A DNA stretch of 64,000 bases from Bacteroidota bacterium (GTDB lineage Bacteria; Bacteroidota; Bacteroidia; Chitinophagales; Chitinophagaceae). The notes beneath the pieces are model-generated. The model was not told where the DNA came from. It worked only from the letters and a program-made list of their open reading frames with translations, and searched no databases. The position numbers were made by a program, and so were the translations under genes. The stretch spans positions 53,553-117,552 of the forward strand of contig CANGDH010000004.1 in NCBI GenBank assembly GCA_947452555.1, given 5' to 3'. Below are positions 1 to 64,000 of this stretch, one piece after another (within the stretch, counting starts at the first letter, position 1; each line of letters begins with the position of its first letter).

Positions 1-2
1 TG

Positions 3-209
3 TCAGAATTAGACGAGCATTTTAATATTTACATTATTAGCGATAATGGAGAAGATGCAAGCATTGCTTCAACAATATTAAAAAAGCAAGGTATACATAA
101 TAATAGAATCGTAAACGATGGCTGGGAAGCAGTTCAATTTTTGAAAGACAAATTCAAATTCGATAAAATTAAAGCTCCTAAAAATTCAGACGATACATTA
201 GACATCTAG
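3..209 (+). CDS. 3' end of a rhodanese-like domain protein (partial, 5' truncated by window edge)
   Basis: Open frame from position 3 to TAG at 207-209: SELDEHFNIYIISDNGEDASIASTILKKQGIHNNRIVNDGWEAVQF...; resembles the rhodanese C-terminal pattern (IYVHCxxGxRSxIAASLLKxxGxxN...GGW). Not in ORF track. Confidence 0.6.
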   Translation, partial: SELDEHFNIYIISDNGEDASIASTILKKQGIHNNRIVNDGWEAVQFLKDKFKFDKIKAPKNSDDTLDI

Positions 210-1099
210 TTATTAGTAACTAATAGCTTACCGTGCTTCTCCGCTTCAAATTTATATTTCCATCTTCGATGACTCCATAAATAATTAGAAGGATATAGTT
301 TTATTTTTTCCTCTAAAACCTTTACATATAAAGCAGTCAATTGACCATCTTTAAAGTAGTTTGGAGAAGTAGTCATAATCTCATATTGTGAATGATAATG
401 TCCTCTACTTGTTCTGTAAAAATGAACAAATACCTGCGCAGTATTATTTAATTTCGCGCCTTTCTCAGGACCTTTTACAAATGGAGTGGGTTGTCCGAAA
501 AAAGGAACCCAAAATGCAGACATAGGATTACCTGGATTTTGGTCTGCAGCTAGAGCCATTGCATAATTACCTTTACTAGCATATTGATGAAACTGATTCC
601 TGAAATTAGTGGCAGGGATCATAATACTGCCATATCTAGAACGCATATCTAAAATCATTTTGTCAAAAAAACGATTCCCTAAAGGCATATAAACTGCAAT
701 AAATGGATACTTACTATATTTTGCTATACCCCAATTTGCAAATTCCCAATTAAAAAAATGTCCAGCCATTATTTGCACACTTTGGCCGGTTTTATGTAAA
801 TCATTTAAGACTTCTACATTTGAAGTAAACCTTTTTTCAAAAGATTTAGTAGAAATTGAAAGTAGTTTAATAGTCTCTATAAATGAGTCCGTAAACTGCT
901 GGTAAAATTCGGATGTGATTTTATTTCTTTCCTTCAACGATTTATTAGGAAATGCGATTGCTAAATTATTTTTAATAACATCCGCTCTATATCTAATTAT
1001 ATATTGCAATAAAAAAGCAATAAAGTCACTGATCCAATAAAAAATCTTCCATGGTATCAAGGATATTAAATAAAACAAACTATAAATAATAGTATACAT
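206..1099 (-). CDS. Lipid A biosynthesis lauroyl/myristoyl acyltransferase family (LpxL/HtrB-like)
   Basis: N-terminal membrane segment, GHFFNWE (HxxxxE), ADQ motif and C-terminal YLWSHRRWK typical of the family. Confidence 0.88.
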   Translation of the reverse strand: MYTIIYSLFYLISLIPWKIFYWISDFIAFLLQYIIRYRADVIKNNLAIAFPNKSLKERNKITSEFYQQFTDSFIETIKLLSISTKSFEKRFTSNVEVLNDLHKTGQSVQIMAGHFFNWEFANWGIAKYSKYPFIAVYMPLGNRFFDKMILDMRSRYGSIMIPATNFRNQFHQYASKGNYAMALAADQNPGNPMSAFWVPFFGQPTPFVKGPEKGAKLNNTAQVFVHFYRTSRGHYHSQYEIMTTSPNYFKDGQLTALYVKVLEEKIKLYPSNYLWSHRRWKYKFEAEKHGKLLVTNN

Positions 1100-1118
1100 G
1101 ATATTAGGATTTCAACCA

Positions 1119-3137
1119 TTATTGGGGATCAACCCAAGCATCGTTTTCTTTTAATAATTTTATTAGCTCATCAACAGCAATGGCACTATCAATATTACGT
1201 TTCATTACTTCCTTACCCTTGTATAAAGTAATTTTGCCAATACCACTTCCTACATATCCAAAGTCAGCATCCGCCATTTCCCCTGGACCATTAACTATAC
1301 ATCCCATTATCGCAATTTTAAGACCTTTCAAGTGATTCGTTACTTTTCTTATTTTGGCCGTAGTTTCTTGTAATTCGAAAAGTGTACGGCCGCAGCTTGG
1401 ACAAGAAATATATTCTGTTTTTGAGATTCTAGTTCTAGTAGCTTGTAAAATGCCAAAACTAGTTGAGTTTAAAAACTGTTCAATAGAAGTATTATTTACA
1501 TAGTTTCTTCCAGATACCTGCCCCATTTCATTCGTACCCTTTTTTGCTTTCTCGTATACTTCAGTCGACAGGTCCAAGAAAATACCGTCACCCATTCCAT
1601 CCAAAAATAAAGCACCTGTCTCAGTTGCAAAATGTATTAAATGTTCGTCGGTACTATTCCAACTACTCTCTGTCATGAGTACAACAGGAGTCTCAATTTG
1701 TAATTCCATTAATTTCACAATCATTCTTCTCACTGCAGGCATTGCGTTCACTAGCCTACTACCTAAACAAAATACGACGGTAGGGTCTTTTGCAATGGTC
1801 TTTAACTGTTCATCCGAAATAGTTGAATTGGTACTATAACAGTCTACCATCACTAAGTTTATAGCATTGCTTTTTTTAGTACTCGCTAAAAATTCAGACC
1901 AGTCGAATAATGGAAAATATTTTTGTACCCCAATTTCAGGCTCCCAATTGGCTTGATTAATAATAACCCTTAAAGTACCTGGTAAATCAAAGTTTAATTT
2001 TTGTGAACCTGTGTAAACGTAGTCTGCTGCTGCATCTGCAATATTCCATTTGTCTGTACTTTCGTTATAGGTATACCCTATTGCCACTAAATTAGTTCTA
2101 TTTATATTTTCAATTTGACTCATATTTGCAATAACCACAGGCACATGAACACCCCCAATATTCTCAATTGTACTTGTATGTCTTCTTTTATATTCAAAGG
2201 GACTATAAGTCAATTTTTCGATTGGTAAAATTGAATTAGTGTTTTGTAGTACTCTGTCGTTATACCTTTTTACAATATCCTTACAAACTGGAATTTCTAA
2301 TTCTGGGTCCTCTGTTAGACTTACTCTAATCGTATCTCCTATTCCGTCCTCTAATAAAGTTCCAATTCCTATTGCACTTTTAATACGACCATCCTCTCCA
2401 TCTCCTGCTTCTGTAACCCCTAAATGTAATGGGTAAGATTCACCAAATTCATTTTGCATTTGTTGTATTAGTAATCGATATGCCTGCACCATAACTTGAG
2501 GATTACTGGATTTCATACTTAATATAATCTGATGATAGTCCAAGCTTCTTGCAATACGTAAAAATTCCATAGCACTTTCCACCATACCATTTGCTGTGTC
2601 ACCATACCTACTCATAATTCTATCACTCAAGGACCCGTGATTCGTGCCAATACGCATTGCAGTTCCATGCGCTTTACATATTAATACCAAAGGAGAGAAG
2701 CGCTCTCTAATACGTTCTATTTCTTCTATATACTCGTCGTCTGTATATTCAATTTGTTCGAATTTCTTTTTGTCAACGTAGTTCCCTGGATTCACTCTCA
2801 CTTTTTCAACTATCGTAGCGGCAATTTCTGCAGCATTTGGTGTAAAGTGAATATCAGCCACTAGAGGGGTATCATAGCCCTTAGCCCTAAGTGCTGCTTT
2901 AATATTAGCTAAGTTGTCTGCTTCTTTTTTACTTGGTGCTGTAATCCTAACCAATTCTGCACCAGCTTCTATACATTGAATCACCTGAGCTACTGTTTTA
3001 TCAGTGTCCATGGTGTCAGTTGTAGTCATAGTTTGCACTCTTATTGGATGAGCTCCTCCAATAGTCAGATTACCCACTTTTACTTCGCGGGTAATGAATC
3101 GCTTATAAGCGGTTAAGGAATTACAATATTGTTGCAT
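1119..3137 (-). CDS. ispG: (E)-4-hydroxy-3-methylbut-2-enyl-diphosphate synthase, long three-domain form
   Basis: IRVQTMT, LVADIHF, RVNPGN, RIGTNHGSLS, HLGVTEAG, GDTIRVSL, C-terminal SCPSCGR and MGCIVNGPGE Fe-S ligands. Confidence 0.97.
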   Translation of the reverse strand: MQQYCNSLTAYKRFITREVKVGNLTIGGAHPIRVQTMTTTDTMDTDKTVAQVIQCIEAGAELVRITAPSKKEADNLANIKAALRAKGYDTPLVADIHFTPNAAEIAATIVEKVRVNPGNYVDKKKFEQIEYTDDEYIEEIERIRERFSPLVLICKAHGTAMRIGTNHGSLSDRIMSRYGDTANGMVESAMEFLRIARSLDYHQIILSMKSSNPQVMVQAYRLLIQQMQNEFGESYPLHLGVTEAGDGEDGRIKSAIGIGTLLEDGIGDTIRVSLTEDPELEIPVCKDIVKRYNDRVLQNTNSILPIEKLTYSPFEYKRRHTSTIENIGGVHVPVVIANMSQIENINRTNLVAIGYTYNESTDKWNIADAAADYVYTGSQKLNFDLPGTLRVIINQANWEPEIGVQKYFPLFDWSEFLASTKKSNAINLVMVDCYSTNSTISDEQLKTIAKDPTVVFCLGSRLVNAMPAVRRMIVKLMELQIETPVVLMTESSWNSTDEHLIHFATETGALFLDGMGDGIFLDLSTEVYEKAKKGTNEMGQVSGRNYVNNTSIEQFLNSTSFGILQATRTRISKTEYISCPSCGRTLFELQETTAKIRKVTNHLKGLKIAIMGCIVNGPGEMADADFGYVGSGIGKITLYKGKEVMKRNIDSAIAVDELIKLLKENDAWVDPQ

Positions 3138-3139
3138 AA

Positions 3140-3880
3140 TTAACGCACTCCTTTTAAAAAGCCTTGTTGTGTCAAAATAGACTTTAAAGCCTGAACATTT
3201 TTATTAAGTATACCTGAATTATTTTTCGCATTGGTATGTAACACGAAAAAGAATGGGTGTTTGTTTTCTTCTACAAAACCTACTATCCAACAAGCATTAT
3301 TTTGAGCAGCATCGGCAGCTGCGATATAACTTAGCTTGTAATTAGCATTGTCTTCCCTTAGAATCATTTTCTTAAAAATTTCTTGAGAACGTTTTTGAAA
3401 ATACAATTCATTAAAATATAATTTTTTTATCAAACCCAATTGTTCGTCTGCTGTAATATTTAAAGAATTATCTGACCAAAAACTATCTAGTTGAGCGCTC
3501 ACGATTCCCTTTCCATAATGTAAAGAGTCGATAGTTTTCATTATTTCAGTTCTTCCTATTTTTTTAATCAATGTACTATAGGCTAAAGTGGAATCCATGG
3601 ACACCCAAGTGCTACTGTCATGCGTGATATATCCCTTATCAATTCCTACTAAAGCAGGTACAATAAAAAAGCTATTTAATGGCGCAAAAGCGGAATCTTT
3701 ATAGCTTGATAAATTATGTATGGTAAACAATTCAGTCCCATTTTCTAATAATGCAAACGAGCCCTGCAATCCAGCACTATCTAATACTTTTGCAATAGCA
3801 GGATCTGATTTTACATTATTAGGAGTACAGCCAAAAGCCACCATTACTATCCATACAATCGAACTAAATTTTTGCTTCAT
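3140..3880 (-). CDS. Lipoprotein with class D beta-lactamase/transpeptidase-like fold, catalytic motifs degenerate
   Basis: Lipobox VAFG-C; recognisable OXA-like segments (IG...DSLHYGK, FWSDNSLNITADEQ, LYFNEL, CWIVGFVE) but SxxK reads NSFF and KTG reads IAA. Confidence 0.75.
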   Translation of the reverse strand: MKQKFSSIVWIVMVAFGCTPNNVKSDPAIAKVLDSAGLQGSFALLENGTELFTIHNLSSYKDSAFAPLNSFFIVPALVGIDKGYITHDSSTWVSMDSTLAYSTLIKKIGRTEIMKTIDSLHYGKGIVSAQLDSFWSDNSLNITADEQLGLIKKLYFNELYFQKRSQEIFKKMILREDNANYKLSYIAAADAAQNNACWIVGFVEENKHPFFFVLHTNAKNNSGILNKNVQALKSILTQQGFLKGVR

Positions 3881-3900
3881 ACTATTAGTTTATAGAAATT

Positions 3901-3908
3901 CAAAATTA
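3901..3908 (-). promoter_or_regulatory. Bacteroidota primary-sigma -7 element (TAATTTTG) for OXA-like gene-ispG-lpxL
   Basis: caaaatta on + = TAATTTTG on -, matching TAnnTTTG, about 20 nt upstream of the ATG at 3880. Confidence 0.6.
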
Positions 3909-3921
3909 CCACATTATATTA

Positions 3922-3957
3922 AATAAAACACCCTGAACATTGGAATGTTCAGGGTGT
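3922..3957 (-). terminator. Intrinsic terminator after FKBP gene
   Basis: Inverted repeat ACACCCTGAACATT/AATGTTCAGGGTGT followed by a T-rich tract on the minus strand. Confidence 0.8.
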
Positions 3958-3976
3958 ACTTTTATAACAGACTATA

Positions 3977-4702
3977 TTAGTTAATTCCTAATAATTCTAC
4001 TTCAAATATCAAAGTAGATCCAGGCCCAATTAAGGCACCAGCAGAACGTTCACCGTATGCTAACTCTGAAGGTATAAACAATTTCCATTTGCTCCCTACT
4101 GTCATTAACTGCAAAGCTTCTTGCCATCCCTTAATAACTCCATTTAATGGGAAACTAATAGGCTCACCTCTTTGAACTGAACTGTCAAAAACAGTTCCGT
4201 TAATTAAAGTGCCATGGTAATGACATCTTACTGTATTTTTTAAAGTAGGTTTTGTGGTATCTGTACCAGCAACTATTACTTCATATTGTAAGCCATTCGT
4301 TAAACGAACAACTCCTGGTCTTTTAGCATTCGCAGCTAAAAATTCAGCGCCTGCTGCACGGTTTGCAGCGATTTTTTCTGTACTCATTTTATCTTGGTAT
4401 GTTTTAATGCAAATATCTAATAAGCTATCTGGAATTACTGACTTGGACTGAACTCCTGCAGTAAAACCTTTTTCAAATAATGACATGCTTATGTCTTGTA
4501 ATCCTTGTCCTTTCATGCTTTGTGCAATTCTATACCCTAAAGCATAAGAAGCACTGTCTTTAGTTGTCTTCAAAGACTGGGCTGCTGTAAAAGTTAACGC
4601 CAGTTTAGGCTTAGAAGTTGGTTTGCCTGCTACCGTTTTTGTTTGCGCCTGCAACGTAACCAATAATCCCAAAAATGTAAAAATTAAAATCCCTTTTTTC
4701 AT
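3977..4702 (-). CDS. FKBP-type peptidyl-prolyl cis-trans isomerase (FkpA/FklB-like, exported)
   Basis: Signal peptide, SYALG dimerisation motif, GLQYEV, HYHGTLINGTVFDSS, VIKGWQEAL, LAYG, TLIFEVEL. Confidence 0.95.
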   Translation of the reverse strand: MKKGILIFTFLGLLVTLQAQTKTVAGKPTSKPKLALTFTAAQSLKTTKDSASYALGYRIAQSMKGQGLQDISMSLFEKGFTAGVQSKSVIPDSLLDICIKTYQDKMSTEKIAANRAAGAEFLAANAKRPGVVRLTNGLQYEVIVAGTDTTKPTLKNTVRCHYHGTLINGTVFDSSVQRGEPISFPLNGVIKGWQEALQLMTVGSKWKLFIPSELAYGERSAGALIGPGSTLIFEVELLGIN

Positions 4703-4748
4703 AGTATCTCTTTTAAAATATAGAATTTATTTAGTAGTCAAAAATACA

Positions 4749-6086
4749 CTAGATATTTAATAATAACTGGATTTGTTTGTCAACTTTAACAATTTCCATA
4801 CTATCTAATACCTTGTTCATTTCTGAGGCTATTTGTGCAGTACAAAGATTACCTATGCTACCTTCATGTGTATGAGCTAGCTGTGTAGAATAAGTGAATT
4901 TTTCTGCTTCAATGGCTAATCCCACTTGCTTGTATGCATCTCTAAAAGGTGTACCAGTATTAACCAATTTATTAACTTCCTCAACGCTAAATAGAAATTG
5001 ATATTTAGGGTCTTCTAATAAGTCCTTTTTGACATGCATATTCTCAATCATCAAGCAGGCCATTTCAATACAATTTTTTAATTGCGTGAATGCTGGAAAT
5101 AAATGCTCTTTCAATAATTGTAAATCACGATGATAACCAGAAGGCAAATTCGTTGTCATCATCATAATTTCATTAGGCAATGCTTTAATGCGATTACAAT
5201 AAGATCGAATTAGCTCAAAAACATCTGGATTTTTTTTATGCGGCATAATACTGGATCCTGTCGTCAACTCTTCTGGGAAACTAATAAAGCCAAAATTTTG
5301 ATTTAAGAACAAACATGCATCCATACTTAATCTAGACAACGTGTCTGCAATATTAGCCATAGCCATAGCAGTTACACGCTCTGCCTTACCTCTTCCCATT
5401 TGAGCATAAACTACATTATAGTTGAGGGTGTCAAAACCTAATAGTTCAGTTGTTCTAGTTCTATTAATAGGAAAAGAAGATCCGTAACCTGCTGCAGAAC
5501 CTAATGGATTTTTATTCACCACTTTGTAGGCGGCTTGTAACATAGTCATGTCATCCACCAAACTTTCTGCATAAGCCCCTAACCATAATCCGAAAGAAGA
5601 AGGCATTGCTAATTGCAAATGTGTGTAGCCAGGTAGTAAATCAGATTTATACGTCTCGCTTTTCCCTTGTAATAATTTAAAAAAAGTTTCAACTGCAGTT
5701 GTTAATGAAATTATTTCTGCACGTAAGAATAATTTAATGTCCACTAAAACTTGATCATTCCTACTCCTAGCACTGTGTATTTTTTTACCAATATCGCCCA
5801 ATTTAGCAGTCAATAACATCTCTACCTGAGAGTGAATATCTTCCACTCCTTCGTCTAAACTAAAATCTCCTTTTTGTATAGTTTGATAAATCTCAACAAG
5901 CGCTGCTTTAAGTTGTACTTGTTCTTCCTTAGTCAGTAAGCCCACTTCGGATAACATGGTTGTATGTGCAATAGAACCTAGCACATCATAAGCAGCTAGA
6001 TACTTGTCCATTGCCTGGTCATTACCAATGGTAAATTTTTCAACAGCAGCTGCTACTTTACTATTCTTTTGCCAAAGCTTACTCAT
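4749..6086 (-). CDS. argH: Argininosuccinate lyase
   Basis: EDIHS, HSARSRNDQV, PGYTHLQ, GSSIMPHKKNPD. Start moved to MSKLWQK (6086), which overlaps the argE stop (ATGAGTAA). Confidence 0.96.
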   Translation of the reverse strand: MSKLWQKNSKVAAAVEKFTIGNDQAMDKYLAAYDVLGSIAHTTMLSEVGLLTKEEQVQLKAALVEIYQTIQKGDFSLDEGVEDIHSQVEMLLTAKLGDIGKKIHSARSRNDQVLVDIKLFLRAEIISLTTAVETFFKLLQGKSETYKSDLLPGYTHLQLAMPSSFGLWLGAYAESLVDDMTMLQAAYKVVNKNPLGSAAGYGSSFPINRTRTTELLGFDTLNYNVVYAQMGRGKAERVTAMAMANIADTLSRLSMDACLFLNQNFGFISFPEELTTGSSIMPHKKNPDVFELIRSYCNRIKALPNEIMMMTTNLPSGYHRDLQLLKEHLFPAFTQLKNCIEMACLMIENMHVKKDLLEDPKYQFLFSVEEVNKLVNTGTPFRDAYKQVGLAIEAEKFTYSTQLAHTHEGSIGNLCTAQIASEMNKVLDSMEIVKVDKQIQLLLNI

Positions 6087-7185
6087 AATATAAAATGTTT
6101 TCAAGTAATTCAATATAGGTTACTATTCCATCCTCGATTTCTTTTATAAATATATATTCGTCCGCAGTATGACTTCTTGCAGAATCTCCAGGTCCCATTT
6201 TTAAAGTTGGGAATTTCATTAATGCTTTGTCTGAGGTAGTAACAGAACCGTAATACCCTTTTCCAAGTGCCAAGCCAGCTTTAATAATTGGGTGTTCTAA
6301 TGCAATACCTGTGGACCTCATTCTTAAACTGCGTGGTGTTACAGTAGCCCCTACATGCTGATTAATTGTTGCTAGTATTTCTTCAAAACTATATAATTCA
6401 TTGACTCTAACATCCACTACCATCTTGCAAGTTGAAGGAACGACATTATGTTGTTTATTGTCTGTTTCAATTACAGTTACTGTCATTTTCACTGCGCCTA
6501 ACAATTCAGAAACCTTCTCAAATTTAAAAGTTCTAAACCATTCAAGGTCAGGTAAAATTTGATAAAGCGCATTCTCTCCTTCGTCTCTTGCAGCATGCCC
6601 TGCTTTGCCAGTAGCCACCACATCCAAAACCATTAAGCCTCTTTCTGCAATAGCCATTTCTAATAAAGTCGGCTCCCCTACTATACCAAATTCAATACTA
6701 GGTAATGAATGTAACACTAATTCGATTCCGTTTTGTCCTGAAATTTCTTCCTCGGCAGAAGCCACAAACACTATATTATAAGGCAAATCTTTTTTATCAT
6801 AATAGAATAAAAAAGTGGCCATTAAACTCACTAAACATCCTCCAGCATCATTACTACCTAAGCCATATATTTTACCATCGTGTTCAAATGGACTAAATGG
6901 TTCAAAAGTGTAGCCTTTGTTTGGCTTTACGGTATCATGATGTGAATTCAATAAAATTGATTTTTTATTCACATCAAAGTATAGATTAGTAGCCCAAATA
7001 TTATTTTTAATACGCTCCGTTTTAATACCATGTTCTTTGAGAAATCGCTCAATTATGACAGCGGTTTGATCTTCCTCTTTACTAAAAGAAGGGATTGCAA
7101 TTAATGTTTTTAATAAATCGATGGCATCTATCTGTAGTGCCTTTATAGATTCTATATTATTGTTTATGTAATTGTTTTGTGACAT
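6079..7185 (-). CDS. argE: M20 family N-acyl-ornithine/citrulline deacylase (ArgE-like)
   Basis: LNSHHDTV, GLGSNDAGG, EEE, GEPT, GHAA, SHTADE motifs; located in the arg operon. Confidence 0.85.
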   Translation of the reverse strand: MSQNNYINNNIESIKALQIDAIDLLKTLIAIPSFSKEEDQTAVIIERFLKEHGIKTERIKNNIWATNLYFDVNKKSILLNSHHDTVKPNKGYTFEPFSPFEHDGKIYGLGSNDAGGCLVSLMATFLFYYDKKDLPYNIVFVASAEEEISGQNGIELVLHSLPSIEFGIVGEPTLLEMAIAERGLMVLDVVATGKAGHAARDEGENALYQILPDLEWFRTFKFEKVSELLGAVKMTVTVIETDNKQHNVVPSTCKMVVDVRVNELYSFEEILATINQHVGATVTPRSLRMRSTGIALEHPIIKAGLALGKGYYGSVTTSDKALMKFPTLKMGPGDSARSHTADEYIFIKEIEDGIVTYIELLENILYYE

Positions 7186-7967
7186 TAGTTTTTGATTGTG
7201 GTACCAGCTGTACCGTTAATTAATTCATTCATTTTTTCTGCCTTGCCAATGATGACTGATTGTACACCACCGTCTAGGGCTAAATAAGCATTGTCGATTT
7301 TGGGCACCATTCCTTCGAAGATGATTTTATCTTCTTTTAGTTTGGCGTAACTGGGTCTATCGATTTTTGCTATGACTGAACTGGGGTCATTCATGTCTAC
7401 TAAGACCCCTTCTTTTTCAAAACCATATATCAAATGCACATCATAAATTCCCGCCAATGCAGTAGCAATACTTTGTGCAATTGTGTCTGCATTTGTATTT
7501 AATAATTGTCCATTAGCGTCATGGGTAATAGGAGCAACTACTAATCTAATATTATTTGAAAGTAAAACTTGAATTAAATCAACATTTACTTTATCAACGT
7601 CTCCTACAAATCCATAATCTATTTTAGCATTTACTCTTTTATGAGCTTGTATTAAATTCCCATCGGCTCCTGTTAAGCCTAAAGCATTTACCCCTAGGCC
7701 TTGTAATTGTGCAACAATATTTTTATTAATATGGCCTGCATAGACCATTGTTACAATTTTCAAAGTTGCTTCGTCTGTAATTCTTCTCCCTTCCATCATG
7801 GTTTGCGCTACCCCCATGGAACTGGCTAAACTAGTAGCCAATTTTCCACCACCGTGCACTAAAATAGCCTGCCCCTTTATGGTAGCAAAAGCTGCTAGGC
7901 ATTCTGTTAACAACGCTGGGTTGTCAACAATATTACCTCCTATTTTAATGACGTATAATGATTCCAT
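7185..7967 (-). CDS. argB: Acetylglutamate (acylglutamate) kinase
   Basis: VIKIGG, VHGGG, GRRITD, GFVGDV, NTNADT, GMVPK. Confidence 0.95.
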   Translation of the reverse strand: MESLYVIKIGGNIVDNPALLTECLAAFATIKGQAILVHGGGKLATSLASSMGVAQTMMEGRRITDEATLKIVTMVYAGHINKNIVAQLQGLGVNALGLTGADGNLIQAHKRVNAKIDYGFVGDVDKVNVDLIQVLLSNNIRLVVAPITHDANGQLLNTNADTIAQSIATALAGIYDVHLIYGFEKEGVLVDMNDPSSVIAKIDRPSYAKLKEDKIIFEGMVPKIDNAYLALDGGVQSVIIGKAEKMNELINGTAGTTIKN

Positions 7968-8028
7968 AATTTGAACGCTTGTTACCTATAAGTTGAATGG
8001 CTATTTTTGTGAAATACAAATAGCTATT

Positions 8029-9012
8029 TTATTTTATTTTATTATTGATTGATTCTAAAATTTCAGCCAATACCGCCTGTGCTGCCCATACTCTATTGGA
8101 AGCTTCCTTAGTTACTAAACTATTTGTGCCGTCCAAAATTTCATCACTCAATTCCACATTACGACGAACAGGTAAACAATGCATCACTTTAGCATTATTG
8201 GTTTGTGCTAATTTTTCGTTAGTCAACATCCAGTTAGCGTCCGTACAAGCTACTTTTCCATATTCCTTAAAGCTACTCCAGTTTTTTACATATACAAAAT
8301 CAGCGTCTTTCAAGGCAGCAGCTTGATTGTTTGTGATAGTTGCACCATTTGTGTATTCTTCTGAAAGCTCATATCCTTCGGGGTGTGTTATCACAAAATC
8401 TGCTTCTCCCCATGCAGTCATCCATTGGCTAAAACTATTAGCCACGCATTGAGGAATTGGTTTTATATGAGGCGCCCAGGTTAACACAATCTTAGGCTTT
8501 TTATTTGTTAACTGCTTATTCTGAGCCATTGACTCATTGATTGTAATGAGGTCCGTTAAAGATTGCAAAGGATGCAATGTTGCAGACTCTAAACTAATAA
8601 CAGGAATTGCAGCGTATTTTATAAATTGATGTATAATTTTTTCTGCATAATCGTCCTCTCTGTTTTGTAAACTTGGAAAAGTACGTATACATAAAACATC
8701 GAAATAGTTGCCTAAAATAGGCGCAGCGTCTTTAATATGCTCCACTGTAATTCCATTCATAATGGCACCTTCTGTAAATTCCAATGCCCAGCCTTCTTTG
8801 TCTACATTAAAAACAATGGGTTCCATACCCAAGTTCTGCGCAGCCACTTGTGTACTAAGTCTTGTTCTTAAACTTGGATTCAAAAAAAGTAATCCAATTC
8901 TTTTATTAGCCCCTAATGCTTTATCCACTAACGGGTCGGCTTTGTATGCCAACGCTTTTTTTACTAATGCATTAACATCACTCACATCCTTTACTGAAAT
9001 AAACTGCTTCAT
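8029..9012 (-). CDS. argF: N-acylornithine carbamoyltransferase ArgF', predicted N-succinylornithine type
   Basis: SLRT carbamoyl-phosphate motif, HPLQ, TWAPH, KNW, HCLPVRRNVE of AOTCase/SOTCase; specificity position reads TVEH (Val, not Glu). Confidence 0.9.
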   Translation of the reverse strand: MKQFISVKDVSDVNALVKKALAYKADPLVDKALGANKRIGLLFLNPSLRTRLSTQVAAQNLGMEPIVFNVDKEGWALEFTEGAIMNGITVEHIKDAAPILGNYFDVLCIRTFPSLQNREDDYAEKIIHQFIKYAAIPVISLESATLHPLQSLTDLITINESMAQNKQLTNKKPKIVLTWAPHIKPIPQCVANSFSQWMTAWGEADFVITHPEGYELSEEYTNGATITNNQAAALKDADFVYVKNWSSFKEYGKVACTDANWMLTNEKLAQTNNAKVMHCLPVRRNVELSDEILDGTNSLVTKEASNRVWAAQAVLAEILESINNKIK

Positions 9013-9016
9013 TCGC

Positions 9017-10168
9017 TTAATCTTTCTTTTGCGTCATTTGTTGAATCGCTACATTCAACCCTGTTAAAAATAAATCTATGTCTTCCATCGAAATTGCTAA
9101 GGAAGGAAGTAAACGTATTACATTTGGCTTTGCTTCGCCCGTAAATATTTTAAAGTCATTTAGTAAAACTTTTTTAAGGTCTTGTAAATGATCCTCCATT
9201 TCAAATCCAATCATTAACCCTCTTCCTCTTACTACTTTCACCCCAGGAGTGTTTCTTAAAGCATTAATTAAATAAGCCCCCTTCTCTGCTGCTGCTTTGA
9301 TTAATTGATCTTGTTGCATAACTTCTATTACTGCTAATGCTGCTGCACATGCTAATGGGTTCCCTCCAAATGTGGTACCTAGCATGCCAAACTTAGCTTG
9401 AATATGTGGCGCAATTAATATTCCACCAATTGGAAAACCATTCCCCATTCCCTTTGCCATTGAATAAATATCAGCATTTACCCCTGCATGATCATGCGCA
9501 AAGAACTGACCAGTTCGACCATACCCACATTGCACACTATCTGCTATATATACAGCACCAAAATTGTCACAACATTTTCTGATAGCTTGTAAGAATTCAT
9601 CACTTGCTTCATGGATTCCAGCAACCCCTTGTATTCCTTCTATAATTACGGCAGCAATTTCTGCGCCATGCTGATTAAAGCATGCTTGTAAAACTGAAAT
9701 ATCATTAAATGGTAAGAATATAATATTATCTGTTTCATTAACAGGTGCCACAATACTTGGATTATCTGTTGCAGCAACTGCTAAAGAAGTTCTTCCGTGA
9801 AATGACTTTTTAAAAGCAATTACCTTTTTTCTGCCAGTATGGAAAGAAGCTAATTTTAAAGCATTCTCATTTGCTTCTGCACCACTATTACATAAGAATA
9901 ATTGAAAATCTTTTTTACCACTTATTTCATTCAATGCGGTGGCTAATTCTTCTTGAATTGGCATGATTACAGAATTCGAATAAAATGCAATTGCATGTAA
10001 TTGATCCTCGATACGTTTTACCCAATGTGCTTGCGTATGACCAATACTAATTACAGCATGTCCACCATACATATCTAAATATACTTGTCCCTTGTCGTCC
10101 CATACGCGGCTACCAGCAGCTTTTGTGATTGCAATAGGGTTTAAGGGATAGACATTGAATAGCGACAT
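9017..10168 (-). CDS. argD: Acylornithine aminotransferase
   Basis: Class III PLP aminotransferase motifs NSGAEANE, SFHGRT, QCGYGRTG, AKGMGNGFPIG, TTFGGNP; arg operon context. Confidence 0.93.
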   Translation of the reverse strand: MSLFNVYPLNPIAITKAAGSRVWDDKGQVYLDMYGGHAVISIGHTQAHWVKRIEDQLHAIAFYSNSVIMPIQEELATALNEISGKKDFQLFLCNSGAEANENALKLASFHTGRKKVIAFKKSFHGRTSLAVAATDNPSIVAPVNETDNIIFLPFNDISVLQACFNQHGAEIAAVIIEGIQGVAGIHEASDEFLQAIRKCCDNFGAVYIADSVQCGYGRTGQFFAHDHAGVNADIYSMAKGMGNGFPIGGILIAPHIQAKFGMLGTTFGGNPLACAAALAVIEVMQQDQLIKAAAEKGAYLINALRNTPGVKVVRGRGLMIGFEMEDHLQDLKKVLLNDFKIFTGEAKPNVIRLLPSLAISMEDIDLFLTGLNVAIQQMTQKKD

Positions 10169-10227
10169 TAGTTATTTATTTAGAATTAAATTATTTATTA
10201 ATAAGCCAATTTAAGTAGGTTAATCAA

Positions 10228-11208
10228 TTAAAAATAGTTAGCCTTTAATTGTAAGCCAATTGTTTCAGTAAGTCCAAATAATAAGTTCATATTTTGTACT
10301 GCTTGTCCTACTGCACCTTTTAATAAATTATCTATTACAGAATGTATGGCCACCTTATTTCCTTGCTGCTCTATATGGATTAAGCATTTATTTGTATTCA
10401 CCACCTGCTTTAAATCGATATTGTTTTTACTTACATGTGTAAAAGGATGCCAATCATAAAATGTTTCATATAAATCATACAAATTTTCTAAAGGCTCATT
10501 TGTTGAAATAACAGAAGTCACAAAAATACCTCTTGTGAAATCACCTCTCCATGGTACAAAGTTTACTTGCGCATTATTATTCCCTTGTAATTGGTGTAAA
10601 TTTTGTTCAATTTCATGCAAGTGTTGATGTTGCAATGTTTTGTAGGCTTGAATATTATTAGCTCTCCAACTAAAATGGCTGGTAGCACTTAAACCTTGTC
10701 CTGCGCCAGTTGATCCTGTAATCCCTGTAGTATATACATCCCCTAAAATTCCTTTTTGTGCTAAAGGCAATAATCCTAGTTGAATCGCGGTTGCAAAACA
10801 ACCAGGGTTCGCAATATTTTGTGCAGTTTGAATAGCTTCTTTTTGCAATTCTGGTAAACCATATGTAAAATTTCTGTCTCCAATGCTGCTCTGTGCAGTT
10901 AATCTAAAATCCTGAGACAAGTCAATAATTTTAACTGATGATTTTATTTCGTTAGCTACTAAAAACTTTTTAGCAGCTCCATGCCCAACACATAAAAATA
11001 ATACATCAATGTCTTGATTCAAATCTGTACTGAAAACCAAACGTGTATCCCCCACTAAGTCTGCATGCACTTTACTCACTAATTCACCTGCGCTACTTGT
11101 ACTATGCACAAAAGCAATATTTGCATTAGGATGGCGCAATAATACACGTAGTAATTCACCACCTGTGTATCCTGCTCCTCCTACAATTCCAATATTAACT
11201 TTCTGCAT
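10228..11208 (-). CDS. argC: N-acetyl-gamma-glutamyl-phosphate reductase
   Basis: GGAGYTGGEL, DLSQDFR, YGLPE, IANPGCF, IDNLLKGAVGQAVQNMN. Confidence 0.96.
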   Translation of the reverse strand: MQKVNIGIVGGAGYTGGELLRVLLRHPNANIAFVHSTSSAGELVSKVHADLVGDTRLVFSTDLNQDIDVLFLCVGHGAAKKFLVANEIKSSVKIIDLSQDFRLTAQSSIGDRNFTYGLPELQKEAIQTAQNIANPGCFATAIQLGLLPLAQKGILGDVYTTGITGSTGAGQGLSATSHFSWRANNIQAYKTLQHQHLHEIEQNLHQLQGNNNAQVNFVPWRGDFTRGIFVTSVISTNEPLENLYDLYETFYDWHPFTHVSKNNIDLKQVVNTNKCLIHIEQQGNKVAIHSVIDNLLKGAVGQAVQNMNLLFGLTETIGLQLKANYF

Positions 11209-11250
11209 TTGTATTCATTTTATAATTTTCAATTACATCAAAAGATGTAT

Positions 11251-12450
11251 TTATTTTTTATTTGATTCCTTAATGTGATGGAATATGCTAGTTTGATTAC
11301 CAAATATTTTGGTAAAACCTCTAACATCAGCTCCGGTCCAGCCTGTATTCATTTCACCATATTTACCAAACTTAGCACTCATTAAGTCGTTTGGTGATTC
11401 AATTCCAATTACTTGAAAACGATATGGATTTAAATGAATAAAAACATCTCCTGTAACTTGCTCTTGCGAGCTAGTGAGAAACGCTTCCATATCACGCATT
11501 ACTGGATCTAAAATTTGACCCTCATGCAACCAGTTACCATAAAACTGTGCTAGCTGATCCTTCCATGACAGTTGCCATTTAGTTAACACATGTTTTTCTA
11601 AAGCATGATGCGCCTTTAAAATCACCATTGGTGCAGCTGCTTCAAAACCAACGCGACCTTTAATACCAATAATGGTATCTCCCACATGAATGTCTCTCCC
11701 AATTCCATAAGGTCCAACTATAGATTGTATGTATTGAATAGCTTGGGTTGGATGCTCGAATGTTTTTTTATTTACTGTTTTAATTTCTCCTATCTCAAAA
11801 CCAATAATTAATTCTTCTTCTTGACCTTCTTTTGTCATCTGTGTTGGCCATGCAGATTCTGGTAACATTCCTTTTGAATTTAATGTTTCCTTCCCACCAA
11901 CACTAGTACCCCATAATCCTTTATTAATAGAATACGCTGCTTTTTCAAAATTCATTGCAACACCTTTCTCTTTCAAATATTCAATCTCTGCTTCTCTACT
12001 TAATTGTAAATCACGGATAGGTGTCAATATTTCAACACCAGGAATCATGATTTGAAAAATCATGTCAAAACGAACCTGATCATTACCCGCACCTGTGCTT
12101 CCATGTGCAACTAATTTAGCGCCCATTTTTTTAACATGTGCCGCAATATGTAAAGCTTGACTTAAACGCTCTGCACTCACACTTAGTGGGTAAGTATTGT
12201 TCTTCAAAACATTACCATAAATCAAATATTTAATAATACTATCATAATATCCTTTTACAGCGTCTACAGTTGTGTGTGTTTTTACCCCTAAAGCATACGC
12301 ATGTGCTTCTACTTTTTTTAATTCTTCCTCGGTAAAGCCACCTGTATTTACTACTACGCTATGCACTTCTAAACCTTTGTCTTCTGTCAAATACTTTACA
12401 CAAAACGTAGTGTCTAAACCACCACTAAAACCCAAAACTACTTTTTCCAT
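11251..12450 (-). CDS. argG: Argininosuccinate synthase
   Basis: FSGGLDT, AHGSTGAGNDQVRF, GIKGR. Confidence 0.96.
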   Translation of the reverse strand: MEKVVLGFSGGLDTTFCVKYLTEDKGLEVHSVVVNTGGFTEEELKKVEAHAYALGVKTHTTVDAVKGYYDSIIKYLIYGNVLKNNTYPLSVSAERLSQALHIAAHVKKMGAKLVAHGSTGAGNDQVRFDMIFQIMIPGVEILTPIRDLQLSREAEIEYLKEKGVAMNFEKAAYSINKGLWGTSVGGKETLNSKGMLPESAWPTQMTKEGQEEELIIGFEIGEIKTVNKKTFEHPTQAIQYIQSIVGPYGIGRDIHVGDTIIGIKGRVGFEAAAPMVILKAHHALEKHVLTKWQLSWKDQLAQFYGNWLHEGQILDPVMRDMEAFLTSSQEQVTGDVFIHLNPYRFQVIGIESPNDLMSAKFGKYGEMNTGWTGADVRGFTKIFGNQTSIFHHIKESNKK

Positions 12451-12455
12451 AATAT

Positions 12456-13103
12456 TTATTTTTTTCTAAACCAGTTCAATAATTTACTTTGTTTTATTTT
12501 CATAAAACGCTCGTATAGTTTAGACTTATTTTTAAATGCTGCTTCTACTTGATCCGGAGTATGTAAACTCTTTGGCTCATACAACATAGCAGTACACATA
12601 CAATTTTTACGATCCTTGCTCATTAATATTTCATAATTCACACAGTTCTTACAGCCTGCCCAAAATTCTTCGTCGTCAGTTAATTCACTGTAAGTAACAG
12701 GCTCGTAGCCCAATTCGCTATTGATTTTCATAACCGCTAATCCTGTTGTCAATCCAAAAATTTTAGCAGTTGGATATTTCTCTCTTGACAATTGGAAAAT
12801 AGTTTGCTTGATTTTTTTTGCAATTCCTGTTTTTCTAAATGCAGGCGCAACGATTAATCCACTATTCGCTACAAACTGACCATGTTGCCAAGCTTCTATA
12901 TAACAAAAGCCAACCCATGCTCCGTCCTCGGTATGTGCAATTACTGCTTTACCTTCTTCTATTTTTTGTGCAACATATGCTGGACTTCTTTTAGCAATTC
13001 CGGTTCCTCGTGCCTTTGCTGAAGATTCCATCTCGTCTGTGATGGCTTTAGCATATGAAATATCACCACTATGGGCTACACGTACTATGATTTTCTGTTC
13101 CAA
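12456..13103 (-). CDS. GNAT acyltransferase, Bacteroidota-type N-acylglutamate synthase (ArgA'-like), first gene of arg operon
   Basis: SAKARGTGIAKRS, GFCYIE, NSGLIV..FRKTGIA, FWAGCKNC..CMCTAM; the family is found at the head of Bacteroidota arg operons. TTG start. Confidence 0.8.
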   Translation of the reverse strand: MEQKIIVRVAHSGDISYAKAITDEMESSAKARGTGIAKRSPAYVAQKIEEGKAVIAHTEDGAWVGFCYIEAWQHGQFVANSGLIVAPAFRKTGIAKKIKQTIFQLSREKYPTAKIFGLTTGLAVMKINSELGYEPVTYSELTDDEEFWAGCKNCVNYEILMSKDRKNCMCTAMLYEPKSLHTPDQVEAAFKNKSKLYERFMKIKQSKLLNWFRKK

Positions 13104-13118
13104 TGATAGATAAAATTT

Positions 13119-13335
13119 AAAAAAATGACACTTCTGGCTTCAAAAGACAATTTCGGGGCTTTTTCCACTGATAGGGGCAAGTGCCAATTGCTCGTCCTAT
13201 CAGAATCCACGTCGGTAGAAAGATCTACCCAACTGGGGCAACCTGATAGGGCTGTTCAAAACAGGAACAGATGCAGCAATTGCATGTGTAGATAAGATAT
13301 GTAATGTTTCCTGTTTCATTTATAATTTCCTGTTT
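13119..13335 (-). promoter_or_regulatory. Structured 5' leader of arg operon, candidate attenuator
   Basis: 58/120 G+C in 13141-13260 versus 32/120 in 13381-13500; several complementary 8-10-mers; U7 tract at 13125-13119. Confidence 0.65.
13200..13319 (-). CDS. Putative arg operon leader peptide, 39 aa: MKQETLHILSTHAIAASVPVLNSPIRLPQLGRSFYRRGF
   Basis: ATG at 13319 to TGA at 13200 in an A/T-rich start context; all four Arg codons lie in the last 14 codons; ends 96 nt before argA'. Below the ORF track size cutoff. Confidence 0.65.
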   Translation of the reverse strand: MKQETLHILSTHAIAASVPVLNSPIRLPQLGRSFYRRGF

Positions 13336-13511
13336 AGGAATGAGATAGTAAAAATAGGCAATTAAATAGACAATTTAGGCCTATTTAGGCTTATAATTTG
13401 AGCTCAAGGAGAAATGAAAGCGACAAAATGAATAAAAATAATAAATGTTAGTTTTTATATGATGCTAAGGAATCGTAATTTTAATGCAAACTCAACCATA
13501 ACAATAGCCTT

Positions 13512-13829
13512 ATGAGAAAATTATTCATTATTATGTTAAGCACTTCATGTGTTTTATTTCTAGCCGCTTGCGAAACTAGTTCCACGCAACAAAAAGCAGC
13601 AACAGCAACTATAGATTCAGCTGTTAATAAAATTGACACCGCCGAGAAAACTTATGATGTCAAATTAGTAGACAATAAAAAAGATCCTACATGTGGAATG
13701 CCAGTAACTGCAGGAATTAGTGATACCGCACATTATGAAAATAAAGTTTTAGGATTTTGTTCTACTGAGTGTAAGAATGAATTTTTAAAAAACCCAAAAG
13801 CAAATATTGCAGCTGCTGAATTAAAATAA
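13512..13829 (+). CDS. YHS/TRASH metal-binding domain lipoprotein
   Basis: Lipobox LAA-C; DPTCGM and GFCSTECK..F.KNP motifs. Confidence 0.85.
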   Translation: MRKLFIIMLSTSCVLFLAACETSSTQQKAATATIDSAVNKIDTAEKTYDVKLVDNKKDPTCGMPVTAGISDTAHYENKVLGFCSTECKNEFLKNPKANIAAAELK

Positions 13830-13881
13830 TAGGAAGCAGATGGCATAAAATAAATATGTTTTAAAAAGAATAGGTTTAAAC

Positions 13882-13915
13882 AAAAAAGAGTTCCCAAATA
13901 GGAACTCTTTTTTTT
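13882..13915. terminator. Bidirectional intrinsic terminator
   Basis: AAAAAAGAGTTCC-caaata-GGAACTCTTTTTTTT between convergent genes. Confidence 0.85.
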
Positions 13916-13960
13916 GGCTACTTACTTTTTCAAGCTACTTTCAACTCTAGCTAGAAAGAC

Positions 13961-16900
13961 TTAGCTAAATAAATAATTAATATCTTCTTTAGTCAATGAT
14001 TTTACAAATCCATCCTCGTCTGAAATAAGGTCTTTGGCCAAAGATCTTTTACGATCTTGTAGTTTTAAGATTTTATCTTCAACGGTATCATTACATATCA
14101 TTCGATATGCAAAAATGTTTTTAGTTTGACCAATGCGGTGTGTTCTGTCAATTGCTTGTTGTTCTACAGCTGGGTTCCACCAAGGATCAACAATGTATAC
14201 ATAGTCTGCAGCTGTCAAGTTTAATCCAACTCCTCCTGCTTTTAATGAGATTAAAAACACGCGACAACTTGATTCATTCTGGAATCGTTCAATAGCACGC
14301 TCTCTTTCTTGAATGGTACTACCTCCATCAAAATATTCATATTCAATTCCTAAACGAGTAAGCTCTGCTCTAATCAATCCCAGCATCCCTAAAAATTGGG
14401 AAAATACTAAAGCTTTATGATCTCCAATGTTTTCAGTGATCTCTCTAATTAATTCAGTCAACTTAACTGACTCATTTGGATATGCTTCGTCTTTTAAAAT
14501 TGCAGGGCTATCGCATATTTGACGAAGCTTCATTAAACCTTGTAAAATAGATAACTGAGATTTTTGAATTCCTTTTTCTTCCACCATTCCAATTAACTTA
14601 TCACGATAATCGTTTCTATAAGCTTCGTAAATTTTTCTTTGTGCGTCTCCCATTTCACAATACAACACCATTTCTTGCTTCTCTGGTAAGTCTTTTGCCA
14701 CCTGCTCTTTGGTTCTTCTTAAAATGAAAGGGAATACAAATTTTCGTAAATGTTCTTTTTGTTCTTTCTCGTCAAACTTATCAATAGGCATGGAGAAATT
14801 ATGTTTAAAGAATTCTACAGAACCAAGCATACCTGGATTCAAAAAGTTCATTTGCGCATAAATATCAAATGTATTATTCTGAAGCGGAGTTCCACTCAAG
14901 CATAATCTGTTAGTTGCCTTTAATAAACCAGCTGCTTTGGTAACTTTACTTGCTGGGTTTTTAATTGCTTGGCTTTCATCCAGAATTACATAATCAAAAT
15001 TGATTTCTGAGAACATTTTGATATCACTTCTTAAAGTACCATATGTAGTTATAATAACTTCTACCTGTCCGTCGCCTAAATTCTTTTTGATTCTTGAACC
15101 ACCATGATGTATTTGGAAAGTCAATGTTGGTGTGAATTTCTTCAATTCATTTTGCCAGTTAAACAACAAAGTAGTAGGACAAACAACCAATGCTAATAAT
15201 TTGCCGTTCTTCTCTCTTAAGTGCTGCAGGAATGACAATGTTTGAATTGTTTTACCCAACCCCATATCATCTGCTAATATGCCACCCCATTGAACTTCAT
15301 TCAAATAGTTCAACCACTGAAAACCGCTTATTTGATAAGGTCTTAAAATAGGTGACAAGTGCTCAGGAGGGTCAATATTTGAAATGGTATATTTTTCTCT
15401 AATATTTTCATACTTGCCTTCCAATTGGAATATTAATTCTTCTTCATCTCTTTGTTGATACAATTCATCTAAAACAGAAAAATGATACTTGCTTAATTTC
15501 AAAGTGTCAGTTTGACCATCTCCCACTTTAAACAATAAAGAATACTTATTCAACCAAGCTTCTGGCAATACGCCTAAGCTTCCATCTTTTAATGGAATAA
15601 ACTGTTGCTTATTATTCAACATGTTCTTGATGTCCTGAATACTTACTTTTTGATCTCCAAATGAAATATCAACTTTAGCATCAAACCAATCCGTGTTGCT
15701 ACTGATATATAATCTTGTAGCAGGCTTAGCGGTATTGAATTTAAACTGCTTTAAATATTCTGTACCGAATAATGGTATTTGACGCTCCTTTAATGTATCA
15801 ATGAATAAGAAAAACCAATTATTCTTTAAAACTTCTGCCCCCTTTAATGCCAAAACATTTCCTTCATTAGGTCTTACAAAGCCAGAGTGTAATTGTTCAA
15901 TTACATTCATCAATTGTCTTTCGGAAGCCAAGTCTCTTTCTAACACAATTATCTTATCTCCTACTTGTTGAATCACATAAGGCTTATCGTCTTTGTTTAC
16001 AATAATATCATTGTAAACAAATAATGGTTCAAAAAATAAATAATCATTATTCTCTTTCAGGAAAATTTGCAAAGTAGGTGTTACTCCTTTTATTTTCTCT
16101 TGTAAAATCTGATCGAACTCTACTGCATATTTTTTAGCAATAGGCAACATTGTAGTTTGTAAATAGGTAGGCCAATCAGAAAATGATACTTCATGATAAC
16201 CTTGTGGCATAAATTTCTCCACCCAATTCAAGTCTTCCGCATTTTTCCATGCAAAAAACTGATGTTGATGCTGGAAAAGGAAATGTGACTTAGCATGATT
16301 GTCCTCGATAGCAACTTGTCCATTCGGCAAAATAACCTGAGCGTAAACAATGTACTTACCGTCTGCCTTTTCTACTTTAAAGCTAGGCTGTATAGTAGTA
16401 TACACTAAGTCAGCCTTTTGAATATTTGCAGTAGTGAAAGGTTTGTTATGCGGGATAAAGAAATTGAAAGGATGTTCAGAAAGATCTTTCCAAACCTTGT
16501 CAATTTTAGGATGTAAATATTCTTGAATTAATTCTTTTGTTTCTTCTGGCAGACTTGCCTCGTCAGTATGTACAATAGTATCCCAAATTCCCTGAAAAGG
16601 AGAGTTCTTATTCAAGAACTTAGTCATTTCAGCTGGTTGTAACTTTCTAATTAATTGTAATAAAATTTTATCCTCTTCATTTATTAAATTAGGAATCACA
16701 AATTTCATAATATCCACTTTCTCCACTTTGCTAATAAATGCAGTGCCTTCGTCATTTACTTCTCCCTTAATTACATTAAAACTAATATAAGGATACGCTG
16801 TAGGATGATGTTGCATAACCAACCCAAATCGCTCTGTAATTTTAGTTACTTCTTCCTCTTCGTCATCATCCATAACATCAGGTAATGGCAATGGACGCAT

Positions 16901-17773
16901 TGGCATTTTCCTTTTTACTAGCTCTGCTGCAGGTTGATCATATTTGTCAGAATACTTACTAGTATTGGATCCTGAGCCATCTACCTTTTGAATAGAAGCA
17001 TCTAAGACCTTTAAATACGGCTTTCCTTCGTGATAGGTAAATTCAAATTTATCCTTAAGATTATCTTGAAGTGAATAACCATACAAAGACAATAACTTAT
17101 TCTTTTCTCTATCCCAATTACGAATAGTTTCAAAGTAGTCCGAACCTTTAAGTTGGAATAATTGTAGTAATAAAACTGTTTTATGTAGACAGAGAGGATA
17201 TTCTGTTTCTGTCAAACAATCACATGAAGTATCAAAAAATCGTTCTTCATTTTTTTGAATTATGATATGATGTGTTTTGCCATTTTCATCCATTTCGGCA
17301 ACCACTTTTTCATTCTCACTAAAAGTGATATGAGGACGAATAGTTTTTAAAGTTTCTTCTGCTTTTTCAAAAATGAATTTTGAACAAAGCATACGAATGG
17401 TCTTTAGGTCTAATATTTTTGCTCTTAATAAAGTATGGGTAGTTTTATAAGAAGCTGCTTGATAGTCTAATAAATTTTTGTCCAACAAGTCTTGAATGAA
17501 AAATAAAGCAGCGGCTTTATGTCTACATACTTCTGACAAATTATAAGGACAACCACATCTTAAAGACAAGGTGGCTGCGTTCGTAAAGTTGTCAATAGTT
17601 ACTTTATAATAGGTACTATAACCGTCGTCTTTTACACGACAATGAATGCTACCAATTAATGGATCAAATTTTACTAACTCAATATTTTTAAGCGCGAAAA
17701 TACGTTTACCCCTGCGGATAACCTCTTCGGTGCCATAACTGTAGATGTGTTTAACTAAATAGGGTAATGCCAT
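13961..17773 (-). CDS. SWI2/SNF2-family ATPase with N-terminal SWIM zinc fingers
   Basis: CGC..CRH and CDC..CLH SWIM motifs; LRPYQ, LADDMGLGKT, DESQ, LSGTP, SLKAGGVGLNL, DPWWNP, QAIDRTHRIGQ. Confidence 0.93.
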   Translation of the reverse strand: MALPYLVKHIYSYGTEEVIRRGKRIFALKNIELVKFDPLIGSIHCRVKDDGYSTYYKVTIDNFTNAATLSLRCGCPYNLSEVCRHKAAALFFIQDLLDKNLLDYQAASYKTTHTLLRAKILDLKTIRMLCSKFIFEKAEETLKTIRPHITFSENEKVVAEMDENGKTHHIIIQKNEERFFDTSCDCLTETEYPLCLHKTVLLLQLFQLKGSDYFETIRNWDREKNKLLSLYGYSLQDNLKDKFEFTYHEGKPYLKVLDASIQKVDGSGSNTSKYSDKYDQPAAELVKRKMPMRPLPLPDVMDDDEEEEVTKITERFGLVMQHHPTAYPYISFNVIKGEVNDEGTAFISKVEKVDIMKFVIPNLINEEDKILLQLIRKLQPAEMTKFLNKNSPFQGIWDTIVHTDEASLPEETKELIQEYLHPKIDKVWKDLSEHPFNFFIPHNKPFTTANIQKADLVYTTIQPSFKVEKADGKYIVYAQVILPNGQVAIEDNHAKSHFLFQHQHQFFAWKNAEDLNWVEKFMPQGYHEVSFSDWPTYLQTTMLPIAKKYAVEFDQILQEKIKGVTPTLQIFLKENNDYLFFEPLFVYNDIIVNKDDKPYVIQQVGDKIIVLERDLASERQLMNVIEQLHSGFVRPNEGNVLALKGAEVLKNNWFFLFIDTLKERQIPLFGTEYLKQFKFNTAKPATRLYISSNTDWFDAKVDISFGDQKVSIQDIKNMLNNKQQFIPLKDGSLGVLPEAWLNKYSLLFKVGDGQTDTLKLSKYHFSVLDELYQQRDEEELIFQLEGKYENIREKYTISNIDPPEHLSPILRPYQISGFQWLNYLNEVQWGGILADDMGLGKTIQTLSFLQHLREKNGKLLALVVCPTTLLFNWQNELKKFTPTLTFQIHHGGSRIKKNLGDGQVEVIITTYGTLRSDIKMFSEINFDYVILDESQAIKNPASKVTKAAGLLKATNRLCLSGTPLQNNTFDIYAQMNFLNPGMLGSVEFFKHNFSMPIDKFDEKEQKEHLRKFVFPFILRRTKEQVAKDLPEKQEMVLYCEMGDAQRKIYEAYRNDYRDKLIGMVEEKGIQKSQLSILQGLMKLRQICDSPAILKDEAYPNESVKLTELIREITENIGDHKALVFSQFLGMLGLIRAELTRLGIEYEYFDGGSTIQERERAIERFQNESSCRVFLISLKAGGVGLNLTAADYVYIVDPWWNPAVEQQAIDRTHRIGQTKNIFAYRMICNDTVEDKILKLQDRKRSLAKDLISDEDGFVKSLTKEDINYLFS

Positions 17774-17833
17774 AATAAATAAGAATTACCCTTTGAAAAG
17801 GGCAATTTGCAAATGTACGGAATTGTGGGCTAT

Positions 17834-18571
17834 TTACATAATCCTATTCACCAAAGACCCATTTTCATAAATGGGTAAAGAAGGTGCCGTGTCCTGAGAA
17901 ATACAGTATAACATATCAGCTTCTAGGCCATATGCAGCTAAACGATGCCAATGGGTAACTGTTTTAATATATTCTGGTAAATTATTTTTATGTTGATTAT
18001 ATAACTGATTGGCCATGAAACTACTATCGCAATGAATAGTAAAATCGTCTTTAATAGCTTCTATGACTGCCCCCGCAAACAATGCATCTTCTATGTTAAA
18101 TCTATTTTTCCAGCCAGAACAACCTAAAATTACTGGTGCTTTTTGTTGTTTTAAATACTCCACCACCCTAGTTAAATTAGGGAAAGAGCCAGTAACTATT
18201 TCCTTAGCACCTTGCTTTAATGCCATATGCAATAATTTAGTACCATTCGTAGTGGTAATAACAAGGGTTTTATGCTCAATAAATGACCTTGGATATTCAG
18301 AGGGAGAATTTCCATAAGCTAATCCTGGAATAATTTTACCGTCTCTTTCCCCTGCAGTAATGCCTCCTGTTTGTTTTCCCATTTCTATACATAGTTCAGC
18401 TGAATCAACAGGAATAATTTTAGTAGCACCATTGTACAACGCAGTTGCCATTGTAGACGTTGCTCTAAAAACATCAATGATCACAACAATACTATCCTTT
18501 ACGTCGTAAAGGTCTAATAACTGAGGTGTTAAAATAGTATGTAAACTGGGTTTATTATTGGAAGTACTCAT
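17834..18571 (-). CDS. comB: 2-phosphosulfolactate phosphatase family (ComB-like)
   Basis: IDVFRATST, AGERDG, GNSPSE, TTTNGT, EDALFAG. Confidence 0.88.
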   Translation of the reverse strand: MSTSNNKPSLHTILTPQLLDLYDVKDSIVVIIDVFRATSTMATALYNGATKIIPVDSAELCIEMGKQTGGITAGERDGKIIPGLAYGNSPSEYPRSFIEHKTLVITTTNGTKLLHMALKQGAKEIVTGSFPNLTRVVEYLKQQKAPVILGCSGWKNRFNIEDALFAGAVIEAIKDDFTIHCDSSFMANQLYNQHKNNLPEYIKTVTHWHRLAAYGLEADMLYCISQDTAPSLPIYENGSLVNRIM

Positions 18572-18609
18572 AACTGTAAAGATACAACATAGAATAATTT
18601 TATATGTAA

Positions 18610-18957
18610 TTAAACCTGCTCTTTTGGCTTGTTCAATAATAAAATTTCAGATACCACAATTTCGGTATTCACTCTTTTAATCAAGTTCTTGTCGGTATAT
18701 GATTTATTTACAATACGCCCTTCTATAGCGACTTCCGAACCTTTAAATAAATACAGTTCTGCGTAATTTGCTAATTTGGACCAAGCCACTAAATTAAACC
18801 ATTGCGTTTCATCAATCCACTCCCCCTTGGCGTTTTTGTAACGATCATTTACTGCAATACTTAAATTGGCCAACTTCTTGTTTTCATCGTACAATTTAAT
18901 TTCAGGAGCAGCCCCTAAATGACCAATTAATTGCACTTTGTTTTTAATTGCTTTCAT
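18610..18957 (-). CDS. ssb: Single-stranded DNA-binding protein, short paralog
   Basis: NKVQLIGHLG..PE, TQWFNLVAW, KGSEVAIEG; start moved to ATG at 18957; no acidic C-terminal tail. Confidence 0.9.
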   Translation of the reverse strand: MKAIKNKVQLIGHLGAAPEIKLYDENKKLANLSIAVNDRYKNAKGEWIDETQWFNLVAWSKLANYAELYLFKGSEVAIEGRIVNKSYTDKNLIKRVNTEIVVSEILLLNKPKEQV

Positions 18958-19024
18958 AGAATTATTTTTTGTTAAGTACAAAAATGCATCTTGTTAAAAC
19001 ATTATTTTGAAGTGTTTATACCAT

Positions 19025-19048
19025 AAAAAAGGGGCCCGAAAGCCCCTT
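19025..19048 (-). terminator. Intrinsic terminator after gcvT
   Basis: Minus strand AAGGGGC-TTTCGG-GCCCCTT-TTTT. Confidence 0.8.
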
Positions 19049-19075
19049 ATATAATACTAATTTAAAATACTTAAT

Positions 19076-20170
19076 TTATTTAAAAGGGAATTTTACCACT
19101 TTTGCTTTTACCAAAACGTTTCTAATATCAATAAAAATTTCAGTGCCCAATTTAGCATGCTCAATTGCTACATACCCCATTCCTATTGCTTTCCCTAATG
19201 TTGGTCCTTGTGTACCAGAAGTAACAGATCCTATTTCATTTCCAGCAGCATCCTTAATGATATAATAGTGACGTGGTATTCCACGGTCTATCATTTCAAA
19301 TCCAATTAGTTTTTTTGTAACTCCATTTTCTTTTTGAGCTTTTAAGGCAGCAGCATTAGTAAATTCTTTTGTAAACTTAGTAACCCATCCTAAGCCTGCT
19401 TCAATAGGACTAGTGGTATCATCAATGTCATTACCATATAAACAGAAGCCCATTTCTAATCTTAAAGTATCTCTCGCACCCAAGCCGATTGGTTTAATAC
19501 CGAATTCGGCACCTGCTTCAAATAAAGCATCCCAAACCTTATTTGCATTGTCATTTTCATCCTCAAAATAAATCTCCACTCCACCAGATCCGGTATATCC
19601 TGTTGCGCTAATTAGTACATTTTCAATATCTAATAATTTCCCTTTAGCAAAACTGTAATAAGGCATATTTAACACATCCATTTGTGTCAATTTTTGTACG
19701 ATCTGAGTTGCTTTAGGTCCTTGCACTGCAAGTAATGCTGTCCTTGGACTTATATTATGCATTTCAACACCCTTAGTATTATAACTACTAATCCAATTCC
19801 AATCTTTTTCAATATTAGAAGCATTCACTACTAACATATATGCTTTATTTTTTTCAATACAGTATACCAGTAAATCGTCTACAATACCACCAGTAGTATT
19901 CGGCAAGCAACTATATTGCGCCTTACCATTTTCTAAAACAGAGGCGTCATTGGAAGTAACGCTTTGTATTAAATCCAAAGCGTCAGGTCCATTTAAAATA
20001 AATTCTCCCATATGACTTACATCAAAAACCCCCGCATTGTTACGTACAGCAGCATGTTCGTCGTTAATACCAGTATAACTAATTGGCATATTATAACCAG
20101 CAAAGGGAGCCATTTTAGCACCTAATGCAATATGTTTAGCGGTAAAAGGGGTATTTAATACTTCAGTCAT
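19076..20170 (-). CDS. gcvT: Glycine cleavage system aminomethyltransferase T
   Basis: [42 protein letters not shown]. Confidence 0.97.
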
Positions 20171-20193
20171 CTTTTTTAATTTTGCTCAAAGGT

Positions 20194-20232
20194 AAATAAA
20201 AGCGCCCCTTCTTTTACAGAAAGGGCGCTTTT
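20194..20232 (-). terminator. Intrinsic terminator after PspC-domain gene
   Basis: AAAAGCGCCC...GGGCGCTTTT inverted repeat with T-rich tail on minus strand. Confidence 0.75.
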
Positions 20233-20278
20233 GTTCACAAAATTATACTCCACTTGAATCAAGTGTCAAAAAATGGTC

Positions 20279-22537
20279 TTAATAAGTAAATCTTTCAAGT
20301 ACCCAATGCAAATCACCTAATTTAGAAACCGCATCTGGCAACTGACCTAAAGCAGCTTTCTTAGAAACCTCTGTGCTAATTTTATCAGTGGCTTTTTCAT
20401 TTGCCTTATTTTTTAATGCACGGTCAATTTTATCTAGCTCTTTTTGTTTCTCTTCTCTAGATTTATGTAAATTATTCTCTAATTCTTCTCTTTCTTTTTT
20501 AAGCTCCTCTAACCTTGACTCCATATCGGAAGGACTATCGTCATTACTTTGCTCCAAGGCATCGTCGTCACGTTTAATTTTCTCCAAACCAGTAGTCGTC
20601 ATTCTATATTCAACGCCTCTCTCAAAAGAATAAGATTCATTATCCCAATTTTCATCCCATTCGTCTACCCAATTGTTGCGTCCAATATTATCAATGGTCT
20701 CCGCTTGTATCCCAGTATGATTAACTTTCACATTCAGATTCGTTTGAGACCAACCCTTATTCGTGATTTTAATGCGCTTACCAATAGGCACCGCAATGGT
20801 CATAATAACATGCTGATTTCTAAATTTATCCTGCTTAGTAATTGCAATGCCTCTATCTAAAAATACTAAACTGTCTTGCTGCGTAATATTAAAATTAATT
20901 TTTTTAGCAAAAGCATTTGCTTCATTTACGCTACTGCCATTACTCATAGTAACATATTTTACTTCAAAACTATCAGTCTTAGATTGTACAATACGAATTT
21001 TTAAATTTCGTATATACACCGTGTCTTCGTCATAAAAATTAAATGGTTCTATATGAAACCATTTTTCCTCATAATATTTCATTTTAGGAGTAGCTGTTAC
21101 TTCCAAAAAGTCAACACCTGGTTTGCTTAAAGAAATTGTTGATTCTGCAGGTTGATTGTGTTTAGAGAAGCTGTTTCCGATACTACTAATAAAGTAAAAG
21201 AAGCAGATCCAACCCAACACCCATAATGCAATAAAACTTGACCTTACCCAGATATTTGATTTTTTAAATCCAGCAATTTTTCTAATAATGGCTGACACAA
21301 TCCCAATTACTGGAACCCATATAAATAAAATAATGGTACCTATAAATGCAGCGCTTTGAACGCCGTCTTCTAAAATAAATTTCTTCAATGGCAATAAACC
21401 GGTTGTTGCAACGCCTATTCCAAATAATGCCGCTAATAGTGAAATTAGAATAATACCTAAAACAAAATAAACAAAAACTTTAATGCTAATGGTAATAGCT
21501 CTTCCAACAAAATGCAAGCAACCCTTATTTCTTTCTGGTGCTACATTGTATTGCTCATTATATGAGGCATTAGCATCTTCCTGCTTTTCATTAGCATCTT
21601 GCTTTTTTTTATAAAATTCGCTCCCCCATGTTTGTGCTCTTTTACTAAAACCTTCCATATCATTTTGAATGGTATTTTTAATACTATTCAAGTCTACCTT
21701 TTCTCCTACCATTTCTAGTTTATCCGCACTGGTCTTAGCTTCTGGCAACACCAACCATAATATAATATATACAAAAATGGCACCTGGGCTAAATGTAAGA
21801 TCTAGAAAATTGGGGAAATCAGGGAACTCCCAGAATTGCCATAAATGAACATGTTTAAAATTAATTACGAATCTTATAAATGGAATTAAAAATAGAATTC
21901 TAATAATCCAAACTTGAAGTCCAAAATACTTTGAAAGTCCAGCACAAACTCCTCCAATAATTTTATTATCAACGTCTCTAAAAAGACGTTTTTTAGGACC
22001 ACCTACTTCTTTGACAGAAGAACTTGGAACTGCAATCCATAAAATTAAATAACCTAAAATGTTAATTCCAATTAAAAATATCCAAAGAATTCTTACTACT
22101 AATGGGTCAATATTAAAATAGTTAGCAATACCACTACAAACGCCACCTAATACCTTGTTTTTTTCATCACGATATAAGCGTTTTTGATGCGTAGCTGACC
22201 ATTCGTTCCCCTCCCTATCCGTTTTGCCATTGTTGGTATTATCAGCAGCAGTTGTATTCGCTTCAAAACCATCTTGGGCTTCAAAATCAGCAGGGCGTCC
22301 AATACTAGCAATTATTAAATTAATAGCAGATTGGTCAATGCAAACCTCCCCTTTCTTTAATTTATCTTCGCATAATTCAGCGATACGACATTCAATATCA
22401 TTAATGATTTCATCACGCCCTTCTTCATTTTGAAAGTAGTTGCGTAGGCTTTCAATATATTGTTTCAACATCTCATAGGCTATTTCTTCTATAGGAAGAA
22501 TACGTCCTTGAAAATTGATATTAATTACTTTGTTCAT
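20279..22537 (-). CDS. Membrane protein with two PspC domains and a large extracytoplasmic C-terminal region
   Basis: RLYRD..NKVLGGVCSGIANYF and RLFRD..NKIIGGVCAGLSKYF PspC repeats; N-terminal GRDEIINDIE.RIAE motif; multiple TM helices; acidic/coiled-coil C-terminus. Confidence 0.9.
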   Translation of the reverse strand: MNKVININFQGRILPIEEIAYEMLKQYIESLRNYFQNEEGRDEIINDIECRIAELCEDKLKKGEVCIDQSAINLIIASIGRPADFEAQDGFEANTTAADNTNNGKTDREGNEWSATHQKRLYRDEKNKVLGGVCSGIANYFNIDPLVVRILWIFLIGINILGYLILWIAVPSSSVKEVGGPKKRLFRDVDNKIIGGVCAGLSKYFGLQVWIIRILFLIPFIRFVINFKHVHLWQFWEFPDFPNFLDLTFSPGAIFVYIILWLVLPEAKTSADKLEMVGEKVDLNSIKNTIQNDMEGFSKRAQTWGSEFYKKKQDANEKQEDANASYNEQYNVAPERNKGCLHFVGRAITISIKVFVYFVLGIILISLLAALFGIGVATTGLLPLKKFILEDGVQSAAFIGTIILFIWVPVIGIVSAIIRKIAGFKKSNIWVRSSFIALWVLGWICFFYFISSIGNSFSKHNQPAESTISLSKPGVDFLEVTATPKMKYYEEKWFHIEPFNFYDEDTVYIRNLKIRIVQSKTDSFEVKYVTMSNGSSVNEANAFAKKINFNITQQDSLVFLDRGIAITKQDKFRNQHVIMTIAVPIGKRIKITNKGWSQTNLNVKVNHTGIQAETIDNIGRNNWVDEWDENWDNESYSFERGVEYRMTTTGLEKIKRDDDALEQSNDDSPSDMESRLEELKKEREELENNLHKSREEKQKELDKIDRALKNKANEKATDKISTEVSKKAALGQLPDAVSKLGDLHWVLERFTY

Positions 22538-22548
22538 AAAATATATAT

Positions 22549-22911
22549 TTAAGAAGCTTGTGCTTCTGTTGTAGAAATGGGATTACTATTTTGTGTTAAC
22601 TGATTCACCGCTCCAGCCATGTCATTCCAGGTTTTTAATAAAACAGTAAATGCTTCATTGCCGGCTTCTGTCATAACAAAATATTTTCTAGGAGGACCAG
22701 TTACACTTTCAACCCATCTGTAATTTAATAGTCCCGCATTTTTTAATCTTGTCAATAAAGGATATAAGGTTCCTTCTAAAATTTGCAAATTGGCCGCTTT
22801 CATTTTGTCAACAATATCACTTGGATAAACCTCCCCTTGTTGAATGATGGACAATATGCAAAACTCTAATACGCCCTTGCGCATTTGACTTTGTGTGTTT
22901 TGAATATCCAT
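22549..22911 (-). CDS. PadR family transcriptional regulator
   Basis: QMRKGVLEFCIL, EGTLYPLLTRL, GPPRKYF. Confidence 0.93.
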   Translation of the reverse strand: MDIQNTQSQMRKGVLEFCILSIIQQGEVYPSDIVDKMKAANLQILEGTLYPLLTRLKNAGLLNYRWVESVTGPPRKYFVMTEAGNEAFTVLLKTWNDMAGAVNQLTQNSNPISTTEAQAS

Positions 22912-22948
22912 AACTTTAATTTATAACACAAAGCTAAGAGAGTTTAAG

Positions 22949-22969
22949 GTACTATGTATCACCGAGTAC
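22949..22969. promoter_or_regulatory. Candidate PadR operator (GTACT-N11-AGTAC) upstream of the padR -7 element
   Basis: Inverted repeat just upstream of TAGCTTTG (minus, about 22929-22936). Confidence 0.45.
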
Positions 22970-22993
22970 TAAATAATTTAATAAAATCGCAAA

Positions 22994-23033
22994 TAAAAAT
23001 TCCTAAAATACTGATTTACAGTAATTTAGGAAT
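22994..23033 (-). terminator. Probable intrinsic terminator after M16 peptidase pair
   Basis: Minus strand TTCCTAAATTACTG-TAAAT-CAGTATTTTAGGAA-TTTTT (AT-rich stem). Confidence 0.55.
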
Positions 23034-23076
23034 AATATAATTTTAGGAGCGCGAAATAGGAATGATGAATGGCAGC

Positions 23077-24360
23077 TTAAAATACCACTAATTCATAAAA
23101 GTCATCCTCAATTAAGTACTTATTTGCTAATGCTTTTAACTGTTCAGGTTGAATACTTCTTACAGTTTGGATGGTATTGTAAAAATACTCCTCCGTTAAC
23201 CCATTTAAAATATAAGTTTTCCAACGTCCAATAATTTGAAAAGGTCCATCTAAGTCTCCCAAAAGAGAACCTAGCATATAATTTTTTACTAGATGTAACT
23301 CTTCTTTGTCCACTAATTCATTTCTTAAGATTGCCATCTCTTTATACACTTCGTCAATAGTCGCTCTACAAACATCTTTACCAGCATCGGTACTAATTAA
23401 CCAAGCACAGGCTTGTACATGATTTTGTAAATAACTATGTATACCATAAGTATATCCCTTGTCCTCTCTAATATTACTCATTAAACGTGAGCCAAAAAAT
23501 CCACCAAAAATATTATTCAATACTTGTGTAGGTGCAAAGTCAGGATGATGTCTATTGGGAAAATGTCTTGCTATACGAATAGATCCTTGTACAGACGCTG
23601 CGTCGTTTATAATACTATATTTTTTTTCAGTCGCAGAAATAATAGGATGCGTGATTTCTGTAATTTCTTTTTTATTTAATGGCAATGCCCCAATATGCTT
23701 GTTCAGTAAGGATTGCATATTACTTGGAAATTTTCCTGCCATGAAAATAATACACTTTCCTTCCTTATAATAAGTGTTATAAAAATTGACTAAATCCTCG
23801 CGTGTTAATTTATTAAAATCTATCTCGGTTGAATATTTACCATAAGGATGCTCAATTCCAAATAGATATTCGTCAATTAAACGGTTTGCAATAAAATCTC
23901 CTTTCTTCAAATTCAACGTTAACCTTTGAATTTGATTTTTCTTATAAATTTCTAATTCATTTTCCGGAAAGCTTGCGTCAGCAACTAATTCACTTACATT
24001 CTCAATTACATCTTTGAAATATCTTGTTAAGCAATGTAAACTGATAGTGGAAGTTTCATTATAACAAGTCCTATTTAAGTAGGCTCCGTAAAATTCAAAA
24101 GCGTCATTAATTTCAAAAGCAGTTTTGGAACTAGTACCATTCTTCAATAAAAAATTAGTAGCCGCGGCTACCCAATTCTTTTTTTCATAACTATTACCTG
24201 CAAAAAAAACCATCTCCATCATCATGACTTCCTCTGCTCCACCTTCATAAGCATACACTTCTACCCCATTATCTAGAACAAACTTTTGATAAGGTTTTAA
24301 TTGTATATCAAAGTCAATGGCGTCTTTGATATAAGGGGCCGTATTTCTATCTAATACCAT
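23077..24360 (-). CDS. M16B zinc peptidase, non-catalytic subunit
   Basis: M16 fold (LDNG, SRLMSNIREDKGYTYG) without HxxEH; adjacent to the catalytic partner. Confidence 0.88.
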   Translation of the reverse strand: MVLDRNTAPYIKDAIDFDIQLKPYQKFVLDNGVEVYAYEGGAEEVMMMEMVFFAGNSYEKKNWVAAATNFLLKNGTSSKTAFEINDAFEFYGAYLNRTCYNETSTISLHCLTRYFKDVIENVSELVADASFPENELEIYKKNQIQRLTLNLKKGDFIANRLIDEYLFGIEHPYGKYSTEIDFNKLTREDLVNFYNTYYKEGKCIIFMAGKFPSNMQSLLNKHIGALPLNKKEITEITHPIISATEKKYSIINDAASVQGSIRIARHFPNRHHPDFAPTQVLNNIFGGFFGSRLMSNIREDKGYTYGIHSYLQNHVQACAWLISTDAGKDVCRATIDEVYKEMAILRNELVDKEELHLVKNYMLGSLLGDLDGPFQIIGRWKTYILNGLTEEYFYNTIQTVRSIQPEQLKALANKYLIEDDFYELVVF

Positions 24361-24363
24361 AAT

Positions 24364-25602
24364 TTATGATTTACTATAATAGTATAATGTGTTTCTGTTA
24401 TGCTCTTGGAAAATCTCACGCGCGGTAGACTGAATTAATTCAGGCGTAACTGCTTGATATTTTGCCAACTCGGTATTCATTAATTCGCCATCACCTAATA
24501 ATTCGTAAAAAGCTAAACTATGCGCTCGGTTCATAATACTCATATCTTCAAAACAAATTATACTCTCCGTTTTGTTAATCACTTTCTGAACTTCTTTTGC
24601 ATCCAACAAAGTATTTTTAATAAGTTCCACTTCGTCTAACACGGCTTTTTCTGCAACAGACATACTCACCCCTTTCACCAATTTCCCTTCAATCACTAAT
24701 AATCCTGGGTCAACCGTTCCAAAATGAAAACACTCAATGGAAGAAAATATTTGTTTTACTTTAATTAACTGCTCATATAATCTTGAACTTGCACCGCCTC
24801 CTAAAACCTCTGTTAATAGATCGGTGGCATGATATCCTGCATCAAAGCGACCACCCATATGCCATGTCATCATCAACATGTCCATTGGAACGTCTGCGCG
24901 TACATCCAAAGTTCTACTTTTATCCTGCTTAGGTTCTACCGGCAAATTGCGTACATAGGGTGCCCCTGCTGGAATAGGACCAAACCATTTTTCTGATAAT
25001 ATTTTTACTTGTTCTAATGTTACATTCCCTGTCACAACCAAAATAGCATTATTAGGTCTGTAAAATTTGAAGAAGAAATCCTTAACGTCTTGCATAGAAG
25101 CCTGTTCTACATGTTCCAAAGAAGCCCCAATTGTCATCCATTTATAAGGATGTGTGGTGTAGGCTAACGTGCGCATTTTATGCCAAGCGTCCCCATAAGG
25201 CTTATTTATATAATGTTCTTTGAATTCCTCACACACTACTTTACGTTGGACTTCCAAGCTCTTCTCACTAAATGCCAAAGACAACATCCTATCGCTTTCC
25301 AACCAAAACGCTGTCTCCAAGTTTTCAGCAGGTAATTGACAATAATAATTGGTTAAATCGTTTGTGGTATAGGCATTATTTTCCCCGCCAGCTCTTTGTA
25401 AAGGCTCGTCGTATTCAGGAATATTAATACTGCCTCCAAACATTAAATGTTCAAATAAATGTGCAAACCCAGTTTTGTTTGGGTTTTCGTCCTTGGCACC
25501 CACATTATATAAAACATTTACTACGGCCATGGGCGTACTTGTATCTGGATGTACCAGTACTTTCAAGCCATTTGCTAATTGGAATCTTTCAAATTGTATC
25601 AT
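24364..25602 (-). CDS. M16B zinc peptidase, catalytic subunit
   Basis: TGFAHLFEHLMF (HxxEH), NAYT, LESDRM; start moved to 25602 because a TAATTTTG -7 element lies at 25611-25618. Confidence 0.92.
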   Translation of the reverse strand: MIQFERFQLANGLKVLVHPDTSTPMAVVNVLYNVGAKDENPNKTGFAHLFEHLMFGGSINIPEYDEPLQRAGGENNAYTTNDLTNYYCQLPAENLETAFWLESDRMLSLAFSEKSLEVQRKVVCEEFKEHYINKPYGDAWHKMRTLAYTTHPYKWMTIGASLEHVEQASMQDVKDFFFKFYRPNNAILVVTGNVTLEQVKILSEKWFGPIPAGAPYVRNLPVEPKQDKSRTLDVRADVPMDMLMMTWHMGGRFDAGYHATDLLTEVLGGGASSRLYEQLIKVKQIFSSIECFHFGTVDPGLLVIEGKLVKGVSMSVAEKAVLDEVELIKNTLLDAKEVQKVINKTESIICFEDMSIMNRAHSLAFYELLGDGELMNTELAKYQAVTPELIQSTAREIFQEHNRNTLYYYSKS

Positions 25603-25644
25603 AGAAGGCTCAAAATTAGTCAAATCATTGTATACTAGATATAT

Positions 25645-25652
25645 TAACTTTG
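25645..25652 (+). promoter_or_regulatory. -7 promoter element (TAACTTTG) of mqnC
   Basis: Matches TAnnTTTG, 20 nt upstream of ATG 25673; divergent partner element at 25611-25618. Confidence 0.6.
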
Positions 25653-25672
25653 TGCTTCTTAAATACCATGTT

Positions 25673-26797
25673 ATGCAATTAGACGAATTATATAAAAAGG
25701 CACTGAATTTTGAGTACTTAACAAAAGAAGAAGGTATGTTTTTATTTGAAAATGCACCTTTGGCAGAACTTAGCTATGTAGCAGACGAACTTAGAAAAAT
25801 ACAAGTACCTCATGGTAAAGTGACTTGGCAGATTGATAGAAATTTAAACACTACGAATGTTTGTATTGCTAACTGTAAATTTTGTAATTTTTATAGAATC
25901 CCAGGACATGCAGAAGCCTACATTACTGAAATGGATACCTATAGAGTAAAAATTATGGAAACTATTGCATGGGGAGGTGATCAATTATTATTACAAGGTG
26001 GGCATCATCCTGAATTAGGATTAGATTTTTATAGCAATTTATTTAGACAAATAAAATCAGAATTTCCAGATATTAAATTACACACACTAGGGCCCCCAGA
26101 AATTGCTCATATCGCAAAACTAGGTGGCTATACACATACGGAAGTATTAAAAGCATTACAAGAAGCAGGCATGGATTCCTTGCCAGGTGCAGGTGCGGAG
26201 ATATTAGTAGACCGTGTAAGACGTTTGGTGTCCAATGGAAAATGTGGAGCAGACGAATGGTTAGATGTAATGGCAGCAGCACATCAATTAAATATTACAA
26301 CAAGTGCTACCATGATGTTTGGCCATGTGGAGACTTTAGAAGAAAGATTTATTCACTTAATTAGAATACGAGAAGTCCAGGATAAAAAACCTGAAGGCGC
26401 AAAAGGTTTCTTAGCATTTATACCTTGGACCTTCCAAGGAGTGGATACTTTATTATCAAAATTAAGAGGTATTCAAACCTTAACGTCTACCGAGGAATAT
26501 ATTAGAATGATTGCTATTAGCCGTATCATGTTGCCCAATATTAAAAATATTCAAGCTAGTTGGTTAACAGTTGGTAAGGCAACAGCACAGGTATGTTTAC
26601 AAGCTGGGGCCAATGATTTTGGAAGTATCATGTTGGAAGAAAATGTGGTTAGTGCTGCAGGTGCTCCGCATCGTTTTACCTATAAATCAATTCAAGAGGC
26701 CATAATAGAAGGCGGATTTGAGCCACAATTAAGAAATCAACAATACGAGTGGAGAGTGCTTCCTGAGCATATCGAGGAGCAGATTATTAATTATTAA
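25673..26797 (+). CDS. mqnC: Cyclic dehypoxanthinyl futalosine synthase (radical SAM, CofH/MqnC family)
   Basis: CIANCKFC radical SAM motif, LLQGGHHP, PGAGAEIL, ATMMFGH, FIPW, NIQASW, GANDFGSIMLEENVV; start moved to MQLDEL. Confidence 0.88.
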   Translation: MQLDELYKKALNFEYLTKEEGMFLFENAPLAELSYVADELRKIQVPHGKVTWQIDRNLNTTNVCIANCKFCNFYRIPGHAEAYITEMDTYRVKIMETIAWGGDQLLLQGGHHPELGLDFYSNLFRQIKSEFPDIKLHTLGPPEIAHIAKLGGYTHTEVLKALQEAGMDSLPGAGAEILVDRVRRLVSNGKCGADEWLDVMAAAHQLNITTSATMMFGHVETLEERFIHLIRIREVQDKKPEGAKGFLAFIPWTFQGVDTLLSKLRGIQTLTSTEEYIRMIAISRIMLPNIKNIQASWLTVGKATAQVCLQAGANDFGSIMLEENVVSAAGAPHRFTYKSIQEAIIEGGFEPQLRNQQYEWRVLPEHIEEQIINY

Positions 26798-26805
26798 GCC
26801 AAGAC

Positions 26806-26831
26806 TGTAACATTTAGATTCCTACTGCGTT
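26806..26831 (+). promoter_or_regulatory. Candidate ECF sigma promoter (TGTAAC-N16-CGTT)
   Basis: Typical ECF -35 AAC / -10 CGT arrangement directly upstream of the ECF sigma gene. Confidence 0.6.
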
Positions 26832-26858
26832 ATATGTACAAATAGCCAATTAAAAGGA

Positions 26859-27350
26859 ATGACTGATAAAGAATATAATAATGCTGTAGACTTATACGCC
26901 GATGGGGTGTATCGCTTTATTGTAAAAAATATCAGGCATCAAGAAGACGCTAGAGATATCGTCCAAACTGCTTTTGAGAAACTATGGGTAAACCGTGCTG
27001 TGGTAGATTCATTAAAAATCAAGTCCTACTTGTTTACGGTAGCTTATCACCAAATGATTGATCATATTAGGCAAGGCAGCAAAATGGAAATTACAGAAAA
27101 TTTTGAAACGCTTAATAATCACAATACCTACCAAAAAAATGGAGAATTAAAACAGCTTTTATTACAAGCAATTAACGAACTAAATCCTACTCAAAAAAGT
27201 CTGGTTTTATTAAAAGATTACGAAGGTTATAGTTATCAGGAGATTGGTGAAATTATGAGCTTATCTGAAAGTCAAGTAAAAGTATATTTACACAGAGCTA
27301 GATTACAATTGAAGCATAAATTAGTACACCTTGATAAAGTAAGTGCTTAA
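26859..27350 (+). CDS. ECF RNA polymerase sigma factor
   Basis: DARDIVQTAFEKLW, SYLFTVAY, EGYSYQEIGEIM..SESQVKVYLHRAR. Confidence 0.95.
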   Translation: MTDKEYNNAVDLYADGVYRFIVKNIRHQEDARDIVQTAFEKLWVNRAVVDSLKIKSYLFTVAYHQMIDHIRQGSKMEITENFETLNNHNTYQKNGELKQLLLQAINELNPTQKSLVLLKDYEGYSYQEIGEIMSLSESQVKVYLHRARLQLKHKLVHLDKVSA

Positions 27351-27351
27351 A

Positions 27352-28212
27352 ATGGAATTGAACGAAAAAACATACGAAACCTATTTCTTATCTTATGTAG
27401 ACAATGAATTGTCTGCTACTGAAAGACTAGCAGTCGAAAGATTTGTACAATTCAATCCAAAATATGCAACAGCATTACAAGATTTGCAAAATACAATTTT
27501 GACAGCTGAGCATGTTGAGTTTGAAAACAAGTTTCTTTTATATAGATTAAATGAAATGGATGCCAAACTTGATCTTAATTTTAAAAAGAGTTTATATAAG
27601 AAGGAACAAGCCCCAATACATACTTTTTGGAACCAAAATATGATTCGTTATAGCGCTATTGCAGCATTATTACTCTTGACAATTGGAACTGCTTTAAAGT
27701 ATACTGTAAATAAGGAGCAAAGAGACATTCTGTCTGCAAATAATTCAATGCCTGAAGCTAAAAAATTGACAGAGATTAAAAGAATTGACATTGTATCTGA
27801 TGCTCAGGCTTTAATGTCGAATCAACTAAGTCAAGCGCTTATTGTAAAAAATAATAGTAAAGAGCAGGTAGTTACAAAGAATATTACAGAGCCATTCGAA
27901 ACACTTCCTATAGGAGTTGAGAATACTAAAACGGCAAGTAATTTAAGTACAATACTTAGCAATACTATTTCACAAGCAGCCGAATCAACTGAAACCTTGG
28001 CAAGTATAGAAAAAGAGCAGCACACTATTGATCCACAGCATTCGACAGTAGTTCAAAATACATACCAATCAGAAAGCTTTGAAGAAATAAACATAAACGA
28101 GACAGACCGTGTAATTTACATAAGTAGTATTGAGATAGACAGTGACAAAATTAGAGGCTTCACCAGAAGGTTAAACGCAATATTTAAACGGAATAAATCA
28201 GATAAACAATAA
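27352..28212 (+). CDS. Putative membrane-anchored anti-sigma factor
   Basis: N-terminal YETYFLSYVDNELS..ER anti-sigma-like domain, single TM helix, low-complexity periplasmic part; follows the ECF gene. Confidence 0.75.
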   Translation: MELNEKTYETYFLSYVDNELSATERLAVERFVQFNPKYATALQDLQNTILTAEHVEFENKFLLYRLNEMDAKLDLNFKKSLYKKEQAPIHTFWNQNMIRYSAIAALLLLTIGTALKYTVNKEQRDILSANNSMPEAKKLTEIKRIDIVSDAQALMSNQLSQALIVKNNSKEQVVTKNITEPFETLPIGVENTKTASNLSTILSNTISQAAESTETLASIEKEQHTIDPQHSTVVQNTYQSESFEEININETDRVIYISSIEIDSDKIRGFTRRLNAIFKRNKSDKQ

Positions 28213-28225
28213 TAATATAAGAACA

Positions 28226-29092
28226 ATGAAAAAAATTCTCTTCCCCATTTTTTGCATACTAATTGCATTAGGTGCAAATGCCCAAAAAGATACATTGATT
28301 GCAGTGAATCAGGATACCATTAAAATTGGAAGTTTTATGATTATTAAATCACAAGCGCCGTCTGAACAAAAAGATTGGCAGTCTATGATTGAAAAAGGTA
28401 ATTTCAAAAACACTCAAATAAAAGTGGAAAGAATAAAAGGGATTAAAAAGATAAGAACAACTAAATGGTGGGCAATGGATTTAGGTTTTGCAAACTATTA
28501 TGATGCTACTAATTACAAGTACGACCCTTCTTTTGTAAAGCCAGCAACAGGGCCAGCTTTGAGCACCAAGAGCTTTAGATTGAATAACGCAAGATCAAGC
28601 AATTTTAATTTATGGATAGTCCAACAAAAAATGAATTTAAACCATAGCAGTTTTAATTTAAAATATGGTGTAGGATTTCAAATGTATAATTTTAGATTCG
28701 AGCAGCCTATTAGTTATAGGAATGACGGAGCTAGTTTTGTTTATTTAGACAATAAGACTTTTAAAAAAGATAAACTCTTCGTAAACTATTTGACCATACC
28801 AATTCAGTTAAACTACCAACCTAAGTCTGAGAATAAAAGAGGCTTAAATGCAAGTGCTGGATTAAGTTTTGGTTACTTATTAAGTTCTCATAACAAACAG
28901 ATTGGCGGCACTAAAGAAAAATATAATGGTAATTTTAATTTAAATGATTTTCAAGTTGCTGGGATTGGAGAAGTAGGAATAGGATCTATTAAATTATACG
29001 CTTCTGCAAGTGTTACTAATCTGTATGATAGTAAATTGTCAAAACAATTTAATTACCCATTCTCTATTGGACTAAGATTCAGCAACTTCTAA
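28226..29092 (+). CDS. Outer-membrane beta-barrel protein (PorT-like family), paralog 1
   Basis: Signal peptide ANA-Q, DLGFANY, YLTIPIQL, C-terminal aromatic-ended beta strand (IGLRFSNF). Confidence 0.75.
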   Translation: MKKILFPIFCILIALGANAQKDTLIAVNQDTIKIGSFMIIKSQAPSEQKDWQSMIEKGNFKNTQIKVERIKGIKKIRTTKWWAMDLGFANYYDATNYKYDPSFVKPATGPALSTKSFRLNNARSSNFNLWIVQQKMNLNHSSFNLKYGVGFQMYNFRFEQPISYRNDGASFVYLDNKTFKKDKLFVNYLTIPIQLNYQPKSENKRGLNASAGLSFGYLLSSHNKQIGGTKEKYNGNFNLNDFQVAGIGEVGIGSIKLYASASVTNLYDSKLSKQFNYPFSIGLRFSNF

Positions 29093-29102
29093 TAAAAGCA
29101 TC

Positions 29103-29963
29103 ATGAAGTATATATTATTACTTTTAATTGGATGGAGCATTACGTTAAATTCTGTTGCTCAAGATGACACAGTCAGAATTGGCAAAATGGTTATCATTAA
29201 ATCAAATATTGATAAGTTACCAGACTCAAATAAAGTATACAAAGGGGATAATCTTAAGATAGGAAGTCCAATTCAAATAAGTTTTGAGCGTAATAAGAAA
29301 AATAAACAATTATCCAATGTTTCAACTAGTTATTTTGAATGGGATTTAGGATTCGCCAATTATCAAAATGAAAGTCCTATTAGAGTTTACACTTCCTATA
29401 CTCCTAATATAGCAGCCAGTATTCCAACTGCTAATCAATTGAAATTAAATAATTTAAAATCAAGCAATGTAAATGTTTGGTTTGTAAAGCAGCATGTAAA
29501 TATTTACAAACACTATGTAAACTTAAACTACGCAGTAGGTTTGGAAATGTTTAATTTAAGATTTGAGCAACCTATTAGTTTTAGAAATGACCTGCCCGCT
29601 AAAATCAAAATGGACGATATTAGCTTTTCTAAGAATAAATTATTCGTAAAATACTTAACTGTACCAGTACAACTTAATTTCAACGCCAACCCTAGTTCCA
29701 AGCATGGCTTGAATGGGAGTATTGGAATGAGTGCAGGTTACTTACTTAAAGCACGAAATAAACAAATAAGCGAGGAAAGAGGCAAGCAAAAATACAATGG
29801 CACTTTTAACCTTAATAATTGGCGCCTTGCAACTATTGGCGAAATTGGTATTGGAACTTTCCACCTGTATGGAAGTTATAGTCGCACTAATTTATTTGAC
29901 AAAAACTTAAGCGATTATAAATTTTATCCTTACACCCTGGGTATTAGATTCTCAAAATTTTAA
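29103..29963 (+). CDS. Outer-membrane beta-barrel protein (PorT-like family), paralog 2
   Basis: Shares DLGFANY, RFEQPIS.RND, KLFV.YLT.P.QL, KYNG.FNLN and G.RFS.F with paralog 1. Confidence 0.75.
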   Translation: MKYILLLLIGWSITLNSVAQDDTVRIGKMVIIKSNIDKLPDSNKVYKGDNLKIGSPIQISFERNKKNKQLSNVSTSYFEWDLGFANYQNESPIRVYTSYTPNIAASIPTANQLKLNNLKSSNVNVWFVKQHVNIYKHYVNLNYAVGLEMFNLRFEQPISFRNDLPAKIKMDDISFSKNKLFVKYLTVPVQLNFNANPSSKHGLNGSIGMSAGYLLKARNKQISEERGKQKYNGTFNLNNWRLATIGEIGIGTFHLYGSYSRTNLFDKNLSDYKFYPYTLGIRFSKF

Positions 29964-29986
29964 TTAAATCAATTCATTGATTATAT

Positions 29987-30023
29987 AAAAAAAGGTCCAC
30001 TCAAATTAAGTGGACCTTTTTTT
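29987..30023. terminator. Bidirectional intrinsic terminator
   Basis: AAAAAAAGGTCCACT...AGTGGACCTTTTTTT between convergent units. Confidence 0.85.
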
Positions 30024-30099
30024 GTTCTACAACCCTTATCTTTTAATTAGGCCGAAGCAATAACATATCGAATTTATTTTACCTGAACTTGAACGAGGT

Positions 30100-31371
30100 T
30101 TAAACCAAGGTTTCTGCACCAAAATAGCTTTGCAATACTTTTGGGATAGCAATGCCCGTAGCTGTTTGATAGTTCTCTACAATGGCAGCATAAATTCTTG
30201 GTAAAGCTAATGAGCTACCATTTAATGAATGTGCAAATTGAGTTTTACCTTCTGCATCTTTAAATCTACATTTCATTCTATATGTTTGATAGGCTTGGAA
30301 ATTAGATACACTACTCACTTCCAACCATTTTTCTTGGGCAGCACTATACACTTCAAAATCATATGTTATAGCAGATGCAAATCCCATATCTCCACCGCAT
30401 AATCTTAATATTCTATACGGTAACCCTAAGCTAATTAATAGATTTTCAACATGGGCAACCATTTCATTTAATACTTCATCACTCTTGTCTGGATGTACTA
30501 TTTGAATGATCTCTACTTTTTCAAATTGGTGTACTCTATTCAAGCCACGTACATCTTTACCAAAACTTCCAGCTTCTCTTCTAAAGCAAGGAGAATAAGC
30601 AGTCATTTGAATTGGCAAATCTGAATCTTTTAAGATCGTATCGCGAAACACATTGGTAACAGGCACTTCAGCTGTTGGTATTAAATAAAAATCGTCTTCA
30701 GTAGCATGATACATTTGTCCTTCTTTATCTGGTAACTGACCAGTTGCAAAAGCAGAAGCTGCATTCACCATAAAGGGAGGCAAATACTCTGTATAACCAG
30801 CTGCTGTATTAAAGTCTAAAAAATACTGAACCAATGTCCTTTGAAATTTTGCACCCTTGCCAATATATAATGGGAAACCGCTTCCTGTTATTTTTGCGCC
30901 CGTTTCAAAATCAACTAAATTATATTGTTTGATTAAATCCCAATGAGGTTTTGCGCCTTCATGTAAAGTTGGAATAGCTCCAGCAACTTTAACCACTTCA
31001 TTCTCCTCTGGTGTCTTACCAATAGGAACAAGCTCGTGAGGTAGATTCGGGAATTGCACAATTGTTTGCTGCAATAAGGCTTCCACTTCACCCATTTTGA
31101 TTTTTAAGGGCTCTAAAGCTATCTTCCAATCAGACACAGAAAGTTTCAAAGCTTCCGCCTTTTCTTTCTCCCCCTTTGCCATTAAACCGCCAATTTCCTT
31201 AGAAGCAGCATTTACTTTAGACTGAATATCGTCAAAACCAGCTTGTAATAACTTTCTTTCATCGTCCATCGCAATCACAGTATCTACTAAATCAAGATTA
31301 GCAAAATGTTTGATTGCCAACTTCTTTTTAGCCAATTCAGCGTTTTGACGCAAATAACTTACCTGTAACAT
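30100..31371 (-). CDS. serS: Serine--tRNA ligase
   Basis: N-terminal coiled coil, LIPTAEVP, FRREAGS, RVHQFEKVE, EVSSVSN, LNGS; start moved to MLQVSY (TATCTTTG -7 at 31387-31394). Confidence 0.97.
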   Translation of the reverse strand: MLQVSYLRQNAELAKKKLAIKHFANLDLVDTVIAMDDERKLLQAGFDDIQSKVNAASKEIGGLMAKGEKEKAEALKLSVSDWKIALEPLKIKMGEVEALLQQTIVQFPNLPHELVPIGKTPEENEVVKVAGAIPTLHEGAKPHWDLIKQYNLVDFETGAKITGSGFPLYIGKGAKFQRTLVQYFLDFNTAAGYTEYLPPFMVNAASAFATGQLPDKEGQMYHATEDDFYLIPTAEVPVTNVFRDTILKDSDLPIQMTAYSPCFRREAGSFGKDVRGLNRVHQFEKVEIIQIVHPDKSDEVLNEMVAHVENLLISLGLPYRILRLCGGDMGFASAITYDFEVYSAAQEKWLEVSSVSNFQAYQTYRMKCRFKDAEGKTQFAHSLNGSSLALPRIYAAIVENYQTATGIAIPKVLQSYFGAETLV

Positions 31372-31459
31372 GTCAAATAATTTTGGCAAAGATAATCAAA
31401 CAGACGGTGAACGCATCGATATCCCCTACCTTTGCTTGATAAAATGAAAAACAGTGATT

Positions 31460-31807
31460 ATGGCATCGGTAGCAGACGATTTTCAGAGTAGATGGTGGAA
31501 TTTGGAGAAAAAACTAATGGACCGATTTGGTAAGAAACCAGACGTAGAAGCCATTTTGTTTTTAATCGGGCTCCAGGAAACAGGCTTATCCCAAGAAAAA
31601 ATAAGTAAGGAGCAGAAGCAAGACCTCATGCACGTAGCTATATGTACAATATTGACTTCTAGTGGCTATTATTTAGTAGAGGGCAAGGATCAGGAGGGCT
31701 GGCCGCATTTTAAACAGCTCCAAAATCTGCCCGTAATGAATATGATTGAACAGGAATCCTTTTTAAAGGACCATATTTTATTGTATTTTGACAATAATCA
31801 GTTCTAG
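31460..31807 (+). CDS. Conserved hypothetical protein
   Basis: FGKKPD..ILFLIGLQE, KQDLMHVAIC, D.EGWPHF motifs of a Bacteroidota family; TACCTTTG promoter at 31427-31434. Confidence 0.75.
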   Translation: MASVADDFQSRWWNLEKKLMDRFGKKPDVEAILFLIGLQETGLSQEKISKEQKQDLMHVAICTILTSSGYYLVEGKDQEGWPHFKQLQNLPVMNMIEQESFLKDHILLYFDNNQF

Positions 31808-31862
31808 CAGATTGGTTTTTTAGTGTTTTTTATGAATCTTTGCAACAATTAAAAATTAACAT

Positions 31863-32240
31863 ATGCAATTCCCAGCAGACTTACGTTACACAAAGGATCA
31901 CGAATGGATTAAAGTAGAAGGTAATACTGCCACTATTGGTATTACAGACTTCGCTCAAAGTGAATTAGGAGACATTGTATATGTTGACATTAATACAGTA
32001 GGATCAAGCTTGGCTGCAGAAGCAGTATTTGGAACAGTAGAAGCAGTAAAAACTGTAAGCGATTTGTTTTTGCCGATAGCAGGAACTGTTGCAGAAGTAA
32101 ATCCAACTTTAGCAGGACAACCAGAATTAGTTAATACAGATCCTTATGGTGCAGGATGGATGGTAAAAGTTACTGTCAACAATGTTGCCGACGTGGATGC
32201 TTTATTGTCTAGCGAAGACTATGCAAAGTTGGTACACTAA
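31863..32240 (+). CDS. gcvH: Glycine cleavage system H protein
   Basis: [23 protein letters not shown], lipoyl-Lys [15 protein letters not shown]. Confidence 0.97.
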
Positions 32241-32252
32241 TCTAGTTTATCA

Positions 32253-32624
32253 ATGAAAAGAAAACTTTGGGTGATTGCCGAAATAGGAATTGTATTTTTG
32301 TTGTTGAGTTTACCTGGAACTAAGCTTCCAAAACAAGAAACTGATTTACCTATTGACAAACTAGTGCATATTGTTTTATTTGCCTCACTGGTATTTTCTT
32401 TCTTATTTTATTACGAGAAATCATCCATTGCTTTTTTTAAAACCACTAGGGCTAAAGCATACACCATACTGTTATGTATTTTGTATGGCATAGGAATGGA
32501 ATTTTACCAAAAGTATTATGTACCAACTCGTGGCTTTGAAATAGCAGACATGCTTGCAGATGCTATTGGAGCTTTAATCGCACTGCCATTATTTGAATGG
32601 ATAAAAAAACTAAAAAATAGATAA
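32253..32624 (+). CDS. VanZ family membrane protein
   Basis: DKLVH, GIGMEFYQ..PTRGFE..DMLAD. Confidence 0.85.
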   Translation: MKRKLWVIAEIGIVFLLLSLPGTKLPKQETDLPIDKLVHIVLFASLVFSFLFYYEKSSIAFFKTTRAKAYTILLCILYGIGMEFYQKYYVPTRGFEIADMLADAIGALIALPLFEWIKKLKNR

Positions 32625-33082
32625 TGGGTATTGAGCAAGATATACAACAGTCTAGTTTTAGAAATGAATACCAGAAGATGGCTATCAATATTATTTTTAC
32701 AGCTAATTGGCTGAATGAACATATTGGTCGTGTGTTGTCAAATGAAGAAATTACACATCAGCAATATAATATCCTAAGAATTCTTCGCGGTTCAGAAAAA
32801 CCATTAAGTACGTTGCAAATTAGGGCACGTATGTTAGATAAAATGAGCGATACTAGCAGAATTGTAGATAGGCTCGTGGTAAAGGGTTTCGTAGATAAAA
32901 ACTCATGTGAAAAGGACAAGCGATTAGTAGACATTACGCTTTCCAAAAAGGGACACCAATTGGTTGACTCTTTAGATAAATTCAATGCGCAAATAGATGA
33001 ACTATTAATGGGAGTAAGTGAAAAAGAGGCTGTATCCCTAAATCAAATTTTAGATAGATTGCGTTCGCAATTAGATAAATAA
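32624..33082 (+). CDS. MarR family transcriptional regulator
   Basis: QQYNILRILRG, SRIVDRL..KG, DKR...ITLS.KG. Confidence 0.92.
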   Translation: MGIEQDIQQSSFRNEYQKMAINIIFTANWLNEHIGRVLSNEEITHQQYNILRILRGSEKPLSTLQIRARMLDKMSDTSRIVDRLVVKGFVDKNSCEKDKRLVDITLSKKGHQLVDSLDKFNAQIDELLMGVSEKEAVSLNQILDRLRSQLDK

Positions 33083-33091
33083 TAAATAGGA

Positions 33092-34558
33092 ATGACAAAG
33101 CGAATTACTAGCACCCTACTTTTAGTAGGATTTTTTTTATTGGCTAAAGCCCAGCCAAGCAAGAACGATAAAAATGTATTTGAATTTAGAGGGGTTTGGA
33201 TAGCGACAGTTGAAAATATTGATTGGCCAAGTAAAAGAGGTTTAAGCAATGCCGATCAGAAATCAGAATTTATTGATTTATTAGATAGACATCAAAGAAA
33301 TGGAATGAATGCCATCGTGATGCAGATACGCCCGTCTGGTGATGCTTTATACCCTTCAGCATTAGAACCATGGAGTGAATATTTAATGGGCAAACAAGGT
33401 TTAGCACCTAGTCCATTTTATGACCCTTTAGCTTTTATGATAGAAGAGACGCATAAAAGAGGGATGGAATTTCATGCTTGGATTAACCCTTACAGAGCAG
33501 TATTCAATATAAATAAATCAAGTGTTGCATTAACGCATATTACTAAAATACATCCTGAATGGTTTGTTACTTACGGAGATAAAAAATATTTCAATCCAGG
33601 CATACCCGAAGTTTGGCAATTCACAAATAGAGTAGTAAAAGATATTGTTAGTAGATACGAAATTGATGCCATTCATATGGATGATTATTTTTATCCATAT
33701 AGAATTCCAGGAAAAGAATTTCCGGACCAAGCTGCATATCTAAAAAACTCAAGAGGATTAAATAAGGAAGATTGGAGAAGAAGTAATTGTGATAGTATTA
33801 TAAGACAATTAAATGCTACCATTCATCAAACTAAGCCTGCTGTTCAATTTGGTATAAGCCCATTTGGTGTCTGGAGAAATAAGACAAAAGATCCTAGAGG
33901 TAGTGTTACTAAGGGTGGTCAAACAAATTATGATGACTTATATGCTGATATTTTATTGTGGTTAGAAAAAGGCTGGATTGATTATGTAGTCCCTCAGTTA
34001 TATTGGGAACATGGACATAATTTAGCAGATTATGATGAATTAGTTCATTGGTGGAATGAAAATAGTTATGGTAAACAATTATATATAGGACATGGAATTT
34101 ACAGGGCTGGTAGTAATGCCGCATGGAAAAACCCAAACGAAATTCCTTATCAAATAAATAAATTAAGGTCATTGCCTAATATAGGTGGGAGTGTATACTT
34201 TAGTAGCAACAGTTTTAAAAACAATCCAAATGGATGGAATGATAGTTTACAACAACATTATTATGTAAACCCTGCAATTCTGCCTTCTGTATTGCCTCAA
34301 TATAAAATGGAGACTCCAATAATTTCAAAAACAGGTGGGCAAACTTATCAAATTGGAACGGAAGGGAACAAACCATTAAAATCATTTGCGATCATACAAA
34401 AGCAAACTGGAGTATATTCAGTAGCTGCTTTGATACCTGCAGACGCAAAAATAATTAATTTAAATGCTTTAGGTGTTATAAGAAAAGCAAGCAACCAATA
34501 TTGGCTTATTGCCATTGGGAAGCAAAATCAAATAAGCGAATACGTTTCAATTCCTTAA
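33092..34558 (+). CDS. Glycosyl hydrolase-like 10 (GHL10, YddW/DigH-like) exported protein
   Basis: EFRGVWIATV.NIDWP, QIRPSGDALY, HAWINPYR, IHMDDYFYP, GISPFGVW, PQLYW. Confidence 0.9.
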   Translation: MTKRITSTLLLVGFFLLAKAQPSKNDKNVFEFRGVWIATVENIDWPSKRGLSNADQKSEFIDLLDRHQRNGMNAIVMQIRPSGDALYPSALEPWSEYLMGKQGLAPSPFYDPLAFMIEETHKRGMEFHAWINPYRAVFNINKSSVALTHITKIHPEWFVTYGDKKYFNPGIPEVWQFTNRVVKDIVSRYEIDAIHMDDYFYPYRIPGKEFPDQAAYLKNSRGLNKEDWRRSNCDSIIRQLNATIHQTKPAVQFGISPFGVWRNKTKDPRGSVTKGGQTNYDDLYADILLWLEKGWIDYVVPQLYWEHGHNLADYDELVHWWNENSYGKQLYIGHGIYRAGSNAAWKNPNEIPYQINKLRSLPNIGGSVYFSSNSFKNNPNGWNDSLQQHYYVNPAILPSVLPQYKMETPIISKTGGQTYQIGTEGNKPLKSFAIIQKQTGVYSVAALIPADAKIINLNALGVIRKASNQYWLIAIGKQNQISEYVSIP

Positions 34559-34564
34559 ATCGAT

Positions 34565-36535
34565 TTAATCGAATATGCGCTTTAAATTAATACTTTGATT
34601 TGAATTAATAATTAACGGAACGTGTTCTACCACGGTCATGTCATTATCTAAGCCAAATGCTTTTTGATCACTCTGAGCTAATTGTTTAATATTAAAATAA
34701 GCATCCATAATAAAATCTTCTCTGAATGTTAATTCATTTTCAATAGAGAAGAAACTTTCAATAATAACATAAGTGATATCTGTATGGAAGTCTTTACTCT
34801 TTAAAGATTCGTATTTGCTATAGATCCCTAATTCTTGACATTCATTTAATTCTTGCATTACCTTCTTAAAGCAAATGTTAATTCGAGGCTGAATTCTGAA
34901 ACCAATTTTAAAGTCCACTCTCATTACTTTGTCGTCCACTAATTCACGAATTGAATATTCCATACCATAAGGAGAATCAGTTCTGTCAATATGAATAAAC
35001 CAATAAATATCAGCACGTTTTGGTTTACGATTTAATATAGAGTCAATAATTCGATGTTCAATTTCACGATAGTTATTTGCCTTGGTTAAATAAACCAAAT
35101 GGGTAGCGTATTTTGGAATGTCCTTGTCCGCACTCAAATCAACTAAAGGGGTTAAGTAATCTTTTAATTTTACGAAGTCCAAATAACGGTTTGTAATTTT
35201 TCTAGCACGATGCCAAATCATCATTACAAAAATCATACTAAAAGAGAAAACGAAAGTGATATAACTCTCTTTGATCTTAACAACGTTAGCAATAAAGAAT
35301 GAAATTTCAACTATACTAAAAACAAATATAATTACAGCTACTAAAGCCTGGCTCCATCTTCTAACATTTAATAAATAAAAATTGATTAATACAGTAGTCA
35401 TTATCATTGTAATAATGATAGAGAATCCATAAGCTGCTAACATATGCTCACTCTTTCTAAAATATAATAACATGGTAACGCAACCCACCCATAATATTAA
35501 ATTCAAGCTTGGAATATAAATTTGTCCTTTTTGATCTGTTGGAAACTTTACGGTTACACGGGGCCAGAAATTTAAACTTATGGCTTCATTGATTAAAGTA
35601 AATGACCCACTAATTAAAGCTTGGCTAGCAATAATAGTTGCAATGGTTGCAATACCAATACCTATTAACAAGAACCAATGAGGCATAATTTCGAAGAAAG
35701 GGTTAATGCCATTTGAAACAGTTCCAACATGATTCAATAACCATGCACCTTGTCCCATATAACTCATTACCAAAGCAAATTTTACAAACATCCAGCTAAC
35801 TTGAATGTTTTTACGACCACAATGTCCTAAGTCACTATATAAAGCCTCTGCTCCTGTAGTACATAAAAATACGGCACCTAATAACCAAAAACCTTTAGGA
35901 TAATTTACTAATAAGTCTAATCCATAATAAGGATTCAATGATTTAAGAATTGAAAAATTTCCAAACACTTGTGTCAATCCTAAAATCAGAATCATAGAAA
36001 ACCAAAGCAACATAATTGGCCCAAATGCAAAACCAATAATTTTTGTACCAAAACGTTGAAAGAAAAAAAGTAACGAGATAATAGTTAATACAATTCCAAC
36101 AGTTAAATTATTACCAGGCACTATCACTTTTTCTAATCCTTTAATTCCAGCCAACCCTTCAATTGCAGAAGAAACAGAAACTGGCGGTGTAATCATACCA
36201 TCCGCTAATAACATCGCGGCTCCTACAATTGCAGGAATATAAATCCATTTTACATATCGACGTATTAATGCAAATAAAGAAAATATACCCCCCTCCCCAC
36301 GATTGTCTGCACGTAGTGTTAGGAAAACATATTTAAAAGTGGTTTGTAAAGTGAGTGTCCAGAACACACAAGAAATGGCACCATAGATTAACTGTTCTGT
36401 AATTACTTTATGATTAATGATAGTGCTGAAAACATACAAAGGAGAAGTTCCAATATCACCATATATAATTCCTAAAGTAACTAATAACCCTGCGACAGAA
36501 AGTTTGTGCGCGTGTCCACCAGATGATTGTGCCAT
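34565..36535 (-). CDS. kup: KUP/HAK/KT potassium transporter
   Basis: GIIYGDIGTSPLY, ADNRGEGG, GAEALYSDLGH, IASQALISG, GQIYIP; start moved to MAQSSGG. Confidence 0.95.
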   Translation of the reverse strand: MAQSSGGHAHKLSVAGLLVTLGIIYGDIGTSPLYVFSTIINHKVITEQLIYGAISCVFWTLTLQTTFKYVFLTLRADNRGEGGIFSLFALIRRYVKWIYIPAIVGAAMLLADGMITPPVSVSSAIEGLAGIKGLEKVIVPGNNLTVGIVLTIISLLFFFQRFGTKIIGFAFGPIMLLWFSMILILGLTQVFGNFSILKSLNPYYGLDLLVNYPKGFWLLGAVFLCTTGAEALYSDLGHCGRKNIQVSWMFVKFALVMSYMGQGAWLLNHVGTVSNGINPFFEIMPHWFLLIGIGIATIATIIASQALISGSFTLINEAISLNFWPRVTVKFPTDQKGQIYIPSLNLILWVGCVTMLLYFRKSEHMLAAYGFSIIITMIMTTVLINFYLLNVRRWSQALVAVIIFVFSIVEISFFIANVVKIKESYITFVFSFSMIFVMMIWHRARKITNRYLDFVKLKDYLTPLVDLSADKDIPKYATHLVYLTKANNYREIEHRIIDSILNRKPKRADIYWFIHIDRTDSPYGMEYSIRELVDDKVMRVDFKIGFRIQPRINICFKKVMQELNECQELGIYSKYESLKSKDFHTDITYVIIESFFSIENELTFREDFIMDAYFNIKQLAQSDQKAFGLDNDMTVVEHVPLIINSNQSINLKRIFD

Positions 36536-36621
36536 GAAATGAATAAATGAGAAGCAAAGTTTACGTTTTTTAACAGAACTATATGATTTGCCGTCAACTA
36601 TTTTATAATTATTTTTAAAAA

Positions 36622-37095
36622 CTAAGGCTTGTAAGTTCCCCATTTCTCTTCTATGGCTTTCACCCTAAAATCGAAAATACCTTTTAACTGATTTTTTATG
36701 AATAAACTATTTGCAATATCCCCTAAAAAGCCCATTGGAATCTTGTAATGTACAATGTCTTCCATAGCAACGCCCCCTGGTATTTCTTTAAAATGATGCT
36801 GGTGGTGCCAAAGACTATAGGGACCAAAACGTTGTTCGTCCACAAAGTACTTCCCTGCTTCCACATGTGTGATCTCGGTCATCCAATACATAGGGATGTT
36901 TAAAACGGGCGAAACGGTGTATTCAATAATTTGACCAGGGTACATTTTTTCGCCATGATGCTTACTTATAATATTGAAACCCATATGACTGGGTGTGATT
37001 TTAGCCAGGTTGGCTGGACTACTAAAAAAATCCCATGCTTCCCCTAAGGAGATAGGCATTTCTTGATACGTATGGAGGGTATATACTTTTGACAT
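36622..37095 (-). CDS. SRPBCC family protein
   Basis: AWDFFSSPANL..ITP, W.TEIT, FVDEQ..GPY..WHH.H.F. Confidence 0.88.
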   Translation of the reverse strand: MSKVYTLHTYQEMPISLGEAWDFFSSPANLAKITPSHMGFNIISKHHGEKMYPGQIIEYTVSPVLNIPMYWMTEITHVEAGKYFVDEQRFGPYSLWHHQHHFKEIPGGVAMEDIVHYKIPMGFLGDIANSLFIKNQLKGIFDFRVKAIEEKWGTYKP

Positions 37096-37161
37096 ACTTA
37101 TATAACAAGCTAAGTAGGTTTTTGTTGTACGATTTAGCTATAAAGCCATTAATTTTATCCT

Positions 37162-40100
37162 ATGATTAGCAAATTGGAACAGCAGAAAGCATTTGATACC
37201 GTTTATGAAGGCCTAAATGAACAGCAGAAAATTGCAGTAGACACCATAGAAGGTCCCGTAATGGTAATTGCAGGGCCAGGGACCGGAAAGACCCAAATAT
37301 TAGGCGCCCGAATAGGTAAAATATTATTAGAAACAGATACGGCACCAGAGAATATACTTTGTTTAACTTATACTGATGCAGGTGCTATTGCTATGCGTAA
37401 ACGTTTAATGGACTTTATTGGCACAGCCGCTTACAAAGTAAATATTTCTACTTTTCACTCTTTTTGTAATGACATCATACAGGATAACCTCTCGCTATTT
37501 GAAAAGCCGAGCTTGGACCCTATTTCTGAATTAGAAAAAATAGAATTACTTAAGAAACTTATAGATCAATTTGATAAAAAAAACCCACTTAAAAGGTACC
37601 GCGGAGACGTGTATTATGAAATGGGGAATTTAAGCAAATTGTTTAGTGCTATGAAGAAAGAAGGATGGAATGTCCCTTATTTGACAACTCAAATAGAGCA
37701 ATATATTAAGGAGATTCCTTTAAGGGATGAATTTGTATATAAAAGAAAGTACAAGCAATTCGAGGCAGGTGATTTAAAACAGGGCTTAGTGGATGTAGAA
37801 TTGGAGAAAATGGAGAAATTAAAAGCTGCTGTTATTTCTTTTGATAGTTACCAGCAGCTCATGAAGGACCATAGTAGATATGACTTTGACGATATGATAA
37901 ACTGGGTGATTAATGCATTTAAAGAAAATAAAAACTTATTAGCACAATATCAGGAACGCTTTTTATATATATTAGTTGATGAGTTCCAGGATACAAGTGG
38001 TACTCAAAATGAATTAGTGCAGTTATTAGTAAACTATTGGGATCAACCTAATTTATTTGTAGTTGGAGACGACGACCAAAGTATATTTAGATTTCAGGGC
38101 GCTAACGTAGAGAATATGTTACATTTTCAAAAACAATACAAAGTCGATATCGTAAATATTGTTTTGGAAAATAATTATAGATCCACTCAGCCCATATTAG
38201 ACGCATCTACACAAGTAATTAATCAAAACCAAGAAAGGTTAATTAATAAAATAGAAGGCTTGTCTAAAAATTTAATCGCAGCATTACCCGAAAACAAATT
38301 ACTTAACAATGCACCTAGCATTATTCAATACAATGATCCACAGGAAGAAATGATGGACATCGCAGAACAAGTAACGCAATTAATCGCGGAAGGGGTAGCG
38401 CCTAAGGAAATTGCAGTATTATTTAAGGAAAATAAATACGGTACGGAGATTGCACATTTTTTGCAACAAAAAAATATACCAATTTATAGCCGACGCACTG
38501 CCAATTTATTTGACCAAACACTGATACAACAAATATTAAAAATATTAGATTATTTAGCATGCGAATGGGATCAACCAAACGAAGGGGCCAATATTTTATT
38601 TGAAATTTTACATTTTAAATGGTGGCATATATCCCCTATCACTATTGCTATGCTTACTGTTGAAGCAAATCAATTAAAATATGGCGCGCCAGAAAATACA
38701 TTTAGAAAAGTATTAGTAGACAAGACGCAGGAAGTACAAACTGATTTATTTGCAAAAGGTGGCCTAGAAAATGTTGCGAAAGCAGTACACGTTTTAGAAG
38801 ACCTTATTGGTCAAGTTGCTAATGTAACTTTATTAAATTTAATTGAGCAAATACTTCAAAAGACAGGCATTATACAATCCATTCTAAGTGGTGATAATAA
38901 AGCAGAAGCATTGGACATGGTGACTCACTTTTTTGATTTTATCAAAGACGAGACCCATCGAAAACCGAGCCTAAATTTAAAAGATCTAGTAGATATGTTG
39001 CGCTTAATGAAGCGAGAAGAAATACGTTTGCCATTGCCCATTACCACAGGCAGTGAGGCAGGTGTTAATTTGCTAACAACACATGGCAGTAAGGGATTGG
39101 AGTTTACGCATGTATTTTTAGCTGGCACAAATGCACAATTTTGGGAAAAGAAAAGAAGTACAGCAAGTGCGGGCTATAAATTGCCAGACACTGTATTGAG
39201 TACTTTAGAACATGCGGATGACAAGGAGGAATTAAGAAGATTATTTTATGTAGCAATCACAAGAGCTAAAAAACATTTAACCATCTCCTTTAGCAAATAT
39301 AAATCTGACGGCAAGGAAACGGAACCTAGTCAGTTCTTAGTGGAATTACTAGAAGGAAAAGAAGGACTAATTGTTCAAAAAACAATTGAAGCAGCTATTA
39401 AAATTCAATATAAATTACTTCGCCTACAAAGCACTCAGCGACCAGCTATTGAACAATTAGAAGCAGATTTTATTCAACCCAAATTGGAAAAGTTTTCCAT
39501 GAATGTGACGGCTTTGAATAACTACTTAAAGTGTCCACTGCATTTTTATTATAATAGTTTAATCCGTGTTCCTTCTGGTAAATCCGAGGCTACCACATTT
39601 GGTTCTGCTATACATGACGCTTTGAATAAGCTGTTCAGAAAAATGCAGGAGTCCAATAATGTGTTTCCGGACAAACAAAGTTTAATAACAGACTTTGAAT
39701 ATTATATGAAAAGGCATAGAGAGGCGTTTACCAAACAAGAATTTAAAGACCGCATTGAATTGGGTGAAACTGTTTTGGTTAATTACTATGATTTTTATAT
39801 TTCGTCATGGAATAAAGTAGTCACTACAGAATATAGAATCAATAATGTAGTAGTTAAAGACATTCCATTAAAAGGCGCCATTGACAAAATTGAATTTAAT
39901 GGCAAAGAAGTAATTGTGATAGATTACAAAACCGGAAATATCGACAATGCAAGAGAAAAGTTAAAAGGGCCAAATGAGAAGAATCCAGATGGTGGAGACT
40001 ATTGGAGACAAGCGGTATTCTATAAGATATTATTAAATCACCATCCAAAAAATTGGCAGGTGAGCAGTGCAGAATTTGACTTTGTAGAACCCAATAAGAA

Positions 40101-40317
40101 AAAAGAATTTGAAAAAATTACCATTACAATAACCGAAGCAGATATGACTACGGTGAGTCAGCAAATTCAAATGGTATGGGAGAAAATACAAAACAAAGAC
40201 TTCTATACGGGCTGTGGCAAGGACGAATGCCATTGGTGCAATTTTGTAAAAACGAATGAGCTAGCGGTTGCATTACATGATATACAAGCAGAATCAGAAG
40301 AAGACGAAAAAAACTAG
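37162..40317 (+). CDS. UvrD/PcrA-type SF1 helicase fused to C-terminal PD-(D/E)XK nuclease
   Basis: AGPGTGKT, LVDEFQD, VGDDDQSIFRFQGA, NYRS, HGSKGLEF, RRLFYVAITRAK; C-terminal GAIDKI and IDYKTG plus four Cys. Confidence 0.92.
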   Translation: MISKLEQQKAFDTVYEGLNEQQKIAVDTIEGPVMVIAGPGTGKTQILGARIGKILLETDTAPENILCLTYTDAGAIAMRKRLMDFIGTAAYKVNISTFHSFCNDIIQDNLSLFEKPSLDPISELEKIELLKKLIDQFDKKNPLKRYRGDVYYEMGNLSKLFSAMKKEGWNVPYLTTQIEQYIKEIPLRDEFVYKRKYKQFEAGDLKQGLVDVELEKMEKLKAAVISFDSYQQLMKDHSRYDFDDMINWVINAFKENKNLLAQYQERFLYILVDEFQDTSGTQNELVQLLVNYWDQPNLFVVGDDDQSIFRFQGANVENMLHFQKQYKVDIVNIVLENNYRSTQPILDASTQVINQNQERLINKIEGLSKNLIAALPENKLLNNAPSIIQYNDPQEEMMDIAEQVTQLIAEGVAPKEIAVLFKENKYGTEIAHFLQQKNIPIYSRRTANLFDQTLIQQILKILDYLACEWDQPNEGANILFEILHFKWWHISPITIAMLTVEANQLKYGAPENTFRKVLVDKTQEVQTDLFAKGGLENVAKAVHVLEDLIGQVANVTLLNLIEQILQKTGIIQSILSGDNKAEALDMVTHFFDFIKDETHRKPSLNLKDLVDMLRLMKREEIRLPLPITTGSEAGVNLLTTHGSKGLEFTHVFLAGTNAQFWEKKRSTASAGYKLPDTVLSTLEHADDKEELRRLFYVAITRAKKHLTISFSKYKSDGKETEPSQFLVELLEGKEGLIVQKTIEAAIKIQYKLLRLQSTQRPAIEQLEADFIQPKLEKFSMNVTALNNYLKCPLHFYYNSLIRVPSGKSEATTFGSAIHDALNKLFRKMQESNNVFPDKQSLITDFEYYMKRHREAFTKQEFKDRIELGETVLVNYYDFYISSWNKVVTTEYRINNVVVKDIPLKGAIDKIEFNGKEVIVIDYKTGNIDNAREKLKGPNEKNPDGGDYWRQAVFYKILLNHHPKNWQVSSAEFDFVEPNKKKEFEKITITITEADMTTVSQQIQMVWEKIQNKDFYTGCGKDECHWCNFVKTNELAVALHDIQAESEEDEKN

Positions 40318-40333
40318 TAATTTTGTACCCTCT

Positions 40334-41749
40334 ATGAAGCATACCTTGAATCTCCGAAAAATAGCAATTGGATCTCTTTATATATATATATTACAATTAG
40401 CGGTGGGCTGTGCTAATATCGTACCTCCCGTTGGTGGGCCAAGGGATACTATTCCACCCTATTTAACTATTGCAAGACCAAAAGATTCAGCTACAGGTAT
40501 TAAACCAAAAGAAATTCAACTAGTATTTAGCGAGTACATCAACACAACGGACTTACAAACTAATTTTATTATTTCTCCAAGCATAAAAACAACTCCATTA
40601 ATTGATTCCAGACTGAATGCAATTAGAATTAGAATCAATGACAGTTTAGCACCCAACACTACTTATAGTTTACAATTTGGCAATGCCATTAGGGATGTGA
40701 ACGAAGGAAATATTGCTAAAAACTATACTTATGTTTTTAGTACAGGAAATCATATTGATACTGGACGATTTAGTGGCTATGTTCGTCTTGCCGAGACTGG
40801 CAATATAGATAGTACTTTAATTGTAGTGCTTCATCCAAAAAATAATGATACTGCTATTTACAAAAATAGTCCCCAGTATTATAGTAAAATAAATGGGAAG
40901 GGGAAATTTGAATTCAAGTTCTTACCCTACCAGTCCTTTCAAGTGTTTGTAGTTCCTAATGACTACAATAAAAAGTATGATGACAGTACCAAATTAATTG
41001 CTTTTTTAGATAGTCCAATACAAGTAACTGCAGTGACCGATACGCAGAACCTATATGCATTTCAAGGATATAAAAAAATAGATGTTAAAAAAGCAGTGGC
41101 AGGTGCAGGATCAAAAGTTGCAAAAACAAAAAGCACTATCTTAAAATATTCCAAAATACAAGAAGGGGGTGATCAAGATTTATTGAACCCTTTGCAACTT
41201 GCATTTGAGGGTCCTATAAAATTAAATGACAGCTTTCCTATATTACTATGTGACACAAACAACAAGCCTTTAAACAGCTATACTATTAGCTTAGACAGTT
41301 CAAGTAGAAATATGTTTGTTAACTATCCTTGGGAGGAGCAAACTAAATTTCATTTAATCATTCCAAAAGGATCGATTCATGACACTAGCTTTAACACAAC
41401 ACAAAAATCAGATACCCTTAAGTTTATTACGAAATCAGAAGCCGCGTACGGGTCTGTATTAATTAGATTGAGTGGATTTCAGCAAGTTAAAAATCCAATA
41501 CTACTTTTCACACAAGACGATAAAGTAAAATATAGTTTTCCTATTACCCAGTCCATCATTAGCATTCCGAAAATTCTTCCTGGAGATTTTATTTTAAAGT
41601 TATTAGAGGATGACAATAATAATGGGAAATGGGATACTGGAAGATTTGGGAAAATCAGGAAACAACCTGAACACGTAAAACTAATTGGAACCACAATCAA
41701 CATTAAGTCCAATTGGGATAATGAGTTTAATGTGGTGATTAATAAGTAA
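40334..41749 (+). CDS. Ig-like domain lipoprotein
   Basis: Lipobox AVG-C followed by ANIVPPVGGPRDTIPP, F.EYI, NTTYSL.FGNAI.D.NEGN, D.NNNGKWDTG..QPE; start moved to MKHTL. Confidence 0.82.
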   Translation: MKHTLNLRKIAIGSLYIYILQLAVGCANIVPPVGGPRDTIPPYLTIARPKDSATGIKPKEIQLVFSEYINTTDLQTNFIISPSIKTTPLIDSRLNAIRIRINDSLAPNTTYSLQFGNAIRDVNEGNIAKNYTYVFSTGNHIDTGRFSGYVRLAETGNIDSTLIVVLHPKNNDTAIYKNSPQYYSKINGKGKFEFKFLPYQSFQVFVVPNDYNKKYDDSTKLIAFLDSPIQVTAVTDTQNLYAFQGYKKIDVKKAVAGAGSKVAKTKSTILKYSKIQEGGDQDLLNPLQLAFEGPIKLNDSFPILLCDTNNKPLNSYTISLDSSSRNMFVNYPWEEQTKFHLIIPKGSIHDTSFNTTQKSDTLKFITKSEAAYGSVLIRLSGFQQVKNPILLFTQDDKVKYSFPITQSIISIPKILPGDFILKLLEDDNNNGKWDTGRFGKIRKQPEHVKLIGTTINIKSNWDNEFNVVINK

Positions 41750-41770
41750 TTTTACAATTCACAAATTTGT

Positions 41771-42385
41771 ATGCAATTACCATCAACTTTACTTGAAAAT
41801 GCAGTGGCTGAATTTGCCAAACTTCCCGGTATTGGTAAAAAAACTGCTTTACGCTTAGTCTTGCATTTATTAAAACAAGAAGTACAAGTGACTACTCATT
41901 TTGGGGATACCCTTACTAAAATGAGAAAGGAAATTCAATTTTGTCAAAGATGTTATAATATTAGTGACGGTAATATTTGTTCTATCTGCGCCAATTCTGG
42001 TCGAGCAAAAGACACTATTTGTGTCGTAGAAAATATAAGAGACGTAATTGCAATTGAAAACACGCAACAATATAATGGCACTTACCATGTATTGGGTGGG
42101 ATTATTTCCCCATTAGACGGGATTGGCCCAGACCAATTAACTATTGAAGCCTTATTAGAACGAATCAAAAATGATAATGTAATAGAACTAGTATTTGCAT
42201 TAAATCCTACTATTCAAGGAGATACAACAATTTATTATATCCAAAAAAAGCTAACTAGTGCTTCTTGTCGCATCACTACCATTGCAAGAGGGATTGCGTT
42301 TGGAGGAGAGCTGGAATATGCTGACGAAATGACTTTAGGTAAAAGTATTTCCAACAGACAACCAATTCAGCAATATATAAAATAG
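41771..42385 (+). CDS. recR: Recombination mediator RecR
   Basis: LPGIGKKTA HhH, C4 zinc finger, ICVVE, YHVLGG, Toprim, GGELEYAD. Confidence 0.97.
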   Translation: MQLPSTLLENAVAEFAKLPGIGKKTALRLVLHLLKQEVQVTTHFGDTLTKMRKEIQFCQRCYNISDGNICSICANSGRAKDTICVVENIRDVIAIENTQQYNGTYHVLGGIISPLDGIGPDQLTIEALLERIKNDNVIELVFALNPTIQGDTTIYYIQKKLTSASCRITTIARGIAFGGELEYADEMTLGKSISNRQPIQQYIK

Positions 42386-42431
42386 GATATTTAATAAGTT
42401 TTACTTAATTTTGATGTTTAAACACTGATAT

Positions 42432-42968
42432 ATGAAAAAGCTACTTTCCGTGCTTGCTGTTCTTTTTATTATAAGCAACACAAGTTTACAAGCCCAACAA
42501 AACTATAGTACAAAAGCGGCAGTAGTTCACTTTAGAGCCGTGGACGATGACGATATTGATGCTGTAAATAAAAATGCAGTGAGTCGTCTAGAATCCAATG
42601 GTAAATTGAGTTTCATAATGCTTGCCAAAGATTTCAAATTTGATATGGAGAAAATGCAGGAGCATTTTAATGAAGAATATATTGAGAGCGATAAATTTCC
42701 AAGAGCTATATTCAATGGTCAGATTACCAATTTCAGTACCGTGAATTTTAAAAAAGACGGCAAATATCCTATTACAGTAACAGGCAATATGCAAGTACAT
42801 GGCGTTAATAAAACAATGCAAACCACTGGATTAATTGAAATCGTAGGTGGTGTTCCAAAAGCTTCCGCAAGATTCACCGTTACTTTAAAAGATTTTGGAA
42901 TTGGCGGGGTATTGATCAAAATGGTTGCAGACAAAATAAATATAGACGTTACCGCAACTTATCAGTAG
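42432..42968 (+). CDS. YceI-like exported lipid/polyisoprenoid-binding protein
   Basis: Signal peptide, MQEHFNE.YIESDKFP.A.F, G.M.VHGV.K, DFGI. Confidence 0.85.
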   Translation: MKKLLSVLAVLFIISNTSLQAQQNYSTKAAVVHFRAVDDDDIDAVNKNAVSRLESNGKLSFIMLAKDFKFDMEKMQEHFNEEYIESDKFPRAIFNGQITNFSTVNFKKDGKYPITVTGNMQVHGVNKTMQTTGLIEIVGGVPKASARFTVTLKDFGIGGVLIKMVADKINIDVTATYQ

Positions 42969-43000
42969 GCCCTTAATTTGGCTACAAGCTATTAGTATAC

Positions 43001-43008
43001 TAACTTTG
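43001..43008 (+). promoter_or_regulatory. -7 promoter element (TAACTTTG) of metH operon
   Basis: TAnnTTTG match 9 nt upstream of the riboswitch-like aptamer. Confidence 0.65.
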
Positions 43009-43017
43009 CACCGCATT

Positions 43018-43077
43018 GCAGGTGGATTTGTTTATTGTTCAACCTGCCATCCGACAGGATAAAAAGAACTAATAAAC
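43018..43077 (+). ncRNA. SAM-II-type riboswitch aptamer (long-loop variant)
   Basis: H-type pseudoknot: P1 GCAGGU/ACCUGC, GAUUU loop, P2 GUUUAUU-GUUC/GAAC-U-AAUAAAC, inserted AUCC/GGAU hairpin; lies between the promoter and the methionine synthase genes. Confidence 0.72.
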
Positions 43078-43151
43078 GATACACTATATATCGACCCCGC
43101 TTTATTATTAGATTCTTTGTACTCTTTTGGATGTTGCATAAAAAAATAATT

Positions 43152-44165
43152 ATGTCAATACAAGAGTCGTTAAAAAAAAGAATTTTGGTTATTGATGGTG
43201 CCATGGGTACCATGATTCAACGCCATAAATTAACAGAACAAGATTACCGAGGAGAAAGATTTGCCAATTGGCCGTCCGACCTTAAGGGTAATAATGATTT
43301 ATTATGCATTACCCAACCAGCAATTATAACTGGTATCCATTTACAATATTTAGAAGCAGGTGCAGATATTATAGAAACCAATACATTTAGTAGTACTTCC
43401 ATTGCTATGGCAGACTATGACATGCAGGAATTAGCCTATGAATTAAATGTTGCTGCAGCTAAATGTGTGAGAGAAGCTATTAACCAATACAAGTCGAAGC
43501 ATCCCAATGCTTCTGAAAAATATATTGCAGGATCTATTGGACCATTAAATAAAACCTTGAGCTTATCCCCTGATGTCAATAATCCAGGATTCAGAGCAGT
43601 TACATTTGACGAAGTAGTTGCTGCTTATACGGAACAAATTAAAGGATTGGACGATGCAGGAGTAGATGTATTATTAGTAGAAACTATTTTTGATACTTTA
43701 AATGCCAAAGCTGCCATCTTCGCAATCAAAGAGTATTACAGAAAAATTGGCAAAGCAGAACTACCTATCATGATAAGTGGAACTATTACCGATGCATCTG
43801 GAAGAACATTAAGTGGCCAAACATTAGAAGCATTTTATACTTCTGTAGCGCATGCAAATCCATTAAGTGTAGGACTAAACTGTGCATTAGGTGCTCAGGA
43901 TATGAGAAGTCATATTGAAGAGCTTTCTCAAATTGCCACTTGTTATACCTCTGCTTATCCAAATGCAGGTTTACCAAATGCAATGGGAGAATATGACGAA
44001 GCACCGCATCAAACAGCACATTTTATAGAAGAATGGGCAAAGAATAATTTTGTGAATATTGTAGGAGGTTGTTGCGGCACAACACCAGACCATATCAAAC
44101 ATATGGCGGATAATGTTAGAAGCATAACACCTAGACCATTACCAATTGTAGACACGACTATTTAA
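43152..44165 (+). CDS. metH: Methionine synthase, homocysteine-binding module (split MetH N-part)
   Basis: [47 protein letters not shown]; start moved to MSIQES. Confidence 0.93.
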
Positions 44166-44184
44166 GACCATTAGAGATAATATT

Positions 44185-46914
44185 ATGAGTGAGAATATAC
44201 ATATTAAGCCGTATTTAAGATTAGCAGGACTAGAACCATTAGTAATTCGCCCTGAAACTAATTTTGTAAACGTTGGAGAAAGAACAAATGTAACAGGTTC
44301 CAAAAAATTTGCTCGACTAATTAGAGAAAATTTATATGAGGAAGCATTGTCTGTTGCAAGACAACAAGTAGAAAGTGGTGCACAAATTATTGACGTAAAT
44401 ATGGATGACGCTTTGTTAGAAGGCGTTAAAGCCATGACGACCTATTTAAATTTACTTCAAAGCGAGCCAGATATTGCACGTATTCCAATTATGATTGATA
44501 GCTCCAAATTTGAAATTATAGAAGCAGGGTTAAAATGTGTTCAAGGAAAGTGTATAGTAAACTCAATCTCTATGAAAGAGGGAGAGGCAAAGTTTATTGA
44601 ACAAGCCCATATTTGTAAAGCATATGGAGCTGCTGTGATTGTAATGGCATTTGATGAAATTGGACAAGCAGATACAAAAGACAGGAAAATAGAAATTTGT
44701 GAGCGTGCTTATAAAATATTAGTAGAACAAGTAGGTTTTGATCCGCAGGATATTATTTTTGATCCAAATATTTTTGCAGTTGCTACAGGTATTGAGGAAC
44801 ATAATAATTACGCTGTTGACTTTATTGAAGCAACAAAAATTATTAAACAAAAAATGCCATTAGCTAAAGTAAGTGGCGGTGTTTCGAATGTGTCATTTTC
44901 ATTTAGAGGAAATGATGCTGTTAGAGAAGCCATTCATGCAGTATTTCTATACCATGCTATCAAAGCTGGAATGGATATGGGTATTGTGAATGCTGGACAA
45001 TTAGAAATATATGACGAAATTGAGCCTACCCTTCGCAATTTATGCGAGGATGTAATATTGAATAGAAACAATGATAATAATGAAGCCACTGAAGCATTGA
45101 TTCAATTTGCAGATGACGTAAAAGCTAAGGGAGCTGACGCTGGACGTGCGGCTGACGACAATAATATCAAACTAGCATGGCGTTCAGGAACAGTTCAAGA
45201 AAGATTAGCCCATTCATTGATAAATGGGATTACTGATTTTATTGATGCCGATACCGAAGAAGCAAGATTACAATATAGTGCACCATTAGAAGTCATAGAA
45301 GGCCCTTTAATGGCTGGAATGAATCAAGTAGGTGATTTATTTGGAGCAGGTAAAATGTTTTTACCACAGGTAGTAAAAAGTGCTCGTGTAATGAAAAAAA
45401 GTGTGGCAGTTTTAACCCCATTTATTGAAGCAGAGAAAGAAAGATTGAAATTGGCATCCGCTACACCAGGTGGAAAATCAAAAGGTCCTGCTAAAATATT
45501 ATTGGCAACTGTTAAAGGGGATGTACATGATATTGGGAAGAATATTGTTGGTGTAGTATTAGGCTGTAATGGATATGAAATTATAGACATTGGCGTTATG
45601 GTTCCAGCTGACAAAATATTAGCAGAAGCAGTTAAGCATGAAGTTGATATTATAGGTTTAAGTGGATTGATTACTCCTTCTTTAGACGAGATGGTACATA
45701 TAGCAAAAGAAATGAAGCGTCGTGGTATGACCATCCCATTAATGATTGGAGGTGCAACCACAAGTAGAATGCATACTGCAGTAAAAATTGCACCTGAATA
45801 TAATGACGGAGTAATACATGTATTAGATGCATCTAGAAGTGTGACTGTTGCAGGGTCCTTATTAAATAAGGATCAAAAAGCTCCATTCTTAGCAGAATTA
45901 GAAGCAGCATACTTGCAATTAAAAATCGACTTTGATAATAAAAAAACCACAAAGCAATCATTACCCTATCGAGAAGCATTAAAAAATAAAATGTCAATTG
46001 ACTGGAAAAATTTTGAAGCTGCAACACCTAGCTTTACAGGGAATAAAGCAATTGAGATATCTGACTTGTCTGTATTAGTGGACTATATTGATTGGAAACC
46101 CTTTTTCATTGCCTGGGAATTGCATGGTAATTTCCCAGCTATCTTAACAGATGAAAAAGTAGGTGAAGTTGCAACTAAATTATATAATGACGCAAGGGCC
46201 TTATTAGATACTATTGTAAAAGAAAAATGGTTAACAGCAAAAGGTGCAGTTGGTTTCTGGCCAGCAAACGCAGCAGGTGATGATGTCTTTTTACAAGATG
46301 GCGCTAAACAAGTTGAGTTACACTTCTTAAGACAACAATCTAAAAAAGCAGCAGGTCAACCTAATTTCTCATTAGCAGATTTTATTTGCCCAACCACTGA
46401 AAATAAAAATGACTATATAGGTGCTTTCGCAGTGACCATACATGGTATAGAAAAACATATCAAAGCCTTTGAGGAGCAATTAGACGACTATAATAAGATC
46501 ATTTTACAAGCATTGGCAGACCGACTAGCAGAAGCATTTGCAGAATACTTACACGCTAAAACTAGAACTGAGTTCTGGGGTTATGCAAAGGACGAGCAAT
46601 TAGGCAATGAAGAATTAATCAAAGAAAATTATGTTGGTATCCGTCCAGCACCTGGTTACCCAGCTTGTCCAGACCATACAGAGAAGTACAGTTTATTTGA
46701 ATTATTAGATGCAGAAAAACATACTGGTATTACATTAACTGAAAGCTTAGCTATGTATCCGGCATCCAGTGTTTGTGGATGGTATTTTGCAAATACACAA
46801 AGTCAATATTTTGGACTTGGTAAAATACAGCAAGATCAGGTTATTGACTATGCAAAAAGAAAGAAACAAAGTATGGAATATATCACACGTTGGTTACAGC
46901 CAGTGATTGATTAA
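44185..46914 (+). CDS. metH: B12-dependent methionine synthase (pterin-, cobalamin-binding and activation domains)
   Basis: [23 protein letters not shown] (DxHxxG), [17 protein letters not shown]. Confidence 0.97.
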
Positions 46915-46921
46915 TAAACCT

Positions 46922-47674
46922 CTACTTCTCCAATAACCACCATAAACGCTTATGTTTTTTAGCTTTATAGTTTGAGCCCATATACGTTTTTATATAGTTA
47001 ATGGCTTCCTCTGTGTCGTCAGTGAATAATATAAATTTCTTATCTTCTGGCGATATGGTTCCTCCGGTAATCATATGTTCCATCCAATGCTGGAATGGTT
47101 CATAGTAATCCTTACCCATAACAACAATTGGAAAATCCTTAATGACTTTAGTTTGGATTAAAGTGAGCGTTTCAAAAAATTCATCCTGAGTTCCAAAGCC
47201 ACCTGGCATAATCACAAAGGCATATGAATATTTTACTAATAAAACTTTACGGACAAAGAAAAAGTCAATTGTAATAGAATTGTGTACATAGGGGTTTGGT
47301 AATTGTTCATAAGGAAGTTTGATATTACAACCAATCGATTTTCCACCGTTTTCAAAAGCGCCTCTATTAGCCGCCTCCATAATACCTGGACCACCTCCCG
47401 TAATAGTTGCAAAACCTGCTTCTGCAATCTTCTTACCCATCTCTCTTGCTAAAATATAAAACGGATGATCCTCCTTAAATCTGGCAGATCCAAATACGGT
47501 AATGCATGGTCCTATAAAATGCAATGCTCTAAATCCTTTAATAAATTGAACAAATATATCAAAGGCATATCTTAATTCATGTAATCTTGACTTAGGTCCT
47601 TCTAATCCATAGGACTTAACTGCAGGAATAATGCGACGCTTATTGCTTTTTTGGGTGTCAGGATTCATAGTCAT
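46922..47674 (-). CDS. LOG family nucleotide phosphoribohydrolase (TIGR00730-like)
   Basis: VFGSAR, TGGGPGIMEAAN, FFVRK, PGGFGT.DE. Confidence 0.9.
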   Translation of the reverse strand: MTMNPDTQKSNKRRIIPAVKSYGLEGPKSRLHELRYAFDIFVQFIKGFRALHFIGPCITVFGSARFKEDHPFYILAREMGKKIAEAGFATITGGGPGIMEAANRGAFENGGKSIGCNIKLPYEQLPNPYVHNSITIDFFFVRKVLLVKYSYAFVIMPGGFGTQDEFFETLTLIQTKVIKDFPIVVMGKDYYEPFQHWMEHMITGGTISPEDKKFILFTDDTEEAINYIKTYMGSNYKAKKHKRLWWLLEK

Positions 47675-47770
47675 AAAAAATTAACAATTTCAATCGTCTA
47701 AAGTTAAAATAAATTATGAAGCAGAGTAGCTTAAAATAGTTAAATTTGAATTTGTATTTTATAACAAATC

Positions 47771-49147
47771 ATGAAGCAGAAATTACATCTAATAGTCGTT
47801 TTAATACTTTGTTTAAACCAAACAATGAATGCCCAAAACAAGGTTGCGGTAGAAACCATTCAAGCTTATTCTAATATTTTACCTAATGCAAGTTATTGGC
47901 ATTTGAACCTCCAAAATAAACAACTCATTTTGGAGGCATTAGATAGGGGTATCTTTAAATCACTCAAGTTGGAGAGAGACACTGAATTGGATCCTATTTT
48001 ACTAAATTTTAATAAAACAAGCCAGTTAGGAAAGATTGAAATCGATTGGAGCAAGTCAAGGCAAAATCCTTACCATGCCTATGTAGAACTTTATGAAATG
48101 GAGCCAGCTTTGGCATATCGAAATGGTTTATTAAATATTTCAGAAACTGAAAAAGACAGCGTTAGAACTATTTGGTTTTTAACCTGCTCCGTATTTGATC
48201 AAAATAAAAAAGCAATTTTTAAGAGAACAATTTTAATGCGAATAGCGCAAGTGCAAACAATAGGGATCGGTTTTCCAATAGTATTCCCATTAAGTAGTCC
48301 AATAAATATGTTTACCGCTTTGTCTAAAGGAATAGCACAAATAACTCCCAACATGCCAGATATGAGTTATTTATTAGCTAGCGCTACTATGTTATATGCA
48401 ACGGATAATTTATGGATGCCTTATGTACATAAAACACCAAGGATACGTATTGACACTGCTAAAGGCTTTATGTCATTTACAATTCAAGGGGATCAACAGT
48501 TATTAAGAAACACCAATGCGGTAACTCAAAAAATAAATTTAAAAGACAAGACTGATAACTATCCATTTGCAGCTATAGTTAGTTCCATTAAAGCTGCTAA
48601 TAAAAATAGTAAAAATGAGTACTATCAAATTTATCAACCATTAAGAGATGTGCAAAAAAATATAGATTATGGTATTGAATCTTTTATCTCATTTAATGAA
48701 AAAGCATCTTTTGAAGAAGATGTAACAAACCCAGTTGAATTCTTAAATGATACTTTAAATAAAATATATTGTAATGACACCATTGTTGGAAAGTTTGCAG
48801 TAATTGAAAACTATACACTAGCAGACAAATGGGCCAACCCCAACGAGCTATATAATGGTTATGACTCAACTGAAAAATTTGATTTAGGAACTAGCTTCAA
48901 AAGGCATTATATCACAGCCAATAAGCTTATTAGTGGTGTTTTCAAAAATAGCAAATTCAGAATTTTATTTAATTATGATGCAAACTTGAAAACTATATTT
49001 GTTGACGATCAAATAATATGTATTATTCAGGGAGATAAATTGCCTACTCAAATGGTTGTAATTCCAAATGATATAACAACAAATTATTTAAACTTTTTAA
49101 TACTGTTAAGTAATAGTGAACTATTTCAAATGCCCCCTTTAAATTAA
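47771..49147 (+). CDS. Hypothetical exported protein
   Basis: 458-aa ORF with signal peptide (MNA-Q); no motif recognised. Confidence 0.7.
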   Translation: MKQKLHLIVVLILCLNQTMNAQNKVAVETIQAYSNILPNASYWHLNLQNKQLILEALDRGIFKSLKLERDTELDPILLNFNKTSQLGKIEIDWSKSRQNPYHAYVELYEMEPALAYRNGLLNISETEKDSVRTIWFLTCSVFDQNKKAIFKRTILMRIAQVQTIGIGFPIVFPLSSPINMFTALSKGIAQITPNMPDMSYLLASATMLYATDNLWMPYVHKTPRIRIDTAKGFMSFTIQGDQQLLRNTNAVTQKINLKDKTDNYPFAAIVSSIKAANKNSKNEYYQIYQPLRDVQKNIDYGIESFISFNEKASFEEDVTNPVEFLNDTLNKIYCNDTIVGKFAVIENYTLADKWANPNELYNGYDSTEKFDLGTSFKRHYITANKLISGVFKNSKFRILFNYDANLKTIFVDDQIICIIQGDKLPTQMVVIPNDITTNYLNFLILLSNSELFQMPPLN

Positions 49148-49153
49148 GTAAAC

Positions 49154-49921
49154 ATGCGAATTGTAAGTTATAATGTAAATGGTATTAGAGCTGCCATAAA
49201 AAAGGGATTAATTGAATGGCTAACCGAATATCCAGTGGACGTGTTATGCATTCAGGAAACCAAAGCAAGTTCAACCGATATTGACTTAGCACTCTTTACT
49301 GAGTTGGGTTATCATGTAGCTTGGTATCCTGCAGAAAAAAAAGGATACAGTGGCGTTGCTATATTTAGCAAAAAAAAACCATCAAATATTATTTATGGAA
49401 ATGGGCACGGCATGAGTGATGCAGAAGGTCGTGTAATAAGAGTTGACTTAGGTGATTTAACAATAATAAATGCTTACTTCCCTTCAGGAACAAGTGGAGA
49501 CCTTAGACAAACTTATAAATATCAATGGCTCCAAGAGTTTGCTGCATGGTTAGAAGTATTAAGAAAAGAAAGACCAAATATTATTGTTGCTGGTGATTAT
49601 AATATTGCACATAAAGAAGTGGACATACATGACCCTAAAGGAAATAAAAAATCTTCTGGTTTTCTCCCAGAAGAAAGAGAATGGATGGATCAATTTTTAA
49701 ATAATGGTTGGATAGATAGTTTTAGGAAAGTACACCCTGAAAAATTACATGCTTATTCCTGGTGGAGTCAACGCTTTCCTTCCGTGAGATTACAAAATAA
49801 AGGTTGGCGTATAGATTATTTATGTGTTACAGAAACCCTAGGTGACAAAATAAGAAATGCAGATATATTACCAGACGTTAAGCATAGTGATCATTGTCCC
49901 ATATTAATTGAATTAAAATAA
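49154..49921 (+). CDS. xth: Exodeoxyribonuclease III / AP endonuclease
   Basis: SYNVNGIRA, IQETK, GYSGVA, EGR, GDYN, GWRIDY, SDHCP. Confidence 0.95.
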   Translation: MRIVSYNVNGIRAAIKKGLIEWLTEYPVDVLCIQETKASSTDIDLALFTELGYHVAWYPAEKKGYSGVAIFSKKKPSNIIYGNGHGMSDAEGRVIRVDLGDLTIINAYFPSGTSGDLRQTYKYQWLQEFAAWLEVLRKERPNIIVAGDYNIAHKEVDIHDPKGNKKSSGFLPEEREWMDQFLNNGWIDSFRKVHPEKLHAYSWWSQRFPSVRLQNKGWRIDYLCVTETLGDKIRNADILPDVKHSDHCPILIELK

Positions 49922-49939
49922 ATACATCAATCTACTAAT

Positions 49940-50242
49940 ATGAATGTATGCAATATAAGTTTTCAAATTGAGCCAGCAGTTGAACCTATTTGGCTTGAAT
50001 GGATGAAAGAAAAATTTATTCCTAGTTTTATGTCAACTGAGTGCTTTGTTGAAAGTAGATTTTATGAATTGGAAGTGGACCCAACACAAGCACCAACTTA
50101 TACTTTACAATTATTTGCCAAAAGCCCTGAAAGCTTGGATTCATATAAGTCTAAGCATGCAACTGAACTTATTTTAACATTACATAATACTTGGGGCGAA
50201 CAATGCTTTCATTTTACCTCTTTTATGCAAATTGTGAATTGA
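49940..50242 (+). CDS. DUF4286-like small protein
   Basis: N....I....WLEWM...IP, TYTLQ, terminal F.SFM pattern. Confidence 0.65.
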   Translation: MNVCNISFQIEPAVEPIWLEWMKEKFIPSFMSTECFVESRFYELEVDPTQAPTYTLQLFAKSPESLDSYKSKHATELILTLHNTWGEQCFHFTSFMQIVN

Positions 50243-50498
50243 TTGTGGATACTTAATGGCTTGAAAGCCGCTATAGGACTTGTTTTCAGAAAAATGAGCC
50301 CTGAAACTCAATAAAATCAATGGTTTACACCCTACAAGGATAATTCTATAAAAACTATGACAAAGCTCATTTTCGATGAAAACCTTACTATTTAAGGGTT
50401 TAGGTGGAAAAATAAAATGAAAAAAAACTATCAAAATATTTTTTCGTTTCATAAAACCTAATAAATTTGTCTATCGTTTAAACTATAAAAAACACATC

Positions 50499-50768
50499 AT
50501 GAACAAAGCAGAATTAATTGCACATATTGCTGACGCAGTAGAGTGCCCAAAAACACAAGCGAATGCAGCTTTAGACGCTTTTATCGAAGCAGTTACAAAA
50601 GCATTGAAAAAAGGCGATAAAGTAACTTTAGTTGGTTTTGGTACTTTTTCAGTATCTAAGCGTGCTGCAAGAACTGGTCGTAACCCACAAACTGGTGCTA
50701 CAATCAAGATCAAAGCTAAAAAAGTTGCTAAATTCAAGGCTGGTAAAGAATTGAGCGGCAAATTATAG
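50499..50768 (+). CDS. hup: DNA-binding protein HU
   Basis: [35 protein letters not shown]. Confidence 0.97.
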
Positions 50769-50790
50769 TTCTAAAAAACTAATTTGAAAT

Positions 50791-50829
50791 AAAACCCCTC
50801 GGATATACTTATATTCAAGGGGTTTTTTT
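50791..50829 (+). terminator. Intrinsic terminator after hup
   Basis: AAAACCCC...GGGGTTTTTTT. Confidence 0.75.
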
Positions 50830-50869
50830 ATTTTTGCAGTCAATTCACATTTAACTAAATAACAACATC

Positions 50870-51019
50870 ATGGGAAGAGGAGATAAAAAAACAGCTAAAG
50901 GTAAAAGATTCATGGGATCTTTCGGTGTAAGCAGACCACATAAAACAGCTTCAACCGCACCAAAACCAGCAGCTACAAATGCAGCTACTGCAGCAAAAGC
51001 AACTAAAGAAAGCGCTTAA
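50870..51019 (+). CDS. 30S ribosomal protein bTHX (THX/S31 family), 49 aa
   Basis: MGRGDKKTAKGKRFMGSFGVSRPHK matches the THX signature MGKGDxxTxxGKxxxGSxGxxRP; followed by its own terminator; absent from ORF track. Confidence 0.9.
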   Translation: MGRGDKKTAKGKRFMGSFGVSRPHKTASTAPKPAATNAATAAKATKESA

Positions 51020-51028
51020 GATTTGTAT

Positions 51029-51058
51029 AAAGATCCCCCGAACGCTCGGGGTTTTTTT
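51029..51058 (+). terminator. Intrinsic terminator after bTHX gene
   Basis: CCCCGA-ACGC-TCGGGG-TTTTTTT. Confidence 0.8.
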
Positions 51059-51077
51059 ATACGTTTATATTTAACAC

Positions 51078-51278
51078 ATGAAGCAAAAAATCTTTTTATT
51101 CATTCTGTCATTTCTTGTAACTGCAAGTACTTTTGCGCAATGCGCAATTTGTACTAAAACTGCGGCTCAAATTGGAGAAGAAGCAGGAAGAGGATTCAAC
51201 GCTGGTATCTTATACTTAGCTGCAATGCCTTTTGGAATTATGGGTTACATTATTTACAGATGGCGTAAGAGTCAATAG
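51078..51278 (+). CDS. Small exported/membrane protein with N-terminal CxxC
   Basis: Signal peptide TFA-Q, QCAIC, GFNAGILYL..MP TM helix, basic C-tail. Confidence 0.75.
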   Translation: MKQKIFLFILSFLVTASTFAQCAICTKTAAQIGEEAGRGFNAGILYLAAMPFGIMGYIIYRWRKSQ

Positions 51279-51296
51279 AATTAGTCCTTTTCGCAG

Positions 51297-52208
51297 TTAG
51301 GCATTAAAAAACTGCTTAACAAATTCAAAAATATTAAAGTGTGAGTTAGCCAATGCTATGGTTAATTTTTCTTCAATCAGACGCTCGTCAATACTTTTAA
51401 TTTTATCCGCTACTATTAGTTGAATTGCTTTATTTAGCATTAGTTTTTTCTTGCGTTGTACAGTTTGTAAATTTTCTTGATGAGCATGAATAGCTGCTAT
51501 TAATTCAGTTATTCCAATATTCTGCGTCGCAATCGTTTTCAAAACAATAGGTGACCAATGGATAGTATGATTGTCCATTACCATTTGTTGAATATGATTC
51601 GCAAAAGTTGCTGCGTCAGGCCTGTCTGCCTTATTCACCACAAATAAATCAGCTATTTCCATTAGTCCTGCTTTCATCATTTGAATCTCATCCCCTGCTT
51701 CAGGTACCAAAACGACAACGGTTGTGTCAGCTAAAGCGGCCACTTCTACCTCAGATTGCCCTACCCCAACGGTTTCGACCAGAATATAATCAAACCCGGC
51801 CGATTGCAACAGAGTGGTCATTTCTATCATAGAGCTGTTCAAGCCGCCTAAATGCCCTCTTGACGCCAAGGATCTAATAAATACATGGGGATTCAAATAC
51901 CAGTCTCTCATTCTTATACGATCTCCTAAAATAGCTCCTTGGTGGAAAGGGGAGGAAGGATCCACAGACAATACCGCAACCTTCTTACCATCATTAACCC
52001 AAGCACCAATTAATGAAGAAATAAGTGTGCTCTTTCCTGCACCTGGAGGCCCAGTGATTCCAATAATAGGTGCATTTGTAGGAATAAGCCTTTCTAAAAA
52101 AGAATTGACTCCTTCTTTTTTATTTTCAATACTAGTTAATGATTTAGCCAGCAAAAGAAAATCACCTTTTGCAACTCCAGTTGTAATATTTTTTAAATCA
52201 AAAAGCAT
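51297..52208 (-). CDS. meaB: MeaB/ArgK GTPase (methylmalonyl-CoA mutase chaperone)
   Basis: GITGPPGAGKST, VDPSSP, LGDRIRM, ETVGVGQSE, VNKAD. Confidence 0.92.
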   Translation of the reverse strand: MLFDLKNITTGVAKGDFLLLAKSLTSIENKKEGVNSFLERLIPTNAPIIGITGPPGAGKSTLISSLIGAWVNDGKKVAVLSVDPSSPFHQGAILGDRIRMRDWYLNPHVFIRSLASRGHLGGLNSSMIEMTTLLQSAGFDYILVETVGVGQSEVEVAALADTTVVVLVPEAGDEIQMMKAGLMEIADLFVVNKADRPDAATFANHIQQMVMDNHTIHWSPIVLKTIATQNIGITELIAAIHAHQENLQTVQRKKKLMLNKAIQLIVADKIKSIDERLIEEKLTIALANSHFNIFEFVKQFFNA

Positions 52209-53083
52209 TAAGATCTAATAATTTTATGATTTTTAAAATCAAAAGGACGAATACCAGTCCATTTTTCAAAATAGTAAAGCAGCTTATTTTTTAAAGAGAA
52301 TTGTTTTTTTGAAATATCTAAATCAATCACCCAGTTTTTCTTTTTAATTCGATCTAACATTACGGCAGGATGTGTTTCCTTGAATTTTTCTAAGGAATCG
52401 AAGCCGGAAAAATCGTAATAGTCCGGGCTCGTAATTATTTTTTCCATTTGTGTATCATCATTCCAAAATACACTACTTTCTTTTTGTTTTTTACGCATTT
52501 GTTCCGGACTCTTCACCCATCCATAGTGGTAAATGCTAGCATTGATAGTAGCTACAGGCAATTTAGAATTCCCAATCCTAAATCCTTGCGCATCACGATA
52601 AGCGCTAGTTTTTTTATTGTTTCTAATGATTCTAGTTTCATGTGCATACCATTTTCTGCTATCACCTACATAATCATAAGTGCCAAAAAAATGTTTGTAA
52701 TTAAATAAAAGGCCTTGAACTGCTGTGTCGTCTGCATATTTATTACAAGCTTCGATAATGGCTGGGTGATATTTTTCATGCACCACTTCGTCCCCTTGAA
52801 TATAAAAAGCCCAAGTAAAAGAATCGTCGATTAATTGAAATGCTTTGTCAGTTTCTACTGCTAATACAGTACCTCCTTTTCTCAAATTTTTATCCCAAAC
52901 AGAATGATGTACTTTAATTTTTGCATCCCCGATTGATTCAATCAATGCAATAGTTTCGTCTGTTGAATCTCCTATCAAAACAATCATTTCATCCACTATA
53001 GGCAAAATAGAACGAATGGCTTCCACAATTGGGAAGTCATTAACTACCGCATTTTTAATAATGGTGAAACCTGCTATCTTCAT
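52208..53083 (-). CDS. Glycosyltransferase family 2-like protein
   Basis: SILPIVDE...GDSTDET, YIQGDE, YHYGW. Confidence 0.8.
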   Translation of the reverse strand: MKIAGFTIIKNAVVNDFPIVEAIRSILPIVDEMIVLIGDSTDETIALIESIGDAKIKVHHSVWDKNLRKGGTVLAVETDKAFQLIDDSFTWAFYIQGDEVVHEKYHPAIIEACNKYADDTAVQGLLFNYKHFFGTYDYVGDSRKWYAHETRIIRNNKKTSAYRDAQGFRIGNSKLPVATINASIYHYGWVKSPEQMRKKQKESSVFWNDDTQMEKIITSPDYYDFSGFDSLEKFKETHPAVMLDRIKKKNWVIDLDISKKQFSLKNKLLYYFEKWTGIRPFDFKNHKIIRS

Positions 53084-53189
53084 TTGGGATTTGTTTAGTA
53101 GCTCAAATAACCGAAAACTTTTGCAACTTGCCTATTGTTTTACTTAAACTTTGCTTGAAAGCAGTTAATTTTGAAACTCAAGTACCGTA

Positions 53190-53915
53190 ATGTCAATAAC
53201 CATTTGTTTTGATTTTGGAAACACTCGTTTTAAAGCTGCTATTTTTAATGAAAAAGAGCTGGTAGAAGTATGTGTTTTAGAAAATGCTAGTTTAACACTT
53301 ATAGCAGCCTTAATTACTAAATGGGCACCTAATAAAACCATTTTGTCTTCAGTAATACATCATGACAAGGAAATTGAGGATTTATTGGCTCAAAAAACAT
53401 CATTTCACTTATTAGGTCCCAATACTAAAATCAATTTTACCACCCCTGTAGGAAAACCTGAAACTATTGGGGCTGACAGATTGGCCCTTTGTGCTGCAGT
53501 TGTTGACTTACATCCCGAAAAACATAATCTGGTAATTTCATTGGGAACCTGTATTACTTTCAACTTTATAAGCAATAGGCACGAATTTTTAGGTGGCAGT
53601 ATCTCCCCAGGTATGCAAATGAGATTTAAGGCAATGCATGAACAAACTGCACTTTTACCCCTAATTACCCCTTCAACAGACTTCAATTTAGTGGGATATG
53701 ATACCAAAACTAATATGTTAAGTGGTGTAATTCTTGGCATTGCGGCCGAAATAGATGGCATTATTGGTGCTTATGAAGAAAAATATGGGAACTTTAACGT
53801 GCTATTAACCGGGGGCGACCTTAGTTATTTTGTACCTCACTTAAAAAAGAGGATATTTGCCGACCAAAATTTAATATTTAAAGGATTATATGCTATTAGC
53901 GAAAAAAATAATTAG
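53190..53915 (+). CDS. coaX: Type III pantothenate kinase
   Basis: DFGNTRFK, SSV, GADR, LGTCIT, GGSISPG, TGGD. Confidence 0.93.
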   Translation: MSITICFDFGNTRFKAAIFNEKELVEVCVLENASLTLIAALITKWAPNKTILSSVIHHDKEIEDLLAQKTSFHLLGPNTKINFTTPVGKPETIGADRLALCAAVVDLHPEKHNLVISLGTCITFNFISNRHEFLGGSISPGMQMRFKAMHEQTALLPLITPSTDFNLVGYDTKTNMLSGVILGIAAEIDGIIGAYEEKYGNFNVLLTGGDLSYFVPHLKKRIFADQNLIFKGLYAISEKNN

Positions 53916-55272
53916 GTTAACCACTCTCTTAGTTTTAGTTTGTATTTTAACCCCATCGAAAGCCCAAATTAATTCCCCATTTTCTAGATATGGCTTGGGA
54001 AATGAAAACTTGAATAGTCAAAATGCTACAAGCCAAGGTATGGGTGGTTTTTCTACCGCCTACACAGCAGGTATGAATGGCAGTTATGGACAAAGTATCA
54101 ATTTCAATAACCCTGCTTCATACGGTAATATTTTTATGACCACATTTGATTTAGGATTGAACTTAAATCAAACTACTTTAAAAAGAGCCAATCCCTCAGC
54201 AAGCGAAAAATCAACTTATTTAGTTCCTAATTATTTGACAATTGGATTACCAATTAGTAAAGAGCGAAAAATTGGATTTGCTTTTGGATTACAACCCATT
54301 ACAAGTATTCACTATTCTGTAAATGAATATTTAAAATTAAGTTCTGGTGACTCTATTTATAATAATTACAAAGGTGATGGCGGATTGAATCAACTATTTG
54401 TTGGGTTTGGGAAAGCATGGAAATATGCAAGTTTAGGAATTAACACAGGATATAATTTTGGAAGAAAAGACATTGAAACTATAAAGACAATTACATACAG
54501 TCCAGATACTTCATATTACTATCAATCAAAATCAATTACTAGCACACATTTTGGTGGCGTGTTTTTAAAGATTGGATTATTGGGAGAAGTGCCTGTTAAG
54601 AAAATTGACCACCCACTTACTAAAGAAAAAACAGAATATACACTTAGCTATGGTGCTACCTATTCTTTAGATCAAAGTTTGTCGGGCAAACAAGACATTA
54701 CTAGATCTATTGGTTCATATATAAGTTCTGCGGAAGTGCCTTTGGATACTGCGCTTTCAACTATTGATCATCCAGGTACTATTAAAATTCCTTCAATAAT
54801 TTCTGGGGCAATTGCTTTTCATAAGAAACAAATAGTTGCGAGAGGATCTTATGACGAATGGGTTTTGGGCTTTGAAATGAACCAAGCTTCATGGAAAGAC
54901 AAATATCAATTTTATGGTAAACAAGATCAACTTTCAAATTCATATATGTTTAGAACTGGCCTGCAATACAATCCAGACCCTTATGCTTTTGACAGCTACT
55001 GGTCTACGGTTATATACAGAGCTGGATTCTTTACTGGGAAAGACTACGTTAATATAGATAATAATGGATTAAAAGTGAGTGGATTTACTTTAGGTTTAGG
55101 ATTACCTGTAAGAAAATATCGTTCTTATGATTATCAATTTACAATTATCAATTTAGCTTTACAAGTGGGACAAAGAGGTACTAGCGTAAATAACTTTAAA
55201 GAAAATTTTATGCAGTTTACACTTGGATATAGTCTGAGTGATGTGTGGTTTAATAAACGCAAATATGATTAA
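53890..55272 (+). CDS. Outer-membrane beta-barrel protein (FadL/PorV-like family)
   Basis: Signal peptide, SPFSRYGLG, GMGG, NPAS, G.GGLNQ, C-terminal WF.KRKYD; conserved position after coaX. Confidence 0.78.
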   Translation: MLLAKKIIRLTTLLVLVCILTPSKAQINSPFSRYGLGNENLNSQNATSQGMGGFSTAYTAGMNGSYGQSINFNNPASYGNIFMTTFDLGLNLNQTTLKRANPSASEKSTYLVPNYLTIGLPISKERKIGFAFGLQPITSIHYSVNEYLKLSSGDSIYNNYKGDGGLNQLFVGFGKAWKYASLGINTGYNFGRKDIETIKTITYSPDTSYYYQSKSITSTHFGGVFLKIGLLGEVPVKKIDHPLTKEKTEYTLSYGATYSLDQSLSGKQDITRSIGSYISSAEVPLDTALSTIDHPGTIKIPSIISGAIAFHKKQIVARGSYDEWVLGFEMNQASWKDKYQFYGKQDQLSNSYMFRTGLQYNPDPYAFDSYWSTVIYRAGFFTGKDYVNIDNNGLKVSGFTLGLGLPVRKYRSYDYQFTIINLALQVGQRGTSVNNFKENFMQFTLGYSLSDVWFNKRKYD

Positions 55273-55855
55273 CAGGAAAATTAATACATTTTTAATACTA
55301 GCAGTTACTGGAATCAGTAGCTGCTTTTTTATGGAGTCTTGCGAGAATAATGTAAACGATGTAAAAGCATTAGGTTCAAGAGCTGGTGGCATTGACGTAG
55401 GAAAAGATGTAGCGATTTATATTAGTAACGGAGGGAAATTGAGTGCAAAATTGATGGCTCCAATTATGAATAAATATTTACAAGATAGTGGCAGGATGAT
55501 TGAGTTCCCAAAGTCTATTAAAGTAGATTTTTATAAGGATAGCGCTAAAGTAGAAAGTAAATTAACTGCCAAATATGCGCACTATATTGAATCTGAAAAT
55601 AAAGTTTTTTTAAAAGATGATGTAGTAGTATATAATATTTTGGGGGATACATTATGGTGTAAAGAAATGTATTGGGATCAAATTACAAGTAAATTTCACA
55701 CTGACAAAGAAGTGATTGTAAAACAACATAATCCTATTTCTAAAATATATGGATTAGGATTAGAGGCAAATCAAAACCTAACAGATATTAAAATTTTCAA
55801 GCCGCAATCTAATAGCTTTGCTATTATAAGCGATAGTAGTTCATTACATCCTTAA
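55265..55855 (+). CDS. lptC: LPS export protein LptC
   Basis: Lipoprotein-like signal, EFP....DFY, LTA.YA, VVV.N..GDTL, .YWD beta-jellyroll pattern; start moved to MINRK. Confidence 0.8.
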   Translation: MINRKINTFLILAVTGISSCFFMESCENNVNDVKALGSRAGGIDVGKDVAIYISNGGKLSAKLMAPIMNKYLQDSGRMIEFPKSIKVDFYKDSAKVESKLTAKYAHYIESENKVFLKDDVVVYNILGDTLWCKEMYWDQITSKFHTDKEVIVKQHNPISKIYGLGLEANQNLTDIKIFKPQSNSFAIISDSSSLHP

Positions 55856-55869
55856 TAAATATCACATTT

Positions 55870-56859
55870 ATGGAATACAGAAAAATGGGAAAATCAGGAC
55901 TTCAATTGAGTGCATTAAGCTTTGGAAGCTGGGTGACTTTCCACAAACAAATAGACGATCGTATTGCAGACGAATTGATGGGAATAGCTTATGACGCTGG
56001 CGTTAATTTCTTCGACAATGCAGAAGGATATGCAGAAGGCGAAAGTGAAAAAATGATGGGCCGTATTTTGAACCTAAAAAAATGGGATCGAACTTCCATT
56101 GTACTTTCATCCAAAGCCTATTTTGGATCAAGAGGGAAAGACAATAAACCAAATCAAACTGGATTAAGTAGGAAGCACTTGACAGAAGCATGTCATGAAG
56201 CATTACAAAGAATGCAAACAGATTATTTAGACTTATATTTTTGTCATAGACCTGATAAAACGACTCCCATTGAAGAAGTAGTTCAAACTATGAATACTTT
56301 AATTCAACAAGGTAAAATTTTATACTGGGGCACCAGCGAATGGAGTGGTGTTGAAATAATGGAAGCACATCGTGTTGCTGCAGCATATCGACTTATTGGG
56401 CCTTCTATGGAACAGCCTCAGTATAATATGTTTGAACGTACAAAAGTAGATAATGAGTATTTACAAATATTTAAGAACCAGGGGATGGGTACTACTATTT
56501 GGAGTCCCCTTGCAGCAGGTTTATTAACTGGAAAATACAATGAGGGTATACCAGACGGATCTAGATTCCAAATGGAAGGATTCGAATGGCTAAGAGATAG
56601 ATGGTTAATGCAAGACAAAATTAAGAGAGTACAACAATTGGGTGCGTTAGCAAAAGCATTGAAAGTAAGTACGGCTTCCTTAAGTATTGCTTGGTGTATT
56701 AAAAATCCGAATGTGAGCACGGCTATTTTAGGAGCTACTAGTAAGGCGCAGTTGGTTGATAACTTAACAGCAATGGAAACTGTAGCTTTATTAACAACAG
56801 AAATTATGGAACAAATTGAAGGTATTATTGAATCAAAACCAGTATTGCCAGAGTGGTAG
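55870..56859 (+). CDS. Aldo/keto reductase (Kv-beta-like subfamily)
   Basis: GKSGL..SALSFGSWVTF, FDNAEGY, GLSRKH, YWGTSEW, WSPLAAG.LTGKY. Confidence 0.92.
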   Translation: MEYRKMGKSGLQLSALSFGSWVTFHKQIDDRIADELMGIAYDAGVNFFDNAEGYAEGESEKMMGRILNLKKWDRTSIVLSSKAYFGSRGKDNKPNQTGLSRKHLTEACHEALQRMQTDYLDLYFCHRPDKTTPIEEVVQTMNTLIQQGKILYWGTSEWSGVEIMEAHRVAAAYRLIGPSMEQPQYNMFERTKVDNEYLQIFKNQGMGTTIWSPLAAGLLTGKYNEGIPDGSRFQMEGFEWLRDRWLMQDKIKRVQQLGALAKALKVSTASLSIAWCIKNPNVSTAILGATSKAQLVDNLTAMETVALLTTEIMEQIEGIIESKPVLPEW

Positions 56860-56892
56860 GCTTAAACAAAGAATTTTTATTAACTTTAGTAT

Positions 56893-58128
56893 ATGGTTTT
56901 CGCAATAATAGCATCTCTTATTTTAATCGGCTTCTTTTCAGGCTATGAAATTGGATTTGTCAGTGCTAACCGACTTAGTTTAGAATTAAAGAAAAAACAA
57001 GGTAACCGAGCAGGCATTATCATTTCAAAATTTTTAGAAGCCCCCACTCAATTTATTGGTACTTGTCTAATTGGATTAAATATCTCATTAGTTGTGTTCG
57101 GTATATTATTTGAAGAATTATTAGATACCTATTTATGGACTAAATTAAATCTTGGACCTTATAGTATTTTATTAGGCAATACAATACTGTCTACTACTGT
57201 TATCTTATTAATTGGAGAATTAATACCTAAAGCTATATTCAAAGCCAGAGCGGCTTCCATGATAAGCACTTTTGCACCCTTTGCTTATTTTTTTCATGTC
57301 TTATTTAGACCTTTAACAATAGTACTAGTAAATTTAGCTCAGTGGTTTTTAGGGAATATCCTGCAAGTGAAAATGGTGAATAAAAAAGAAGCATTCACTA
57401 AAGTTGATTTGGCACATTTTGTACAACAAACAAAAGACCAACAACAACAACAAGATTTAAATACTGATTTATTTGAAAATGCATTGAGTTTGCCCGATAT
57501 TAAAATCAGACAGTGTTTGGTTCCAAGAACCGAAATTGTAGGTGTCGAATTGACTACCTCCATAAATGAGCTTCAAAAAATATTCGTAGAGACAAAATTG
57601 AGCAAATTAATTGTATATGAGGAAACACTAGATTCTATTGTTGGATATGTACATCAATTAGATTTATTTAAAAAGCCTACAAATTTAGCACAGGTATTGC
57701 ATCCCATTTTGCTGGTTCCCGAAAGTATGAATGCTGCAGATTTAATTAATCTTTTCTCCAAAAAGAGAAAAAGTATTGCCTGGGTAGTAGATGAGTTTGG
57801 CGGAACTGCAGGCATTGTAACTATGGAAGACGTCTTGGAAGAGATATTTGGCGAAATTGATGACGAATATGATGAACAAGAGTTTTTAGAAAAGAAACTG
57901 TCTGAAACTGAATACGTATTTAGTGGTCGTTTGGAATTAGATTACTTATATGAAAAATATGGGATAGACTTCTCTGCTGACAAGGCAGAAACCTTAAGTG
58001 GCTACTTAATTCATAAATACGAAGCTATTCCAAAAATTAGACAGGTCATACATTTAACTCATTTTGATGCGGAAATATTGGCAGTAAGTGATACTAGAAT
58101 TGAGAAAGTTAAAATACGAATCCACTAG
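56893..58128 (+). CDS. CNNM/CBS/CorC-domain membrane protein (hemolysin/TlyC family)
   Basis: GFFSG.E, GELIPK, VPRTEI, VVDEFGGTAGIVTMEDVLEEIFGEI.DE. Confidence 0.92.
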   Translation: MVFAIIASLILIGFFSGYEIGFVSANRLSLELKKKQGNRAGIIISKFLEAPTQFIGTCLIGLNISLVVFGILFEELLDTYLWTKLNLGPYSILLGNTILSTTVILLIGELIPKAIFKARAASMISTFAPFAYFFHVLFRPLTIVLVNLAQWFLGNILQVKMVNKKEAFTKVDLAHFVQQTKDQQQQQDLNTDLFENALSLPDIKIRQCLVPRTEIVGVELTTSINELQKIFVETKLSKLIVYEETLDSIVGYVHQLDLFKKPTNLAQVLHPILLVPESMNAADLINLFSKKRKSIAWVVDEFGGTAGIVTMEDVLEEIFGEIDDEYDEQEFLEKKLSETEYVFSGRLELDYLYEKYGIDFSADKAETLSGYLIHKYEAIPKIRQVIHLTHFDAEILAVSDTRIEKVKIRIH

Positions 58129-58198
58129 GTATATTTTTAATAATTGTGCCCCCTATTTTCCCCTATAAGCCTTAACTTTATTCCTCATTCACAAGCAC

Positions 58199-59050
58199 AT
58201 GGCAATATTTGATAGATTCAATAAAAATGAAGGTTCAGAAATGTCTTTCATTGATCATTTAGAAGTTTTAAGAGGAACTATAGTTCGTTCATTAGGAGCT
58301 ATTTTAATTACCACTTTAGTTATATTTATCTACAGAGACTGGGTAATGGACAATGTGATTATGGGTCCTATCTATCCAGACTTTATTACTTACCGTGCTT
58401 TTTGTAATCTGAGCCATTATTTACACTTAGGGGATTCACTTTGTATGCCTCCAGTAAAAGTAACATTACAAAGTACCACATTTGGTGGTCAGTTCTTAAG
58501 TAGTATAAGTATGTCATTTGTTGGAGGTATTATTGTAGCATTTCCTTTTGTCTTTTGGCAGGTATGGTCTTTTGTTAAGCCGGCTTTAAAAGAAAAGGAA
58601 TTGAAGAATACTAAGTTTATGATATTCTTTGTGTCTTTCTTTTTCTTCCTAGGTGCTGCTTTTGGATTTTTCGTACTAGGCCCATTTACATTTAACTTCT
58701 TGGCTAGTTTTCAATTAGGTACTAAAGGAACAATTACTACTATCCCGACATTTGCGGATTATTTAGATAATTTGACAAACCTAATATTAGGTTGTGGTAT
58801 AGCATTCGAAATGCCCGTGATTGTATTTTTATTAACAAAGATTGGATTAATCACTCCTAAGTTTTTAACTACAACACGTAAATATGCAGTAATTATAATT
58901 TTAATAGTTGCAGCATTTATTACACCAAGTCCAGACTGGTATAGCCAAACGATTGTATTTATTCCATTGTATACACTATTTGAATTTAGTATCCTTGTTT
59001 CAAAATGGGCACATAAGTCTGTAAAGCAAGATGACGAAGAGTGGGATTAA
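58199..59050 (+). CDS. tatC: Twin-arginine translocase subunit TatC
   Basis: EMSFIDHLEVLR, QVWSFVKPAL, FEMP, AAFITP.PD. Confidence 0.95.
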   Translation: MAIFDRFNKNEGSEMSFIDHLEVLRGTIVRSLGAILITTLVIFIYRDWVMDNVIMGPIYPDFITYRAFCNLSHYLHLGDSLCMPPVKVTLQSTTFGGQFLSSISMSFVGGIIVAFPFVFWQVWSFVKPALKEKELKNTKFMIFFVSFFFFLGAAFGFFVLGPFTFNFLASFQLGTKGTITTIPTFADYLDNLTNLILGCGIAFEMPVIVFLLTKIGLITPKFLTTTRKYAVIIILIVAAFITPSPDWYSQTIVFIPLYTLFEFSILVSKWAHKSVKQDDEEWD

Positions 59051-59097
59051 TAAATAAGTATAACTAAACAGAATTTCTACAACTTAAAATAAACCAT

Positions 59098-59550
59098 ATG
59101 TCATTTGTATTTGACGCGAGTAAACCTATTGCCCTTGGTGCGGACCATGCGGGCATTGATTTTAAAAATCAAGTAAAAACTTGGTTAGAAGAAAAGGGAT
59201 TTACAGTTAAAGATTTTGGAACATATAATACAGATTCTGTAGACTACCCCGACTTCGCGCATCCTACTGCTAGCAGTGTTGAAACCGGAGAATCAAGTTT
59301 TGGTATTTTATTTTGCGGAAGTGCTAATGGAGTTGCAATGACAGCCAATAAGCATGCAGGCATTAGAGCTGGTTTATGTTGGGAAACAGAAATTGCAGAA
59401 TTGACCCGTTTACATAATGACGCCAATATGATATGTATCCCTGCTAGATACGTATCCATCGCACTAGCAAAAGAAATGATTACTAAGTTTATGGAAACTG
59501 CCTTTGAAGGTGGCAGACATCAAAACAGAGTCAATAAAATTGCTTGCTAG
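59098..59550 (+). CDS. rpiB: Ribose-5-phosphate isomerase B
   Basis: GADHAG, VDYPD, CGSANG, ANK, HNDAN, FEGGRH..RV. Confidence 0.95.
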   Translation: MSFVFDASKPIALGADHAGIDFKNQVKTWLEEKGFTVKDFGTYNTDSVDYPDFAHPTASSVETGESSFGILFCGSANGVAMTANKHAGIRAGLCWETEIAELTRLHNDANMICIPARYVSIALAKEMITKFMETAFEGGRHQNRVNKIAC

Positions 59551-59592
59551 AATTTATAATACAGGCCTTCTAACGATCATGAAAATTTACCT

Positions 59593-61104
59593 ATGAAAAA
59601 ATTAGTATTTCTATTTTTGAGTTTTACAAGTATGACCACTTTTGCACAAAAAGCAGAGGGGTTAAAAAAATTCGGAACCATTATTACGCAACAAGGTTTG
59701 AAAGAAAAACTTTCAATTATTGCGAGTGCTGAAATGGAAGGTCGTGAGACAGCTAGCCCAGGTCAAAAACGCGCTGCTGCTTATATTGAGTCTCAATTTA
59801 AAAGAATGGGATTATTGCCAGGCAATGGGGATAGCTATCAACAAGTATACCCTGTGTACAAAGATGTATTAACTGAAAAAAGCTTAACAGTAAATGGTCG
59901 TTCATTTGAGTGGGACAAAGATTATTCTTTCTCCTTACAAACTATCACTAGTGGAAACTATACGAATGTAGTTTATGCTGGATATGGTATAGTAGATACT
60001 GCTAATGGAATCAATGATTATGAGAACTTAGATGTACAAGGTAAATTAGTGTTAGTATCTGAAGGTTCTACTTCTAGTATTAATTGGATTGCAGGTGATA
60101 ACAGAGCATTCAATGCAAACCCTGCATCACCATTTGCGAAAATGAGAAATGCGTTAGCCAAAGGTGCTGCAGGTTTATTTATCATAAGCTCAGATTTTCC
60201 CAAGAAAACAGCTACTCCAACTACAGGAAATATTTATACCAAAGCCAATACTGCAAAAGGTTTTGCAATGATCAATATTTCAAAAGAGGTAGGTACTGCG
60301 ATCTTGGGTACAACTAATTATACCAAAGGTAGCTTTGCTACACAAGTAAATTTAGTAGCAACAAAAACTACAGAAAATTTAGAAAGTTCTAATGTAGTGG
60401 GTATAATTCCTGGTACTGATAAAAAAGATGAATACTTGGTTTTATCTGCACACTATGATCACTTAGGAAAAAAAGGAGACATTATTTGGTATGGTGCCGA
60501 TGACGATGGCTCTGGAACCGTAAGTGTAATGCAAATGGCAGAAGCATTCGCAGCTGCTGCTAAAAAAGGTCAAAGCCCTAGAAGAAATATTGTTTTCATC
60601 ATAGTGAGTGGAGAAGAAAAAGGACTTTTAGGTTCTGATTATTATTCTGAACACCCTATTTTCCCATTAGATAAAACTACTGCCGATTTAAATACCGACA
60701 TGGTTGGTCGCGTAGACACAGAGCGTCTTACTGCTGACTCTTTAAATTATTTATATGTAATTGGTCATGATAAATTAAGCACTGATTTGCCAATTATTAA
60801 CGAAGCTGCAAATAATCAATCAAGTAAATTAGTATTAGATTATAAATTTGATGACCCAGCAGACAAACAAAGAATTTATTATCGCAGCGATCATTATAAT
60901 TTTGCAAAGAAAGGTGTTCCTGTTTTATTCTTTTATGATGGTATGTTATTAGCAGACTATCACAAGCCAACAGACACCATTGAGAAAATCAATTTTGATT
61001 TAATGCAAAGAAGAGTGTTAATGATTTATTACACTGCTGCAGAGATAGCCAACAGAGATGAAATGTTGAAGCGCGATTTGAAATTGAATATGCCCGGAAG
61101 ATAA
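59593..61104 (+). CDS. M28 family peptidase with PA domain (exported)
   Basis: SAHYDHLG, GADDDGSG, GEEKGLLGS, N.DMVG, RSDH, YHKPTD. Confidence 0.92.
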   Translation: MKKLVFLFLSFTSMTTFAQKAEGLKKFGTIITQQGLKEKLSIIASAEMEGRETASPGQKRAAAYIESQFKRMGLLPGNGDSYQQVYPVYKDVLTEKSLTVNGRSFEWDKDYSFSLQTITSGNYTNVVYAGYGIVDTANGINDYENLDVQGKLVLVSEGSTSSINWIAGDNRAFNANPASPFAKMRNALAKGAAGLFIISSDFPKKTATPTTGNIYTKANTAKGFAMINISKEVGTAILGTTNYTKGSFATQVNLVATKTTENLESSNVVGIIPGTDKKDEYLVLSAHYDHLGKKGDIIWYGADDDGSGTVSVMQMAEAFAAAAKKGQSPRRNIVFIIVSGEEKGLLGSDYYSEHPIFPLDKTTADLNTDMVGRVDTERLTADSLNYLYVIGHDKLSTDLPIINEAANNQSSKLVLDYKFDDPADKQRIYYRSDHYNFAKKGVPVLFFYDGMLLADYHKPTDTIEKINFDLMQRRVLMIYYTAAEIANRDEMLKRDLKLNMPGR

Positions 61105-61125
61105 TTCCAATCTATTAATATATTT

Positions 61126-61154
61126 AAATGCCTCAGTTTACTGGGGCATTTTTT
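61126..61154 (+). terminator. Intrinsic terminator after M28 peptidase
   Basis: AAATGCCTCAG-TTTA-CTGGGGCATTT-TTT. Confidence 0.8.
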
Positions 61155-61415
61155 ATTAAAATCATTGTAAAATCAGTGTCATATCATTCCTAGGCTCTCG
61201 TGTCGCATGCACTGTACTTTTACTCAATTTGAAGATTATTATTCTCATTATAATTATCAGTTATGTTTGCTCAACTTCTTGTCTTACTAGTTACGCTTTG
61301 CTCCAAAGTTCGCTACGGAATAATATGACCCTTTCTTTCACTTGTATTCAATAACATGTATTCCCAGTTTTTTTAGCAGATAGCTAACAAAATATTTTGA
61401 TACAGCTATTGGCAT

Positions 61416-61447
61416 AAAAAATCCCGAAGCGTTGCTGCTCCGGGATT
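61416..61447 (-). terminator. Intrinsic terminator after DHS-like gene
   Basis: Minus strand AATCCCGGAGC-AGCAAC-GCTTCGGGATT-TTTT. Confidence 0.8.
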
Positions 61448-61468
61448 CAAGTATAATTTTATCAAAGA

Positions 61469-62443
61469 CTATTGTCCAAGTATATAAGCGAAGATCAATG
61501 GCACTACAATGGTAGCATCACTTTCCACGATAAACTTAGGCGTATGAATATCTAATTTACCCCAAGTAATTTTTTCGTTTGGAACTGCCCCAGAATAAGA
61601 ACCATAAGAAGTAGTACTATCACTAACTTGACAGAAATAGCTCCAGAATGGAACATCATGCCATTCTAGATCTTGATACATCATAGGTACAACACAAATA
61701 GGGAAATCACCTGCAATACCTCCACCTACTTGGAAGAACCCAACACCTTTACCACCACTATTAGCTCTGTACCATTCTGTTAAATAAACCATGTACTCAA
61801 TACCGTTTTTAACAGTCGATGCTTTCAATTCATTTTTGATTACATAACTCGCGAAAATATTTCCAGTGGTGCTATCCTCCCAACCTGGAACTACAATAGG
61901 AATATTCTTTTTAGCCGCTGCAACAATCCAGCTATCCTTAGGGTCAATCTCATAGTATTGTTCTAACTCGCCACTTAAAATAACTTGGTACATAAATTCA
62001 TGTGGAAAATAACGCTCGCCTTTCGCTTCTGCTTCTTTCCAGAACTTCACGATATGCTTTTGTAATCTTCTAAATGCTTCTTCTTCTGGGATGCATGTAT
62101 CTGTTACGCGATTGTAATGGTTCTCTAATAAATCCCACTCGTCTTGTGGTGTTAAATCACGATAATTAGGCACGCGCTTATAATGACTATGTGCTACTAA
62201 GTTCATAACGTCTTCCTCCAAGTTAGCACCGGTACAGCTAATAATGGCAATTTTGTCTTGACGGATCATTTCCGCCAAACTAATACCTAATTCAGCAGTA
62301 CTCATAGCACCTGCTAAACTCACTAACATTTTACCACCCTCTAATAAATGGGTTTCATATCCTTTTGCGGCGTCTACCAAAGCGGCAGCATTGAAATGTC
62401 TATACTGATGCTCTATAAATTGAGAAATAGGTCCTTTGCTCAT
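61469..62443 (-). CDS. Deoxyhypusine synthase-like protein (bacterial, SpeY/homospermidine-related)
   Basis: LAGAM, TGANLEED, NRVTD, GGG, GSYSGA.PNEKITWGK (catalytic Lys); start moved to MSKGP. Confidence 0.9.
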   Translation of the reverse strand: MSKGPISQFIEHQYRHFNAAALVDAAKGYETHLLEGGKMLVSLAGAMSTAELGISLAEMIRQDKIAIISCTGANLEEDVMNLVAHSHYKRVPNYRDLTPQDEWDLLENHYNRVTDTCIPEEEAFRRLQKHIVKFWKEAEAKGERYFPHEFMYQVILSGELEQYYEIDPKDSWIVAAAKKNIPIVVPGWEDSTTGNIFASYVIKNELKASTVKNGIEYMVYLTEWYRANSGGKGVGFFQVGGGIAGDFPICVVPMMYQDLEWHDVPFWSYFCQVSDSTTSYGSYSGAVPNEKITWGKLDIHTPKFIVESDATIVVPLIFAYILGQ

Positions 62444-62534
62444 TTTTTCTGATTTGAAGCAAAAGTAATTTTTTTTGGGCATAAATAGTAACTTGTGGTA
62501 CAATACGGCTAACCCTTTTTAAACACAGAATTTT

Positions 62535-63200
62535 ATGAAAAAAACAACCCCTAACCTATTGATAGCCCTTGTTTTATTAGCTATCCCCTTTGCCTATGCA
62601 GCCTATGTTTACCCCAGTTTACCTGAAACAATAGCCATTCATTTTAATATAAAGGGAGAGGCTGACGGTTTTGGCGGGAAAGACAGTATTTTCTTAGTAC
62701 CCGGGATTATGGGAGTGACAGGATTGTTTACGTTCTTACTGCTTTCCAATATTAAAAATTTTGACCCAAAAAGATACCAAGCTGCAGATGATGGAATGTT
62801 TAAAAAACTTGCTTTAGGATTGGTTGCATTTTTAAGCTTACTTGCTTTAATTATTACTTTCTCTGCTACCAATCATACCATCAATATTACTAAATTATTG
62901 TTACCCTTTATAGGATTAAGTTTTTCTGCAATTGGATGGTATATGCCTAAAATTCATCAAAACTATTTTGCGGGATTTAAATTGCCTTGGACGTTGGAGA
63001 ATGTAGACAATTGGAATGAAACACATAAAATGGCTGGAACGGTTTGGCTATTTGGTGGCTGGTTTCAAATTGTCGCCGCAATCACATTATCTAGTAAGGC
63101 GGGGTTCATATGCTTTATGATAGCTACTGCCATCATGGTTATTGTCCCAACCGTTTTCTCTTACCGTATGTTCAAAAATGGCAATCAAGTCAAATCTTAA
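62535..63200 (+). CDS. SdpI/DUF1648 family membrane protein
   Basis: LPE.IAIHFN..GEADG (DUF1648) and N.FAG.KLPWTL....W.ETH (SdpI). Confidence 0.85.
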   Translation: MKKTTPNLLIALVLLAIPFAYAAYVYPSLPETIAIHFNIKGEADGFGGKDSIFLVPGIMGVTGLFTFLLLSNIKNFDPKRYQAADDGMFKKLALGLVAFLSLLALIITFSATNHTINITKLLLPFIGLSFSAIGWYMPKIHQNYFAGFKLPWTLENVDNWNETHKMAGTVWLFGGWFQIVAAITLSSKAGFICFMIATAIMVIVPTVFSYRMFKNGNQVKS

Positions 63201-63229
63201 TAATTAAGTAAAATAATAATAGATAAATT

Positions 63230-64000
63230 ATGAGCCATAAAAATAACCTAGGAACAAAATATATTCATGCAGGTGCACATCCTGATCCAACAACAGGAGC
63301 TATCATGACTCCAATTTATCAAACTTCTACCTACGTTCAATCTGCACCAGGTGTGCACAAAGGATTTGAATATGCAAGAAGTCAAAACCCCACAAGATTC
63401 GCGCTGGAAGAGGCTTTTGCGGTAATTGAAAACGGAAAATTTGGACTGGCATTCGCAAGTGGAGTAGCTGCAACCGATGCTGTATTAAGATTACTAGTGC
63501 CGGGTGACGAAGTAGTGGCTGCCAATGATATGTATGGAGGTTCCTACAGATTGTTCTCTAAAGTACACGAGAAAATGGGCATCAAATTTGTGTATGTAGA
63601 TACTTCTAATGCAGAAAATGTAGCCAATGCCATCACTCCTGCAACCAAATTAATATGGATTGAAACACCCACAAATCCATTAATGAATATTACAGACATA
63701 GCGGCCGTTGCTGCTATTGGTAAAAAACATAAATGTATTGTATGCGTAGACAATACATTTGCTTCTCCTTATTTACAAAACCCATTGGACGACGGCGCTA
63801 CTATTGTGATGCATTCAGCTACAAAGTATCTAGGGGGCCATAGCGATGTGATACAAGGTTGTTTAATGATGAACGACGAAACCTTAAGAGATCAATTATA
63901 TTTTATACAAAAGAGCACTGGTGCGGTTCCCGGCCCACAGGATTGTTTCTTAGTATTACGAGGTATTAAAACCTTACATGTAAGAATGCAAAGACATTGT
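63230..64000 (+). CDS. Cystathionine gamma-synthase/lyase family PLP enzyme (partial, 3' truncated)
   Basis: ATG 63230; PIYQTSTY, YARSQNPTR, FASG, YGGSYR, ETPTNP, VDNTFASP, HSATKYLGGHSD. Not in ORF track. Confidence 0.93.
   Translation, partial: MSHKNNLGTKYIHAGAHPDPTTGAIMTPIYQTSTYVQSAPGVHKGFEYARSQNPTRFALEEAFAVIENGKFGLAFASGVAATDAVLRLLVPGDEVVAANDMYGGSYRLFSKVHEKMGIKFVYVDTSNAENVANAITPATKLIWIETPTNPLMNITDIAAVAAIGKKHKCIVCVDNTFASPYLQNPLDDGATIVMHSATKYLGGHSDVIQGCLMMNDETLRDQLYFIQKSTGAVPGPQDCFLVLRGIKTLHVRMQRHC

What the first reader, a model, noticed from the sequence alone, without database searches (positions are those of the whole stretch)
13200..13319. Unannotated Arg-codon leader peptide ahead of the arginine biosynthesis operon (candidate arginine attenuator)
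Seen: a minus-strand uORF ATG(13319)-TGA(13200) encodes MKQETLHILSTHAIAASVPVLNSPIRLPQLGRSFYRRGF. There is no Arg in the first 25 codons, then four Arg using four different codons: AGG (26), AGA (32) and tandem CGA-CGT (36-37), two codons before the stop. It ends 96 nt upstream of the first arg gene, on the same strand. Established: amino-acid operons (trp, his, leu, thr) use leader peptides with cognate codons, whereas bacterial arg operons are classically ArgR-repressed; Arg-related uORF control is known from the fungal AAP and from SpeFL. Inference: ribosome stalling on low Arg-tRNA, or a nascent-chain arginine sensor (the uORF is long enough to fill the exit tunnel), controls the operon. 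I do not know of such a system described for Bacteroidota.
Basis: partly seen in the sequence, partly recalled or inferred. Interest (0 to 1): 0.88.

Follow-up and report, generated by a model that had tools for sequence, protein, structure and literature searches.

The report
Arginine-codon leader peptide before arg operon
A small translated reading frame ending in two rare arginine codons, with its stop codon inside a strongly conserved RNA hairpin, precedes the arginine-synthesis operon in about 30% of sampled genera of a bacterial family that lacks the usual arginine repressor; it most likely lets the ribosome report arginine supply, a control I did not find described for bacterial arginine synthesis.

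Summary
The 39-codon frame 13319-13200 (-) ends in CGA-CGT-GGA-TTC-TGA, 96 nt before an acetyltransferase gene followed by argG, argC, argD, argF', argB, argE and argH.

It is not a chance ORF. 159 distinct leaders have an in-frame ORF ending 2-4 codons after an Arg run. An RNA model hits exactly one site per genome in 43 of 150 Chitinophagaceae genera, always before this operon. Indels keep the frame.

The Arg codons are 49% CGA, against 5% in the adjacent arg genes. The stop lies in the 5' arm of a 36-nt hairpin supported by compensatory changes. In at least 13 sister genera the whole ~38-residue peptide is under purifying selection (dN/dS about 0.08). ArgR was not found in this genome, nor, bar one marginal hit, in 151 family genomes.

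No conserved terminator/antiterminator pairing exists, so this is not a classical trp-type attenuator.

Best reading: ribosome progress through CGA-CGY reports charged tRNA-Arg, with output through the stop-codon hairpin, probably pause- and Rho-dependent as in SpeFL and TnaC, or translational. A nascent-peptide arginine sensor or an RNA aptamer is not excluded.

This scan found the same element earlier in two other genomes. I found no published description.

The parts
13349..13356 (-). Bacteroidota-type -7 promoter box TATTTTTA (TAnnTTT[G/A]), 29 nt before the uORF ATG
   Evidence: such a box lies 120-180 nt upstream of the leader stop in 158 of 159 distinct leaders, against 16 of 179 control windows inside the acetyltransferase gene. 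The sequence is read. The transcription start itself is inferred, not mapped.
13200..13319 (-). Leader ORF (39 codons plus TGA), ending ...YRRGF
   Evidence: conserved in-frame ORF, frame-preserving indels, C-terminal Arg run.
13261..13314 (-). Nested hairpin inside the 5' half of the uORF: ACAGGA (13314-13309) pairs with TCCTGT (13266-13261), and ATGC (13285-13282) pairs with GCAT (13274-13271)
   Evidence: in 40 distinct leaders of the window's clade, pair types are GC 30 / AU 6 / GU 3, then AU 14 / GC 7 / UA 5, then GC 26 / CG 9 / AU 3 at three positions. This feature is specific to the clade.
13209..13214 (-). Regulatory Arg codons CGA-CGT (codons 36-37)
   Evidence: CGA in 124 of 127 and CGT/CGC in 126 of 127. 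CGA is 7.4% of Arg codons in this genome, where AGA is 54%; both leader codons are read by tRNA-Arg(ACG). CGA makes up 49% of leader Arg codons and 5% of Arg codons in the adjacent genes, across 34 genera.
13168..13203 (-). Hairpin H1. The 5' arm CTGATAGG (13203-13196) contains the stop TGA and a following TAG. Then come an ACGA internal loop, an inner helix GCAA/TTGC, the apical loop TTGGCAC (13187-13181) and the 3' arm CCTATCAG (13175-13168).
   Evidence: one outer-stem pair is C-G in 18 and U-A in 17 sequences and is never broken. Inner-helix pairs are GC 26 / AU 7 and CG 19 / AU 11 / UA 1. 94.9% of cells are paired, against 27-46% when the partner is slid. There is one copy per genome.
13154..13167 (-). 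Conserved tail TGGAAAAAG plus C-tract CCCCG, at a fixed distance after H1
   Evidence: GTGRAA is invariant or nearly so, and YCCCC(G) aligns without gaps 9-13 nt after H1 across genera. Its role as an RNA polymerase pause site or Rho-binding site is inferred only.
13134..13138 (-). GCCAG, complementary to the H1 apical loop TTGGC (candidate loop-to-spacer contact)
   Evidence: GCCA(G/A) recurs in the window's group. In other genera the polarity is swapped (loop NACCA, downstream hairpin loop TGGT). Covariation at the flanking position is not significant (p = 0.11), so this is a lead, not a finding.
13119..13125 (-). U7 tract 16 nt upstream of the start codon, with no convincing preceding GC hairpin
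   Evidence: the best hairpin plus U-tract in the window scores -4.1 kcal/mol and is composite. Most close relatives have none.
12456..13103 (-). First operon gene, a GNAT-type acetyltransferase (acetylglutamate-synthase-like), with a TTG start
   Evidence: weak match to an N-acetyltransferase model; the start is TTG in 119 and GTG in 4 of 123 leaders; the gene lies directly downstream of the motif in 32 of 34 genus-level loci; the other two are cut by contig ends.
4749..12450 (-). argG, argC, argD, argF' (acyl-ornithine carbamoyltransferase type), argB, argE-like deacylase, argH
   Evidence: NCBIfam matches for each ORF.

Best explanation
The arg operon mRNA starts about 20-25 nt before a translated 39-codon leader ORF. 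Its last codons are CGA-CGT-GGA-TTC, followed by UGA. CGA is a rare codon, and both Arg codons are read by the single tRNA-Arg(ACG, inosine-modified). The UGA is the second to fourth base of the 5' arm of a conserved hairpin (H1). When charged tRNA-Arg is scarce, the ribosome waits with CGA or CGU in its A site. In 92% of leaders only 5 nt separate that codon from the base of H1, so H1 stays folded at the mRNA entrance and a ribosome stays parked at the end of the leader. When arginine is plentiful, the ribosome runs to UGA, melts H1, terminates and leaves. The difference in ribosome residence and H1 state sets expression of the downstream operon, which is on in starvation. Because I found no conserved competing helix and no conserved intrinsic terminator, the output is most likely of the tnaC/speFL kind. 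In that scheme H1 acts as an RNA polymerase pause hairpin with a conserved C-tract 9-13 nt downstream, and the parked ribosome denies Rho access to the C-rich, G-poor spacer. Alternatively, the output is control of initiation at the weak UUG start. Shown here: translation-type conservation, the Arg-codon bias, the H1 structure, linkage to the operon, and that ArgR was not found. Inferred: the direction of regulation, the roles of pausing and Rho, and any contribution of the nascent peptide.
For: The ORF is conserved and indels keep its frame. Arg is invariant at codons -4 and -3, while Gly at -2 varies freely in its third base (GGT 66, GGA 56). Pro at -5 uses all four codons almost equally. 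Arg at -6 switches between the CGA, AGA and AGG codon families. In other genera the Arg run shifts register relative to H1 (RRGF, RRRPVF, RRVF, RRF), but the run and its CGN codons persist. This argues for a constraint at the codon level rather than at fixed RNA positions. Leader Arg codons are CGA 49%, CGT 30%, CGC 13% and AGR 3%; the adjacent arg genes have CGA 5% and AGR 34%. In this genome CGA is 7.4% of Arg codons. H1 shows compensatory changes. There is one copy per genome, always before the acetyltransferase-argG operon. ArgR domains were not found in this genome, and only one marginal hit appeared in 151 family genomes, although the same search finds ArgR in Bacteroides thetaiotaomicron and other control genomes. 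A promoter box lies upstream of the uORF. Rho is present. The spacer has C 0.22 and G 0.14, with C above G in 28 of 29 genera. [quoted passage not shown]
Against: The near-invariance of H1, including its ACGA internal loop and the tail GUGRAA, across genera whose acetyltransferase proteins are only about 70% identical, is more than a hairpin merely melted by ribosomes should need. In at least 13 genera the whole peptide is under strong purifying selection, which classical hungry-codon leaders do not show. A ribosome at the Arg codons and one at the stop differ by only 9-12 nt, so discrimination must be kinetic. Two leaders have only one Arg in the terminal run (IRPGF, RPRPGF). The Rho or pause output rests on composition and analogy only.
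Confidence: 0.58

Rival explanations
1. Nascent-peptide metabolite sensor, a bacterial counterpart of the fungal arginine attenuator peptide or of TnaC and SpeFL. Inside the exit tunnel, the leader peptide and free arginine (or a pathway intermediate) together block termination or elongation at the end of the ORF. The arrested ribosome holds H1 open and so switches the operon.
For: In at least 13 genera a ~38-residue peptide containing NILTHTKQFAFHAPxTSGVYxVGFDVFTF followed by RPRRR is conserved with many synonymous changes (dN/dS about 0.08, dS about 1.6). Its length matches the exit tunnel. Its C-terminal half is rich in aromatic residues, as in the SpeFL effector domain. The last residue is nearly always F, C or Y. 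The stop is always UGA in the leaders found. The hairpin includes the ORF's 3' end, as in speFL.
Against: In the window's own genus the peptide is diverged and varies in length and sequence. Part of it is shaped by a covarying RNA hairpin. The residues between the Arg run and the stop vary (GF, GC, GV, VF, PVF, PAC, PEF, SIF, IS, F). The strong CGA/CGN codon bias is not predicted by a purely peptide-level sensor. The UGA and the final C of the last codon are also constrained by the H1 stem.
Confidence: 0.2
2. H1, with the downstream hairpin H2 in other genera, is a ligand-binding or protein-binding RNA: a riboswitch-like aptamer or the target of an unknown RNA-binding regulator. The uORF only assists, for example by timing or by resetting the fold.
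For: H1 is almost invariant in sequence as well as structure. It has a conserved asymmetric internal loop (ACGA opposite C) and a conserved tail. In 20 of 34 genera there is a second conserved hairpin, GGAYUGGUNAUCC, whose loop complements the H1 apical loop. In the window's group this polarity is swapped.
Against: No Rfam family matches. The covariation test for the loop-loop pairing is not significant. The Arg-codon run, its codon bias and the frame conservation need translation to be explained. The stop codon is always inside the 5' arm, which ties H1 to the ribosome.
Confidence: 0.12
3. Classical trp/his-type transcription attenuator. A ribosome stalled at the Arg codons selects an antiterminator over an intrinsic terminator placed before the first gene.
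For: About half of the representative leaders have a small hairpin followed by a U-rich tract 15-35 nt before the start. The window has an upstream copy, CCTATCAGG (13250-13242), that could compete for the 5' arm of H1.
Against: These hairpins are weak (-2 to -7 kcal/mol) and essentially absent in the window's clade. No segment of the core is more complementary to the spacer than to shuffled spacers (z about 0). Masking the 5' arm does not change predicted start-site accessibility. The upstream competing copy reaches 6 nt or more in only 21 of 159 leaders.
Confidence: 0.05
4. The conserved block is a DNA operator for an unknown transcription factor, and the ORF is incidental.
For: H1 is a nested inverted repeat at the DNA level.
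Against: Frame-preserving indels, codon-type variation at positions -2, -5 and -6, dN/dS of 0.08 in sister genera, and compensatory changes that include a G-U pair in the inner helix point to RNA and translation. No antisense ORF is conserved.
Confidence: 0.03

Closest known systems
Classical leader-peptide transcription attenuators of amino-acid operons (trpL, hisL, pheL, leuL, thrL, ilvL in Proteobacteria)
   Same: A short translated ORF in the leader of a biosynthetic operon carries codons for the pathway's own amino acid, so ribosome speed reports charged tRNA.
   Different: Here the amino acid is arginine, which I did not find described for an arg biosynthetic operon. Only 2-3 regulatory codons are present, placed 2-4 codons before the stop. 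I detected no conserved terminator/antiterminator alternatives. The stop codon lies inside a sequence-invariant hairpin. In sister genera the whole peptide is conserved.
SpeFL/speF and TnaC/tnaCAB (arrest peptides coupled to Rho-dependent termination)
   Same: The leader ORF is about 24-40 codons long. A hairpin includes the 3' end of the leader ORF (speFL). Rare consecutive Arg codons occur (speFL R12, R13). The decisive event is ribosome residence at the end of the ORF. No intrinsic terminator is needed (doi 10.1101/604074).
   Different: Those systems induce catabolic or polyamine genes when a free ligand (ornithine or tryptophan) arrests termination. Here a biosynthetic operon must be switched on by shortage, and the conserved feature is a codon-biased Arg run. 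Ligand dependence and Rho involvement are untested. I could show no sequence homology.
Fungal arginine attenuator peptide (uORF of CPA1/arg-2)
   Same: A uORF before an arginine-pathway gene, with the ribosome as the arginine sensor.
   Different: The fungal peptide senses free arginine and blocks scanning ribosomes in eukaryotes. Its sequence is unrelated, it has no Arg-codon run, and no RNA hairpin is involved.
rbfL of Staphylococcus aureus (PMC13009471)
   Same: A leader peptide whose rare Arg codons make ribosome pausing report arginine limitation.
   Different: rbfL has 8 codons, overlaps the ribosome-binding site of a biofilm regulator and represses it under limitation by occlusion. It is not linked to arginine biosynthesis and has no conserved hairpin.
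Arg-codon leaders noted earlier in this scan before arg operons of Flavobacteriaceae and other lineages (AI notes, unchecked)
   Same: uORFs end in Arg codons before arg operons in lineages said to lack ArgR.
   Different: The RNA elements differ. Model R1 found no match outside this family in 140 genomes of the same order.

Membership tests
Classical leader-peptide transcription attenuator (trp/his type) | Short translated ORF in the leader of an amino-acid biosynthetic operon | tested here: met
Classical leader-peptide transcription attenuator (trp/his type) | Enrichment of codons for the cognate amino acid in the leader ORF | tested here: met
   The terminal run is 2 Arg in 148 of 159 leaders and 3 in 9. 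The codon bias is CGA 49% in leaders against 5% in adjacent genes.
Classical leader-peptide transcription attenuator (trp/his type) | Mutually exclusive antiterminator and terminator helices selected by ribosome position | tested here: not met
   Duplex energies between core segments and the spacer do not differ from shuffles. The consensus fold yields only H1. The upstream competing copy is rare.
Classical leader-peptide transcription attenuator (trp/his type) | Intrinsic terminator (stable hairpin plus U-tract) before the first structural gene | tested here: not met
   weak hairpins appear in about half of the representatives and almost none in the window's clade. The window's best is -4.1 kcal/mol.
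Ligand-dependent arrest peptides with Rho-dependent output (TnaC, SpeFL) | Peptide sequence conserved under purifying selection | tested here: inconclusive
   Met in at least 13 sister genera (dN/dS 0.08). In the window's genus only the C-terminal (P)RRG(F/C) and short N-terminal motifs persist.
Ligand-dependent arrest peptides with Rho-dependent output (TnaC, SpeFL) | [quoted passage not shown] | tested here: met
   The stop codon lies in the 5' arm of H1, which is supported by covariation.
Ligand-dependent arrest peptides with Rho-dependent output (TnaC, SpeFL) | Ligand-dependent ribosome arrest at or near the stop codon | not testable with these tools
   Needs toeprinting or ribosome profiling.
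Ligand-dependent arrest peptides with Rho-dependent output (TnaC, SpeFL) | Rho-dependent termination downstream, with a Rho-binding site next to the stop | tested here: inconclusive
   The Rho gene is present. The spacer has C above G in 28 of 29 genera. There is no functional test.
ArgR/ARG-box repression | ArgR protein encoded in the genome | tested here: not met
   PF01316 was not found in this genome, which is 89.65% complete. PF02863 gave 1 marginal hit in 151 family genomes, while control genomes gave hits.
Any Rfam family (riboswitch or leader) | Match to a curated covariance model | tested here: not met
   nothing better than E = 1.7, and all such matches are implausible snoRNA-type hits.

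The most novel reading that the evidence does not exclude
The leader is a two-part arginine sensor of a kind not known in bacteria. In one form, the conserved ~38-residue nascent peptide and the ribosome bind free arginine, as the fungal attenuator peptide does. In the other, the near-invariant H1 (with H2) RNA is a natural arginine-binding aptamer that works together with a uORF whose stop codon lies inside it. Either would explain the sequence invariance that the hungry-codon model leaves unexplained.
Probability: 0.25. Interest if true: 0.93.

Novelty: new variant of a known kind. Interest (0 to 1): 0.78.

Why it matters
Arginine biosynthesis is the textbook case of repressor control by ArgR, in contrast to attenuation. 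I found no paper describing a leader-peptide control of a bacterial arg biosynthetic operon. This element would show how a large family of environmental Bacteroidota, in which ArgR was not found, regulates arginine synthesis. The family uses no Shine-Dalgarno sequences.

The architecture departs from classical attenuators. It combines rare CGA codons read through inosine wobble, a stop codon buried in an invariant hairpin, a conserved peptide, no terminator and a UUG start. It therefore offers a compact system for asking how ribosome position near a stop codon is converted into gene control. The element is about 220 nt long and is directly testable with reporters and toeprinting.

Tried and rejected
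1. Frameshift coupling. I tested whether ribosomes shift frame at hungry Arg codons and translate into the first gene. The +1 and +2 frames are not consistently open up to the start, so I rejected this.

2. Antisense coding as the cause of core conservation. No conserved antisense ORF exists beyond the core.

3. Antiterminator search. RNAduplex scores of the Arg-Arg-Gly codons, the 5' arm, the loop and the 3' arm plus tail against the spacer gave z between -0.4 and +0.5 relative to shuffles.

4. Start-site accessibility with and without masking of the 5' arm. Mean accessibility was 0.544 against 0.546, so there is no effect.

5. Intrinsic-terminator scan. Terminator-like hairpins are weak and inconsistent.

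6. The competing upstream helix in the window, also noted by another first-stage finding on this window. It is not conserved.

7. Covariation at the flanking position of the loop-loop pairing. It is paired in 5 of 14 cases, permutation p = 0.11.

8. Rfam, Pfam and NCBIfam searches for the RNA and the peptide found nothing. A protein-database search with a sister-genus peptide found six unnamed or 'hypothetical' small proteins.

9. Public RNA-seq look-up.

10. A resemblance of the sister-genus peptide to SpeFL (THxxKFAH and FDFHFF against THTKQFAFH and FDVFTF). This is from my memory of the SpeFL sequence, is not statistically testable here, and is treated only as a lead.

Full report
**Observation**

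Arg occurs only at codons 26 (AGG), 32 (AGA), 36 (CGA) and 37 (CGT). The stop lies 96 nt before the TTG start (13103) of a GNAT-type acetyltransferase gene. That gene is followed on the same strand by argG, argC, argD, an acyl-ornithine-type carbamoyltransferase gene, argB, an ArgE/DapE-family deacylase gene and argH.

**Is it real?**

In 40 relatives, the stretch upstream of the orthologous acetyltransferase carries a uORF ending ...(P/S)RRG(F/C)-TGA, about 90-107 nt before the gene. In 20 of 20 untruncated same-genus leaders, the frame that ends at this stop is open for 30-41 codons from an ATG or GTG, while the other two frames are mostly much shorter. Length differences between aligned starts and ends are multiples of three.

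A pattern scan of public genomes recovered over 120 records, mostly Sediminibacterium, Parasediminibacterium, Flavihumibacter and Chitinophagaceae assemblies from metagenomes. In 127 distinct leaders the codon pattern before the stop was as follows:

| Codon position | Residue | Codons used |
|---|---|---|
| -4 | Arg 127/127 | CGA 124, AGA 2, CGT 1 |
| -3 | Arg 126/127 | CGT 100, CGC 26 |
| -2 | Gly 124/127 | GGT 66, GGA 56, GGG 2 |
| -1 | Phe, Cys or Tyr | TTC 75, TGC 51, TAC 1 |
| -5 | Pro in 82 | all four codons in near-equal numbers |
| -6 | Arg in 67 | CGA 44, AGA 12, AGG 10 |

This is the pattern expected of a translated sequence.

A Bacteroidota -7 promoter box (TAnnTTT[G/A]; 13356-13349 in the window) precedes the uORF in 158 of 159 distinct leaders. 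Only 16 of 179 control windows have one. The uORF is therefore very probably inside the operon transcript.

**The RNA element**

Conservation at the nucleotide level begins sharply at the CGA codon and runs for about 55 nt: CGA CGY GGW TKC TGA TAG GACGAGCARYTGGCMMTTGCCCCTATCAGTGRA. It folds as a hairpin, H1 (13203-13168). The 5' arm starts with the last base of the final sense codon and contains the UGA.

Within the exact-match set nothing varies in the outer stem. I therefore built a covariance model and searched further. It hits exactly one site per genome in 43 of 150 genera of the family, sampled as one genome per genus. It found no match in 140 genomes from the other families of the order.

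In these divergent members one outer-stem pair is C-G in 18 and U-A in 17 sequences and is never broken. Two inner-helix pairs also covary (GC 26 / AU 7; CG 19 / AU 11 / UA 1). Overall, 94.9% of cells pair, against 27-46% when the partner is slid by one to three columns. H1 is thus a real RNA structure, but most of its sequence is invariant, including the ACGA internal loop and the tail GUGRAA.

A C-tract (YCCCCG) follows at a conserved distance of 9-13 nt. In 32 of 34 genus-level loci the acetyltransferase gene and argG lie directly downstream. The other two loci end at contig borders.

**Codon bias**

Across 34 genera, the Arg codons among the last eight leader codons compare with those of the adjacent arg genes as follows:

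| Codon | Leader | Adjacent arg genes |
|---|---|---|
| CGA | 49% | 5% |
| CGT | 30% | 26% |
| CGC | 13% | 21% |
| CGG | 4% | 14% |
| AGA | 3% | 19% |
| AGG | 0% | 15% |

In the window's genome, AGA is 54% and CGA 7.4% of Arg codons, and a tRNA-Arg(ACG) gene is present.

The Arg run also keeps its CGN codons when its register relative to H1 changes (RRGF, RRRPVF, RRRPAC, RRVF, RRF). A fixed RNA-position constraint is therefore unlikely. The last Arg codon is at codon -3 in 146 of 159 leaders. From established knowledge, CGU, CGC and CGA are read by the inosine-modified tRNA-Arg(ACG), and CGA is the least efficiently read of the three.

**No classical attenuator**

- The consensus fold of 67 representative leaders, from the Arg codons to the start codon, contains only H1.
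- No core segment is more complementary to its spacer than to shuffled spacers.
- Masking the 5' arm, as a ribosome would, does not change the predicted accessibility of the start.
- Terminator-like hairpins are weak, occur in about half of the representatives and are essentially absent in the window's clade.
- The upstream copy in the window that could compete for the 5' arm (13250-13242) is conserved at 6 nt or more in only 21 of 159 leaders.

**The peptide**

In at least 13 other genera the whole leader peptide is conserved: (M/V)xNILTHTKQFAFHAPxTSGVYxVGFDVFTFxRPRRR..., about 38 residues. Many of the differences between genera are synonymous. By the Nei-Gojobori method the median dN is 0.16, dS 1.6 and dN/dS 0.08.

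In the window's genus the peptide has diverged. Only short N-terminal motifs (KQ...H-I-L) and the C-terminal motif remain. In the window's own clade the 5' half of the uORF is instead constrained by a covarying nested hairpin (13314-13261).

This peptide-level selection is not a feature of classical hungry-codon leaders. It keeps a nascent-chain mechanism in play.

**Context**

ArgR domains were not found in the window's genome, which is 89.65% complete. Only one marginal hit, with an internal stop, appeared in 151 family genomes, although the same search detects ArgR in Bacteroides thetaiotaomicron and seven other control genomes. Rho is encoded. The spacer has C above G in 28 of 29 genera. 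The first gene starts with TTG or GTG in all 123 leaders where a start could be assigned and in 28 of 29 genus-level loci.

**Mechanism**

The best-supported reading is that ribosome progress through CGA-CGY reports charged tRNA-Arg. The geometry fits this. With the last Arg codon in the A site, only 5 nt separate it from the base of H1, so H1 should stay folded at the mRNA entrance. A ribosome that reaches UGA must melt it.

With no competing helices and no conserved terminator, I infer an output like that of tnaC or speFL. In speFL a hairpin includes the 3' end of the leader ORF and pauses RNA polymerase, rare Arg codons tune ribosome traffic, and a ribosome held at the end of the ORF blocks Rho (doi 10.1101/604074). 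Here the hold would come from tRNA-Arg shortage, which gives induction on starvation. Translational control of the weak UUG start is an alternative output.

These steps are inferred. What is shown is the anatomy and its conservation.

**Unexplained**

The sequence invariance of H1 and the selection on the peptide exceed what this model needs. In 20 of 34 genera a second hairpin (GGAYUGGUNAUCC) follows, and its loop complements the H1 apical loop (NACCA). In the window's group the polarity appears swapped: the loop is UUGGC and the spacer carries GCCAG at 13138-13134. The flanking-position covariation is not significant. A ligand-binding or protein-binding RNA, or a nascent-peptide arginine sensor, therefore remains possible. 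I give these together about 0.3.

**Comparison and novelty**

No Rfam, Pfam or NCBIfam family matches. The few database copies of the peptide are unnamed or 'hypothetical'. Literature searches found several related systems but no leader peptide for a bacterial arg biosynthetic operon. What they found:
- Arg-codon sensing in rbfL of S. aureus (PMC13009471);
- SpeFL;
- a general remark on leader-peptide attenuation before amino-acid biosynthesis operons in Flavobacterium psychrophilum (PMC9723704);
- uORF motifs for other amino acids (PMC8632094).

This scan reported the same element earlier in two other genomes, and analogous Arg-codon leaders in other lineages. Those notes agree with my tests but are not independent evidence.

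I class the element as a new variant of a known kind: leader-peptide control with an unusual architecture and an unresolved output.

Noticed in passing
L165-L197 (other Chitinophagaceae genera), about 22-48 nt after H1: A second conserved small hairpin, GGAYUGGUNAUCC, is present in 20 of 34 genera. Its loop UGGU complements the H1 apical loop NACCA. It is absent from the window, whose H1 loop is UUGGC with GCCAG in the spacer. This may be a kissing-loop or pseudoknot contact with swapped polarity.
   Followed up: partly
L017 (genome G008, same genus): This is a natural variant in which the whole H1 core and the Arg-Arg-Gly-Phe end are deleted. The uORF instead runs on to 9 nt before the acetyltransferase start. 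It could serve as a natural 'constitutive' control.
   Followed up: no
window 13101-13103 and orthologues: The first operon gene starts with TTG in 119 and GTG in 4 of 123 leaders, and with ATG in only 1 of 29 genus-level loci. A weak start codon conserved this strictly suggests that initiation itself is part of the control.
   Followed up: partly
L024 (another family of the same order), upstream of its acetyltransferase gene: A different leader, with a uORF ending ...SYRRRR-TAG. It is followed by two overlapping 7-bp hairpins, the second followed by GUUUUU. This looks like an antiterminator/terminator pair, that is, a classical-looking Arg attenuator with no sequence similarity to H1.
   Followed up: no
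window 13250-13242: CCTATCAGG inside the uORF, covering Arg codon 26, is an exact copy of the H1 3' arm and could compete for the 5' arm. It is present only in a subclade: an exact 8-nt copy occurs in 5 of 159 leaders.
   Followed up: yes
whole genome G000: ARAGORN finds only 26 tRNA genes in the 2.28-Mb, 13-contig assembly (89.65% complete), so the tRNA set is incomplete. Four tRNA-Arg genes (tct, acg, cct, ccg) are present.
   Followed up: no
window 13961-17773 (-) and 3977-4702 (-): The operon is flanked upstream by a 1270-residue ORF that I did not examine, and downstream by an FKBP-type peptidyl-prolyl isomerase gene.
   Followed up: no

What the first reader, a model, noticed from the sequence alone, without database searches (positions are those of the whole stretch)
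13119..13250. Mutually exclusive RNA helices overlapping the Arg codons, leader stop and a U7 tract
Seen (minus-strand mRNA): CCUAUCAG occurs twice (13250-13243, covering Arg codon 26; and 13175-13168). Its perfect complement CUGAUAGG lies between them, across the leader stop (13203-13196), so 1:2 and 2:3 helices compete. The 1:2 helix encloses GGUAGA-UCUU-UCUACC, covering Arg 32 next to the CGA-CGU pair. UGGCACUU (13186-13179), inside the 2:3 hairpin, can pair with AAGUGUCA (13133-13126), which is immediately followed by UUUUUUU and then, 15 nt later, the UUG start. Inference: protector/antiterminator/terminator logic of an attenuator. The terminator-like helix has an atypically large interior, so translational or Rho-dependent control is also possible.
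Basis: partly seen in the sequence, partly recalled or inferred. Interest (0 to 1): 0.75.

Follow-up and report, generated by a model that had tools for sequence, protein, structure and literature searches.

The report
Arginine-sensing leader hairpin before arg operon
In front of this freshwater bacterium's arginine-synthesis genes, a tiny upstream gene ends in two uncommon arginine codons and stops inside a conserved RNA hairpin, so ribosomes probably report arginine shortage by leaving the hairpin shut or opening it; I found no published case of this control for arginine synthesis.

Summary
In this genome the 1:2 + 3:4 fold is the minimum-energy fold of the untranslated RNA, and the 2:3 helix holds only until the ribosome nears the stop. 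Comparison changes the picture. Only the 2:3 hairpin (P1, containing the leader's UGA, plus an inner stem P2) is conserved and covaries. It is single-copy, found only in Chitinophagaceae, and lies about 100 nt before the arg operon. Segment 1 is exact in 2 of 114 loci. The conserved long-range partner of the loop is the neighbouring GCCA; another clade swaps to ACC/GGU with compensatory changes. ArgR was not found in 151 family genomes; Rho is present; a C-rich tract is half-buried in P1. Best reading: an arginine-codon leader-peptide attenuator (about 0.8) whose output is probably Rho-dependent, as at mgtL or speFL (about 0.5 for the whole mechanism). No expression data were available. This scan noted the same element earlier in another Sediminibacterium (e1-5256778).

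The parts
13349..13356 (-). Bacteroidota -7 promoter-like element (TAnnTTTG type, one mismatch); inferred start site near 13345
   Evidence: Sequence. The pattern occurs 80-190 nt before the leader stop in 130/191 loci, against 18/179 in a control window. Function not tested.
13200..13319 (-). Leader ORF, 39 aa, ending Arg-Arg-Gly-Phe-stop (UGA)
   Evidence: The frame is open for 20 or more codons before the stop in 215/216 loci. The N-terminal part varies in length and sequence. No Pfam or NCBIfam match.
13243..13250 (-). Segment 1, a copy of the P1 3' strand; lineage-specific competitor helix (1:2)
   Evidence: Present; -26.3 kcal/mol hairpin. Exact in 2/114 loci; fully complementary in 7/37 close relatives.
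13214..13229 (-). Inner hairpin over codons 31-35; seen only in this genome
   Evidence: The stretch differs or is deleted in the close relatives listed.
13209..13214 (-). Tandem control codons CGA-CGU (Arg36, Arg37), ending 5 nt before P1
   Evidence: CGA at stop-4 in 62/70 loci and Arg at stop-3 in 58/70, among loci selected by hairpin only. CGA is 7.7% of Arg codons in this genome.
13196..13203 (-).
   Evidence: 70/80 orthologous loci. Its one variable pair is U-A, C-G or U-G in all 183 unique loci; tree-aware p about 0.002.
13176..13195 (-). Conserved asymmetric internal loop (ACGA / C), inner stem P2 (13191-13188 with 13180-13177) and 7-nt apical loop (13187-13181)
   Evidence: Two P2 pairs rank first and fourth in mutual information (94-96% canonical); tree-aware p 0.001 and 0.0003. 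The innermost pair does not covary (p 0.35).
13168..13175 (-).
13154..13167 (-). Conserved tail after P1: UG, purine, A-rich run, C tract (possible pause site or Rho-loading sequence)
   Evidence: UG directly follows P1 in all 111 loci listed; C at +12 in 93%. The window stop+25..+65 has C/G 2.1 and C>G in 100% of 164 loci.
13134..13138 (-). GCCAG, conserved long-range partner (P3) of the apical loop UUGGC (13187-13183)
   Evidence: GCCA in 36/37 close relatives; 4-bp core paired in 29/29 haplotypes. Another clade swaps to ACC/GGU at the same distance.
13126..13133 (-).
   Evidence: Fully paired in 4/29 haplotypes; an alternative register with the P2 5' strand is fully paired in 13/29.
13119..13125 (-). 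U7 tract; U- or pyrimidine-rich in the close clade only
   Evidence: U7 in 11/37. Mean 5.0 U per 8 nt after P3 against 3.2 in controls. Best local hairpin before it is -2.2 kcal/mol.
12456..13103 (-). First regulated gene: GNAT N-acetyltransferase (probable ArgA-type), UUG start
   Evidence: PF00583 above cut-off. The role as glutamate acetylase is inferred from its position in the operon.
4749..12450 (-). Rest of the operon: argG, argC, argD, N-acetylornithine carbamoyltransferase (argF'), argB, argE-like deacylase, argH
   Evidence: NCBIfam best hits; argC, argB and argH are over the curated cut-off, the others under it.

Best explanation
An arginine-sensing, ribosome-controlled attenuator of the arg biosynthesis operon. 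Ribosomes translate the 39-codon leader. When charged tRNA-Arg (ACG anticodon) is scarce, they stall at CGA-CGU, just upstream of hairpin P1/P2. The hairpin stays closed, buries the first half of a C-rich tract, can dock its loop on GCCA about 30 nt downstream (P3), and transcription continues into the operon. When arginine is plentiful, the ribosome runs to the UGA, which lies inside P1, and melts it. The C-rich, weakly structured RNA downstream is exposed and Rho most likely terminates before or early in the GNAT gene. In this lineage segment 1 and the U-rich tract are probable add-ons that favour the OFF fold when the leader is not translated. Shown here: sequence, conservation, covariation of P1 and P2, ArgR not found, Rho present, predicted footprint switch. 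Inferred: translation of the leader, stalling, direction of regulation, Rho as effector, and whether P3 is a pseudoknot/kissing contact or an alternative helix.
For: Control codons are conserved at codon level while the rest of the peptide is not. CGA is uncommon (7.7% of Arg codons), and no tRNA-Arg(UCG) was found among 26 tRNAs; a TadA-like gene is present. The hairpin is single-copy, found only in the family, and upstream of the GNAT gene in 32/34 model-found loci, the other two at contig ends. ArgR domain in 0/151 family genomes with working controls; Rho present. Footprint folding switches P1 off between Arg37 and the stop. No intrinsic terminator in 114 loci. C>G in 100% of loci and 0.23 YC per nt just after the stop, against 50% and 0.06 in controls. 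Two other leader classes in the family (ending RRPRI and VRR) keep terminal CGA-CGN codons with unrelated RNA folds, and their C-rich zone lies in the 3' part of the leader. Precedent: a hairpin that includes the leader's 3' end plus Rho at speFL (10.1101/604074); stalling favours a Rho-resistant fold at mgtL and corL (PMC12360218).
Against: No transcript, ribosome-profiling or reporter data. In this genome the spacer from P1 to the start codon has equal C and G (0.156 each; C 0.20, G 0.15 if the P1 3' strand is included), so the rut signal is weak here. C-richness is partly built into the conserved helix and, in the other classes, into Pro/Arg codons. The composition control comes from one genome only. 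P1 could refold quickly after ribosome release, so the model needs a polymerase pause that I could not show (a Y-G step 12-13 nt after P1 in 94/183 loci, but no G at -10). The invariant unpaired bases (ACGA, UGRA) are not explained. P3 is missing in several lineages (4/31 of CUGGC-loop loci, none of 39 'other' loops with GCCA).
Confidence: 0.5

Rival explanations
1. Classical four-segment attenuator with an intrinsic terminator: the ribosome at the stop (or helix 1:2 without translation) frees the loop region, which pairs with 13138-13126 directly before the U tract and releases polymerase without Rho.
For: This is the minimum-energy fold of 13260-13119 here. It appears when the ribosome covers the stop (0.34-0.87). 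The close clade keeps up to 9 bp of long-range complementarity followed by 5.0 U per 8 nt.
Against: The helix has a 45-nt interior, -7.1 kcal/mol, and a U-A, G-C, G-U base. It is intact in 4/29 haplotypes. Segment 1 is exact in 2/114 loci. No canonical terminator in 114 loci, and the ACC/GGU clade shows no consistent U tract after its second hairpin. No within-clade covariation of this duplex (p 0.27).
Confidence: 0.18
2. Arginine sensing by the same leader, but with translational output: opening P1 changes access to the weak UUG/GUG start of the GNAT gene, or ribosomes reinitiate; any mRNA loss is secondary polarity.
For: The start codon is UUG or GUG in nearly all class-1 loci. P3 ends about 30 nt from the start. 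Precedent: S. aureus rbfL acts on translation (PMC13009471).
Against: The freed P1 3' strand pairs with the initiation region no better than with control regions (p 0.44 and 0.60). The stop lies 96 nt from the start, too far for direct occlusion.
Confidence: 0.13
3. The P1/P2/P3 RNA is a tertiary fold that binds arginine, a pathway intermediate or a protein, or acts as a ribosome roadblock that amplifies the CGA pause (riboswitch-attenuator hybrid).
For: Near-invariant unpaired bases. A loop-loop contact with all four Watson-Crick combinations at one position (22/47 against 9.6 expected; tree-aware p 0.003-0.004). An A-rich strand follows P1.
Against: Two other leader classes control the same gene without this fold. 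P3 is lost in several lineages. No Rfam match. Half of the loop-loop cells at the variable position are mismatches.
Confidence: 0.08
4. Nascent-peptide arrest (AAP-, TnaC- or SpeFL-type): free arginine or ornithine stalls the ribosome through the peptide sequence.
For: Conserved C-terminal residues and a conserved UGA, the rarest stop in this genome (48/1450).
Against: Only the last 4-6 residues are conserved, and length and N-terminus vary widely. CGA is kept at codon level over the common AGA.
Confidence: 0.06
5. Not regulatory for arginine: a constitutive stabilising hairpin or a DNA operator (inverted repeat), with the ORF a by-product.
For: P1 is also a perfect DNA inverted repeat with a mostly 20-bp spacer (155/183).
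Against: U-G wobble and compensatory pairs, a covarying inner stem and spacers of 18-22 nt point to RNA. An in-frame Arg pair occurs in three unrelated leader classes and in other families.
Confidence: 0.05

Closest known systems
Salmonella mgtA/mgtL and corA/corL uORF-controlled Rho-dependent attenuators (PMC12360218)
   Same: Stalling in a uORF favours a leader fold that resists Rho; full translation restructures the leader and unmasks a rut site; no intrinsic terminator.
   Different: The signal here is arginine codons and the target a biosynthetic operon in Bacteroidota. Rho involvement is inferred. No sequence relationship.
speFL and tnaC (10.1101/604074; PMC12360218)
   Same: At speFL a hairpin includes the 3' end of the leader ORF and is unwound by the ribosome at the stop; tandem rare Arg codons; Rho-dependent output.
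   Different: Those are arrest peptides induced by free ornithine or tryptophan, with conserved peptide sequence, turning catabolic genes on. Here only the terminal codons are conserved and starvation should turn expression on.
Classical leader-peptide attenuators trpL, hisL, pheL, thrL, leuL, ilvL; Bacteroid-trp leader (own knowledge)
   Same: uORF with codons for the pathway's end product near its stop, upstream of the biosynthetic operon; charged-tRNA sensing.
   Different: No conserved protector and no conserved intrinsic terminator. The conserved hairpin survives a stalled ribosome rather than being broken by it. No Rfam model matches.
S. aureus rbfL (PMC13009471) and E. coli argL-argF (10.1101/511675)
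   Same: Short uORFs linked to arginine: rbfL senses arginine through rare Arg codons; argL lies at an arg gene and lowers its expression.
   Different: Both overlap the downstream ribosome-binding site or gene start and act on translation. rbfL represses under starvation and controls a biofilm regulator. The passages read do not show argL sensing arginine.

Membership tests
Classical leader-peptide transcription attenuator (trp/his type) | Short uORF with tandem codons for the end-product amino acid upstream of its biosynthetic operon | tested here: met
Classical leader-peptide transcription attenuator (trp/his type) | Conserved mutually exclusive 1:2 and 2:3 helices | tested here: not met
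   2:3 is conserved; segment 1 is exact in 2/114 loci and fully complementary in 7/37 close relatives
Classical leader-peptide transcription attenuator (trp/his type) | Intrinsic terminator (stable short hairpin plus U tract) overlapping the antiterminator | tested here: not met
   0/114 loci at -8 kcal/mol or better; none found at the U tract by the pattern scan; the long-range substitute is intact in 4/29
Classical leader-peptide transcription attenuator (trp/his type) | Ribosome position switches the fold in the right direction | tested here: met
   In silico only: P1 holds with the A site on Arg26-Arg36 and is lost at the stop
uORF-controlled Rho-dependent attenuator (mgtL/corL/speFL type) | Rho encoded and no intrinsic terminator | tested here: met
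uORF-controlled Rho-dependent attenuator (mgtL/corL/speFL type) | C-rich, G-poor rut-like tract masked by structure or ribosome | tested here: inconclusive
   Strong family-wide bias, weak in this genome's spacer, and partly built into P1
uORF-controlled Rho-dependent attenuator (mgtL/corL/speFL type) | Premature termination relieved by bicyclomycin or Rho depletion | not testable with these tools
   Needs an experiment
Ligand-dependent arrest peptide (TnaC, SpeFL, AAP) | Conserved peptide sequence over the exit-tunnel length | tested here: not met
   Only the last 4-6 residues are conserved; no family match
Known Rfam cis-regulatory family or riboswitch | Match to a curated covariance model | tested here: not met
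   No hit over the leader at E<=1; none in five homologous loci at gathering score
ArgR-regulated arg operon | ArgR repressor encoded | tested here: not met
   PF01316 not found in G000 (90% complete) or in 150 family genomes

The most novel reading that the evidence does not exclude
The stop-codon hairpin and its loop-to-downstream contact form a pseudoknot or kissing-loop fold with invariant unpaired bases that binds arginine or a pathway intermediate, or acts as a ribosome roadblock. The leader would then be a riboswitch-attenuator hybrid and, to my knowledge, the first bacterial arginine-binding regulatory RNA.
Probability: 0.07. Interest if true: 0.9.

Novelty: new variant of a known kind. 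Interest (0 to 1): 0.58.

Why it matters
From my own knowledge, arginine biosynthesis is the textbook amino-acid pathway run by a repressor (ArgR) rather than by attenuation. In this family ArgR was not found, and it appears to use arginine-codon leader peptides instead, in at least three RNA designs before the same gene. The class studied here gives a compact RNA motif (about 70 nt), supported by covariation and absent from Rfam, with clear mutations to test. It would show how Bacteroidota couple translation to Rho and regulate amino-acid synthesis.

Tried and rejected
Rfam scans found nothing relevant. No RNA holder was listed for the stretch, so no reads were laid; this is no evidence on expression. 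Pairing of the P1 3' strand with the initiation region: no excess over controls. A second uORF in the -1 frame through the hairpin: an NUG start exists in only about half of loci, this genome has AUU, 28/183 loci have frame-breaking spacer lengths and 34% lack the stop; rejected. Stop read-through or frameshifting: no conserved downstream frame; not pursued. Consensus polymerase pause element: Y-G step present, G at -10 absent; inconclusive. Independent-pair tests on the tree were underpowered and none reached 0.05. The simulation test gave low p values, but one of two slid control pairs also scored p 0.003, so it overstates for columns with few changes; the loop-loop position (14-15 changes) and the P2 4-18 pair (9-11 changes) are the more reliable. 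My pattern enforced most of P1, so its invariance is partly circular; the non-circular counts are 70/80 protein-selected loci and the fifth pair, where a mismatch was allowed and never seen. Ten literature searches found no description of this element; the library lacks most subscription papers, including the Lopatovskaya 2010 attenuation survey. The sigma-70 promoter scan does not cover Bacteroidota promoters.

Full report
Setting. The finding lies in the leader of a minus-strand operon: GNAT acetyltransferase (13103-12456), argG, argC, argD, N-acetylornithine carbamoyltransferase, argB, an argE-like deacylase and argH. The closest homologues are Sediminibacterium-like Chitinophagaceae. A 39-codon ORF (13319-13200) ends Arg-Arg-Gly-Phe-UGA, 96 nt before the UUG start. 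A Bacteroidota -7 promoter-like element sits at 13356-13349; the pattern is enriched at this position across loci (130/191 against 18/179).

Observation. With ribosome footprints imposed, the 2:3 helix has probability 0.64-1.0 for most footprints with the A site on Arg26 to Arg36 (0.43-0.45 for the longer footprints at Arg32), depends on footprint length at Arg37, and is lost at the stop. The switch is therefore self-consistent on paper in this one genome.

What is conserved. Of 80 loci selected only by GNAT similarity, 70 carry the 2:3 hairpin (P1). The other ten are one truncated, one masked, one deleted and seven of a different leader class. A covariance model built from the core hit 46 of 150 family genomes once each, and none of 141 genomes from other families in a phylum sample. 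Of 34 model-found loci, 32 lie directly upstream of the GNAT gene and two end at contig breaks. The one variable P1 pair is U-A, C-G or U-G in all 183 unique loci, and two pairs of an inner stem P2 rank first and fourth in mutual information. Tree-aware simulations give p 0.0003-0.002 for these pairs, with the caveat that one slid control also scored 0.003 and independent-pair tests lacked power. The internal loop and the UG-purine-A tail with a C tract are conserved without obvious partners.

What is not conserved. Segment 1 is exact in 2 of 114 loci, and leaders show no general excess of complementarity to segment 2 (mean z -0.27). In the 37 closest relatives it is fully complementary in 7; given the local Pro-Ile-Arg, an exact copy arises 3% of the time from codon usage alone. 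No class-1 locus has a hairpin of -8 kcal/mol or better before a U tract; the best local one here is -2.2.

The P2 loop is complementary to the region 18-48 nt before the start more than permuted partners (z -7.1), and much less or not at all to five control windows (z -2.2 to +0.3; relatedness inflates this). In the window's clade the partner is GCCA (13138-13135): present in 36/37 loci, with the 4-bp core paired in 29/29 haplotypes and an optional extension onto the P2 5' strand. Within that clade the evidence is invariance only (p 0.27). In a second clade the loop reads N-ACC, and the partner GGU-N sits at the same distance in the loop of a small second hairpin. UGGC loops go with GCCA (42/73) and never with UGGU; UxACC loops go with UGGU (48/58) and once with GCCA. 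The variable position shows all four Watson-Crick pairs (22/47 against 9.6 expected; tree-aware p 0.003-0.004). This suggests a kissing-loop or pseudoknot contact, optional in some lineages. Whether it coexists with P2 or replaces it is open.

Sensor. In loci selected by hairpin only, CGA stands four codons before the stop in 62/70 and Arg three codons before in 58/70, while the rest of the peptide varies. CGA is 7.7% of Arg codons in the genome, no tRNA-Arg(UCG) was found (genome 90% complete, 26 tRNAs), and a TadA-like gene is present below the family cut-off, so CGA is probably read by inosine wobble (inference). Family members without this hairpin have leaders ending RRPRI (33 loci) or VRR (19 loci) with CGA-CGN codons and different RNA folds. 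Arg-ending uORFs also precede the gene in several other Bacteroidota families (not tested against chance). The ArgR domain was not found in 151 family genomes while the controls rang.

Output. Rho is encoded. The 40 nt from stop+25 to stop+65, which include the P1 3' strand, have C/G 2.1, C>G in all 164 loci and 0.23 YC per nt, against 1.1, 50% and 0.06 in upstream controls. In this genome's own spacer the bias is weak. Occlusion of the start site by the freed strand found no support. The simplest model is that a ribosome stalled at CGA-CGU leaves P1 closed and the C-rich tract masked, whereas a ribosome at the UGA opens it for Rho. This resembles mgtL and corL (PMC12360218) and the hairpin over the 3' end of speFL (10.1101/604074). 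In the window's clade a weak intrinsic signal from the long-range helix plus U-rich tract may contribute (5.0 U per 8 nt against 3.2).

Comparison and verdict. It works like a leader-peptide attenuator but fails two defining features of the trp/his class (conserved protector, intrinsic terminator), so I do not file it there. It has no Rfam model, and I found no paper on it. The nearest arginine-linked uORFs, rbfL and argL, act by overlap with the downstream start. This scan noted the same element before in another Sediminibacterium and analogous leaders in other Bacteroidota; those notes are not independent evidence. Arginine sensing through the leader: about 0.8. The whole mechanism with Rho: about 0.5. 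New variant of a known kind; interest 0.58.

Noticed in passing
window 13879-13916: Perfect bidirectional intrinsic terminator (hairpin flanked by A and U runs) between the convergent YHS-domain gene and the SNF2 helicase; it caused the weak Rfam hits and shows that this genome does use canonical terminators.
   Followed up: partly
window 13512-13829 (+): 105-aa probable lipoprotein with a YHS domain (PF04945, just under cut-off), divergent from the arg leader.
   Followed up: partly
L131-L155, L158, L173 and L156-L176: Two further leader classes before the same GNAT gene in Chitinophagaceae, ending RRPRI and VRR, each with its own downstream hairpins; all 19 VRR leaders counted end in UGA (the class pattern required it).
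   Followed up: partly
L299 (224 and 70 nt upstream of the GNAT gene): A genome from another family has two Arg-ending uORFs in the arg leader, as an earlier scan note describes for a flavobacterium.
   Followed up: no
L037 and L138: Two loci where the hairpin and most of the leader's end appear deleted, natural candidates for constitutive alleles.
   Followed up: no
G090, G084, G092, G044, G123, G139, G042, G028, G047, G009, G074, G140: A second, more distant GNAT paralogue (53-64% identity) exists in several family genomes; its context was not examined.
   Followed up: no
L047, L068, L130: Loci where the otherwise invariant internal loop of the hairpin is replaced while P1 is kept; L130 changes both loop and downstream partner together.
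   Followed up: partly
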